Positions 1 to 31,205 of a DNA stretch of 31,205 bases are shown one piece after another (position 1 is the first letter of the stretch; every line of letters begins with the position of its first letter). A model generated the notes under the pieces. That model worked only from the letters and a program-made list of their open reading frames with translations. It had not been told where the DNA came from and did not search any database. Location: positions 1 through 31,205 of the IMG/VR virus record IMGVR_UViG_3300044750_000007; one strand, 5' to 3'. The DNA comes from a virus (Duplodnaviria; Caudoviricetes). The position numbers were made by a program, and so were the translations under genes.

Positions 1-412
1 CGAGCCGCTTTTCTTGCCGGAGCACTTCGTCATCGCTCGGGATCGCTGCGATTTCCTGGTTCGCAATTGCGATCAGTGTTTCGACCTCCTGAACTTTCCT
101 CTTTGCTTCAGAGGCTAATAATTCTGAAGCGCCAACATCCGATTTGTGTACCAGACCTTGATCAAATAATTCCCTCGTTTGGGCGAGGCTGGCTTCCGCC
201 CTAACCACTGACTTTTGGTAAGAGGCCATGAGTTTCTTCAGGCTGTCTCGGTAGGCTTCTGAGGCTTCGCGGAACTGGTGAACAAGATCGACCATTTCCG
301 AGTGAGGGTGTGGTGCCGTTGATAAGGGCGCCTTCGTTTGCATCGCGTCCGGCAAACGGCCGGAAGTGGACGTGAAAATGAAACACGCAAAGATGACCGC
401 GAGAAGCTTCAT
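1..412 (-). CDS. Secreted coiled-coil protein, runs off the left edge (not in the ORF track)
   Basis: Hand-translated from ATG at 412 after RBS AGGAGGGAG: MKLLAVIFACFIFTSTSG...EAYRDSLKKLMASYQKSVVRAEASLAQTRELFDQGLVHKSDV...; signal-peptide-like N-terminus, amphipathic helices, no stop before position 1. Confidence 0.85.
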   Translation of the reverse strand, partial: MKLLAVIFACFIFTSTSGRLPDAMQTKAPLSTAPHPHSEMVDLVHQFREASEAYRDSLKKLMASYQKSVVRAEASLAQTRELFDQGLVHKSDVGASELLASEAKRKVQEVETLIAIANQEIAAIPSDDEVLRQEKRL

Positions 413-441
413 TGGTCCAATCTCCCTCCTAACGGCGCGGG

Positions 442-450
442 ACTATATCA
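442..450 (-). promoter_or_regulatory. Possible extended -10 promoter (TGa-TATAGT) for the leftmost gene
   Basis: Reverse complement of ACTATATCA, about 30 nt upstream of ATG 412. Confidence 0.4.
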
Positions 451-527
451 CAGGCGATAAATCTTTGGGTAGATTCTTGACCGATAAAAGGCAGTTAGGG
501 TAGTAAAGCTTAGTGGTGCGGTGGGCC

Positions 528-556
528 GTGAGCAGTGAGCAGTGAGCAGTGAGCAG
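528..556. repeat. Heptamer tandem repeat (GTGAGCA)x4
   Basis: Four exact copies read directly. Confidence 0.95.
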
Positions 557-574
557 AAGGGAAGCGGGGGGCGA

Positions 575-631
575 TCCGAGAAAATAGAATTAGGCCTTGC
601 AAATTCTGGAGGTCGCTAGTATTTTCTCGGA
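575..631. repeat. Perfect 12-bp inverted repeat TCCGAGAAAATA/TATTTTCTCGGA with a 33-nt spacer
   Basis: Arms at 575-586 and 620-631; inner GAATT/AATTC pair at 587-591 and 602-606. Confidence 0.85.
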
Positions 632-747
632 GCGAAAATGTTGTCGGGTCTCCCAAAGCACAACTCGGCCAGACACACTTCCACACGGGCTCCAAGGAAT
701 ACACTCCCCAAAGCGTTAAAGACTTAGTGGTAAACCGGCGGCTTTGC

Positions 748-963
748 TCAGAATAGGAAGAAGAGCAGATCGATGGCCAGTCCGTCCCAAATCCCACCGC
801 CAACATCGTCAGCCTTTTCCGAGGTGTTCATAGCTGACTGCCCGCCCGCAGGGGGTGGCGGCGGTTGCGGCGCGCCTGGCATCTGCACTTCGCCGGCGAG
901 ACAAGTGGCGGTCAGCGCCAGCACAAGGACCATAGAGGCGAACAGAGCGCGTAGGTTTTTCAC
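748..963 (-). CDS. 71-aa secreted peptide precursor (signal peptide, GEVQMPG, Pro-rich linker, hydrophobic C-terminal tail)
   Basis: GTG at 963 with AAAGGAG 9 nt upstream; MKNLRALFASMVLVLALTATCLA|GEVQMPGAPQPPPPPAGG...IWDGLAIDLLFFLF. Confidence 0.85.
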   Translation of the reverse strand: MKNLRALFASMVLVLALTATCLAGEVQMPGAPQPPPPPAGGQSAMNTSEKADDVGGGIWDGLAIDLLFFLF

Positions 964-1041
964 GGGAGGTTCTCCTTTGGAAGTCGGGTTTATAGTTCTC
1001 TGGTTAAAGCGCGGGAGCGGTTTACCAGTTTTTCGGTTAAG

Positions 1042-2391
1042 TTGCAAATCTCTTTTAGCGGTGCACACTTGAAGGCTCAACCTCCCACTACTCTGCAACT
1101 CCCACGAGAGGCCAACTCCAAGGCCTCGGTCTGCGCCCGTGCGGCCCTCCGGCATGAAGAGCTTGGGGAATTTGACCGAGCGGTCGAATCACTACTACCG
1201 TTCTGGGGCGGTCCGGGCTACGAACCTCAGGTAGCAGACCTGAACGCCGCCGCCGCGGCCGCAATCTTGTTGCGCGCCGGCAGTCTAACGGCTTGGGTTG
1301 GCAGCCAGCGTCAGGTCGAGGGTTGGCAGGAAAAGGCAAAGGACCTGCTTACGCGCAGCGCCGATGCTTTTGCATCGCTGGGTGACTTCAAGGGACAGGC
1401 AGATGCGGAGAAACACCTGGGCACTTGCTACTGGCGGGCCGGCGCATTTTCAGAGGCACGGATTGTCTTCAGCCAGGCGATCGCGCGAGTGGGCCGCGGC
1501 GGCAGTGAATGGATGGCGCTGCAGCTCGACCATGCGATGGTTGATTTTTCTGAGGGAGCCTATCGAAAGTGTCTGGAGGTCTTCGCGAGTTTGGAGGAAG
1601 CAATCGCCGGCGCGGCCGACCTGCTGAAGGCGCGCTTTCACAACGGTCGCGGCATCGCACACAAGAGACTCGGCGAGAATGAGGCGGCAATAATTGAGCT
1701 CACCGCCGCGGCCTACTACCTGGAACGGGCCGGCCACGAACGCAACCAACTGATAACCGAGATTAATCTTGGGGTGGTCATGGGAGAATCTGGGCAGTTC
1801 CGTGAAGCGCACGATCGTTTGAACCGCGCCGATCGTCTCGCGGCGAGGTTGCGAGATCGGGTGCACCTGGCCCACTCGAAAGACTCCCGCGCGCGCGTAT
1901 ACCTGGCCGAAAAGAACTACGAAGCCGCGGAGGCAGCAGCGCGCGAGTCGGTCGGAATACTTGAGCGCGGAGACGAGTACGCGTTGTTGGTGGATTCGTT
2001 GCTAACTCAGGCAAGGGTACTGGCGAGGTTGAAAGATCCGCAACGCTTGGGTGTTTACGCGAGAGCGCACGAGCTAGCGGTTGAGAGAGTTGGTACAGAA
2101 CGGGCGGCGGCGATCGCTCTGGAGCTTCTCGGCGAGTTGGCCGGAGACGCATGTGTGAGCGGTTGCCTGACCCTTGAGGAAGCGAAGCACGCGTTTGAAA
2201 GCAGCATCCTGCGAGTGGCCTTGTCGCAGACAAACACCACGACGGAAGCGGCGCTCAAGCTCGGCATGCCGCAACAGACTTTAAGTTGGATACTTCAGAA
2301 CCATCACCCCGAATTGAAAACGAAGGCGCGCAAACCGAGGCGTCTGCGGCTCACCAAACGAAGGCACGACCAAAACACCAAAGCCAACTAA
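1042..2391 (+). CDS. TPR-repeat protein with C-terminal Fis-type HTH; putative peptide-sensing transcription regulator
   Basis: TPR-like repeats (HLGTCYWRAGAFSEA, NGRGIAHKRLGENEAA, NLGVVMGESGQFREA, SRARVYLAEKNYEAA); C-terminal LEEAKHAFESSILRVALSQT..TEAALKLGMPQQTLSWIL fits Fis/HTH_8. Start uncertain (TTG 1042 or 1069). Confidence 0.88.
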   Translation: MQISFSGAHLKAQPPTTLQLPREANSKASVCARAALRHEELGEFDRAVESLLPFWGGPGYEPQVADLNAAAAAAILLRAGSLTAWVGSQRQVEGWQEKAKDLLTRSADAFASLGDFKGQADAEKHLGTCYWRAGAFSEARIVFSQAIARVGRGGSEWMALQLDHAMVDFSEGAYRKCLEVFASLEEAIAGAADLLKARFHNGRGIAHKRLGENEAAIIELTAAAYYLERAGHERNQLITEINLGVVMGESGQFREAHDRLNRADRLAARLRDRVHLAHSKDSRARVYLAEKNYEAAEAAARESVGILERGDEYALLVDSLLTQARVLARLKDPQRLGVYARAHELAVERVGTERAAAIALELLGELAGDACVSGCLTLEEAKHAFESSILRVALSQTNTTTEAALKLGMPQQTLSWILQNHHPELKTKARKPRRLRLTKRRHDQNTKAN

Positions 2392-2415
2392 AAAGAACGG
2401 GAAAGGATAACGGTC

Positions 2416-2640
2416 ATGAGAAGAAGCCTGCTCACGCTAGCGATTGTCGTTGGAATACTAGTCACCTCTGGATGGGCTCAGCAATCCAGGGTAACATGGG
2501 AATACAAGACTGAAGGGAAATGTTCCGATGAGAAACGTATAAACGCTCTTGGCGCTGAAGGTTGGGAGCTAGCAGGCTTCACGTCAACTGAGTCCGGCTT
2601 GGGTGGAAACTGGCGTTGCATTTTCAAGCGCCCGAAATAA
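2416..2640 (+). CDS. Small secreted DUF4177-like protein
   Basis: Signal peptide then WEYK...INALGAEGWEL...FKRP; RBS AAAGGA. Confidence 0.8.
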   Translation: MRRSLLTLAIVVGILVTSGWAQQSRVTWEYKTEGKCSDEKRINALGAEGWELAGFTSTESGLGGNWRCIFKRPK

Positions 2641-2655
2641 GCCAGAGCCAAACCT

Positions 2656-3144
2656 TTAAGCCCGCCTTTTCGACTCCGCAGAAGTCTTAGCTGTTTGCTC
2701 TTCCTCTTCGTCCGCCTCGTAAAGCTTAAATAATAATTGCAGTTGTTCCAGGTCGTTTGCGCCCATCGTGCGGTACTGACCGAACAGATGCTGGCCGTAA
2801 GCTATCAGCGCGTCGACGATGAGGCGGTGAAGTGTTTCCTCGAAGTTTTCCTTTGAGCCATCAGCAATCTTTTGGACTATCTGACGTTCCGTTTCGGTAA
2901 GAAAACGAAACGGATCACGGTCTGCCTCCCCCTCGCCAGTGAGGAGCCAGTGAAGGGAACACTTAGTCAGCGCCGAAATTTTCTTTAGGTTGTCGAGGTT
3001 GGGTAGACTCTCACCCTTGATGTAGGCGCTGACACTTGCGTCAGAAATTCCTAGTTTTCCCGCAATTGTGGCCTGATTATCCCCGCCGAACGCTTCTTTC
3101 AGACGTTCGCCAAAGTCCCTGCCCGTCTGGCTCTTAGCCACCAC
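2656..3144 (-). CDS. CI-like XRE-family repressor without a peptidase S24 domain
   Basis: FGERLKEAFGGDNQATIAGKLGISDASVSAYIKGESLPNLDNLKKISALTKCSLHWLLTGEG is a classic HTH_3. Likely start is GTG 3144 or 3141; the 3252 start overlaps the divergent promoter and gene. Confidence 0.88.
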   Translation of the reverse strand: MVAKSQTGRDFGERLKEAFGGDNQATIAGKLGISDASVSAYIKGESLPNLDNLKKISALTKCSLHWLLTGEGEADRDPFRFLTETERQIVQKIADGSKENFEETLHRLIVDALIAYGQHLFGQYRTMGANDLEQLQLLFKLYEADEEEEQTAKTSAESKRRA

Positions 3145-3156
3145 TGAATATTTCTC

Positions 3157-3185
3157 TTGACACGTCTTAGGCGTTACCTTAATAT
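3157..3185 (+). promoter_or_regulatory. Sigma70-type early (PR-like) promoter TTGACA-N17-TAATAT
   Basis: Perfect -35 at 3157-3162, 17-bp spacer, -10 at 3180-3185, upstream of the Ner/Cro-like gene. Confidence 0.75.
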
Positions 3186-3199
3186 CCGCGCCATCATCG

Positions 3200-3217
3200 T
3201 TACGAGATAACTCGTAA
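3200..3217. promoter_or_regulatory. Operator-like palindrome TTACGAG-ATAA-CTCGTAA
   Basis: Perfect 7-bp inverted repeat just downstream of the PR-like promoter. Confidence 0.65.
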
Positions 3218-3233
3218 GCGCCTGCAACATACC

Positions 3234-3581
3234 ATGGATCACGCATCGCCATTAGAAAAAGGTTGGACCTCGGTGGGACTGCCGCCGTCGCAGATTCGGG
3301 CGTTGATTGGGATTCGGGATGAGGATTTGAACGAGGTAGGGAGGGTGATTGAGGAAGAGCCGAACCGCATCACGGAGACCATCAACCGTTACAAGGGGCG
3401 GCGCAATGAACGAATCCGGGTGAAGCTGGCGGCTCACGTAAACCTTCCCTACAAGAAGCTCTGGGGCGAGGAGCCCGTTGGTAAAAGCAACGAAAGAGAC
3501 GGCCGAGGCGGCGGCGTGAAATCCAACTACGCCGCAAAGCCTAGCACGGCGCCGCGGGGTATGAACCAGACCGAGCGATAA
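3234..3581 (+). CDS. Ner/Cro-like HTH regulator
   Basis: Divergent from the repressor; PPSQIRALIG...LNEVGRVI...ITETINR...IRVKLAAHVNLPYKKLWG resembles Mu Ner. Confidence 0.7.
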   Translation: MDHASPLEKGWTSVGLPPSQIRALIGIRDEDLNEVGRVIEEEPNRITETINRYKGRRNERIRVKLAAHVNLPYKKLWGEEPVGKSNERDGRGGGVKSNYAAKPSTAPRGMNQTER

Positions 3582-3630
3582 ATTTTTAGGGCAACAAAAC
3601 TTTTAACCTTTGAAGGGAGACTTAAATCGA

Positions 3631-3921
3631 ATGCCGAAACCTCAACGAGAGCGTTGCGTCCTGGTAACAACCGCGCACCGCGGTGTGTTCTGCGGGTACG
3701 CGACCGAAACAGGGGGCGAGACCATCAAGCTGCGAGAGGCTCGTCTCTGTTTGTACTGGTCTGCAGATGTTAAGGGGTTCATGGGCCTCGCGGCAGGTGG
3801 GCCATCTGCGAAGTGCCGTGTTGGCCCACCTGCGGATATTGAGTTGCGCAGTATCACCGCCGTCCTCGAAGTAACTCCGGAGGCTGAAGCAAAATGGAAA
3901 ACCCAACCCTGGTCAGTGTAG
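3631..3921 (+). CDS. DUF6948-like phage protein
   Basis: VLVTTAHRGVFCGY...IKLREARLCLYWS...GLAAGGP; RBS AAGGGAG before ATG 3631. Confidence 0.75.
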   Translation: MPKPQRERCVLVTTAHRGVFCGYATETGGETIKLREARLCLYWSADVKGFMGLAAGGPSAKCRVGPPADIELRSITAVLEVTPEAEAKWKTQPWSV

Positions 3922-4598
3922 AAGACGGTTGCGGTTCCGGTTGCGGTTCCGGTGACGGTTCCGGTGACGGTTACGGTGACGGTTACGGTTCCGGTGACGG
4001 TTACGGTGACGGTTACGGTTACGGTTACGGTTACGGTTCCGGTTACGGTTACGGTGACGGTTACGGTTCCGGTTACGGTTACGGTTCCGGTGACGGTTAC
4101 GGTGACGGTTACGGTTCCGGTTACGGTTACGGTGACGGTTACGGTGACGGTTACGGTTCCGGTTACGGTTCCGGCGACGGTTACGGTGACGGTTACGGTT
4201 CCGGTTACGGTTCCGGCGACGGTTACGGTGACGGTTCCGGCGACGGTTATTGGGTTGCCGTATTTGAAACCCACTACTCAACCCTGCCGCGAGTTCGCGA
4301 GCTCTGCTCTCAGGATCCAACCATTGCGTTTGCTTACTGGAGGTCGGATAGGAGTGGCCGAGCATGCAATGGCGGGAACTCTAAAGAGTCGGCCCGACCG
4401 GGCCTGATTGAACAGATTTCCGGTCCGCTCGAGATTTGTACGCGCCGCGCGTTACACGCCACGGTCGAGCCGACAAGTTACAAAGGCGATCGCCTTTGGG
4501 TTGTCGCGCTATCCGGGGAGATCCAAATCAGCGGTAACAAAGTCGGCGCCCTCAAGCGGGAGATAATCTGTGAAGTCACGGAAAGGAAGGCTGCCTGA
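3894..4598 (+). CDS. Gly-X (GY/GD/GS) repeat protein with a globular C-terminal domain
   Basis: GGAGG before ATG 3894; 54 Gly-X dipeptides; stop overlaps the next ATG (TGATG). Confidence 0.8.
   Translation: MENPTLVSVEDGCGSGCGSGDGSGDGYGDGYGSGDGYGDGYGYGYGYGSGYGYGDGYGSGYGYGSGDGYGDGYGSGYGYGDGYGDGYGSGYGSGDGYGDGYGSGYGSGDGYGDGSGDGYWVAVFETHYSTLPRVRELCSQDPTIAFAYWRSDRSGRACNGGNSKESARPGLIEQISGPLEICTRRALHATVEPTSYKGDRLWVVALSGEIQISGNKVGALKREIICEVTERKAA
3927..4250 (+). repeat. Hexamer tandem array, 54 units of GGTTAC/GGTGAC/GGTTCC and variants
   Basis: 324 nt read directly. Confidence 0.95.
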
Positions 4599-4962
4599 TG
4601 TCAACAGCTTCCCCCGCTGAACTCACTTACGAACAGGCGCGCGATCTGGCTGCTAAGGCAATCGCAATTCCGCATGACAACTCTTTCATTCTCGACTTCC
4701 TGGTTGACGAACACATTGGCGAGTTGGCGAGTGTGCTCATTCAGCACTGCGACGAGCTGAAGTTCATCGAACAGTTTTCGGTCACTTACCTCTGGAAGCG
4801 CACGGGAGGCAAGTCAAAGGACCGGCGCACTCTGGGCAAGTGTATTAAAGACCGCCGGACTGGTCAATTTCTTCGGGCGCACCGACTACGTCATTTTGGC
4901 TGGCGGCGGACCACTGCTCACACATCCACAACGATTTTCTCAAAGACCGACGCCGCCTTTAA
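4598..4962 (+). pseudogene. Phage putative metallopeptidase, doubly frameshifted and truncated
   Basis: Removing one A (4847-4849) and one T (4894-4897) restores YLWKRTGGKSKDRRTLGKCIKTAGLVNFFGRTDYVIWLAADHC; TAA at 4960-4962 comes before any HExxH. Confidence 0.72.
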
Positions 4963-4982
4963 TTTTCTCAGGGGGAGGGGAA

Positions 4983-5570
4983 ATGTCCGCAGCCTTATCA
5001 CAGCCACAGCCTGTCCAGCCACCATTGATCGAAGAGCCACCGCGAGCGTGCCCGCTGTGCCCGGCGGCCTTTGGTGAACAACCTGCGACCTCGTTCGGCA
5101 TCTGTCGCGGGCGAACTGATGGCCGGAACCTTTACTGCAAGAGCTGCATTCGAAAGAAGGTGACGGGCCAACGCCGGGAACTCAAGGAATACCGCGCGCG
5201 GCGCAAGCAAGCCGCAAAGCCAACGATGTTGGTCGGAGAGCACCTCTGCCTTGTCCCTCGGCAAACTCCCTCCTCGCCAGTTGAGAGAGTGAGAGACGCG
5301 ATTCGCAGGGGCGCGCGCACGCAGAGGGCGATCCGTCAGAAGACGAGGCTGGGCCCTGACGAAATCGGGCTCGCGTTGGCCGAGTTGATGCTTTGGACGC
5401 GTGAGGTTACAACCCGCTTCGTTGGCGAAAGCCGGCACTACGTCATCAACGACCCGCAAGTGCTACCGCTGCGCGATACCGAGGGTTTAGACCTGCCATC
5501 GAGAAAGCCGGACGTCCTTGCCTCTGCCAGCCAGCCGGCAGAGGTGGCGAGCGAAAGGAAGGTGAGCTGA
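4983..5570 (+). CDS. Zn-finger (CPLC...F...DGRNLYCKSC) plus HTH-like hypothetical protein
   Basis: RBS GGGGGAGGGG before ATG 4983; coupled to the next gene. Confidence 0.75.
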   Translation: MSAALSQPQPVQPPLIEEPPRACPLCPAAFGEQPATSFGICRGRTDGRNLYCKSCIRKKVTGQRRELKEYRARRKQAAKPTMLVGEHLCLVPRQTPSSPVERVRDAIRRGARTQRAIRQKTRLGPDEIGLALAELMLWTREVTTRFVGESRHYVINDPQVLPLRDTEGLDLPSRKPDVLASASQPAEVASERKVS

Positions 5571-5932
5571 TGTCCACGCCTGAAGAGAAATGCACGGTGG
5601 CGCGCCGGCTACTGCTCGAATTGGAAGCTCGCGACCAGCAAACGATCGCGCTGTTCAAGAAAGCCCTGGGTGAGATTGAAGAAGACGTGCGCGAGCTGCG
5701 GCGCGAGTCCGCCAAGCGCGACATGCAGATCTACACCGAAGCAGAGTTTGCGGCGCTGTTCAAAGTGAGCGAGTCGACGATGGCGCGTGAGCGGAAGGCC
5801 GGCCACATCCATCCGCTTGAGATGGGCCAGCACGTTGTTCGGTACTCGTCGCTGCAGCTTGAGCAGGCGCATGCAATTTTCGGTTCGAAGTTGAGGCTGG
5901 TCAAAAAGAAGAAGGAGCAGAGAGCGTCATGA
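5570..5932 (+). CDS. Excisionase-like HTH_17 DNA-binding protein with N-terminal coiled coil
   Basis: IYTEAEFAALFKVSESTMARERKAGHI...VVRYS. Confidence 0.75.
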   Translation: MSTPEEKCTVARRLLLELEARDQQTIALFKKALGEIEEDVRELRRESAKRDMQIYTEAEFAALFKVSESTMARERKAGHIHPLEMGQHVVRYSSLQLEQAHAIFGSKLRLVKKKKEQRAS

Positions 5933-6264
5933 CAAATCCCAACACAATCAGCCGGCGCTACGTTGTCGACACGAAAGGCACGGAGGTGCGTCCGTTCCGC
6001 GTTTACGACGCTCACAAGGGCACGGTCTTCATCTACACGGCCGATCGCGTGGTCGCCGAGCGCATGGCTGAAGAGTATGAGAAGCAGTGGCTACGTTCGA
6101 CCTGGTTGCGGCGCAACTGGCAGCGAGTGGCCAGGTGGCTGCGTTCGCTCTTCGCGAAGAAGCCAGCGCCCCGGCCGGCGGCGGCGCCGACGATACGCGA
6201 GCAGCGCGTGGAGTTTCTCGAGCGACTCTGCGAGAAAGCACGCGCTGAGACAGCCGGGCGATGA
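5929..6264 (+). CDS. Hypothetical phage protein
   Basis: ATGA overlaps at both ends; RBS AAGGAG. Confidence 0.75.
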   Translation: MTNPNTISRRYVVDTKGTEVRPFRVYDAHKGTVFIYTADRVVAERMAEEYEKQWLRSTWLRRNWQRVARWLRSLFAKKPAPRPAAAPTIREQRVEFLERLCEKARAETAGR

Positions 6265-6437
6265 GTAGACGCGACGCATTGCGGCTATTGGATCGTTCAC
6301 ACGCTCTTCATTCCTGCGCTAACTGCCGCGATTGGCATTTCAAGACAGATGCGCGGTGCCCGAAGTGCTTGAGGTCGCCTGATTCCAGAATTAAAGATCA
6401 GGCCCGCCAATCTAAAAAGACGGGAGAAGAAAAATGA
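6261..6437 (+). CDS. 58-aa zinc-ribbon protein (not in the ORF track)
   Basis: MSRRDALRLLDRSHALHSCANCRDWHFKTDARCPKCLRSPDSRIKDQARQSKKTGEEK; CxxC-x10-CxxC; ATGA overlaps at both ends. Confidence 0.75.
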   Translation: MSRRDALRLLDRSHALHSCANCRDWHFKTDARCPKCLRSPDSRIKDQARQSKKTGEEK

Positions 6438-6718
6438 CCGAGTCCGAATACATCCGCACGGTCGGGGAAACCTTCATTGAGCTTCGCAAGGGGTCGCTCG
6501 CTTTGTCTCCGCTGGATGCGGATCTAATTCAGTCCTGGGCGGACACGGGAATACCGCTGAACGTGGTGCTCGGGGCGATGTGCCAGGTACTCGAAAGAGA
6601 GCCCAAGGACGGGAAGCCGGCACGTCCGATTAGGACGATCAAATACTGCGAAGAGGAAGTGGAAGCGCAGTTTGCTGACTGGCAGGAGATGCGAGTCGGT
6701 GCTAGCGAAGAGGAATAG
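6434..6718 (+). CDS. DnaD-like domain protein
   Basis: LSPLDADLIQSWADTGIPLNVVLGAM...IRTIKYCEEEV resembles DnaD/DnaB_2-like helical domains. Confidence 0.6.
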   Translation: MTESEYIRTVGETFIELRKGSLALSPLDADLIQSWADTGIPLNVVLGAMCQVLEREPKDGKPARPIRTIKYCEEEVEAQFADWQEMRVGASEEE

Positions 6719-7066
6719 ATGACGACGATGAAGATTGATCGTTGCAAAAGATGTGGAGCCGAAATCATCTGGGCCAACAACACCAGCACCGGTCGCACTG
6801 CGCCGCTGGACGCTCGGCCGGTGCGAGAGGACTACGGAAACATCGACCTCGACAAGGTCCGCATGACCTACGTCGTGCTTGAAGACGAAGTGGCAGCGAG
6901 TGCGCGAGAGCGCCAGTTTGAACTTTACACCAACCACCTGGGCACTTGCCCGTATCAGGAAGAAGCGAGACAGAAAGCAGCAGAGTGCCGACAGGCAGAA
7001 TGGAGCAACGATGAGCACAGCGATGATGGGCATCCTGATTGGTGGTATGACAAAGGATCTTACTGA
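6719..7066 (+). CDS. Hypothetical Zn-binding phage protein
   Basis: CKRCGAEIIW...TGRTAPLD...HLGTCP motif; RBS GAGGA. Confidence 0.75.
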   Translation: MTTMKIDRCKRCGAEIIWANNTSTGRTAPLDARPVREDYGNIDLDKVRMTYVVLEDEVAASARERQFELYTNHLGTCPYQEEARQKAAECRQAEWSNDEHSDDGHPDWWYDKGSY

Positions 7067-8654
7067 CAAGGGTTGGCTGCTATACCAAAGCAAAACAACA
7101 CCACCGCGCTTTCGCGCTCGCAACGTTCACAGCGAAGCTGAGGTTGGTCCGTTCCCGACAACGGAAGAGGCTATGGAGGAAGCGCGCAGCTACGAGACTG
7201 AAGTGGCTGAGCGGCTCGCAATTCGAGGGGAGGCGAACGGCACGGACGACAATGACCAACGGATATCTGTTGATGACGAGCTCGGTGACAACCAACTCTT
7301 TCCGGCCGATCTCATTCGCGCGGACGGCGGCACGCAACCACGCGAAGCGCTGGATATGCACGTGGTTGCTGAATACGCGGAGGCGATGCGCGGCGGCGCG
7401 GTATTTCCGGCCGTTGATGTTTTCTTCGACGGCAAGGACTACTGGCTTGCAGACGGATTCCACCGTCTCCAGGCGACGCAGGACGCCGGGCTGGAAGAGG
7501 TTCACGCCAACGTGCGCGCGGGCACGCAGCGAGACGCTCTCCTGTTTTCTCTAGGAGCTAACGCGACGCATGGCTTACCGCGAACGAACGCAGATAAGCG
7601 GCGCGCGGTAACCACGATGCTGGTTGACGACGAGTGGCAGTCTCTGAGCGATAGCGAGATCGCTCGCAGGTGTCACGTGTCGCAGCCGTTTGTGGGCAAG
7701 GTTAGAGAAGAGCTCACAACTCAAAAGGTTATAAGTGAGTCCACCGTGCGCCGGGGTTCAGATGGCGTTACGCGCGACGTGGCTAACATCGGCCGCAAGA
7801 GTGACGACGAGAAGGCGGCAGACGCAGCGGCGAATCCCGAACTATTTAAACCGCCGGCGAGTGCGCCCGCCAAGCCGCCCACCGCGCGGCAGATAGACGA
7901 TGCCTGCCGCAATGGATTCTTTGTCTTCATCGGCGCGGATGAAGGCGGTGGTGACCGCCGGCAAGTCCAGGGCGCGTCGACGCATTACGGCGCCACGCCT
8001 GCTGCGAAGGGGAATGTGTGGGTTAGCAGTGAGCGGGTATGGCTGGAGGTAGCAGCGGCTGAGGTGACGATTACTGATGAGCCGTTTAGCCAAGGGGAAA
8101 CAGGCGAGCCGGCGGACCAGGTTTCCGAGATTGAAGCTGAATTACGCGACGACGCTTGCCCCCCGGTCGTTGTCGATCGCTCAACGGTACGGAAGGGCGT
8201 TAGCAGCGCTGCTGAAATAACGGGCGACAAGAGTTCATCCGACTTTTACGCTGAGCTAAAGGGCTGGTCTAAGGCCACTCTATCAATCAATATTTCCATC
8301 AAGCCAGGCAAGTCGGCTAAGGCGCGCCGCTTCACCATCACCGGCCGCATTGGCGACGGACCGCCTATATCCCGCGAGTTCGCCAGCGATGACTTGGGAT
8401 ACGAACTGGAGTACGGGCTCGGGACGCGCATTTGCGAGATGGTTGACGGGTTAAAGGATTCGATGTCTCTGCCGCCCGATGCTGCTCCCGTCAAAAAGGT
8501 CGGGAAGCGAAAGGCGAAGGGTAAGAGCAAAGCCCCGGGCAGCCAAAAGTCAGCCACAAAGAAACCCAGGGCTGTTGCGAAGAAAAGAAGCCAGGAAAAG
8601 ACGGTCAAGCGCTCCTCAAAAAAGACGACAAAGAAAGCCGCTCGGAAGAAATAG
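7047..8654 (+). CDS. ParB/Srx-like N-terminal domain plus HTH protein with Lys-rich C-terminal tail
   Basis: TQPR...VAEYAEAM...FPAVDVFFDG...WLADGFHRLQA...NATHGLPRTNADKRRAV...SDSEIARRCHVSQPFV. Start placed at ATG 7047 to avoid a long overlap. Confidence 0.85.
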   Translation: MTKDLTDKGWLLYQSKTTPPRFRARNVHSEAEVGPFPTTEEAMEEARSYETEVAERLAIRGEANGTDDNDQRISVDDELGDNQLFPADLIRADGGTQPREALDMHVVAEYAEAMRGGAVFPAVDVFFDGKDYWLADGFHRLQATQDAGLEEVHANVRAGTQRDALLFSLGANATHGLPRTNADKRRAVTTMLVDDEWQSLSDSEIARRCHVSQPFVGKVREELTTQKVISESTVRRGSDGVTRDVANIGRKSDDEKAADAAANPELFKPPASAPAKPPTARQIDDACRNGFFVFIGADEGGGDRRQVQGASTHYGATPAAKGNVWVSSERVWLEVAAAEVTITDEPFSQGETGEPADQVSEIEAELRDDACPPVVVDRSTVRKGVSSAAEITGDKSSSDFYAELKGWSKATLSINISIKPGKSAKARRFTITGRIGDGPPISREFASDDLGYELEYGLGTRICEMVDGLKDSMSLPPDAAPVKKVGKRKAKGKSKAPGSQKSATKKPRAVAKKRSQEKTVKRSSKKTTKKAARKK

Positions 8655-8657
8655 GCG

Positions 8658-11180
8658 TTGGACCATTCCGCATACCTCAGCTTCCTGGAAGGGAAAATCA
8701 AAGGCGCGAGTGGGCGCGCGGTGGCACCGTCTGCGTTGTCGACCGCCCATCCGTCCACTAAGCCGCACCAGCACGACAGCATAGACTGGGCCCTAAGTCG
8801 TGAAAGAGCATTGCTGGCTCTCTCGTTTGGGCTTGGCAAGACTCAGATTGAAACCGAAATCGCTCGCGCCCTCATCGTCGCAAATCCGGGCTCCAAGTTC
8901 TTAGTTGTGTCTCCGTTGGGAGTGAGGCATCAGTTCATCGACGAAGATGGCCCACGGCTGGCGGTGAACTGGAAATACGTCGACAGCGATCGCGCTGTCG
9001 ACAAGTCCGACTCCCCGTTTCTCATAACCAACTACGAGCGAGTTCGCGACGGCAACATCCGGCCGGCGAAGCACAACCTGGTGGGAGCAAGCTTGGACGA
9101 AGGATCCGTGCTGCGCAGCTTTGGTTCCAAAACTACACAGGTTTTCCGCGAGCGGTTCAGCCATCTTCAATACCGCTTTGTTGCCACGGCCACGCCTTCA
9201 CCAAACAACTACCGCGAGCTCATCTACTACGCCGACTTCCTCGGGATTATGGATACCGGACAGGCTCTAACACGATGGTTCAAGCGGAACACTGCGCAAG
9301 CAGGTGACCTGGTCCTGCATCCTCAGCACGAAGCAGACTTCTGGTTATGGGTGAGCACGTGGGCGCTGTTTCTCTACAGCCCGGCCGACATGGGTTACGA
9401 CGCTACCGGTTACGACTTACCGGAGCTGGACGTTCACTGGCACCGAGTTCCCGTTGATCACACCAGGGCTTTCAATCACATCGATAACCACGGCCAGCGC
9501 AAGCTTCTAATCAGCGCAGTCAAAGGCGTGAGCCAGTCTGCCAGGGAGAAGCGCGCCACCCTCCCGGCGCGAGTTGCCAAGGCGAAGGAAATCATTGCGA
9601 CGGCGCCGAATAAGAACTGGCTGTTATGGCACACGCTCGAGGATGAGCGGCGAGCTATTGAACAAGAGGTTCCGGAATCTGTTTCAGTCTACGGTTCGCT
9701 CGACCTTGAAATTCGCGAAGAGCGTGTTATCGCTTTTGCGAGGGGAAAGATTTCGAGACTCGCCACGAAGCCAGAGCTATCAGGATCGGGTTGCAACTTT
9801 CAGCACTACTGCCACTCCAACATCTTTGTTGGCGCTGACTATCGCTTCGAAGACTTCATCCAGGCAATTCACCGCACCAAGCGCTTTCAACAGAAACATC
9901 GCGTGCGAGTCGACATTATTTATGCCGAGAGCGAGCAGCCGATCGCGGACGCGCTAAGAAAGAAGTGGGCGCAACACGACCAGCTCGTTGAGCGCATGCG
10001 CGGAATCATCCGCAAGTACGGCTTAGACCACGGTTTGGTCAAGGAGGAGCTGAAGCGAAAGATAGGCATCGAGCGGGCGGAGGTGGCCGGCGAGAAGTTT
10101 CTGGCTGTTCACAACGACTGTGTGTTGGAGATGCCGAACGTTGCCGACAATTCGGTCGGGCTAATTCACACCTCAATCCCGTTTGGTAATCACTACGAAT
10201 ACACCACGAGCTACGAAGACTTCGGACACAACGACGATAACGCGCGATTCTTTGAGCAGATGGATTTCCTCATACCCGAGCTGCTGCGCGTATTGAAACC
10301 CGGGCGAGTTTGCGCGATCCACGTCAAGGACAGAATTCTTTACAGCCACCAGACGAAGTCCGGCCTGATGGAGGTCGACCCGTTCAGCGACCTGACGGTC
10401 CAGGCCTTCATAAAGCACGGTTTCTTGTACGAAGGGCGCCGGACAATAACCACCGACGTCGTCAGAGAAAACAGTTCGACCTACCGGCTGGGCTATACCG
10501 AAATGTCACGAGACGCAAGCAAGATGGGCAGCGGGCTGCCGGAATACCTGGTGCTATTTCGCAAGGCTCCGTCGCTCACAACAACCGCCAGAGCTGATGA
10601 GCCTGTAACGCGCGAGAAGGCTGACTACAGCCGCGGGCGCTGGCAGATAGACGCCAACGGATACTGGCGTAGCAACGGCGATGTGCTTGCCCCTTCCGAC
10701 TATGAAGGCAAGACCCGGTTCCTGATGGCCATGCTGCTCGCGAGTTCGCCGTACGACTTCGAAGCGCACGTCGCGCGACTTGATGAGTTGGGTCGCCGGG
10801 GCCAGTTGCCGGCGTCGTTTTTCTACGAGCCTCCGGAATCGAACAGTACCTGGGTGTGGGACGATGTGCAGTTGATGCGCTGCCTCAATTCATCCCAGAG
10901 CCGAAGACAGCAAGTGAATCACACCTGCCCGCTGCCTCTCGATATCGTTGAGCGGGTTATCAATCTCTATTCGAATCCCGGCGACATAGTGGCTGACCCA
11001 TTCGCCGGCATCTTCACCGTTCCTTACGTCGCAATTAAAAAGGGCCGCATCGGTTACGGCATCGAACTCAGCCAATCATACTTCAGTGATGGAGCGCGCT
11101 ATTGCAATGAGGCTGAAGCCGAAGTCTCAGTACCCACATTGTTCGATTTGATGGGCAAAGCGGCGGAGGCCGCCGCATAA
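8658..11180 (+). CDS. SNF2-like helicase / N4-N6 DNA methyltransferase fusion
   Basis: FGLGKT, LDEGS, TATPSPN, GSGCNFQ, QAIHRTKRFQQ; then TSIPF, RVLKPGR, HTCPLPLDIVERVINLYSNPGDIVADPFAGIFT. Confidence 0.92.
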   Translation: MDHSAYLSFLEGKIKGASGRAVAPSALSTAHPSTKPHQHDSIDWALSRERALLALSFGLGKTQIETEIARALIVANPGSKFLVVSPLGVRHQFIDEDGPRLAVNWKYVDSDRAVDKSDSPFLITNYERVRDGNIRPAKHNLVGASLDEGSVLRSFGSKTTQVFRERFSHLQYRFVATATPSPNNYRELIYYADFLGIMDTGQALTRWFKRNTAQAGDLVLHPQHEADFWLWVSTWALFLYSPADMGYDATGYDLPELDVHWHRVPVDHTRAFNHIDNHGQRKLLISAVKGVSQSAREKRATLPARVAKAKEIIATAPNKNWLLWHTLEDERRAIEQEVPESVSVYGSLDLEIREERVIAFARGKISRLATKPELSGSGCNFQHYCHSNIFVGADYRFEDFIQAIHRTKRFQQKHRVRVDIIYAESEQPIADALRKKWAQHDQLVERMRGIIRKYGLDHGLVKEELKRKIGIERAEVAGEKFLAVHNDCVLEMPNVADNSVGLIHTSIPFGNHYEYTTSYEDFGHNDDNARFFEQMDFLIPELLRVLKPGRVCAIHVKDRILYSHQTKSGLMEVDPFSDLTVQAFIKHGFLYEGRRTITTDVVRENSSTYRLGYTEMSRDASKMGSGLPEYLVLFRKAPSLTTTARADEPVTREKADYSRGRWQIDANGYWRSNGDVLAPSDYEGKTRFLMAMLLASSPYDFEAHVARLDELGRRGQLPASFFYEPPESNSTWVWDDVQLMRCLNSSQSRRQQVNHTCPLPLDIVERVINLYSNPGDIVADPFAGIFTVPYVAIKKGRIGYGIELSQSYFSDGARYCNEAEAEVSVPTLFDLMGKAAEAAA

Positions 11181-11840
11181 ATGCCGAAGCGATTCTCTAA
11201 GGTCGCGCGGTATTTGGTTTATCAGTTCCTTTGTCAACGCGACGGGGAACAGTGCAAGGATTGTGGGACGGTCCCGACCAACCCGATTTCGGCGGTGCGC
11301 ATTGAGCTTAACAGCGCAGCCGGGGGCGTAAGCTATATCCGTTCGGCGGCGCCGCAACGACGCGCCGAGAAGGGCGAAACCACTCTCGAAATAGACCACT
11401 TCAATGAAGACAAGACCGATAATCAGCCCGAAAATCTGCAACTTTTGTGCAAAAGCTGCAATGTTGGCAAGCAGAATCGGGCACGCTCACACCGTCCGAG
11501 TGACCTGAGTGTGTGTGTGAGAGAGCGGATGCGCCAGGAAGGGTGTGCAGCCACGCGGGTGAGTAAGGCTGTAGTTAACTATCGAAGCGGTAGCGCAGAG
11601 ATGCAGGCAGCTCAGATGTACGAGCTTCCTTTTCGCAGGTGGTTGATGCAAGTGCTGAGAAGCACGGACCATGTTGGGAAAGAGGATGCTATCTACTCAG
11701 GGGCAGAGATTACGGGTGCATCGATTACGACAGTCGATCGTTATCTGAAGAAGCTGACCAGCAGCGCCGGGCCTCTGAGGGAAGCGCGTGATTCTATGGG
11801 TGGGACGGTGATTATGATGAAGCCGGAGTTTGTGGAATGA
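11181..11840 (+). CDS. HNH endonuclease-domain protein with C-terminal HTH-like region
   Basis: RDGEQCKDCG...LEIDHFNEDKTDNQPENLQLLCKSCNVGK. Confidence 0.85.
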   Translation: MPKRFSKVARYLVYQFLCQRDGEQCKDCGTVPTNPISAVRIELNSAAGGVSYIRSAAPQRRAEKGETTLEIDHFNEDKTDNQPENLQLLCKSCNVGKQNRARSHRPSDLSVCVRERMRQEGCAATRVSKAVVNYRSGSAEMQAAQMYELPFRRWLMQVLRSTDHVGKEDAIYSGAEITGASITTVDRYLKKLTSSAGPLREARDSMGGTVIMMKPEFVE

Positions 11841-12394
11841 ATACGCCAAGTCAATCCCCCAAACGAAAGAACAAAGCGAGCCGTTATCGCAGGCGTGGTG
11901 TGGAACGTGCGGCTGCGGAACTGGCCATATTGGCCATGGCGAAGGACGTGGCCGAGACCCTTCAGACCCACCGGGACATTGCGAGCGCGCGCGTTGCTGC
12001 GGCAAAAACCCAACGGCGCCAACGTAGCGACGAAGAGTTAGAGGTGTTGTCCCTCGCCCGAGTTCTTGGGTTGTTGGCGAAACAGTATCCGCGATACGCG
12101 GAACATCTCAACGTGCCGCGCTACCGGCTATTGAAGAGACTAACTAGACCGGCAGCACGTCGCGCGGAGATTCGTGCTTGCGTCGAGCGCGAAGAGCAAA
12201 TCGACATTGCGGGGTTAGTTCAGTGCACGCTGTACGATCCCCCTGTGGTGCGTTCGGACGTAAGGGTGATGGTGAGAGGCGGCCAGCTTCGGGAGGTGAA
12301 GCCGCCGCGCCCAGCCGGGCCGGGCCGGCCACCAGAGCGAACGTATTACGAATTAGGCGCGGGTCCTTCTGCGGCTCACGCGGCCCGCAGGTAA
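11837..12394 (+). CDS. Hypothetical basic protein, possible winged-HTH regulator
   Basis: ATGA-coupled; C-terminal VRSDVRVMVRGGQL...GRPPERTYYEL is wHTH-like. Confidence 0.65.
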   Translation: MNTPSQSPKRKNKASRYRRRGVERAAAELAILAMAKDVAETLQTHRDIASARVAAAKTQRRQRSDEELEVLSLARVLGLLAKQYPRYAEHLNVPRYRLLKRLTRPAARRAEIRACVEREEQIDIAGLVQCTLYDPPVVRSDVRVMVRGGQLREVKPPRPAGPGRPPERTYYELGAGPSAAHAARR

Positions 12395-12447
12395 CGCGCC
12401 ACTCCGGCGGGTGGCTAACATCAGAAGTTTTTTTGATTTTAATAACG

Positions 12448-12855
12448 ATGGCCGAACAAAAGAAAAAAAAGCTGACGCCAAAAGAAGTTTCGCGGGAGGT
12501 GGAGCGGCTCTTCCTTCGCGGCCTCACGCCTGATGACATCATGGCCCGGGCAAAGTCTGAGAAATGGGGCGTGACACCGAGTGCATTGTCTAAGGCTATC
12601 GATGCTGCGACTCAGCGAGTAATCGACATCGGCGCGGCGTTGAATCTCGATACTGAACTCGGAAAAGCCCTCGGCCGCTTGGAAGCTTTGTACCAGGAGG
12701 CTGCGGAAAATAAGGAGACGAAGGTTGCCCTGGACGTGCAGAAAGAAATCAACAAGCTGCTTCGTATTGGTGAGTACGCTCGGCGGGTTCCCGTTCCCAT
12801 ACCTCAGCCGGAGACGCAATCAGCGAAATCGAACGTCGTCAGACTGGTCAAATGA
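12448..12855 (+). CDS. Hypothetical HTH protein upstream of terminase
   Basis: ATG 12448; VERLFLRGLTPDDIM...WGVTPSALSKAI...RLEALYQEA...ALDVQKEINKLL; coupled to TerS. Confidence 0.75.
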   Translation: MAEQKKKKLTPKEVSREVERLFLRGLTPDDIMARAKSEKWGVTPSALSKAIDAATQRVIDIGAALNLDTELGKALGRLEALYQEAAENKETKVALDVQKEINKLLRIGEYARRVPVPIPQPETQSAKSNVVRLVK

Positions 12856-13451
12856 GTCTTGAATTCTCTATCAGCAAAGCCGCAACGCTCACCGGTTTGC
12901 CACGCGCGACGGTTTCAGAAATCGTCTCGCCTCTCGCAGATCCGAGCGTTGAAGAGGTGGTCGCGGCCTTTGTTGTGCACATGCGCCAACAGTCCGCGTC
13001 AGACAGCCAGCAGCCGGCGCCTGACGGCCTCTATTCCCAGCTCGCGTTGGCTGAGATGACCGGCACCTATCCGCTCGCCGTGAAGAAAGCCTTGAAGGGA
13101 ATAACGCCCGCGGTGAACAAGCGTCACCTAAAGCAGTATCGCCTCGACCAAAAGAACGCCGCCGGCAAAACGGTTAAGCAACTAATCGAATCAATCCGGG
13201 ATGTCAAAACCAGCGACTCAAAAACGCGCGCCGAACTGGCCGATGCCGAGCTGAAGGAAATCAAAGTGCAGAAAGCCCGCCGCGAGCTGGTGCCGTACGC
13301 GGAGGTTGTCGACGGGATTCAGCGCGTGATTCATCTTCTCTATCAGCGCACCGCCGTGAACCGCGAGCTGTGCAAGCCGTGCCGCGGGCTGGTTAGCAAA
13401 GTTTTCAATGACGTTCGAAATAACAGCAAGAACATTCTCCGAAGCAATTAA
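12852..13451 (+). CDS. Terminase small subunit (Nu1-like)
   Basis: N-terminal HTHs; KTRAELADAELKEIKVQKARRELVPYAEV; position before GpA. Confidence 0.75.
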   Translation: MSLEFSISKAATLTGLPRATVSEIVSPLADPSVEEVVAAFVVHMRQQSASDSQQPAPDGLYSQLALAEMTGTYPLAVKKALKGITPAVNKRHLKQYRLDQKNAAGKTVKQLIESIRDVKTSDSKTRAELADAELKEIKVQKARRELVPYAEVVDGIQRVIHLLYQRTAVNRELCKPCRGLVSKVFNDVRNNSKNILRSN

Positions 13452-13469
13452 AGGAAGGGCGAGAATCTA

Positions 13470-13696
13470 GTGATTGAAATCGTTGTAGATAACTTCGCCG
13501 GTGGCGGCGGTGCGAGTACCGGCATTGAAGCCGCGCTCGGCCGCCCGATTGACTACGCCGTCAATCACGACCGCTTTGCAGTAGCGATGCACGTGAAGCC
13601 TATGGCCACGCAGAGTGCAGCTTTGCAGACCGGCTCAAGGAGATGATTGCCGAGGGCCAGACGTTCCCCAGTTTCTTTGCCAGCACGGAGTATTGA
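13470..13696 (+). pseudogene. C5 cytosine methyltransferase N-terminal remnant joined out of frame to the 3' end of another gene
   Basis: GTG 13470: IVVDNFAGGGGASTGIEAALGRPIDYAVNHDRFAVAMH, stop at 13646. A second frame reads EAYGHAECSFADRLKEMIAEGQTFPSFFASTEY, stop at 13696. Confidence 0.8.
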
Positions 13697-13732
13697 AGCG
13701 ATAGGACTCTATAACTTCGACAGGGAAGAGCG

Positions 13733-15817
13733 ATGACCGCCGAAATCACATCCCGCGCCTTCTCCGAAGCAATTGGCCTGGCCATCCCGCCGCCGCTCAT
13801 AAAGGGCGCGGAGTGGGCCGATCGTTTTCGCGTTGTCTCGAAGGGCAGCAGCTCGCGTCCTGGTCCCTGGCGGACGGACTTGGTTCCTTACACGCGAGAC
13901 ATCATGGACGCTGCCTGCGATCCGGAGATAAAAGAAATCGTCTGGGTAGCCTGCCGGCAAGTTGCGAAGACAGAAACGATTCTCAACATTATCGGCCGCA
14001 GGATTCACGTTGAGCCGGTGCCGCAGTTTTATGCCTGCGAAGACGAAGGGAAATTTAACGAGTGGTCCAAGAAAAGGTTCGCGCCGATGCTGCGAGACAC
14101 GCCGGTCTTGCGGGCGCTGGTGCGCGATGCGCGCATTCGTGGCAGCGACAACACTATCCAGGCAAAGTCCTATCCCGGCGGTTTTCTGATGGGCGGGTGG
14201 GCCACCTCATCAAACACTGCAACCTCGTTCGCCGTCGCCGCGGAATACTTCGACGAACGCGACGCCTACAAGGAAACGGACCTCGGTGATTACTGCAAGG
14301 TCGCTGAGCCGATGCTCGACACCTGGCAGCCGGACACGCTTAGCGTAAAGATTTCCACGCCCGGCGATCGTCTCGAAAACCCGGCCGGGTCTCCCATCGA
14401 CGCGCCGCGCTTTTCACCAATCGAGCGCGAGTATCACGAAAGCGACCAGCGTCGTTACTACGTGCCCTGCCCTCACTGTGGCGAATTCCAAACCCTGAAG
14501 TTTGCCAATCTCAAGTGGGACAAGGAACCGTCCGCTGCCTACTACGTCTGCGGCGACTACACGGCCGAAACAACATCTTCCGGAAAGGAAAAGATTAAAC
14601 GAATCAGGGGTTGCGGCGCCGTCATCGAGCACCGCCACAAAACGAAGATGCTCGCCCGCGGCGAGTGGCGCCAGGAAAACAAGAACGGTCCGCGGGTGAA
14701 GGGTCGCGCCGGCTTCCACCTCAACAAACTCTATTCCCCATTCGTCACCTGGGGCGCGATGGCCGAGGCGTTTGTCGCCGCGAAGCGCAACGGCGATCCG
14801 GGCCAGCTCAAAGCCTTCGTCACCATGTGGCTCGCCGAAGGTTGGGAGCCACCCGAGCCGAAAATCGAAACGAGCGAGATTGTCGATCGCGTCGAAGACT
14901 ATGGCGCGCCGAACGACGAAGGCGGTCATGATCCGATTCCCGTCGGGGTCTGTCTGATTGTCGCCGGCGTCGACGTCCAGTCCGATCGCCTCGAGGCTGA
15001 AATCGTAGGCTTCGGCCTGAACTTCGAAAGCTGGTCCCTTGAATACATCGTCGTCTTCGGTGACCCCACCAAGGACTCCACCTGGGAAGAGCTGAAACGC
15101 GAAGTGGTGACGCGCGAGTTTACCCGCGCCGATGGCGTAACGCTCAAAGTGCAATGCACGGCCATCGATTCGGCCGGCGGCTTCACCAACGAAGTCTACA
15201 AATTCGCTTATGCCAACCGCGGCTATCGCGTGTTCCCGGTGAAGGGCTGGGCCATCACCGGCAAACCAATCGTGGGCCAGCCGACCATGCAAGGTCGCCC
15301 AAAAGTCAAGCTCTTCATGATCGGCACCGAGGCGGCGAAGGACACGTTCATCACGAACTTGAACCTGACCGAGCCCGGCCCGGGTTACTGCCACTTCCCT
15401 CTACAGCGGTCGGGAACCGAAGGGCGCATATTCTACGGTGAAGACCACTTCAAACAGCTACTCTCAGAGCGGCCAAAGATGGAGCGAGGCAAGCGCATAT
15501 GGAAAAAGATCCGAGACCACCTGCGCAACGAAGCGCTCGACTGCCGTGTCTACGCGATGGCCGCCTTCGCAATCTGCTTTGGCGACGGCCGCAAGATGCC
15601 GGCGCTGCACAAATCGCTGAGTGAGCAGGCAGCCAGAATCACCAAGAAACTTCAGGCCGCGCTCGAAACTCAAATCGATGATGAGCCGCGCAATGATGAT
15701 GGCGACGGCGGCGATTCAAACAACAATCCACCGCCCGCGCCACCAGCGCCGCGCATTCCCGATTCCGGTTCGGGGCGCGGAGGCTTTCGCATCCCGCGCG
15801 GCAGTGGACGGTATTAA
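13733..15817 (+). CDS. terL: Terminase large subunit, lambda GpA family
   Basis: EWADRFR...PGPWRTDLVPYTRDIMD, RQVAKTE, FDERD, ISTP, RRYYVPCPHCGEFQ, AGVDVQSDRLE, AIDSAG, RNEALDCRVYA. Confidence 0.96.
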   Translation: MTAEITSRAFSEAIGLAIPPPLIKGAEWADRFRVVSKGSSSRPGPWRTDLVPYTRDIMDAACDPEIKEIVWVACRQVAKTETILNIIGRRIHVEPVPQFYACEDEGKFNEWSKKRFAPMLRDTPVLRALVRDARIRGSDNTIQAKSYPGGFLMGGWATSSNTATSFAVAAEYFDERDAYKETDLGDYCKVAEPMLDTWQPDTLSVKISTPGDRLENPAGSPIDAPRFSPIEREYHESDQRRYYVPCPHCGEFQTLKFANLKWDKEPSAAYYVCGDYTAETTSSGKEKIKRIRGCGAVIEHRHKTKMLARGEWRQENKNGPRVKGRAGFHLNKLYSPFVTWGAMAEAFVAAKRNGDPGQLKAFVTMWLAEGWEPPEPKIETSEIVDRVEDYGAPNDEGGHDPIPVGVCLIVAGVDVQSDRLEAEIVGFGLNFESWSLEYIVVFGDPTKDSTWEELKREVVTREFTRADGVTLKVQCTAIDSAGGFTNEVYKFAYANRGYRVFPVKGWAITGKPIVGQPTMQGRPKVKLFMIGTEAAKDTFITNLNLTEPGPGYCHFPLQRSGTEGRIFYGEDHFKQLLSERPKMERGKRIWKKIRDHLRNEALDCRVYAMAAFAICFGDGRKMPALHKSLSEQAARITKKLQAALETQIDDEPRNDDGDGGDSNNNPPPAPPAPRIPDSGSGRGGFRIPRGSGRY

Positions 15818-15820
15818 CCG

Positions 15821-16291
15821 GTGAAAAATTCATCCAGATGTTACTCAAAGAGAAAGGGATTGATGATGGGTAGACCAATACTGCTAGTCACTGATGGTGG
15901 ACTTGGGGAAACGCCTGTGCCTGCCGACGCTCTGTTTCAGCCTGGGGAAACTATCGTGGCCGCACACACGTCTGACCCGACCAAGCCGCTCGATGTGGTC
16001 TGCATCGCTGTGGTTCCTGTCGGCGCGTGTGTCGAGTACGCGATAGCTGATCAGGCGAAGCCACAGCAACGCCGGCCATTGACTCTGCGCGTTCGCAGAC
16101 CGCACAAGGAAACCCTGTACGTGTTGCAGTGGCCCAATGAGGATGAGCCCATGCTCCACACTCAAAGCGACATCCTGCGCGGCCAACAGAAGGCAGCGTT
16201 TGTGACCGCAGCTTGTCGCAACGACGACCACACAAAATGCACATCGAAGAAATGCCAGTGTCAGTGTGGGCACATTGCCGAAAGACATTGA
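15821..16291 (+). CDS. Hypothetical protein with Cys-rich C-terminus
   Basis: Fills the gap after TerL; true start may be an ATG near 15863; ends CRNDDHTKCTSKKCQCQCGH. Confidence 0.6.
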   Translation: MKNSSRCYSKRKGLMMGRPILLVTDGGLGETPVPADALFQPGETIVAAHTSDPTKPLDVVCIAVVPVGACVEYAIADQAKPQQRRPLTLRVRRPHKETLYVLQWPNEDEPMLHTQSDILRGQQKAAFVTAACRNDDHTKCTSKKCQCQCGHIAERH

Positions 16292-16366
16292 TCGTCAGAA
16301 GTGTCGAAGATGATGCGATGGCTCCATTCAGCAAGAAGAAACGACAGCGTCGCAAACAGTGTCCCT

Positions 16367-16415
16367 TTTAATGCACCCTCAAAGCATTAACCCTCGCGTG
16401 CTTTGTTACCTTCTG
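16367..16415 (+). promoter_or_regulatory. Putative late promoter, copy 1: TAATGC-N9-GCATTA, 17 nt, TACCTT
   Basis: 23 bp identical to 19418-19440; upstream of the gpW-like/portal genes. Confidence 0.75.
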
Positions 16416-16425
16416 CGGCGGACTC

Positions 16426-16998
16426 ATGCCGCCAGAAATCCCTAATCGTGAACCGTCTCGCTTCGTTGCCGGGTCAACCGTCACCTGGCAAAAATCGCTA
16501 AGCGACTTTCCCGCGTCTGATGGTTGGGTGCTGAAGTATTTCCTGCGCGGCCCATCGCGTCTCGACGTCACCTGCACTGTTGATGGCGACGTTTTCGTAG
16601 GGACGATCGCCGCGTCCGATTCCGCGAAACTGAAAACCGGCCGTTACTGGATGCAGGGCCGCGTCGAGCTCGACGGCGCCAAACATCTAGTCACGCCCGA
16701 CATGCTCGAGCTGGAGATTGTTCCCGGTCTCGACGCCGAAAGCGCGAACGTGGACCTGCGCAGCCAGGCTGAGCGCATCGTCGCTGAAATCGACAACCTA
16801 ATTGAAAGGTCCACGGGCAGCGACACGTTCGAATACGAAGTCGAAGGCCACCGCAAAAAAACCTACACGCGGACGGAGCTGCTCGAGTTGCGCAAAACCT
16901 ATCAGCGCAAAGTCAACAGCGAACGCCGTCGCAAACGCGTCGCCGCCGGCGGCGACTTCTTTCAAACCATCCCGGTGACCTTAACCACGGTGAGGTAA
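16426..16998 (+). CDS. Head-tail joining protein (gpW-like C-terminus)
   Basis: EPSRFVAGSTVTWQK...GWVLKYFLRG...EYEVEGHRKKTYTRTELLELRKTY; between TerL and portal. Confidence 0.8.
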   Translation: MPPEIPNREPSRFVAGSTVTWQKSLSDFPASDGWVLKYFLRGPSRLDVTCTVDGDVFVGTIAASDSAKLKTGRYWMQGRVELDGAKHLVTPDMLELEIVPGLDAESANVDLRSQAERIVAEIDNLIERSTGSDTFEYEVEGHRKKTYTRTELLELRKTYQRKVNSERRRKRVAAGGDFFQTIPVTLTTVR

Positions 16999-17003
16999 GG
17001 CTT

Positions 17004-17465
17004 ATGTCGCAATCAGTCAAAGACGTACCCTGGCTCAAACGCCTTTTCAATTCAGTGAAGAGCGTCTTCAGCCTGACCGCTGGAATGTCAATCGCGCTCG
17101 ACGCGCGCGGCTGGCCCATGAACTCAATCGCCTCGGCCGGAAAGAAAAGCAGCTACGACAAGACTACCGTCGGCGCGCAGGCGCTGCTGCCAGCGGCGCT
17201 GATTGATCGTCATGTGCAAATCATGGTGACGGTCAATGAAACGTTCGCTGTCGGCAATGGCGCCGCAACGTCGTTCGGCATCGGCGAAACCGGGACAGCG
17301 ACGAAGTTCAAGTCCGGGCTGAACAGTGGCACTGCGGCCGCGCAGACGTTTTACCAGGGTACGCTTTCCGCGGGTAAGGAACTGCTGGTGACCGGGACGG
17401 CCGCAACAGGCACGGGCGCCGGCGGCATCGACGTGTCAGCGATTGCCGTGCCGCTGAGTTCCTGA
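17004..17465 (+). CDS. Probable virion decoration (beta-sandwich) protein
   Basis: Gly/Ala/Thr-rich, VTVNETF...FGIGETGTATKF; in the head module. Confidence 0.5.
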   Translation: MSQSVKDVPWLKRLFNSVKSVFSLTAGMSIALDARGWPMNSIASAGKKSSYDKTTVGAQALLPAALIDRHVQIMVTVNETFAVGNGAATSFGIGETGTATKFKSGLNSGTAAAQTFYQGTLSAGKELLVTGTAATGTGAGGIDVSAIAVPLSS

Positions 17466-17707
17466 TGGCCATACGCCTGCTAAAACTCGAACCCGGCGCG
17501 CTGCTGCTGATACTTGAATCAGCAAAGGGCGAACCCGCGCTGCCGCAAGACGCGCGCATCACCGACGTCGCGTTGGACCACGGCCACACAGCCACGCACC
17601 GCGACAGGCCGCCGATAATTGTCCTGCAAATCCAAAGCAGCGAGTGGGAGCCCGAACCCGAGGGCGCCGACCGACCGTCGCTGCCGCCGATGTACTTCAA
17701 ACGCTAA
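17465..17707 (+). CDS. Hypothetical protein
   Basis: TGATG and TAATG coupling at the two ends. Confidence 0.7.
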   Translation: MAIRLLKLEPGALLLILESAKGEPALPQDARITDVALDHGHTATHRDRPPIIVLQIQSSEWEPEPEGADRPSLPPMYFKR

Positions 17708-19422
17708 TGGCGAAACGCTTCAACCTCTGGAAAGCCACCCGTCGCGCCGCGCGAGTTTTTGGCGCGACCCTTCTGGGCGTGCGCGCCTTCGCGATGGCTC
17801 AACACAATCGTCTCACGCGCAACTGGCCCGCCTTTCCGATCGCCGTCAACCGCGAGATGCGGACGCAGCTCCGCACGATGCGCAACCGTTCGCGGAACCT
17901 GGCCCAGAACGACGATTACATTGTTCGCTATCTCCACCTCCGCGAAAACAATATCCCCGGCCCGACAGGCTTCACGCTACAGGTCAGTCTCGAACCAATT
18001 TCCGACGATCCACTGCAAGTTGATCATGACGCTGAAGTCGTTCGGATAATTGAACGGGCCTTTGCCGAGTGGGCGCACATGGAAACCGCCTCGGCGTCGG
18101 GCAAGCTGGCTTTCGTGGACCAGCAGCGATTGATTAACCGCCAGCTCGATCGCGACGGCGAGTCGCTGATTCACCGGCGAGTCGGCGCGGCAAACAAATT
18201 CCGCTACACGCTGAAGATTATCGACGTCGCCTGGCTTGACGAGTTTCACAACGCCGTCAATCCCGCGACCGGCAATCGCATCATCATGGGCGTCGAGGTA
18301 GATGACGACGATCGGCCGGTCGGCTACTGGCTGACGATGCCGACGACGGAGTATCTCTACGGCTCGACGCGGATGACCCGCGACCGGCGGCGTCAGTTCG
18401 TGCCTGCCTCTGAAATGCTTCACGTCTTCGTCTGCAAGGACGATGAGAGCCAGGTACGTGGCTATCCGGAAACTCACACCGCCGGCCTGACGCTGAAGGT
18501 GCTTGACGAGGCGGACTTTGCAGAGCTAGTCAACGCGCACATAGCTGCTTGCAGTCTGCCGTATCTAATTCCTCCCGACGATGAAGACGAGCAAATAAAC
18601 CTAAGCCCAGAGGAAGCCGCCGCGAACAAAACCATCCCGCGCCCCGTTGAGCAGGAGGTACAGCCTGGGGTCCAGAAAATTCTCCCGCCCCGTTGGACGA
18701 TGCAGGCGTACAAAGCCGACCATCCCAACGCGAACTGGCCTGAGTTTGCCAAGAACCAACTACAGCGCGCGTGCGCGGGTCTCAATGCGGCTTACTGTTC
18801 GATATCAGGCGATTTCTCGGGCGGCAGCTATTCCAGCTTTAAGATCGGTCGCTCTGAAGACCAGAGCACTTACCGCGCGCGCCAGGCGTTTCTGATCGAG
18901 CACTTCAACCGCATCGTCGGCTACGAATGGCTGCGCTGCTCAGTGCTTGCCGGCCAGGTGAAGATTTCGCTCCAGGATTTCTCCCGGGTGCGTCTGGACT
19001 GGCAAGGCCGCGGCTGGCCCTCAATCGAGCCGCTGAAAGAAATCCAGGCGACGATTCTGGCGATTAACAATTACCTCGACGATCCAATCACTGACGCTGC
19101 TGAGCGCGGCGATAATTTCTACGAGATGGTCGAGCGGCTAAAGAAAATCAAAAAGGTGCTGAACGATGCCGGCTTTGATTTCCCCACGGCCGGACCCGGA
19201 TCGAAAGCCGTCGCGAACGACAAAACCGACGACACGCCCGATGGCGCCGCCGACGAAGAGAACGCCAAAGACGACGGCTCGAACCACGTGCTGCGCGCGC
19301 TCGAGCCGCAACTGCTCCCCGCGCTGTCGAGGCAGTCAAACGGGCAGCCAATTGTGATCGTCGTCAATCAACTTCCGGCGCCGGCTGCACCCGGCAATGG
19401 CCACTCACATTTGCCAATTTAA
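17707..19422 (+). CDS. Portal protein, lambda family
   Basis: MRNRSRNLAQNDDY, RDGESL, MGVEVDDDDRPVGYW, QVRGYP, ISGDFSGGSYSS, RGWPSIEPLKE. Confidence 0.95.
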   Translation: MAKRFNLWKATRRAARVFGATLLGVRAFAMAQHNRLTRNWPAFPIAVNREMRTQLRTMRNRSRNLAQNDDYIVRYLHLRENNIPGPTGFTLQVSLEPISDDPLQVDHDAEVVRIIERAFAEWAHMETASASGKLAFVDQQRLINRQLDRDGESLIHRRVGAANKFRYTLKIIDVAWLDEFHNAVNPATGNRIIMGVEVDDDDRPVGYWLTMPTTEYLYGSTRMTRDRRRQFVPASEMLHVFVCKDDESQVRGYPETHTAGLTLKVLDEADFAELVNAHIAACSLPYLIPPDDEDEQINLSPEEAAANKTIPRPVEQEVQPGVQKILPPRWTMQAYKADHPNANWPEFAKNQLQRACAGLNAAYCSISGDFSGGSYSSFKIGRSEDQSTYRARQAFLIEHFNRIVGYEWLRCSVLAGQVKISLQDFSRVRLDWQGRGWPSIEPLKEIQATILAINNYLDDPITDAAERGDNFYEMVERLKKIKKVLNDAGFDFPTAGPGSKAVANDKTDDTPDGAADEENAKDDGSNHVLRALEPQLLPALSRQSNGQPIVIVVNQLPAPAAPGNGHSHLPI

Positions 19423-19466
19423 TGCACCCTCAAAGCATTACTCAAAACGTTTTGGATTAACTTCTC
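19418..19466 (+). promoter_or_regulatory. Putative late promoter, copy 2: TAATGC-N9-GCATTA, 17 nt, TAACTT
   Basis: Same 23-mer and same spacing to TTAnCTTCT as copy 1; directly upstream of the capsid gene. Confidence 0.75.
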
Positions 19467-19473
19467 AACCGCA

Positions 19474-21807
19474 ATGAAGCGTTCCCCCAAACAATTTCCG
19501 CTCAACAAGCTGGTAGGCATACGCCAACGCCGCAACGCGACGCCTGAACAATCCCAGGTCGACAAGCTGATAGGTGTAAGCCAGCGCCGCGACACGACGT
19601 TTGATGCGCGCGACTTGAAGCTTGCCGACGACGCCCAGGTTATCTCGGTAACTTTCTCGAGTGAGGCTCCGGTCTACCGGAATATTGGCGGCTTCAGTTT
19701 CTACGAAATTCTTGACCACTCGACTCAGGCTGCCGCCGATTTCCGCCGGCTCAACAGCGGCGGTCAGTTTATTCGCAATCACGACATTAACCAGGTGATG
19801 GGAGTCGTCGAGGATGGCAGCGCGAAAATTGATGGCGCCATTCGCAAAGGTTGCGCTGACCTTAGATTTTCTGAACGGCCGGAAGCTCAGTTAGAGCGCG
19901 TCGACGTGCTCAAGGGCGTGCGTCGCAACTTCAGCTTCGATTACGAGGTGACCGCGCCGTATATCGACACGAACAAGAAAATCAACGGCCTCCCGACTCT
20001 GCGGGCAATGGCCTGGCGCGTGCTTTCAATCTGTACCGAGACTCACGCCGCCGACATCACGGTCGGTCACGGGCCCGATCGCCGCACCCATGAACACGGA
20101 CGCGCCCAGCAACGCGGTTTGGGTTGTTCGTGCGCGTGCTGCACGCCCGGCAATCCACAACCGTGCTGCTGCTGTTGCCCGAATCTGACCTCGGCGCCGC
20201 TCAGTTGTAACTGTGCATGTTGCCAGTCTTATTACCCCAGGCCGTGTTGCTGTTGCTGTGACGCGACTGGCCAATCAGACCCCGTTGAAACCGGAGAACG
20301 AAGGAGAACGAACATCATGTTGTGTCACGCCCGCTCTGCCGCGGAATGCCAAACCGACAATTGCTCGCAGCACCCCGCCGCCGACAAGCGCGCCGCGCAA
20401 ACACCGCCGACGCCTCAGCAAATCATCGCCACGCGCCAGGCTGAATTGACCGGTTGGGCCGGAGTATTCGGTGATACGCCGGAAGAGGTTGCGGAGTACA
20501 CGCAGCTCGCTCGAGATTACGCGCGCGACGCGACAAAGCTGACGCTTGAAATGCCGGCCGTGTCCGACATGTTCAAGGCCGCGATCGAGAAAGCGAAGAG
20601 TTCCACGCGCGCCGCAGTCAACACTGCGAAGCCGCCGCAAGGTCTTGTGACCGTTCCCGGCCGTCGCACGAACAAGCTGCGCGTTTTCAAGGGCGAGGGC
20701 GGCGACCTGCGCGCTTATCGGATGTACATGGGCCTTCTGGGGAATGCCTTCTACGGCCAACGTGGGTGGGATGAATTTAAGAGCTCGCCGGTAATCAAGC
20801 GGGCTCACCAGTACTGTCAGGACCACGGCCTGCTGCAACGCGCCGCCGCGGAAGGCCAAAGCGAGGGCGATCCGGAAGCTGGCGGCTTTACGGTGATCGA
20901 GGAATGGTCGCCCGAAACCATCGACCTGCATGAGAACTTTGGCGTGATGCGCCGCTACGCGAAGGTCGAGCCGATGGCTAGCGAAGCAAAGAACGTTCGA
21001 CGCCGCGAGGGCGGCCTGCAGTTCCACTCCGCCGGCGAAGCTGAAGACGTTGCGGTCGAAAAGAAAAAGTGGGGCGGCAATAAACTGGTCGCGAAAAAGT
21101 TTTTGTGTCTCGCCAACATCACCAGCGAGCTGAACGAAGACTCCGCGGTCAACCAGGCAGACGATCTCGCTTACGAAATGGTTCTGGCGGAAGCCCGCCT
21201 CGAGGATAGGCTCGGGTTCCTGGCTGATGGTACCGGCGACGACCAAACAGAGACCGGTTACCAAGGCATCGTGGGCATCATTCAGAAGATGCTCAGCCTG
21301 CACGCCACGAAGACGAACATCGCCGGCCTGGTGATTGCTGCCGGTACGATCAACGCCATCAACAAGGTTCCGCTCATCCTGGGCGACCTGCGAATGGGCA
21401 CGCTGCTGGGCGATCGTTCCGCTTTGACCATTTCAATGAGCGAGCAGTCTTCTTTCCGCAATGACACGATCGACCTGAAAGGTCGCATCCGGCGCGATTT
21501 CATCGCGCACAGCGTCGGCAATGCCAACACTGACGCAGCCTTGCGTGAGCCTGGCCCGATCGTCGCGCTCGGTACCGACAACTGGTCCGCCGTGACTTCC
21601 GATCACATGAATACGCTGATGGGTCGTCTGCCGGAATTCGAAGGCATTCAGCCGGTGTTCTTCTGCCACAAGACGTTCTACTTCCAGGTGCTCCGCAAGA
21701 TATTGATTGCAGCCGGCGGCGCGACACCGGGCGACTTGGCTGGTTCCGGTCCATTCCAGTTCGGCGGCTATCCGGTGCAGTTCACCCAGATTATGCCGAA
21801 GTCGTAA
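19474..21807 (+). CDS. Prohead protease - scaffold - HK97-fold major capsid protein fusion
   Basis: Protease FSSEAPVYR...EILDHS...NHD...MGVVE...LRFS...GVRRNFSFDY; capsid AGGFTVIEEWS...GE...ITSELNEDS...DGTG...GDL...GYPV. Confidence 0.92.
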   Translation: MKRSPKQFPLNKLVGIRQRRNATPEQSQVDKLIGVSQRRDTTFDARDLKLADDAQVISVTFSSEAPVYRNIGGFSFYEILDHSTQAAADFRRLNSGGQFIRNHDINQVMGVVEDGSAKIDGAIRKGCADLRFSERPEAQLERVDVLKGVRRNFSFDYEVTAPYIDTNKKINGLPTLRAMAWRVLSICTETHAADITVGHGPDRRTHEHGRAQQRGLGCSCACCTPGNPQPCCCCCPNLTSAPLSCNCACCQSYYPRPCCCCCDATGQSDPVETGERRRTNIMLCHARSAAECQTDNCSQHPAADKRAAQTPPTPQQIIATRQAELTGWAGVFGDTPEEVAEYTQLARDYARDATKLTLEMPAVSDMFKAAIEKAKSSTRAAVNTAKPPQGLVTVPGRRTNKLRVFKGEGGDLRAYRMYMGLLGNAFYGQRGWDEFKSSPVIKRAHQYCQDHGLLQRAAAEGQSEGDPEAGGFTVIEEWSPETIDLHENFGVMRRYAKVEPMASEAKNVRRREGGLQFHSAGEAEDVAVEKKKWGGNKLVAKKFLCLANITSELNEDSAVNQADDLAYEMVLAEARLEDRLGFLADGTGDDQTETGYQGIVGIIQKMLSLHATKTNIAGLVIAAGTINAINKVPLILGDLRMGTLLGDRSALTISMSEQSSFRNDTIDLKGRIRRDFIAHSVGNANTDAALREPGPIVALGTDNWSAVTSDHMNTLMGRLPEFEGIQPVFFCHKTFYFQVLRKILIAAGGATPGDLAGSGPFQFGGYPVQFTQIMPKS

Positions 21808-21908
21808 GGGACGGGGCAGTAGCCCCGCGCGTGAGCAAGGGCGTTTGATTTCGACAAAAACCGAAAGCGCCGGTCATAGCAGGCGCACTCCAAAGGGGAG
21901 AAAAAACC

Positions 21909-22352
21909 ATGAACGACGCGCTGAACATCAAAACCATCAACGTCACGCCGGCCGGCGCCATCAAGGACAATGCCAGCTTTACCGCCGCCGCGGTCGACAT
22001 GCTGGGCTTCCGCTTTTGCACGTTTGAAATCAGCCTGGGCGCCACCGATATCGACGTAGCGGCTTTGAAGCTTCAGCACTCGGACGATGACGGCTCGGCG
22101 GACGCCTATGCGGACGTTGACGGCGCGGATTATGCGGTTGATTCGACCGTTCCCCAGGACGACGAAGACAACAAAATCTTCGCCATCCACGTCGACATGC
22201 GCGGCGGTAAGAAGCGCTATCTGAAGTTGGTCTTCACCGCTGGCGACGGCGCGGCCGGGACTTACGCCGACGTGAAAGCGCGACTGTCGCGGCCCGAGAC
22301 TTTCCTTCGTTCCGCCGCCGATCGTGGTTACACGCGCGAGCTGTTCGTCTAG
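21909..22352 (+). CDS. Capsid-associated decoration/cement-like protein
   Basis: Directly after the MCP with RBS GGGGAG; AVDMLGF...LKLQHSDD...YADVDGA...KKRYLKL suggests a jelly-roll. Confidence 0.6.
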   Translation: MNDALNIKTINVTPAGAIKDNASFTAAAVDMLGFRFCTFEISLGATDIDVAALKLQHSDDDGSADAYADVDGADYAVDSTVPQDDEDNKIFAIHVDMRGGKKRYLKLVFTAGDGAAGTYADVKARLSRPETFLRSAADRGYTRELFV

Positions 22353-22385
22353 CTCTTTTCGTCAGGTGTCCGGGCCGGGGTTTTG

Positions 22386-22417
22386 TCTGACCTCTGACTT
22401 CTGACCTCTGACCTCTG
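22386..22417. repeat. Heptamer tandem repeat (TCTGACC)x4.5
   Basis: Intergenic, read directly, one variant unit. Confidence 0.9.
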
Positions 22418-22423
22418 GCGCTT

Positions 22424-22789
22424 ATGCCTTTCGAGACTATCGATGATTTTCGTTCGACGTTCTTTGCAATCGACAATGGGCCGGCCATCCGGACGCTGAT
22501 TGTTGGACCTGGCAGCGAGCCAACGCGCTACGCGAAAACAATCGCCGCCATCTACCAACGCGCGACGCAGTCGGTGACGGTCTACAGCGACACCGACATG
22601 GAAGCCTCGGCTCCGTCGATACTCTGCGTCTCCCCAGACGTTGCTGATTTAGATCCGAACGCCAAGTACACGGTCCGCTTTCTCGGGCTGCTCGAAGGCG
22701 AGGAAGGTTACGGCAAGACGTTCCAAACAACCCCGCGCATCAGCGCAGCAGGCGTCAACACGACGCGCATTTATTTGAAGGAATCATAA
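22424..22789 (+). CDS. Head-tail connector/closure protein (gpFII-like)
   Basis: Size, position and beta-rich pattern ending GVNTTRIYLKE. Confidence 0.6.
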   Translation: MPFETIDDFRSTFFAIDNGPAIRTLIVGPGSEPTRYAKTIAAIYQRATQSVTVYSDTDMEASAPSILCVSPDVADLDPNAKYTVRFLGLLEGEEGYGKTFQTTPRISAAGVNTTRIYLKES

Positions 22790-22810
22790 AAGCGGTTCGA
22801 TATTTTATTT

Positions 22811-22838
22811 TGAAACCTGAAACGCGAAACCTGAAACC
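22811..22838. repeat. Heptamer tandem repeat (TGAAACC)x4, degenerate
   Basis: Immediately upstream of the RBS of 22859. Confidence 0.85.
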
Positions 22839-22858
22839 TCTTAAAGGAGAATCCAACG

Positions 22859-23491
22859 ATGAAACGAGTCACTTTGCTGTTCATGGTCGCGTTGACGATC
22901 GCGCTGGCGGTTGCGCCCGCCTACGCACACACACCTTCAGTTTCTGCTGCTCACTGGTCACTGCCCGCTACTAACTCTATGCCATCAGCAACCATCCGCC
23001 AGCAGATCGTCGACGAATTCAAACGCCGGCTGGCAAAGATTGACAGCGCGGCCGTTCCGTTAGCCAACGGTTACCAGTACCAGACCAACATCGGCAAGAA
23101 CGGTATCGAGGAATGGGTCACGCATTCGAATGAAGATTTGCTGAAATCGGCCGAGGGGCAGGCGCGCATTTCCGTCTTCGACCAGGTACGCACGCGCGAG
23201 GCGAAAGAGACACCCGATTCAGAAGGTGTGAGTGCTGCGTTGCCGGCGCAAACCCGCTGTTTTCACTTTCGAGATTTGGCGCCGACCGAGGTCAGGAAGC
23301 ATCTCGCCGACATGGCCCAGGCGGTGGTTACTAACCCTGACACGGGCGAGCGCGATTACACCCTGGGCGGTCTCTGCGTCCACGTCGAAATCACCGATGA
23401 CGGCTTCGTAGTCCCATCTGAGGTTTTCACGATCGAAGCGTCGGCGATCGGTTGGAACGTGCATCACGTCATCGACCCGTACGAGGTCTAG
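22859..23491 (+). CDS. Tail terminator-like protein with a signal-peptide-like N-terminal extension
   Basis: TIRQQIVDEFKRRLAKI...NGYQYQTNIG...TLGGLC; precedes the tail tube; alternative ATG 22979. Confidence 0.65.
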   Translation: MKRVTLLFMVALTIALAVAPAYAHTPSVSAAHWSLPATNSMPSATIRQQIVDEFKRRLAKIDSAAVPLANGYQYQTNIGKNGIEEWVTHSNEDLLKSAEGQARISVFDQVRTREAKETPDSEGVSAALPAQTRCFHFRDLAPTEVRKHLADMAQAVVTNPDTGERDYTLGGLCVHVEITDDGFVVPSEVFTIEASAIGWNVHHVIDPYEV

Positions 23492-23532
23492 TCGATCAGG
23501 TTAAAGGGTTCAATTCTTTCGCGAGGTCAACA

Positions 23533-24636
23533 ATGGCAACACAGAAACAATACGGCTTATATGTCGGGAACGCCTCGGTAGCAACTCTCGACGCGAATGC
23601 CAATCCCGGCCCGTACGACCCTCTTGGCGAAACGGTCATGGTTGAAATCGATCAGGCGGCCGAATACGCCACCAACTTTTCGACCGCCGAGGACAGCCCT
23701 AACCGCCAGGACCTGAACATAAAGATTAAAGACGGCCCGATCGGCGTCGCTATCACCTGCAAGGAAGTCGGGAAGCGCGTCATGGAAATGGCGCTGCACG
23801 GCACGACGACCGATGTGGCGGCCGGTTCGGTGGCCAATGAAGAGCTGCCGTCCGGCTTAGAAGTTGGCCAGCAGTATTTCACCGAGAATCCAAACATTGT
23901 CGCCGCCGGCGCCACTATGGTCGATGTTGACGGAAACCCGGTGGTGAACGGAACGCACTTTGCGGCTAAAGAATCCGGCGCCATAACCATGCTCAACGTC
24001 AATCTGACGGACGGCGTGAAAGCGGCTGGCAATATTCACTTTGCGAGCCAGCCCAATGCAGCCGACACGACCACGATCGGCTCCAAGGTCTACACCTGGA
24101 GAGTGACGCCAACGCTCGCTAATGAAGTCAGAATTGGCAGCACGATTGCGCAAAGTGCGGCCAACCTGGCAAACAAAATCAACGAGGACACATTAACAAC
24201 CCTCTGCACCGCCGCGGTGACTTCGCCGGACGTGGCGCTAACCGCCAACGACTTCGGCACCGCCGGCAACTCCATCACGTTGACAGTTGACGCCACGCGA
24301 CTTACAAAAACCGCATTCGCCAGCGGCGCTAACGGCACTCCGCTGGTGCAACCTTTCTTCATCAGCTACAGCTATGGCGCGTCGGCGAAGGCTGGAATCG
24401 CCGACGACAATCCGGGAAACGTGGCGTTCCGTTTTACCGGCAAGAATCTGGTGACGTCGGCGCCGCTAAAAAACATTCGCGCGTTCCTGAAGAACTGCTC
24501 GTTTCCGCCGAGTTCGAAATGGACCCTCAAGAGCGGTTCCTCGGGCGGCACTGGAAACTCAGTCAACGAATACGAGATTAAGGGAACCGCCTTGGATCCG
24601 GACGGCACCGGGTTCGGTGATATCGACCGCTGGTAA
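23533..24636 (+). CDS. Major tail (tube) protein with an inserted beta domain
   Basis: ATG 23533 after GAGGT; YVGNASV...LGETVMVEI...FRFTGKN...YEIKGTAL. Confidence 0.75.
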   Translation: MATQKQYGLYVGNASVATLDANANPGPYDPLGETVMVEIDQAAEYATNFSTAEDSPNRQDLNIKIKDGPIGVAITCKEVGKRVMEMALHGTTTDVAAGSVANEELPSGLEVGQQYFTENPNIVAAGATMVDVDGNPVVNGTHFAAKESGAITMLNVNLTDGVKAAGNIHFASQPNAADTTTIGSKVYTWRVTPTLANEVRIGSTIAQSAANLANKINEDTLTTLCTAAVTSPDVALTANDFGTAGNSITLTVDATRLTKTAFASGANGTPLVQPFFISYSYGASAKAGIADDNPGNVAFRFTGKNLVTSAPLKNIRAFLKNCSFPPSSKWTLKSGSSGGTGNSVNEYEIKGTALDPDGTGFGDIDRW

Positions 24637-24692
24637 AAGTTGGTTGCCCCGGCTGAAAGCCAAAAGACCTTCAGGAAGTGGATGGGGGATGA

Positions 24693-25079
24693 GTGAGTTC
24701 AGACGCAATCAATGTCATCAATTACGGAACGGTGATCGCCGCGGCGATCGCCAGTTGTTTGACTGCCTACGTTCTATTTCGCTCACGCACCCCGGCGATT
24801 CTGAAAGACGAGCTGGAAGTTACGCGCGCGCGGTGCAATCGGATTGAGGAAGAGAATAAAGCCCTGGTGGAAGCCGGCCACAAAAAAGATGTGGAGATTG
24901 CGGACTTAAAAGCACGGACTGATTTGACTGAGATCCAAAAGACCCAGCGCGAAATTCTGACTATTTGTTCAGCAACTTCTCAGTGCATGGATTCAGTAGC
25001 CCGGACGCTTGAACGAATCAGCGGCGCATTACCCGTGGCCGCAACACTACTGGCGCAAACCCCTCCCTCGAAGAGTTGA
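24693..25079 (+). CDS. Membrane protein with one TM and a coiled coil; possible lysis accessory
   Basis: GTVIAAAIASCLTAYVLF followed by a heptad-rich helix. Confidence 0.55.
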   Translation: MSSDAINVINYGTVIAAAIASCLTAYVLFRSRTPAILKDELEVTRARCNRIEEENKALVEAGHKKDVEIADLKARTDLTEIQKTQREILTICSATSQCMDSVARTLERISGALPVAATLLAQTPPSKS

Positions 25080-25381
25080 AAATGACGAAAGAAGACCAGC
25101 AATCAGTTATCGGCAGAGCCGTGCAGGAGTTGAGCGATTGTAGGAAAACGCTCGCCTGCCGCGAGCACCAGCTTCACGAAGCTGGACAGCGGTTTGAATC
25201 TCTAGCTCAAGTGTGCGGAGGCAGGCCATGCGCGATGGCTGATGACCACATCGATCGCGTGCTGGCAGACGTGCCCACCATCGAGGGTCTTCGTGAGGCG
25301 TTGGTTGACTGCCGAAAAACTTTTCAGCGCATGCGCGAGTTGCGCAAGACGCTGGCAGATTTTGGCCTGGACTTGAGTTAG
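25076..25381 (+). CDS. Hypothetical helical protein
   Basis: Overlaps the previous stop; start 25076 or 25082. Confidence 0.6.
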   Translation: MKMTKEDQQSVIGRAVQELSDCRKTLACREHQLHEAGQRFESLAQVCGGRPCAMADDHIDRVLADVPTIEGLREALVDCRKTFQRMRELRKTLADFGLDLS

Positions 25382-25436
25382 CTCCCTGCTTCTGTAATTC
25401 CCTTCCACGCGCACCGGCGCTCGCTGCTGACTGTGC

Positions 25437-25529
25437 GACCAACACGGCGCCCACGCCACAAATCCAAAACCTTTTGAGAGAGGACTATTCATGTCAGGAA
25501 AAATCAGACCAACACGGCGCTTACGCCAC
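25437..25529 (+). repeat. Imperfect direct repeat GACCAACACGGCGCnnACGCCAC x2
   Basis: Copies at 25437-25459 and 25507-25529, 21 of 23 identical. Confidence 0.85.
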
Positions 25530-25548
25530 CCAATCAGAAAGGAAACTT

Positions 25549-25941
25549 ATGCCTAAAGCAAGTCAGTTCATCAACGCCACGCGCACCATTTTGGTGCCGC
25601 TGACCTTCGAAGCGGATGGCGAGCGAAAGACGGAAGAGTTCAAGGTGATCTATCGGGCTTACAGCCCGAAAGTTGCGCGCGAGCTAGCCGCCCTCGAGGA
25701 AGACGAAACTAATCGGAGCGTGGCTAAGTCGCTCGCCGGTGTTGTCGTTTCGCTTCCCGATATTACCGACGACAACGAGCGCCCGCTGGCAATCACTGAG
25801 GAGACTCTTAATGAATTCGCGAATGAGAATCTAACGGCCATTTACCAGGCCATCTTAAAAGACATTCGCCCTACTCCAGCGCCGACGACATCCACCGTCT
25901 CGCCGTCTACCTCCGCGACGGAACCGGCGGCGCAGAATTAA
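25549..25941 (+). CDS. Tail assembly chaperone (gpG-like)
   Basis: RBS AAAGGA; acidic 130-aa protein between tube and tape measure; low-complexity P/T/S tail after IRPT. Confidence 0.75.
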   Translation: MPKASQFINATRTILVPLTFEADGERKTEEFKVIYRAYSPKVARELAALEEDETNRSVAKSLAGVVVSLPDITDDNERPLAITEETLNEFANENLTAIYQAILKDIRPTPAPTTSTVSPSTSATEPAAQN

Positions 25942-26132
25942 ACATTCCCGAGCTGCCATCGCTGGCGCTGGCGGTTCGGTTCAAAAAGAGCTTTACGGAA
26001 ATCGACGAGGGTTGGAGCGAACGTGATCTGAATCTGGCGCTGCTCTACGTGCACGCGCAATCACTGGCGAGAGAACCCGATGACAAAGTCTTTTATCGCA
26101 ACATCGCCACGCTGTTGATGAAGGAAGAATGA
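25869..26132 (+). CDS. gpT-like -1 frameshift extension of the chaperone
   Basis: -1 frame open 25827-26132 with no early ATG: PYSSADDIHRLAVYLRDG...LALAVRFKKSFTEIDEGWSERDLNLALLY...; its stop overlaps ATG 26129 (ATGA). Confidence 0.7.
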   Translation, partial: PYSSADDIHRLAVYLRDGTGGAELNIPELPSLALAVRFKKSFTEIDEGWSERDLNLALLYVHAQSLAREPDDKVFYRNIATLLMKEE

Positions 26133-26800
26133 TAACGCCGCGAATCACCATCAAACTCGAGGGCAACCCGCATCTGGAAAAACAGACGCGGTTCGCGCTG
26201 GCGTCGGCGCTGACCAAGGTCGGCAAGGAGGCGCAGACCGCCGTGCAGAAATCTCTGCGCGGCACATTCCAAATAAGAAACAATTGGCTTGAGCAGTCGA
26301 ACGCGCTAGGCATCCGCATCAAGCCGGCGAAGAAAGATGATCTCACTATCACTATCGGGACGGCTGCTGAATTCCTCGAAAAGTTTATGAAGGGAACTGC
26401 CGGCAGCGTGGTGATCCATTCGCCTCTGCATGGTCGCTTTTTGGCGGTGCCCACGACAAACGTGCGTCGCACAAAAAGACAAATCATTCAGGCCGTGCAA
26501 CGACCGGCCGCTCTACGCGGCAAGCGTGATTTTGTCCTACCAATGCGCAAGGGCGGCGGTTTCGTACTCTTTCAATCTGTGGGTCGACGCGCAACTCGCA
26601 CGGCATCTCTCAACGAGGCTCTCAGCAAATACGGAAAGCGCCGGGGCAACCGTCAGATAGTGGCCCTTTATATCCTGAAGCCCACCGTCAAGATCCGCGA
26701 AGTCGACGTGTTGCAGGGGCCGGTGCATGACACATTCGCCAAACGTTTCGGCATCGTTTTCGAAGACCAGTTAATTAAAGCTTTTAAGACCGCGAGGTAG
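26129..26800 (+). CDS. Tail completion protein (gpZ-like), basic
   Basis: KQTRFALASALTKVGKEAQ...EDQLIKAFKTAR. Confidence 0.7.
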   Translation: MITPRITIKLEGNPHLEKQTRFALASALTKVGKEAQTAVQKSLRGTFQIRNNWLEQSNALGIRIKPAKKDDLTITIGTAAEFLEKFMKGTAGSVVIHSPLHGRFLAVPTTNVRRTKRQIIQAVQRPAALRGKRDFVLPMRKGGGFVLFQSVGRRATRTASLNEALSKYGKRRGNRQIVALYILKPTVKIREVDVLQGPVHDTFAKRFGIVFEDQLIKAFKTAR

Positions 26801-26803
26801 CCG

Positions 26804-29350
26804 ATGGCCAGACAAATCACCGCATTCCGCGAGAAAATTGAAGTCACCGTGGATGGCAAGCAGGGGCTCGGCACGCTATCGCTCGTCGAGCAAAAGCTCA
26901 AATCCTTCACGCACTCTTTTAGCGGCGCGCTCGGCGTGGTGTCGAAGGAAGGGGGCGAGGGCATCCACAAAGTGCAGGGGCTGGGCTCCGCTATAAGCGG
27001 TCTCGTTGGCCCGGCGTCGATTGCGGTGGGCGCGATGTCCGCTGTAGGAGCCAGCATCTTCGGCGCCGGTGCCGCGATTTTCGCGCTTGTTGAAAAAGCC
27101 TCAGAGTTCGGCAGCCAGATTCACGACCTTGCCCAGCAGACCGGTCTCGGTGCTGAAACCATCAGCTCGCTAAAGTTCGCCGCAGACCAAAGCAGCGGTT
27201 CGATTGAAGAGTTCAGCAAGGGAATGAAGAAGTTTTCCCTCACCGTTGCCGAAGCTGCGCGTGGTTCGGAGGAGGCGGAAAAGAAACTCACCCGGCTGGG
27301 GGTTGATCCGAAAGCCGCTGTCCTCGACCTCGACAAAGCTCTGGGCCAGGCTCTAAGAAGTATCGCGAAGGCACCTCCCGGAATACTACAGACAGAGCGC
27401 GCCGCTGACGCCTTTGGCAGCAAGCTCGGAGCCAGTCTCATCCCGACAATTCTCTCCTTTGACGGCAATCTCGATCAACTGATTAGTCAGGTTAAGAAGT
27501 TGGGTGGAACGTTGAGCGATGCCGAGGCGGACGAGCTCGATAAGTTTGGAGACATGCTGGACACCGTCAAAGCTCAGGCCGCGGGAATGGCCAACCAGTT
27601 TGCTCTCGGGGTCGCTCCGGAGATAACGCGCGCGATGGGCGATATCTCCCGCTCTGCCATGGGCAACGCCTCTGTGATGAAGCAGTGGGGCGACGACGTG
27701 GGCGCGGCCATGCGCGGCGCGCGGAAGTTTGGGGAAAGCGAACTCGGCCAACTGCTCTTCTTCGTTTCGGAGCTTTCCGTTAAGACCAACTTGTTAGTGC
27801 TCGCTTTCAAGGGACTGAAATCGTTGGGTGGTGGCTCAGAGGACGGCGGCGGAACGGGGGAGGATGTGTACGGGCCTGGCGGCACCATGCGAGGCGGTCG
27901 CAAGAACCTTCCCGGTACAGCCGAATTCAAAGCAGAGGCGGCGCGCAGAGCAGGCTTAGCGGGAATGGAGCAAGACGCCCGCGAGAAGGCGGCGAAGTCA
28001 GCTAAGGCGACCACGGACCCTCTCTCTTCATTTAAGCGGATTGCTGAAAGCACGGGGCTCTCCGTTCGCTTCTTTGGAAAGGAAACCGAGCAGGCAAGGG
28101 TTGAGCAGTCGCTTCTGGCAGCGGACCTTGACAAGGTCAATCCCAAGCTAAAGGAGCAGGCGCTCCTCTATGCAGATATCGCCATCAAAAACGCCCAAAT
28201 GCTCGACGTCCTAAAAGGGGAGGCTGACAGGGAGGCAAAGATTAAGAAAGAGCTGGTGGCTGCGACCGAGGCCCTGACAGGTTTTCAAGAGCGCCAGGAA
28301 GAGCGAGTGCGCCAGGCGAAATACGGCGCGAAGACCCACCTCGATCTCATCAATGACGAGATTGGTGCTTTACTCAAGCTCAATTCAGTAGTAACAAGAG
28401 CGAACGAACTCAGGAACCCTCGCTTGGGCCATGCCGCACTAACTCCAGACCCTCACCCTCGTGTAGAAGTAAAAACCAACGATTTGATTGCGGCGCGTTT
28501 TGGCGCGATAGCCCAAGACTTTAAGGAAGATGCAGATACGTTGGTTAATGAAGCTTTGCTACCAATGGCCGATGCCTTCGGGGAATTGGGCGCGGCCGCG
28601 AACGACTTTGAATTACAAATGAGCGACATTGGAAGACGGTTGGAAGAGGCGCTTGGGCCGCCCCCGGCAGAAAAGCTCGATCAATGGAAGTCCGCATTTG
28701 CCGGTCTCAAGGATGCTGGCATGGACGCGTTTCACCAGCTGGGCCAAGGGTTGGGCGACATGCTCGGTAGCTGGGTGATACTCGGCGACCAGGCTGAGTT
28801 GAGCATGGGGAAGATGGTGGCGTCCGTGCTGGCCGGCGTCGCGGCGCAGTCCCTTGTTCTGGCCATCTTTGAAACCGCTAAAGGCTTCGCGTCCCTGTTC
28901 TGGAATCCGGCAGAAGCGGCCGCGCACTTCCACGCAGCCGCAATGTTTGGAATTCTGGCGGCCGGGGGCGCCGGGTTGGGAAGACTGGCAGCTGGCGATA
29001 AGTTCAAGGACAAAGAACCGGAGCCGCGCGCCATGGGTGGTCCAGTGCGGCGCGGCATGTCTTACATCGTTGGTGAACGCCGGCCGGAACTCTTTGTGCC
29101 AAACTCTGACGGTTACGTTCACCCGCGAGTCGGCGGTGGCTCGGGAGGCGGCGACGCAATGATGGCCCGGCTTCTGGCGGCACTCGATAGAAGCAACGCC
29201 GCTACCGAGCGGCAAAACGCCTTTCTCGGACGAATGGAAAATTGGCGCCCGCATGACGTCGTCAAGATGGGCGCGCGAGGGCTGATTGACGCCTATGACC
29301 AGGACGCTGGGTTGATCGAACTGAGCAGCCGGCGTCACCGACTACCATGA
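26804..29350 (+). CDS. Tail tape measure protein
   Basis: 848 aa, Ala/Gly-rich helical; DLAQQTGLGAETISSLKFAA; C-terminal RAMGGPV...YIVGERRPELFVP. Confidence 0.93.
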   Translation: MARQITAFREKIEVTVDGKQGLGTLSLVEQKLKSFTHSFSGALGVVSKEGGEGIHKVQGLGSAISGLVGPASIAVGAMSAVGASIFGAGAAIFALVEKASEFGSQIHDLAQQTGLGAETISSLKFAADQSSGSIEEFSKGMKKFSLTVAEAARGSEEAEKKLTRLGVDPKAAVLDLDKALGQALRSIAKAPPGILQTERAADAFGSKLGASLIPTILSFDGNLDQLISQVKKLGGTLSDAEADELDKFGDMLDTVKAQAAGMANQFALGVAPEITRAMGDISRSAMGNASVMKQWGDDVGAAMRGARKFGESELGQLLFFVSELSVKTNLLVLAFKGLKSLGGGSEDGGGTGEDVYGPGGTMRGGRKNLPGTAEFKAEAARRAGLAGMEQDAREKAAKSAKATTDPLSSFKRIAESTGLSVRFFGKETEQARVEQSLLAADLDKVNPKLKEQALLYADIAIKNAQMLDVLKGEADREAKIKKELVAATEALTGFQERQEERVRQAKYGAKTHLDLINDEIGALLKLNSVVTRANELRNPRLGHAALTPDPHPRVEVKTNDLIAARFGAIAQDFKEDADTLVNEALLPMADAFGELGAAANDFELQMSDIGRRLEEALGPPPAEKLDQWKSAFAGLKDAGMDAFHQLGQGLGDMLGSWVILGDQAELSMGKMVASVLAGVAAQSLVLAIFETAKGFASLFWNPAEAAAHFHAAAMFGILAAGGAGLGRLAAGDKFKDKEPEPRAMGGPVRRGMSYIVGERRPELFVPNSDGYVHPRVGGGSGGGDAMMARLLAALDRSNAATERQNAFLGRMENWRPHDVVKMGARGLIDAYDQDAGLIELSSRRHRLP

Positions 29351-29766
29351 CCCCAAACAGCCAACAACTCAAGACGTACCTGGCCTCCTTTTGTGCGGTG
29401 CAAATGCTCCCCGGCATCGTCATTACTGATGCTACCGAGCGTGCTGTTACCAGTCAGCCTAGTGCCTGTAAGCAAGGTGGGGCAGTCTTCAGTTGTGAGG
29501 TCGACTGGGAATCTAACCCAGACGGCAAGTTTGCTGCCGCGTTCGGCCACCACGCGCGCTTTCTGGTTCGTTATGAAGAAGCGGAAGCGAGGGAGTATGT
29601 GCTTAGCGAGGCCCACCGGTTTCTTCCAGAGGAAGACGGGTGGACGGGCCACAACGTGACCTTAACGGAAATTCCCCGGGCCAGGTTCGTCGAGGTGCGG
29701 GTTTTTATAACCGCAAGGGAAATATGGGATCGAATCCTTCGGCTTACCGGCTTCCGTTCAACTTAA
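29347..29766 (+). CDS. Hypothetical protein
   Basis: ATGA-coupled to the tape measure gene. Confidence 0.6.
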   Translation: MTPNSQQLKTYLASFCAVQMLPGIVITDATERAVTSQPSACKQGGAVFSCEVDWESNPDGKFAAAFGHHARFLVRYEEAEAREYVLSEAHRFLPEEDGWTGHNVTLTEIPRARFVEVRVFITAREIWDRILRLTGFRST

Positions 29767-29774
29767 AACGTTTT

Positions 29775-29966
29775 ATGACAGAACCCAAAACCATTGAGAC
29801 AGTCTGGCCAGATAAAAGCTTCGGGCAGTTTGGCGGGCACGTCCTGGAGCACCTCTTCGACACGCAGGAAGAGTTTCGTTCCGGCGCGCTCGCCGGCAAG
29901 CGGTTTCGAGTGCGCGTGACGATAGAGATCGAACCGGTAGCAGAAGAGAACGCAAGCGATGCCTGA
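29775..29966 (+). CDS. Small hypothetical protein
   Basis: ATG 29775, MTEPKTIETVWP...; overlaps the next start. Confidence 0.55.
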   Translation: MTEPKTIETVWPDKSFGQFGGHVLEHLFDTQEEFRSGALAGKRFRVRVTIEIEPVAEENASDA

Positions 29967-30501
29967 CCTGCTCACGCTCAACAGGACCGGTTTCCTGTTC
30001 ACCGAGACCGCGGCGAGCTGGAACATCCTGTCTGCCGACTTTGGGGACGGCTACGAAGCCGCGGCCACGGTTGGATCTCCGGAGGGGACGCGCGAGTGGA
30101 CTGTACGCGTCGACGTCTTACCAGATGGCGCCGACCGTGTGCCGGCACTTCCTGACGATCTGGACCAAGGGCCGTCATTCCTGTTAACCGAGGAAGTGGA
30201 AAGCGGCCGCCGGCTAACGGAAGAAGGTGGGCGGCGGCTGCTGGAATCGGGCGGTATAACGAGCACGCGCGCGAGTTATCTGTGGCGGTTCTTTCGCAAG
30301 AGTAAGGCGGCCGGCAATCAGCCGTTCTGGCTTGAGTTTGACGATCCGGATGATGGCGCTCGCAAGCTGTTCCTGGCGAGCTTTGTCGACCACCGGCTCA
30401 GTTACACGGTCCTCTGCGCCAAGGTCTATTCCACCGGTCTGCAGTTGCGCCAGCGGCGCCTGGCGGGCGTCGATTCCCCAATTCCTGTTTCCGAACCATA
30501 A
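29959..30501 (+). CDS. Distal tail protein, lambda gpM-like
   Basis: ADFGDGYE motif...YLWRFF...GNQPFW...LQLRQ. Confidence 0.75.
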   Translation: MPDLLTLNRTGFLFTETAASWNILSADFGDGYEAAATVGSPEGTREWTVRVDVLPDGADRVPALPDDLDQGPSFLLTEEVESGRRLTEEGGRRLLESGGITSTRASYLWRFFRKSKAAGNQPFWLEFDDPDDGARKLFLASFVDHRLSYTVLCAKVYSTGLQLRQRRLAGVDSPIPVSEP

Positions 30502-30513
30502 GGAGGTCTTGCA

Positions 30514-31205
30514 ATGCCCGATCCTGTAGACATGAAGCTGTCGGAGTTTCCTATCGTGACGTCGCTGCTGGGCGGCGACTACCTCGAGCTAATCCGCGGC
30601 GAGGGCGCCGGCGCTAACAAACGCATCTCCGGTACCAGCCTCTTGCTGGCGGCGCTGCTGAAAGCCAACAACCTCTCGGACCTGGCCAGCGCGGCGGCGG
30701 CGCGCACCAATCTGGGCCTTGGCCTGATGTCGCAGCAGGGCACAACTATCAATTTCGACCTGACGGTTAACGGGGTCGTGAATGGGACTGCGTTTGTCGG
30801 CGACGGCTCCGGCCTGACCGGGATAGGCACGGGAACCGGCGGCATTATCAACACCGGCTCGACGACGATCGGCGGCGACAGTGACGCTAACGGCGTAGGC
30901 GTGGTTGCGATTCAGACGCGCGGAATCACTCGGCTTCAGGTTGAAAATAACGGCACGCTCTCTGCGAGTGGGACAAAGCTGACGCTGGGCGACAGTGCGG
31001 TACCGGCAAGCGCTCGCATTGACCTGACGACATGCCCGACGAACACGGCGACCGCTGGCCGGTTATTCAGTTGGTGGTCCCAAACTTTTGCCCTCGCCGG
31101 CGGCCCCGGCGGGGAGCCAAACTATGACGATGACGAGCAGCAGCGCAGTTACAACCGAACTACCAGTGGGGCAAAGCTGGTGGCGGGAATTAAGGATTAT
31201 GCCTG
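30514..31205 (+). CDS. Tail fibre / receptor-binding-type protein, runs off the right edge (not in the ORF track)
   Basis: RBS AAGGAGG; MPDPVDMKLSEFP...LKANNLSDLASAAAARTNLGLG...FVGDGSGLTGI; open to the window end. Confidence 0.85.
   Translation, partial: MPDPVDMKLSEFPIVTSLLGGDYLELIRGEGAGANKRISGTSLLLAALLKANNLSDLASAAAARTNLGLGLMSQQGTTINFDLTVNGVVNGTAFVGDGSGLTGIGTGTGGIINTGSTTIGGDSDANGVGVVAIQTRGITRLQVENNGTLSASGTKLTLGDSAVPASARIDLTTCPTNTATAGRLFSWWSQTFALAGGPGGEPNYDDDEQQRSYNRTTSGAKLVAGIKDYA

Follow-up and report, generated by a model that had tools for sequence, protein, structure and literature searches.

Positions 748 to 2,391 of the window (the whole stretch of 31,205 nucleotides of viral DNA that was analysed) hold two divergent genes, one for a secreted-type propeptide and the other for a cytoplasmic TPR receptor. 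They lie next to the CI/Cro genes of this lambda-like soil phage.

The propeptide gene (748..963, minus strand), assigned with family evidence, encodes 71 aa from a GTG start, with the Shine-Dalgarno sequence AGGAG at 972-976, 8 nt upstream. Its predicted Sec/SPase I signal peptide (895..963, minus strand; residues 1-23) has a basic N-region, a hydrophobic h-region and C-L-A at -3 to -1. The cleavage site is a rule-based N/h/c-region call from sequence, supported by Ala at -1 in 99 of 102 related precursors. The mature chain would open with the predicted signal core GEVQMPG (874..894, minus strand), for which the family consensus is G-[DE]-[IMV]-x-T-[PG]-[GP]. The remainder (748..873, minus strand), delimited from sequence and relatives, comprises a poly-Pro spacer (Q-P6), an acidic linker and a hydrophobic C-terminal helix, LAIDLLFFLF, ending in Phe. 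An earlier note had described the signal peptide, core, poly-Pro run and tail from the letters alone, and all were confirmed. Its suggestion of a membrane-tethered precursor was weakened, and we rejected the tail as a transmembrane anchor: its best 19-residue hydropathy is 1.35, values of at least 1.6 occur in only 11 of 102 relatives, and the relatives' tails are typically amphipathic.

Related precursors contain PPP in 51 and a terminal Phe in 53 of 102 cases, and in five of the 102 no Gly falls within mature residues 1-4. Of 97 precursors, 24 carry their own core more than once; with foreign cores the expected number is 1.9. A lipoprotein was rejected (lipobox in 0/102 relatives), as were a longer 135-aa frame at 748-1155 and other overlapping ORFs, because relatives start at the equivalent of 963. 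The propeptide and four relatives matched no Pfam or NCBIfam family. Matches in the ESM Atlas, all under 0.9 and all from Acidobacteriota, are a lead only.

The receptor

The earlier note gave the receptor 449 aa and a shared gap of 78 bp. The reading frame and the divergent layout stand, and from the first TTG the ORF does span 1042-2391 (plus strand, 449 aa); homolog alignment and the database call (P0003, 440 aa) favour the TTG at 1069 and thus a 440-aa protein (1069..2391, plus strand) with a gap of 105 bp. Neither start has a Shine-Dalgarno sequence.

The protein has no transmembrane stretch. Its TPRs (Pfam TPR_12, E 9e-12) form a superhelix over residues 15-363 (1111..2157, plus strand), with T119, F160, N192, K199, N233 and D272 in the groove. 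C-terminal to them, at residues 369-411 (2173..2301, plus strand), profile and fold place a three-helix DNA-binding domain of Fis/NtrC type, and beyond it comes a basic tail. Pfam did not score this HTH in the window's receptor itself. It found HTH_8 in 62 of 77 aligned homologs, and profile comparison matched the ZraR/NtrC HTH (E 0.002 and 0.009). In a fold search with the domain alone, Fis took ranks 1-14 (TM 0.61-0.68, rmsd 1.0-2.4, with E only 0.5-1). These results together confirm the TPR protein with a C-terminal Fis-type HTH that the earlier note had described.

The model of the receptor (pLDDT 89) suggests a fold that matches peptide-binding TPRs. AimR, Rap, NprR and PlcR, the comparisons the earlier note had proposed, were all matched at Z 17-24 (RapI 23.6, phi105 Rap 23.4, NprR 20.1, PlcR 18.2, AimR 17.3-17.4), below LGN/Pins/APPBP2 at 27. 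LGN/Pins (GPSM2) and kinesin light chain, the top structural matches (Pins/LGN Z 27.2; Foldseek E 4e-9), likewise bind extended peptides in their groove, but they are scaffold proteins of eukaryotes, lack a DNA-binding domain, have no secreted ligand and show 13-17% identity. In the profile search NprR, RapI and RapJ scored E of about 1e-6, weaker than kinesin light chain and LGN (1e-15 to 1e-8), so that common descent with RRNPP receptors is no more than possible. AimR was not among the best 60 profile matches, nor did Pfam, NCBIfam or PHROG give an AimR match.

Output domains in the family are C-terminal, either the Fis HTH alone or combined with a receiver domain or a sigma-54-type AAA+ domain. 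Longer members keep an AAA+-like middle, with a Walker A motif in 14 of 102 and a GAFTGA-like motif in one. The window's receptor shares the C-terminal three-helix HTH of NtrC/ZraR/Fis-type enhancer-binding proteins but lacks their receiver domain and the AAA+ domain with GAFTGA. Activation of sigma-54 by this receptor alone is therefore impossible, and we discarded that role.

Regulatory DNA

A dyad, TTTACC-N8-GGTTAA (1021..1040), is the candidate operator of the receptor; in relatives a homologous dyad covers the -35 of the peptide promoter. TATAAA at 989..994 (minus strand) may be the -10 of that promoter. It lies 27 bp from the dyad arm, compared with 17 bp in relatives; the window's dyad has no -10 at the usual 17 bp and scores under the cut-off of the family PWM. 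Of 102 intergenic regions across the family, 35 contain GCAA-N6-TTGC, against an expected 0.2, and a -10 box follows the right arm by 16-18 nt in 40 of 72 (0-10 at control offsets). L091 has two copies of the intergenic dyad. The left arm was rejected as a -35 for the receptor, as it is too close to the start codon.

A conserved sigma70-like promoter, TTGCAA-17-TATTTT (597..625, plus strand), points into the peptide gene, antisense to it and towards the receptor. A putative leftward promoter lies near 443-448. A receptor-strand promoter beyond the peptide stop is present in 38 of 101 loci (6 on the other strand, 4.8 in shuffled sequence). About 70 nt beyond that stop is a conserved non-coding motif, CCAGACACAC (669..678, plus strand). 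Rfam gave no match over 380-1100, and the consensus fold of the 630-750 element from three sequences was weak, with an unfavourable covariation term. Per-sequence folding z-scores over 28 loci had means of -0.4 and -0.3 for the two strands, and we claim no conserved RNA structure.

On the far side of the repressor, a PR-like promoter, TTGACA-17-TAATAT (3157..3185, plus strand), serves a cro-like gene (3234-3581). A perfect dyad, TACGA-N6-TCGTA (3201..3216), starts 16 nt after its -10, with the Cro-like protein, CI and the receptor as candidate owners. The arms of this PR-leader dyad do not follow those of the cassette dyad within phages.

Phage context

The ORF of a CI-like repressor (2656..3141, minus strand; start approximate) ends 264 bp from the receptor stop, which bears out the position beside the switch described in the earlier note. 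The gap holds a gene for a 74-aa secreted-type cargo protein (2416..2640, plus strand), DUF4177/Sp36-like below cut-offs, that is absent there in three related phages. The window ends before any integrase. In the related phages L090, L091 and L006 the order is integrase-[cargo]-peptide/receptor-CI; the cassette lies between integrase and CI and is thus prophage DNA. The window shares flanking non-coding blocks with these three, and the N-terminus of its CI is 86% identical to that of L090. Contigs of a source-like run have similar depth (7.6, 7.1, 6.6), with no joint over 1 to 6000.

In four phages the cassette sits hard against CI; their receptors share 43-56% identity and their cores are different. 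An unrelated receptor lineage in L005 also abuts a CI. The cargo of the integrase-CI slot varies, with other genes there in related phages, and the secreted-type cargo genes flanking the cassette differ between phages. In the DNA fetched for six examined phages with related integrases, none shows the cassette; CI-based scans gave only the two known phages and one weak match without it, and a viral scan with a single protein query found no relative. In trees built with FastTree only, the two nearest relatives, P0007 and P0026 (support 96), stand beside host-type genes in host-like DNA.

Family and hosts

A divergent propeptide gene lies beside 102 of 108 receptor homologs, against 24 of 344 control ORFs, and in its strict form the linkage holds for 85 of 108 against 0 of 344, so that the pairing is not due to chance. 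The earlier note had named findings that would refute its reading, among them homologues without adjacent peptide genes; where testable, none occurred. By sequence, the pair is a member of a large gene-pair family of Pyrinomonadaceae: wherever the group was named among 80 genome loci, it was Acidobacteriota, Blastocatellia or Pyrinomonadaceae. This agrees with the acidobacterial setting proposed before, and we infer an acidobacterial host for the window's phage itself.

The family is mainly chromosomal, with most copies outside phages and 10-18 matches in each of three host-family genomes. A CI-like neighbour was found at 0 of the 80 genome loci and an integrase at three. The core of phage L006, GDVQTPG, recurs in chromosomal precursors such as that of L030. 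Family-5 peptide-binding proteins are encoded in 5/5 host-family genomes; the loci read contained no exporter or protease gene dedicated to the cassette.

Co-variation of core and groove

Co-variation was analysed in 63 non-redundant receptor-peptide pairs, with the groove preset as 42 of 365 receptor columns from the TPR register, not from a complex. The five best column pairs are all groove by core. Groove columns account for 12 of the top 20 pairs involving the core, two of 20 for the signal peptide and one of 20 for the tail, on which ground we rejected the tail as ligand; none of 5000 random column sets reached the groove mean. Phylogenetically independent contrasts, for pairs picked after inspection of the ranking, gave the same direction for basic 199 with acidic core 2 in 7.6 of 10 and the opposite in 0 (median p 0.008). 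Contrasts were also significant for 199 R/E (p 0.004), aromatic 119 with Gly at core 6 (p 0.03) and basic 160 (p 0.03); two of the seven were not (hydrophobic 160, p 0.5; N192/Thr, p 0.25). The window's copy pairs K199 with Glu, a less usual combination (2 of 63, against 19 for K/Asp). At the sequence level, then, groove residues change with the core and not with the tail, also in independent pairs, the co-variation that the earlier note had proposed to look for.

Discussion

The reading we favour, with moderate confidence, is that the cassette is a prophage copy of a Pyrinomonadaceae pair in which the propeptide would be exported and its core re-imported and bound by the TPRs, which would switch the Fis-type domain at the dyad. 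The co-variation argues strongly that the core is the ligand, very probably lying antiparallel in the groove, where core 2 would contact K199, core 4 F160, core 5 N192 and core 6-7 T119. Signal peptidase would create the Gly N-terminus of the core, the poly-Pro run could stop trimming from the C side, and the Phe-ending tail may be a handle for processing or export. We infer, with reasonable but not high confidence, that the signal leaves the cell, returns via an Opp/Dpp-type importer and thereby indicates how densely carriers sharing that code are present. It is likewise probable that the cassette is autoregulated through a receptor dimer bound at the 1021-1040 dyad, with the peptide turning the Fis-type domain on or off at the peptide promoter. 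The receptor mRNA probably comes from the 597-625 promoter and would cross the peptide gene antisense, as in prgX/prgQ.

Least secure, and on the doubtful side, is that the phage output reaches the lysis/lysogeny switch, whether through the PR-leader dyad, which has the same geometry, or by transcription running leftward to the integrase. The earlier note's role in tuning lysogeny is weakened because the family is mainly chromosomal, with no CI neighbour at the genome loci, the nearest relatives are in host-like DNA and the slot is variable; the six phages with related integrases and the PR-leader dyad arms also speak against it. Only tentatively might one see here an arbitrium-like system of a Gram-negative-type phylum, independent of RRNPP, with an LGN-type TPR and Fis HTH. 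Pyrinomonadaceae phages would have captured it more than once, with private core codes, and the receptor would set PR or integrase transcription by lysogen density.

The same ligand-receptor chemistry could instead be mobile cargo (a moron) that regulates itself, or taps or jams paralogous host circuits, with no part in lysis or lysogeny. The many copies per host genome, the host-like surroundings of the nearest relatives, the slot filled by other cargo, the varying secreted-type neighbours and the L006 core shared with chromosomal precursors are all as this would predict. We nevertheless consider it rather unlikely, given that four phages keep the cassette against CI despite divergent receptors and differing cores, and that a second lineage, in L005, is independently CI-adjacent. 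It is highly improbable that the pair has no connection with the phage, whether as host sequence to the left of attL or through a false assembly joint: the window does end before an integrase and the family is mostly chromosomal, but the integrase lies outside the cassette in the three related phages, the flanking blocks and CI N-terminus are shared, and contig depth is even, with no joint.

The peptide might also act only within the cell that makes it, sensed there by the receptor as a private readout of the envelope or of secretion, through failed export or periplasmic recycling of the core. The presumed host is diderm, and a Sec-exported product would stop at the periplasm; the tail, conserved as amphipathic and ending in Phe, might keep it at a membrane, and the loci read showed no dedicated exporter or protease gene. 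Stress sensing, however, requires no code diversity, and diversified cores with matching receptor changes, repeated cores and many paralogs suggest selection for private channels between cells, which makes this reading unlikely. Less likely still is that the small protein serves an ordinary TPR-Fis regulator not as ligand but as a co-regulated target, secreted or membrane-bound, with the co-variation stemming from shared ancestry. Neighbouring genes do have a common history, and the receptor's nearest matches, in fold as in profile, are generic TPRs. Shared ancestry would, however, have to account for co-variation confined to groove and core, with none for the tail or signal peptide, that holds in independent contrasts and obeys a logic of charge and size.

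If our favoured reading is true, peptide communication of the Gram-positive style extends to diderms, and one would have to ask by what route the signal passes two membranes. The family's members, numerous within single genomes of abundant soil Acidobacteria and inverted in domain order, would follow a groove-core code readable residue by residue. Short synthetic peptides could offer handles on a poorly cultured group, and the phage copies make kin counting by viruses testable outside Bacillus; the cassette might help a phage choose between killing and dormancy. The predicted contacts (K199 with core 2, F160 with core 4, T119 with core 6) and the operator are specific enough for in vitro tests.

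Comparison with known systems

Rgg/SHP systems have head-to-head receptor and peptide genes with an operator at the peptide promoter, and prgX and prgQ have overlapping antisense transcripts. The window's pair resembles the former in its divergent genes and candidate operator, so the layout alone is not new, and the latter in the predicted antisense transcription across the peptide gene. It stands apart from both: PMC10075063 and PMC9765709 give them export through PptAB, an HTH at the N-terminus and a TPR-like fold in which no TPR sequence can be recognised, whereas the window's pair has a signal of Sec type, canonical TPRs and a Fis HTH at the C-terminus.

The same sources place the effector of RRNPP receptors (HTH or three-helix bundle) N-terminally and the TPRs C-terminally. 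One-component peptide signalling and arbitrium are described there, and in part of PMC13389391, from Bacillota and their mobile elements; the screen outlined in PMC10075063 covered Firmicutes genomes only. The window's pair has an RRNPP(A)-type cytoplasmic TPR receptor of 250-500 aa (440-449 aa), an adjacent propeptide gene (as do 102 of 108 homologs) within the 10-100 aa range (71 aa; PMC10075063) and, by the rule-based call, a Sec signal peptide. Judged from its genes, the cassette may work like RRNPP or arbitrium systems but departs from them in its C-terminal effector and its acidobacterial loci. The literature searched, mostly other than subscription journals, held no description of this TPR-Fis/propeptide family.

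With arbitrium (AimR-AimP-AimX of the Bacillus phages SPbeta and phi3T) the cassette shares a TPR transcription factor and a Sec propeptide inside a temperate phage, beside lysis/lysogeny genes, and the predicted conserved non-coding transcript beside the peptide gene recalls aimX. The differences are that aimR, aimP and aimX are co-oriented, that the arbitrium signal is at the C-terminus whereas the candidate signal here opens the mature chain, that the host phylum is probably Acidobacteriota and that the HTH of AimR is N-terminal (part of PMC9765709). Rap-Phr (including phages phi105 and phi3T) and NprR-NprX, the best RRNPP fold matches, have an N-terminal three-helix-bundle effector that the window's receptor lacks. 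Rap-Phr systems, too, are present as numerous paralogs in one genome and are carried by mobile elements. The mature NprX peptide, too, is not C-terminal (part of PMC10075063), and several pheromones can be duplicated in one Phr precursor (part of PMC11343458), as cores are repeated here.

Conservation and distribution of the receptor-propeptide cassette

The receptor-propeptide cassette is real and apparently undescribed so far; a search of literature listings and the opening lines of abstracts gave no account of such a family. The 71-aa propeptide gene (748-963, minus strand) and the TPR protein lie where the earlier note had placed them, although the TPR gene (plus strand, ending at 2391) more likely starts at 1069 than at 1042. 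Adjacent propeptide genes, for which the note had suggested looking, recur among the homologues in divergent orientation. From 116 distinct receptors, eight with less than 600 nt upstream were left out; 103 of the remaining 108 have a divergent small signal-peptide ORF, and one pick (L103), by eye an unrelated regulator, was removed. The resulting 102/108 compares with 24/344 control ORFs of the same loci, and a strict motif-and-tail rule gives 85/108 versus 0/344. Some host genomes carry at least two cassettes in tandem with differing cores (L022, L113, L119/L121).

A word-indexed search with the receptor returned 23 proteins, ten of them 42-55% identical and about 440 aa long, the others longer and carrying receiver or sigma-54-type domains. 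Searching the 50%-cluster representatives with a profile brought up 834 proteins with E-values no worse than 1e-30. Genome contigs yielded 544 confirmed stretches, and the titles of the best 80 of 544, which were retained, are Pyrinomonadaceae, Blastocatellia or Acidobacteriota; counting weak and fragmentary hits, three such genomes have 17, 18 and 10 matches. Of 301 genomes sampled evenly across the phylum, nine match at E 1e-60 when five candidates are scored in each, and the family is therefore limited to a small part of the phylum. Given that the receptor family is confined to such genomes, we infer that the phage host is a member of the Pyrinomonadaceae.

The peptide core as candidate ligand

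The mature chain of the family begins G-[DE]-[IMV]-x-T-[PG]-[GP], with Gly among the first four residues in 97/102. Poly-Pro often follows this seven-residue core (51/102 propeptides), and a Leu-rich helix ends the chain, with a terminal Phe in 53. The core recurs downstream within its own precursor in 24/97 cases (1.9 expected with the cores of other precursors); the window's precursor has a single core. Duplicated pheromones are known for phage Phr, according to an excerpt of PMC11343458. The membrane tethering considered possible in the earlier note finds little correspondence in the family, where the tail reaches transmembrane hydropathy in just 11/102.

Co-variation between receptor and peptide was scored by corrected mutual information in 63 pairs with receptor identity below 70%, using 42 groove columns set beforehand from the register of the consensus TPR. 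The top five pairs (receptor column with core position: 199-core 2, 160-core 4, 119-core 6, 192-core 5 and 119-core 7) all join groove to core, and in the same 63 pairs the tail and signal-peptide columns have no groove preference. The pairing runs antiparallel, and the co-varying residues make chemical sense: Lys goes with Asp, Arg with Glu, and an aromatic residue at 119 with Gly. Seven contrasts were chosen for a tree from which the groove columns had been left out; five of them hold in independent pairs, at a median p of 0.004-0.03, and the other two fail (p 0.25 and 0.5). When all columns are scanned for core-6 Gly, column 119 alone stands out (0.89 versus 0.34 for the next); for the acidic class, column 199 falls outside the top eight by single-residue splits. 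The window matches the family pattern at F160-Gln and T119-Pro, and its K199 paired with Glu is the rarer charge match. We consider it very probable from these patterns that the core is the receptor's ligand.

Relationship to known peptide-receptor systems

The AlphaFold model of the receptor (pLDDT 89, 15-row alignment) has a TPR superhelix at residues 15-363, followed by a three-helix domain (369-411). Its structural neighbours are peptide-binding TPR proteins, with LGN/Pins at the top, then RapI, phage Rap, NprR, PlcR and AimR; in profile comparison, kinesin light chain and LGN outscore NprR and Rap, so that a descent from RRNPP is no more than a possibility. The Fis-type reading of the C-terminal domain was borne out by HTH_8 in 62/77 homologs (although HTH_8 gives no score on the window's own receptor), by ZraR and NtrC in profiles, and by a fold search in which Fis fills ranks 1-14 with weak E-values.

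By all sequence-level tests, the cassette is predicted to function like the RRNPP systems, and the five generic criteria in the excerpted text of PMC10075063 all apply to the window's pair. By architecture and host, however, it is not an RRNPP member. As described in an excerpt of PMC9765709, RRNPP effectors are N-terminal and the range of the group is Bacillota, whereas here the effector (Fis HTH) is C-terminal and the family is found in Acidobacteriota. Nor is the window's receptor an AimR homolog. A 2026 review, in the part available, still assigns phage peptide communication to Gram-positive hosts (PMC13389391). The peptide would probably be exported and then return between cells; family-5 peptide-binding proteins number 4-5 per genome in 5/5 host genomes.

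Candidate regulatory elements of the cassette

The dyad GCAA-N6-TTGC is present in 35/102 intergenic regions (0.2 expected). Its peptide-side arm acts like the -35 of the peptide promoter, with a -10 at 16-18 nt in 40/72. The phage clade has a homologous dyad with altered arms, in two copies in the related phage L091. In the window this homologous dyad is placed at 1021-1040 by alignment, since relatives have their -10 closer by 10 bp than the nearest one here, and the score with the family matrix is under the cut-off. We suspect, on balance, that the receptor autoregulates the cassette at this dyad.

The receptor strand has a recurrent sigma70-like promoter past the end of the peptide gene (window 597-625), present in 38/101 loci versus 6 on the opposite strand and 4.8 in shuffled sequence, and accompanied by a GACACAC motif (window 669-678; 36 versus 3.2). 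Both lie in a family-wide non-coding element (window 597-747, equivalent place in 101 loci) that often includes a GC-rich hairpin. Given that a host-like copy (L145, from the unpublished genome G643) also has the promoter/GACACAC element, the element travels with the cassette. Window 380-1100 has no Rfam match, and no conserved fold was found for the element. The promoter may be the receptor's own, with a transcript that runs antisense through the peptide gene, or may be that of a small RNA. A separate conserved block (421-470, with equivalents in the phages L006 and L090) has a rightward TTGAC box and, preceding the cargo gene and integrase, a TATAGT box that faces left and has no clear -35; the block is possibly an activator-dependent integrase promoter.

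Phage context and the link to lysogeny

The window, an entire virus record of 31,205 bp from a soil metagenome, is a fragment of a lambda-like temperate phage. It encodes a CI-like repressor (2656-3141, minus strand) and a PR-like promoter (3157-3185), along with cro-like, excisionase-like HTH, helicase-methylase, terminase, portal, capsid and tail genes. Its left edge falls within a secreted-type ORF and reaches no integrase. The cassette lies within the prophage, as the earlier note had supposed: in L090, L091 and L006 the order is integrase, one or two cargo genes, peptide, receptor and, tail to tail, CI. L090 and L091 are IMG/VR proviruses, the former 57% complete and the latter 100%. Identity among the four phage receptors is 43-56%, and their cores differ (GEVQMPG, GDMPTDI, GDVQTPG and an extended form); the CI N-termini of the window and L090 are 86% identical. 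The integrase-CI interval of each phage holds unrelated secreted-type cargo genes (window 2-412 and 2416-2640; L090 1255-1863; L006 1066-1512; L148 5030-5992).

A role for the cassette in the lysis/lysogeny decision is plausible. Distant receptors in other viral contigs adjoin CI (L005), an integrase (L003) or a Mu-type portal gene (L004). Several observations weigh against such a role being fixed. The cassette was not found in the fetched DNA of 6/6 integrase loci examined (of 11 others). Among the best 80 of 544 genome loci, a CI-like neighbour occurs in 0/80 (an integrase in 3/80). The window's two nearest relatives stand beside host-type genes, one next to a glycosyltransferase-like gene (a reading of a partial ORF without Pfam match) and the other between FecR and PGA_cap genes in G643, the sole close-clade match when four candidates per genome were scored across 401 family genomes. 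The PR leader contains a perfect 5-N6-5 dyad (window 3201-3216; L090 4301-4316; L091 3919-3934) that begins exactly 16 nt past the PR -10 in 3/3 phages, against a background of 1.38 per kb, and changes in one arm are matched in the other. Its geometry is that of the cassette dyad, yet the arms of the two do not change in step, and the Cro-like protein, which we take to be Ner-like, or CI is the simpler owner. That the cassette steers the decision is a tentative reading, which we hold to be somewhat improbable. In L005, the CI-cro region contains an exact host-family GCAA-N6-TTGC dyad (10408-10423).

Contigs of a source-like DNA run (97% of sampled words), placed on window 1-6000, have an even depth and reveal no joint. 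A 7-nt unit, AGTGAGC, stands four times in tandem at 526-553; it is absent from the related phages and frequent elsewhere in the run, giving a depth spike. Downstream of a DUF6948 gene, a 234-aa ORF (3894-4598) has a long Gly-Asp-Gly/Gly-Tyr-Gly repeat that assembles unevenly, and an 840-aa ORF (8658-11180) fuses an SNF2-type helicase domain to an N6/N4 DNA methylase.

Follow-up and report, generated by a model that had tools for sequence, protein, structure and literature searches.

An N-β-α capsid gene in a soil phage: a permutation of likely independent and old origin inside the HK97-type family

Non-circular permutations of proteins are rare according to the excerpts of PMC3863775 and PMC5701804 drawn on here. 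One such case, the N-β-α wiring of the HK97-type capsid, is already known from phages BPP-1 and epsilon15; the excerpt of PMC3863775 describes the origin of this second wiring as obscured, with no similarity linking it to the normal capsids, and that of PMC5701804 proposes a switch in ancient cells through several cut-and-paste steps. The same question is raised by the window analyzed here, the whole stretch of a 31-kb virus record that is ~50% complete and that the label of the sequencing runs containing it assigns to soil. Its capsid gene had been described in an earlier note as an independent, recent permutation of the BPP-1 type with a recombination footprint that is still visible. Is the block order of this gene genuine, how old is it, and from what kind of capsid could it have evolved?

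Block order of the capsid domain

The gene (19474-21807, plus strand) encodes a 777-aa fusion (P0001) of a prohead protease, a Cys-rich linker, a scaffold-like region and the major capsid protein. Residues 49-205 match phrog_4523 (‘major head and protease’), with phrog_617 matched as well, and residues 470-631 match PF05065 (E 3.7e-12). The PF05065 score of 46.7 bits, against a curated cut-off of 24.2, places the capsid in the HK97 family, and its atlas neighbours are PF05065 clusters. Terminase, portal and protease genes surround it as a head module, with a lambda gpA-type terminase large subunit at 13733-15817 (plus strand; PF05876 and PF20454) and a lambda-type portal protein at 17644-19422 (plus strand; PF05136, E 1e-64), and the tail genes of the window include those for a tape measure and a major tail protein. 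The PF05065 match covers profile positions 1-180 only and breaks off there because the order of the α and β elements is swapped.

This swap is apparent when the capsid domain of the window protein (P0002) serves as the query for a profile of 150 normal relatives, which aligns to it as three domains in altered order: profile positions 7-167 to residues 11-177 (161 bits), 245-320 to residues 179-254 (82 bits) and 167-243 to residues 254-328 (73 bits). The single unmatched profile position between the blocks is 244, and the three-piece match reveals neither loss nor repetition on the scale of a domain. The N element (20848-21345, plus strand), which comprises the N-arm, the E-loop, the spine helix and the first A-domain strand, is collinear with the normal relatives. 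The β element (21346-21576, plus strand; 77 aa), supported by both the profile and BLASTP, starts with a 7-residue linker and is the second block here and the C-terminal one in the normal relatives, whereas the α element (21577-21807, plus strand; 76 aa in frame at 21577-21804 and a stop codon at 21805-21807) is their middle block and C-terminal here. In BLASTP of the window capsid against two normal relatives, the HSPs come out in swapped order, as the earlier note had anticipated, and its placement of β before α at the capsid C-terminus agrees with the three-piece match. The moved block that it delimited, 21348-21575, is indeed 76 codons long but begins on a third codon position, the in-frame β element being 21346-21576. 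The swapped order is real: the permuted capsid is an ordinary HK97-type protein whose two final blocks have changed places without loss.

The window capsid thus departs from the N-α-β order of the HK97 topology and has the N-β-α order of the BPP topology, with cuts at the ends of A-domain elements, as assessed by comparing the boundaries on the model of a normal relative with the element definitions of PMC3863775. In the BPP-1 capsid, likewise N-β-α, the β and α elements are 73 and 90 aa long (PMC3863775, excerpt), against 77 and 76 aa here, and the proposed BPP-1-type permutation is upheld in both order and block sizes.

Several other features of the window are of separate interest. The fusion gene starts with a 57-base unit in two tandem copies that are 75% alike (19490-19603), and L003 carries a similar doubled peptide. 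At 748-2391, a gene for a TPR protein and a short ORF whose product has a hydrophobic leader are oriented divergently, and the two may be akin to a peptide-sensing regulator pair. An 840-aa protein (8658-11180) fuses an SNF2-type helicase domain with an N6/N4 DNA methylase, and a low-complexity ORF of Thr/Val/Gly repeats (3642-4274, minus strand) lies opposite short plus-strand genes, which suggests that the DNA there is a short tandem repeat.

Occurrence, age and relatives of the permuted clade

Among 186 proteins classed with element profiles (from Logan, JGI, ENA and NCBI records and four further contigs), 18, including the window's own, are N-β-α and 168 are N-α-β. The same order is thus present, as the earlier note expected of other genomes, in 17 other proteins and four other contigs, with P0012 and P0017 being near-copies. 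An assembly artefact might be suspected because the window record is metagenomic (run X1 may be its source), but these independent records rule out misassembly; moreover, contigs from two other studies span junction 1, though none in those runs spans junction 2, and a joint to the normal order was looked for in 4 runs and not seen. Runs X2-X4 contain small shares of the window, individual contigs alone having been used, and the coverage of junction 2 by run X2, only ~20 bases on one side, is too small to count. The probability of an artefact is, in our estimate, negligible.

With the rearranged region as the query, 14 of 32 matches aligned over 96-100% at 62-95% identity, and the remaining 18 over 34-45% only. 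A library clustered at 50% yielded 1,130 matching proteins, with one single-stretch match among the best 150, so that the permuted forms make up a single small cluster within that set. No relatives were found among longer proteins (883-2520 aa), and none in annotated phage genomes or GTDB genomes. The profile score of the permuted capsid is about one third of that of its relatives (47 vs 115-133 bits), and more cases may therefore hide under ordinary ‘phage capsid’ labels.

Purifying selection acts on each of the three blocks, with dN/dS of 0.02-0.22 at dS of 0.8-2.3 in 28 of 30 comparisons (the other two are saturated). In provirus G001 (CheckV 100%), the sole match to PF05065 or to the family is the permuted gene, and in G000 and G002 the capsid matches are pieces of the permuted gene only, which suggests that the permuted protein is the working capsid protein of these phages. 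The order is common to relatives down to 62% identity and synonymous sites are near saturation; the permutation is shared and old, and the claim of a recent event fails.

The supposed footprint of that event consists of two copies of CGGTAC, which do occur at 21342-21347 and 21570-21575 (plus strand), 228 bases apart. The β block could have been moved by a recent cut-and-paste through recombination at these microhomologies: an exact 6-base repeat flanks the block, an in-register match of this length is seen in 0.4-1.0% of the in-phase position pairs drawn at random from the capsid gene, and 5 of the 17 permuted proteins carry Gly-Thr at the two junctions. However, the chance of such a match is ~14% when both sites encode Gly-Thr, and the hexamer occurs 8 times on the plus strand of the window. 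The pair is kept in none of the four relatives with DNA, one of them 95% identical in protein, and the longest in-register junction match is 6 bases in the window vs 4, 2, 2 and 2 in these relatives. Copy 1 (x-Gly-Thr) is not conserved, being altered in contigs from two other runs, and is likely coincidental, whereas in copy 2 the Thr is the normal C-terminal Thr and the Gly is likely derived. Of the 17 permuted proteins, 6 have a Gly at junction 2, and these six constitute a single derived subclade (β tree support 97); the proteins outside this subclade have Ala, Ile or Met before the junction-2 Thr. Given the dS of 0.8-2.3 among carriers, the two synonymous positions of CGGTAC would not survive, and for an ancient role of microhomology the earliest-branching members should show Gly-Thr at each junction, which they do not. 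A scan for repeats of at least 9 bases shows none that pairs the two junctions among the 20 families listed. The CGGTAC repeats are no recombination footprint, and a recent transfer through them is very improbable.

What junction 2 does preserve is the old chain end. The β elements of 155 normal relatives end most often in Ile-Thr (47), with Leu-Thr in 15 and Ala-Thr in 13; the junction-2 residues resemble these ends, and junction 2 is therefore the point where α has been attached to the old C-terminus. In permuted members with longer tails, the terminal sequence matches the old α-β linker. Removal of the β block, which according to the earlier note restores LVIAAGTDNWS, gives a spacing of three residues from Gly to the aromatic residue; in most close normal relatives this spacing is two.

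The N element is not involved in the swap. In a tree built from it alone (91 of 171 rows, quick search, midpoint root, no outgroup), the 16 permuted rows cluster as a single clade (SH-aLRT 100) within a set that otherwise comprises 75 normal rows, and the normal-order P0043 is its sister. More careful trees of 37 rows recover P0043 as the sister with support of 100/97 for β and 92/85 for N; this position is less certain than the clade itself because the quick N tree has no outgroup and the stem is long (0.96). P0043 is 55% identical to permuted members in N and in β, P0002 aligns with it at a local score of 538, and none of 99 normal IMG/VR capsids compared scores closer. Overall, the normal-order relatives are 40-55% identical to the permuted clade, and the sole named one, P0025, is labelled as a Blastocatellia bacterium phage major capsid protein. 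A search of the PDB with the family profile gives 25 sequences that include RcGTA, HK97, T5 and further capsids. With a profile built solely from the permuted clade, the PDB yields no capsid. On these sequence comparisons, the clade arose inside the ordinary HK97-type (PF05065) family.

Private changes in N number 29-38 in the permuted proteins vs 4-11 in P0043, in 12 of 12 triples; faster change in the permuted lineage is also seen for α in most triples and for β in some only. Our reading is that the changes on the stem would represent compensation after the rewiring, the alternative being a general rate increase in the clade.

The modules upstream of the capsid domain vary among these phages. 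The linker between protease and scaffold (window ~20125-20265, P0001 residues ~218-264) has eighteen cysteines in ~50 residues. Of 13 full-length permuted fusions, 10 carry it almost unchanged, P0014 and P0021 have a reduced form and P0022 has none, and it is also missing from the normal-order P0043 and P0030; it is possibly a metal-binding element. At least two protease modules are fused to the permuted capsid domain, that of the window and L003 (window 19474-20100) and that of L002, P0014, P0021 and P0022 (L002 4531-5400), suggesting module exchange upstream of a stable permuted capsid. In the normal relative L006, an ORF pair (1667-2797) that we take to be similar to an IS200/IS605-type element lies between the portal and capsid genes.

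Predicted fold and route of origin

AlphaFold modelled the permuted domain with a pLDDT of 33 on a shallow alignment of 17 sequences, and the ESM Atlas holds no model of the permuted protein. The normal relative L006, a natural normal-order control, was modelled with a pLDDT of 87.6. This model aligns end to end with HK97 gp5 (1ohg, TM 0.63/0.72) and with the GTA capsid in a VIA-align comparison that cannot distinguish wirings and in which BPP-1 is not among the rows listed. The block boundaries fall between strands and helices of the L006 model: the first follows strand 162-164, the middle block contains helices together with strands 195-198 and 233-237, and the last block has its first strand at 252-255 and its final one at 316-320, positions that fit the α and β elements defined for BPP-1 (PMC3863775). 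For the permuted protein, the prediction is the usual HK97 shape, wired as in BPP-1. Because all cut points lie at the ends of A-domain strands and helices, the 7-residue linker would connect N to β, the old C-terminus would lead directly into the first helix of α, and the chain would finish in the old α-β linker. If the HK97 pathway is a guide, the fusion would be translated as protease-scaffold-capsid and then trimmed during head maturation.

Alternatively, the terminal α element could be swapped into the neighbouring subunit, or the A-domain could be remodelled, with no BPP-1 wiring within the chain. The low pLDDT, which leaves the intrachain fold without the backing of a model, and the long α stem in all trees are compatible with such an arrangement, as is the engineered swap in BPP-1 that gave no plaques (PMC3863775, excerpt), so that a simple reconnection is not trivially tolerated. 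Against it, full length and the family motifs are kept in all three blocks, the block sizes and cut points match those of BPP-1, whose intrachain wiring has been determined, and the excerpt of PMC3863775 argues that no more than two wirings can work. We consider this alternative distinctly improbable.

Permutation by duplication is a model from the literature on circular permutations, and duplication followed by deletion is the likely route of origin here too. A second α element (α′) would have been added behind the normal C-terminus to give N-α-β-α′, supplied either by an intragenic duplication or by recombination with another capsid gene. Deletion of the first α and loss of anything after α′ would have come next, and then compensating changes. 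This route is favoured because its intermediate keeps an intact normal fold, whereas the one-step swap in BPP-1 was dead. Among 348 sequences with an α or β match, none has a duplicated element, and no intermediate was found; a β remnant behind the stop codon was sought and is absent in 5 of 5 DNAs. For the source of the new α, we put the same gene at near an even chance, a second gene somewhat below that, and any other source at a small remainder.

The second of these options, a variant of the route that is compatible with the main claim, would have N and β derive from a P0043-like gene and α from another capsid gene with a G-[IM]-x-P loop. This loop is present in all 16 permuted α elements tested vs ~9 of 155 normal ones, the latter being distant in N; α reaches a best mean of 44% to any normal sequence, with P0043 outside the top 8, compared to 55% for N and β. 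Furthermore, none of four trees groups α with P0043, two of them placing the permuted α on the side of the G-[IM]-x-P subfamily with weak support, and the AU test under LG+G4 rejects the grouping of permuted α with P0043 (p = 0.006). However, two AU tests under the mixture model do not reject this grouping (p = 0.73; p = 0.28), and one tree sets α among the mainstream rows. The data comprise only ~80 columns with a long stem, the taxa of the p = 0.006 test were chosen in part by α similarity, and GC3 is alike across the three blocks (0.74-0.77). Two parents therefore appear plausible, if a little less so than not.

Taken together, we are fairly sure that the N-β-α capsid gene represents a lossless swap under purifying selection, with a predicted HK97 shape of BPP-1 wiring and likely a single old, independent origin.

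The downstream gene and comparison with BPP-1 and epsilon15

The capsid gene is followed by a gene for a 147-aa protein (21909-22352, plus strand), likely a jelly-roll cement protein of the Bbp16 type. The protein has no Pfam match, and no cement protein match was obtained in PDB or Pfam at database scale; pairwise BLASTP against Bbp16 is not significant (E 0.058). A profile of 108 homologues is collinear with Bbp16 (12.5 bits) and epsilon15 gp8 (17.9 bits) at low scores that beat all shuffles, 995 for Bbp16, narrowly, and 992 for gp8. The atlas neighbour of the protein (0.92) carries PF21190 on 15% of its members. A WD40-repeat identity of the family was rejected, as it came from summed short repeats with no passing stretch. 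Of 157 loci with the 147-aa gene, 80 were kept, and the gene adjoins a normal capsid in 77 of these and a permuted capsid in 2; of 583 normal-capsid loci, 80 were likewise kept, and 72 of them carry the gene. If it encodes a cement protein, the gene, found mostly beside normal capsids, would thus predate the swap. The excerpt of PMC5701804 gives no answer on whether the rearrangement requires the cement dimer; under the same assumption, the dimer may be a precondition of the swap but not its consequence.

The shared order and this likely Bbp16-like gene, placed after the capsid as in BPP-1 and epsilon15, could be taken to mean that the clade descends from the BPP-1/epsilon15 lineage or that N-β-α is ancestral in its family, the more so as the trees are unrooted. 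The scores argue otherwise. Bbp17 and gp7 are 46% alike, and the BPP-1 capsid is reported to have no similarity that can be recognised to the other HK97-like capsids (PMC3863775, excerpt). The local score of P0002 is 43 with Bbp17, equalled or beaten by 33 of 300 shuffles, and 49 with gp7, equalled or beaten by 9 of 300 (marginal), in contrast to 538 with P0043, so that kinship with the BPP-1/epsilon15 capsids is not apparent. The family profile gives 28 bits with HK97 gp5 vs 7 with Bbp17 and 2 with gp7; its N and β parts match gp5 at 157-231 and 325-368, respectively, above all shuffles, and the α profile gives weak matches of ~3 bits each at the α elements of Bbp17 (293-323) and gp7 (281-326). 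The permuted members, at least 59-65% alike per block, are one branch among far more diverse normal proteins, the cement-like gene mostly accompanies normal capsids, and the surrounding lambda-type portal and terminase and tape measure genes are unlike a podovirus head. The BPP-1-like group of PMC5701804 is characterized by a non-covalent chainmail, jelly-roll cement dimers at the two-fold sites, an untruncated capsid protein, a separate scaffold and a podovirus morphology; on the last three points, the phage of the window differs: it instead has a protease-scaffold fusion and genes for a tape measure and a major tail protein. Both descent from the BPP-1/epsilon15 lineage and an ancestral N-β-α order are accordingly exceedingly improbable, and the independence proposed in the earlier note is likely, given the family kinship to HK97-order capsids and a score with Bbp17 at the level of shuffles; this judgement is based on sequence kinship and on trees built without BPP-1.

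A search for reports of a second origin of the BPP wiring, or of this soil-phage clade, found none, with subscription journals thinly covered and supplements excluded. The excerpts of PMC8814770, PMC9698820, PMC12002296 and bioRxiv 10.64898/2026.02.16.706137 describe no second origin, and that of PMC12002296 still sets BPP-1 as the contrast to HK97. We have good confidence in a likely independent, old and selected N-β-α permutation with close normal-order relatives. With less assurance, but still probably, this is a second independent natural case of BPP wiring with a 55% identical sister, possibly stitched from two capsid genes and followed by a compensating burst. If so, the switch from HK97 to BPP wiring would be a repeatable step inside phage lineages and not a one-off in ancient cells, and the cement dimer would be older than the switch and not its result. 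The clade and its sister would be the first before-and-after pair for studying how capsid rewiring evolves: with both orders in one family at 40-55% identity, the junctions, the compensating changes and the role of the cement protein become comparable residue by residue.

Compared with the HK97 gp5/RcGTA family (PF05065, N-α-β), the permuted capsid belongs to the same sequence family and has three blocks homologous over their full length, with α and β exchanged; it differs from normal PF05065 relatives also in a 6-residue insertion after the spine helix and in 16 near-fixed changes at sites conserved in the latter. The sister family (P0043, L006/L007 and P0025) retains the N-α-β order with a different α loop, and the gene order of L006 is portal, protease-capsid fusion, 146-aa gene and head-closure/tail genes. 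With BPP-1 Bbp17 and epsilon15 gp7, the permuted capsid shares the N-β-α order and similar block sizes, as well as a downstream gene that is likely related to the small cement gene directly following the capsid in those phages; unlike them, it belongs to PF05065 and is part of a protease-scaffold fusion among lambda-type portal and terminase and long-tail genes, and, in contrast to BPP-1, its clade has normal-order relatives at the identities given above. In the engineered BPP-1 permutants PM1 and PM2 (PMC3863775, excerpt), the same two blocks were exchanged in the opposite direction and in one step, with a non-functional outcome, whereas the natural permutation is old, selected and accompanied by many further changes.
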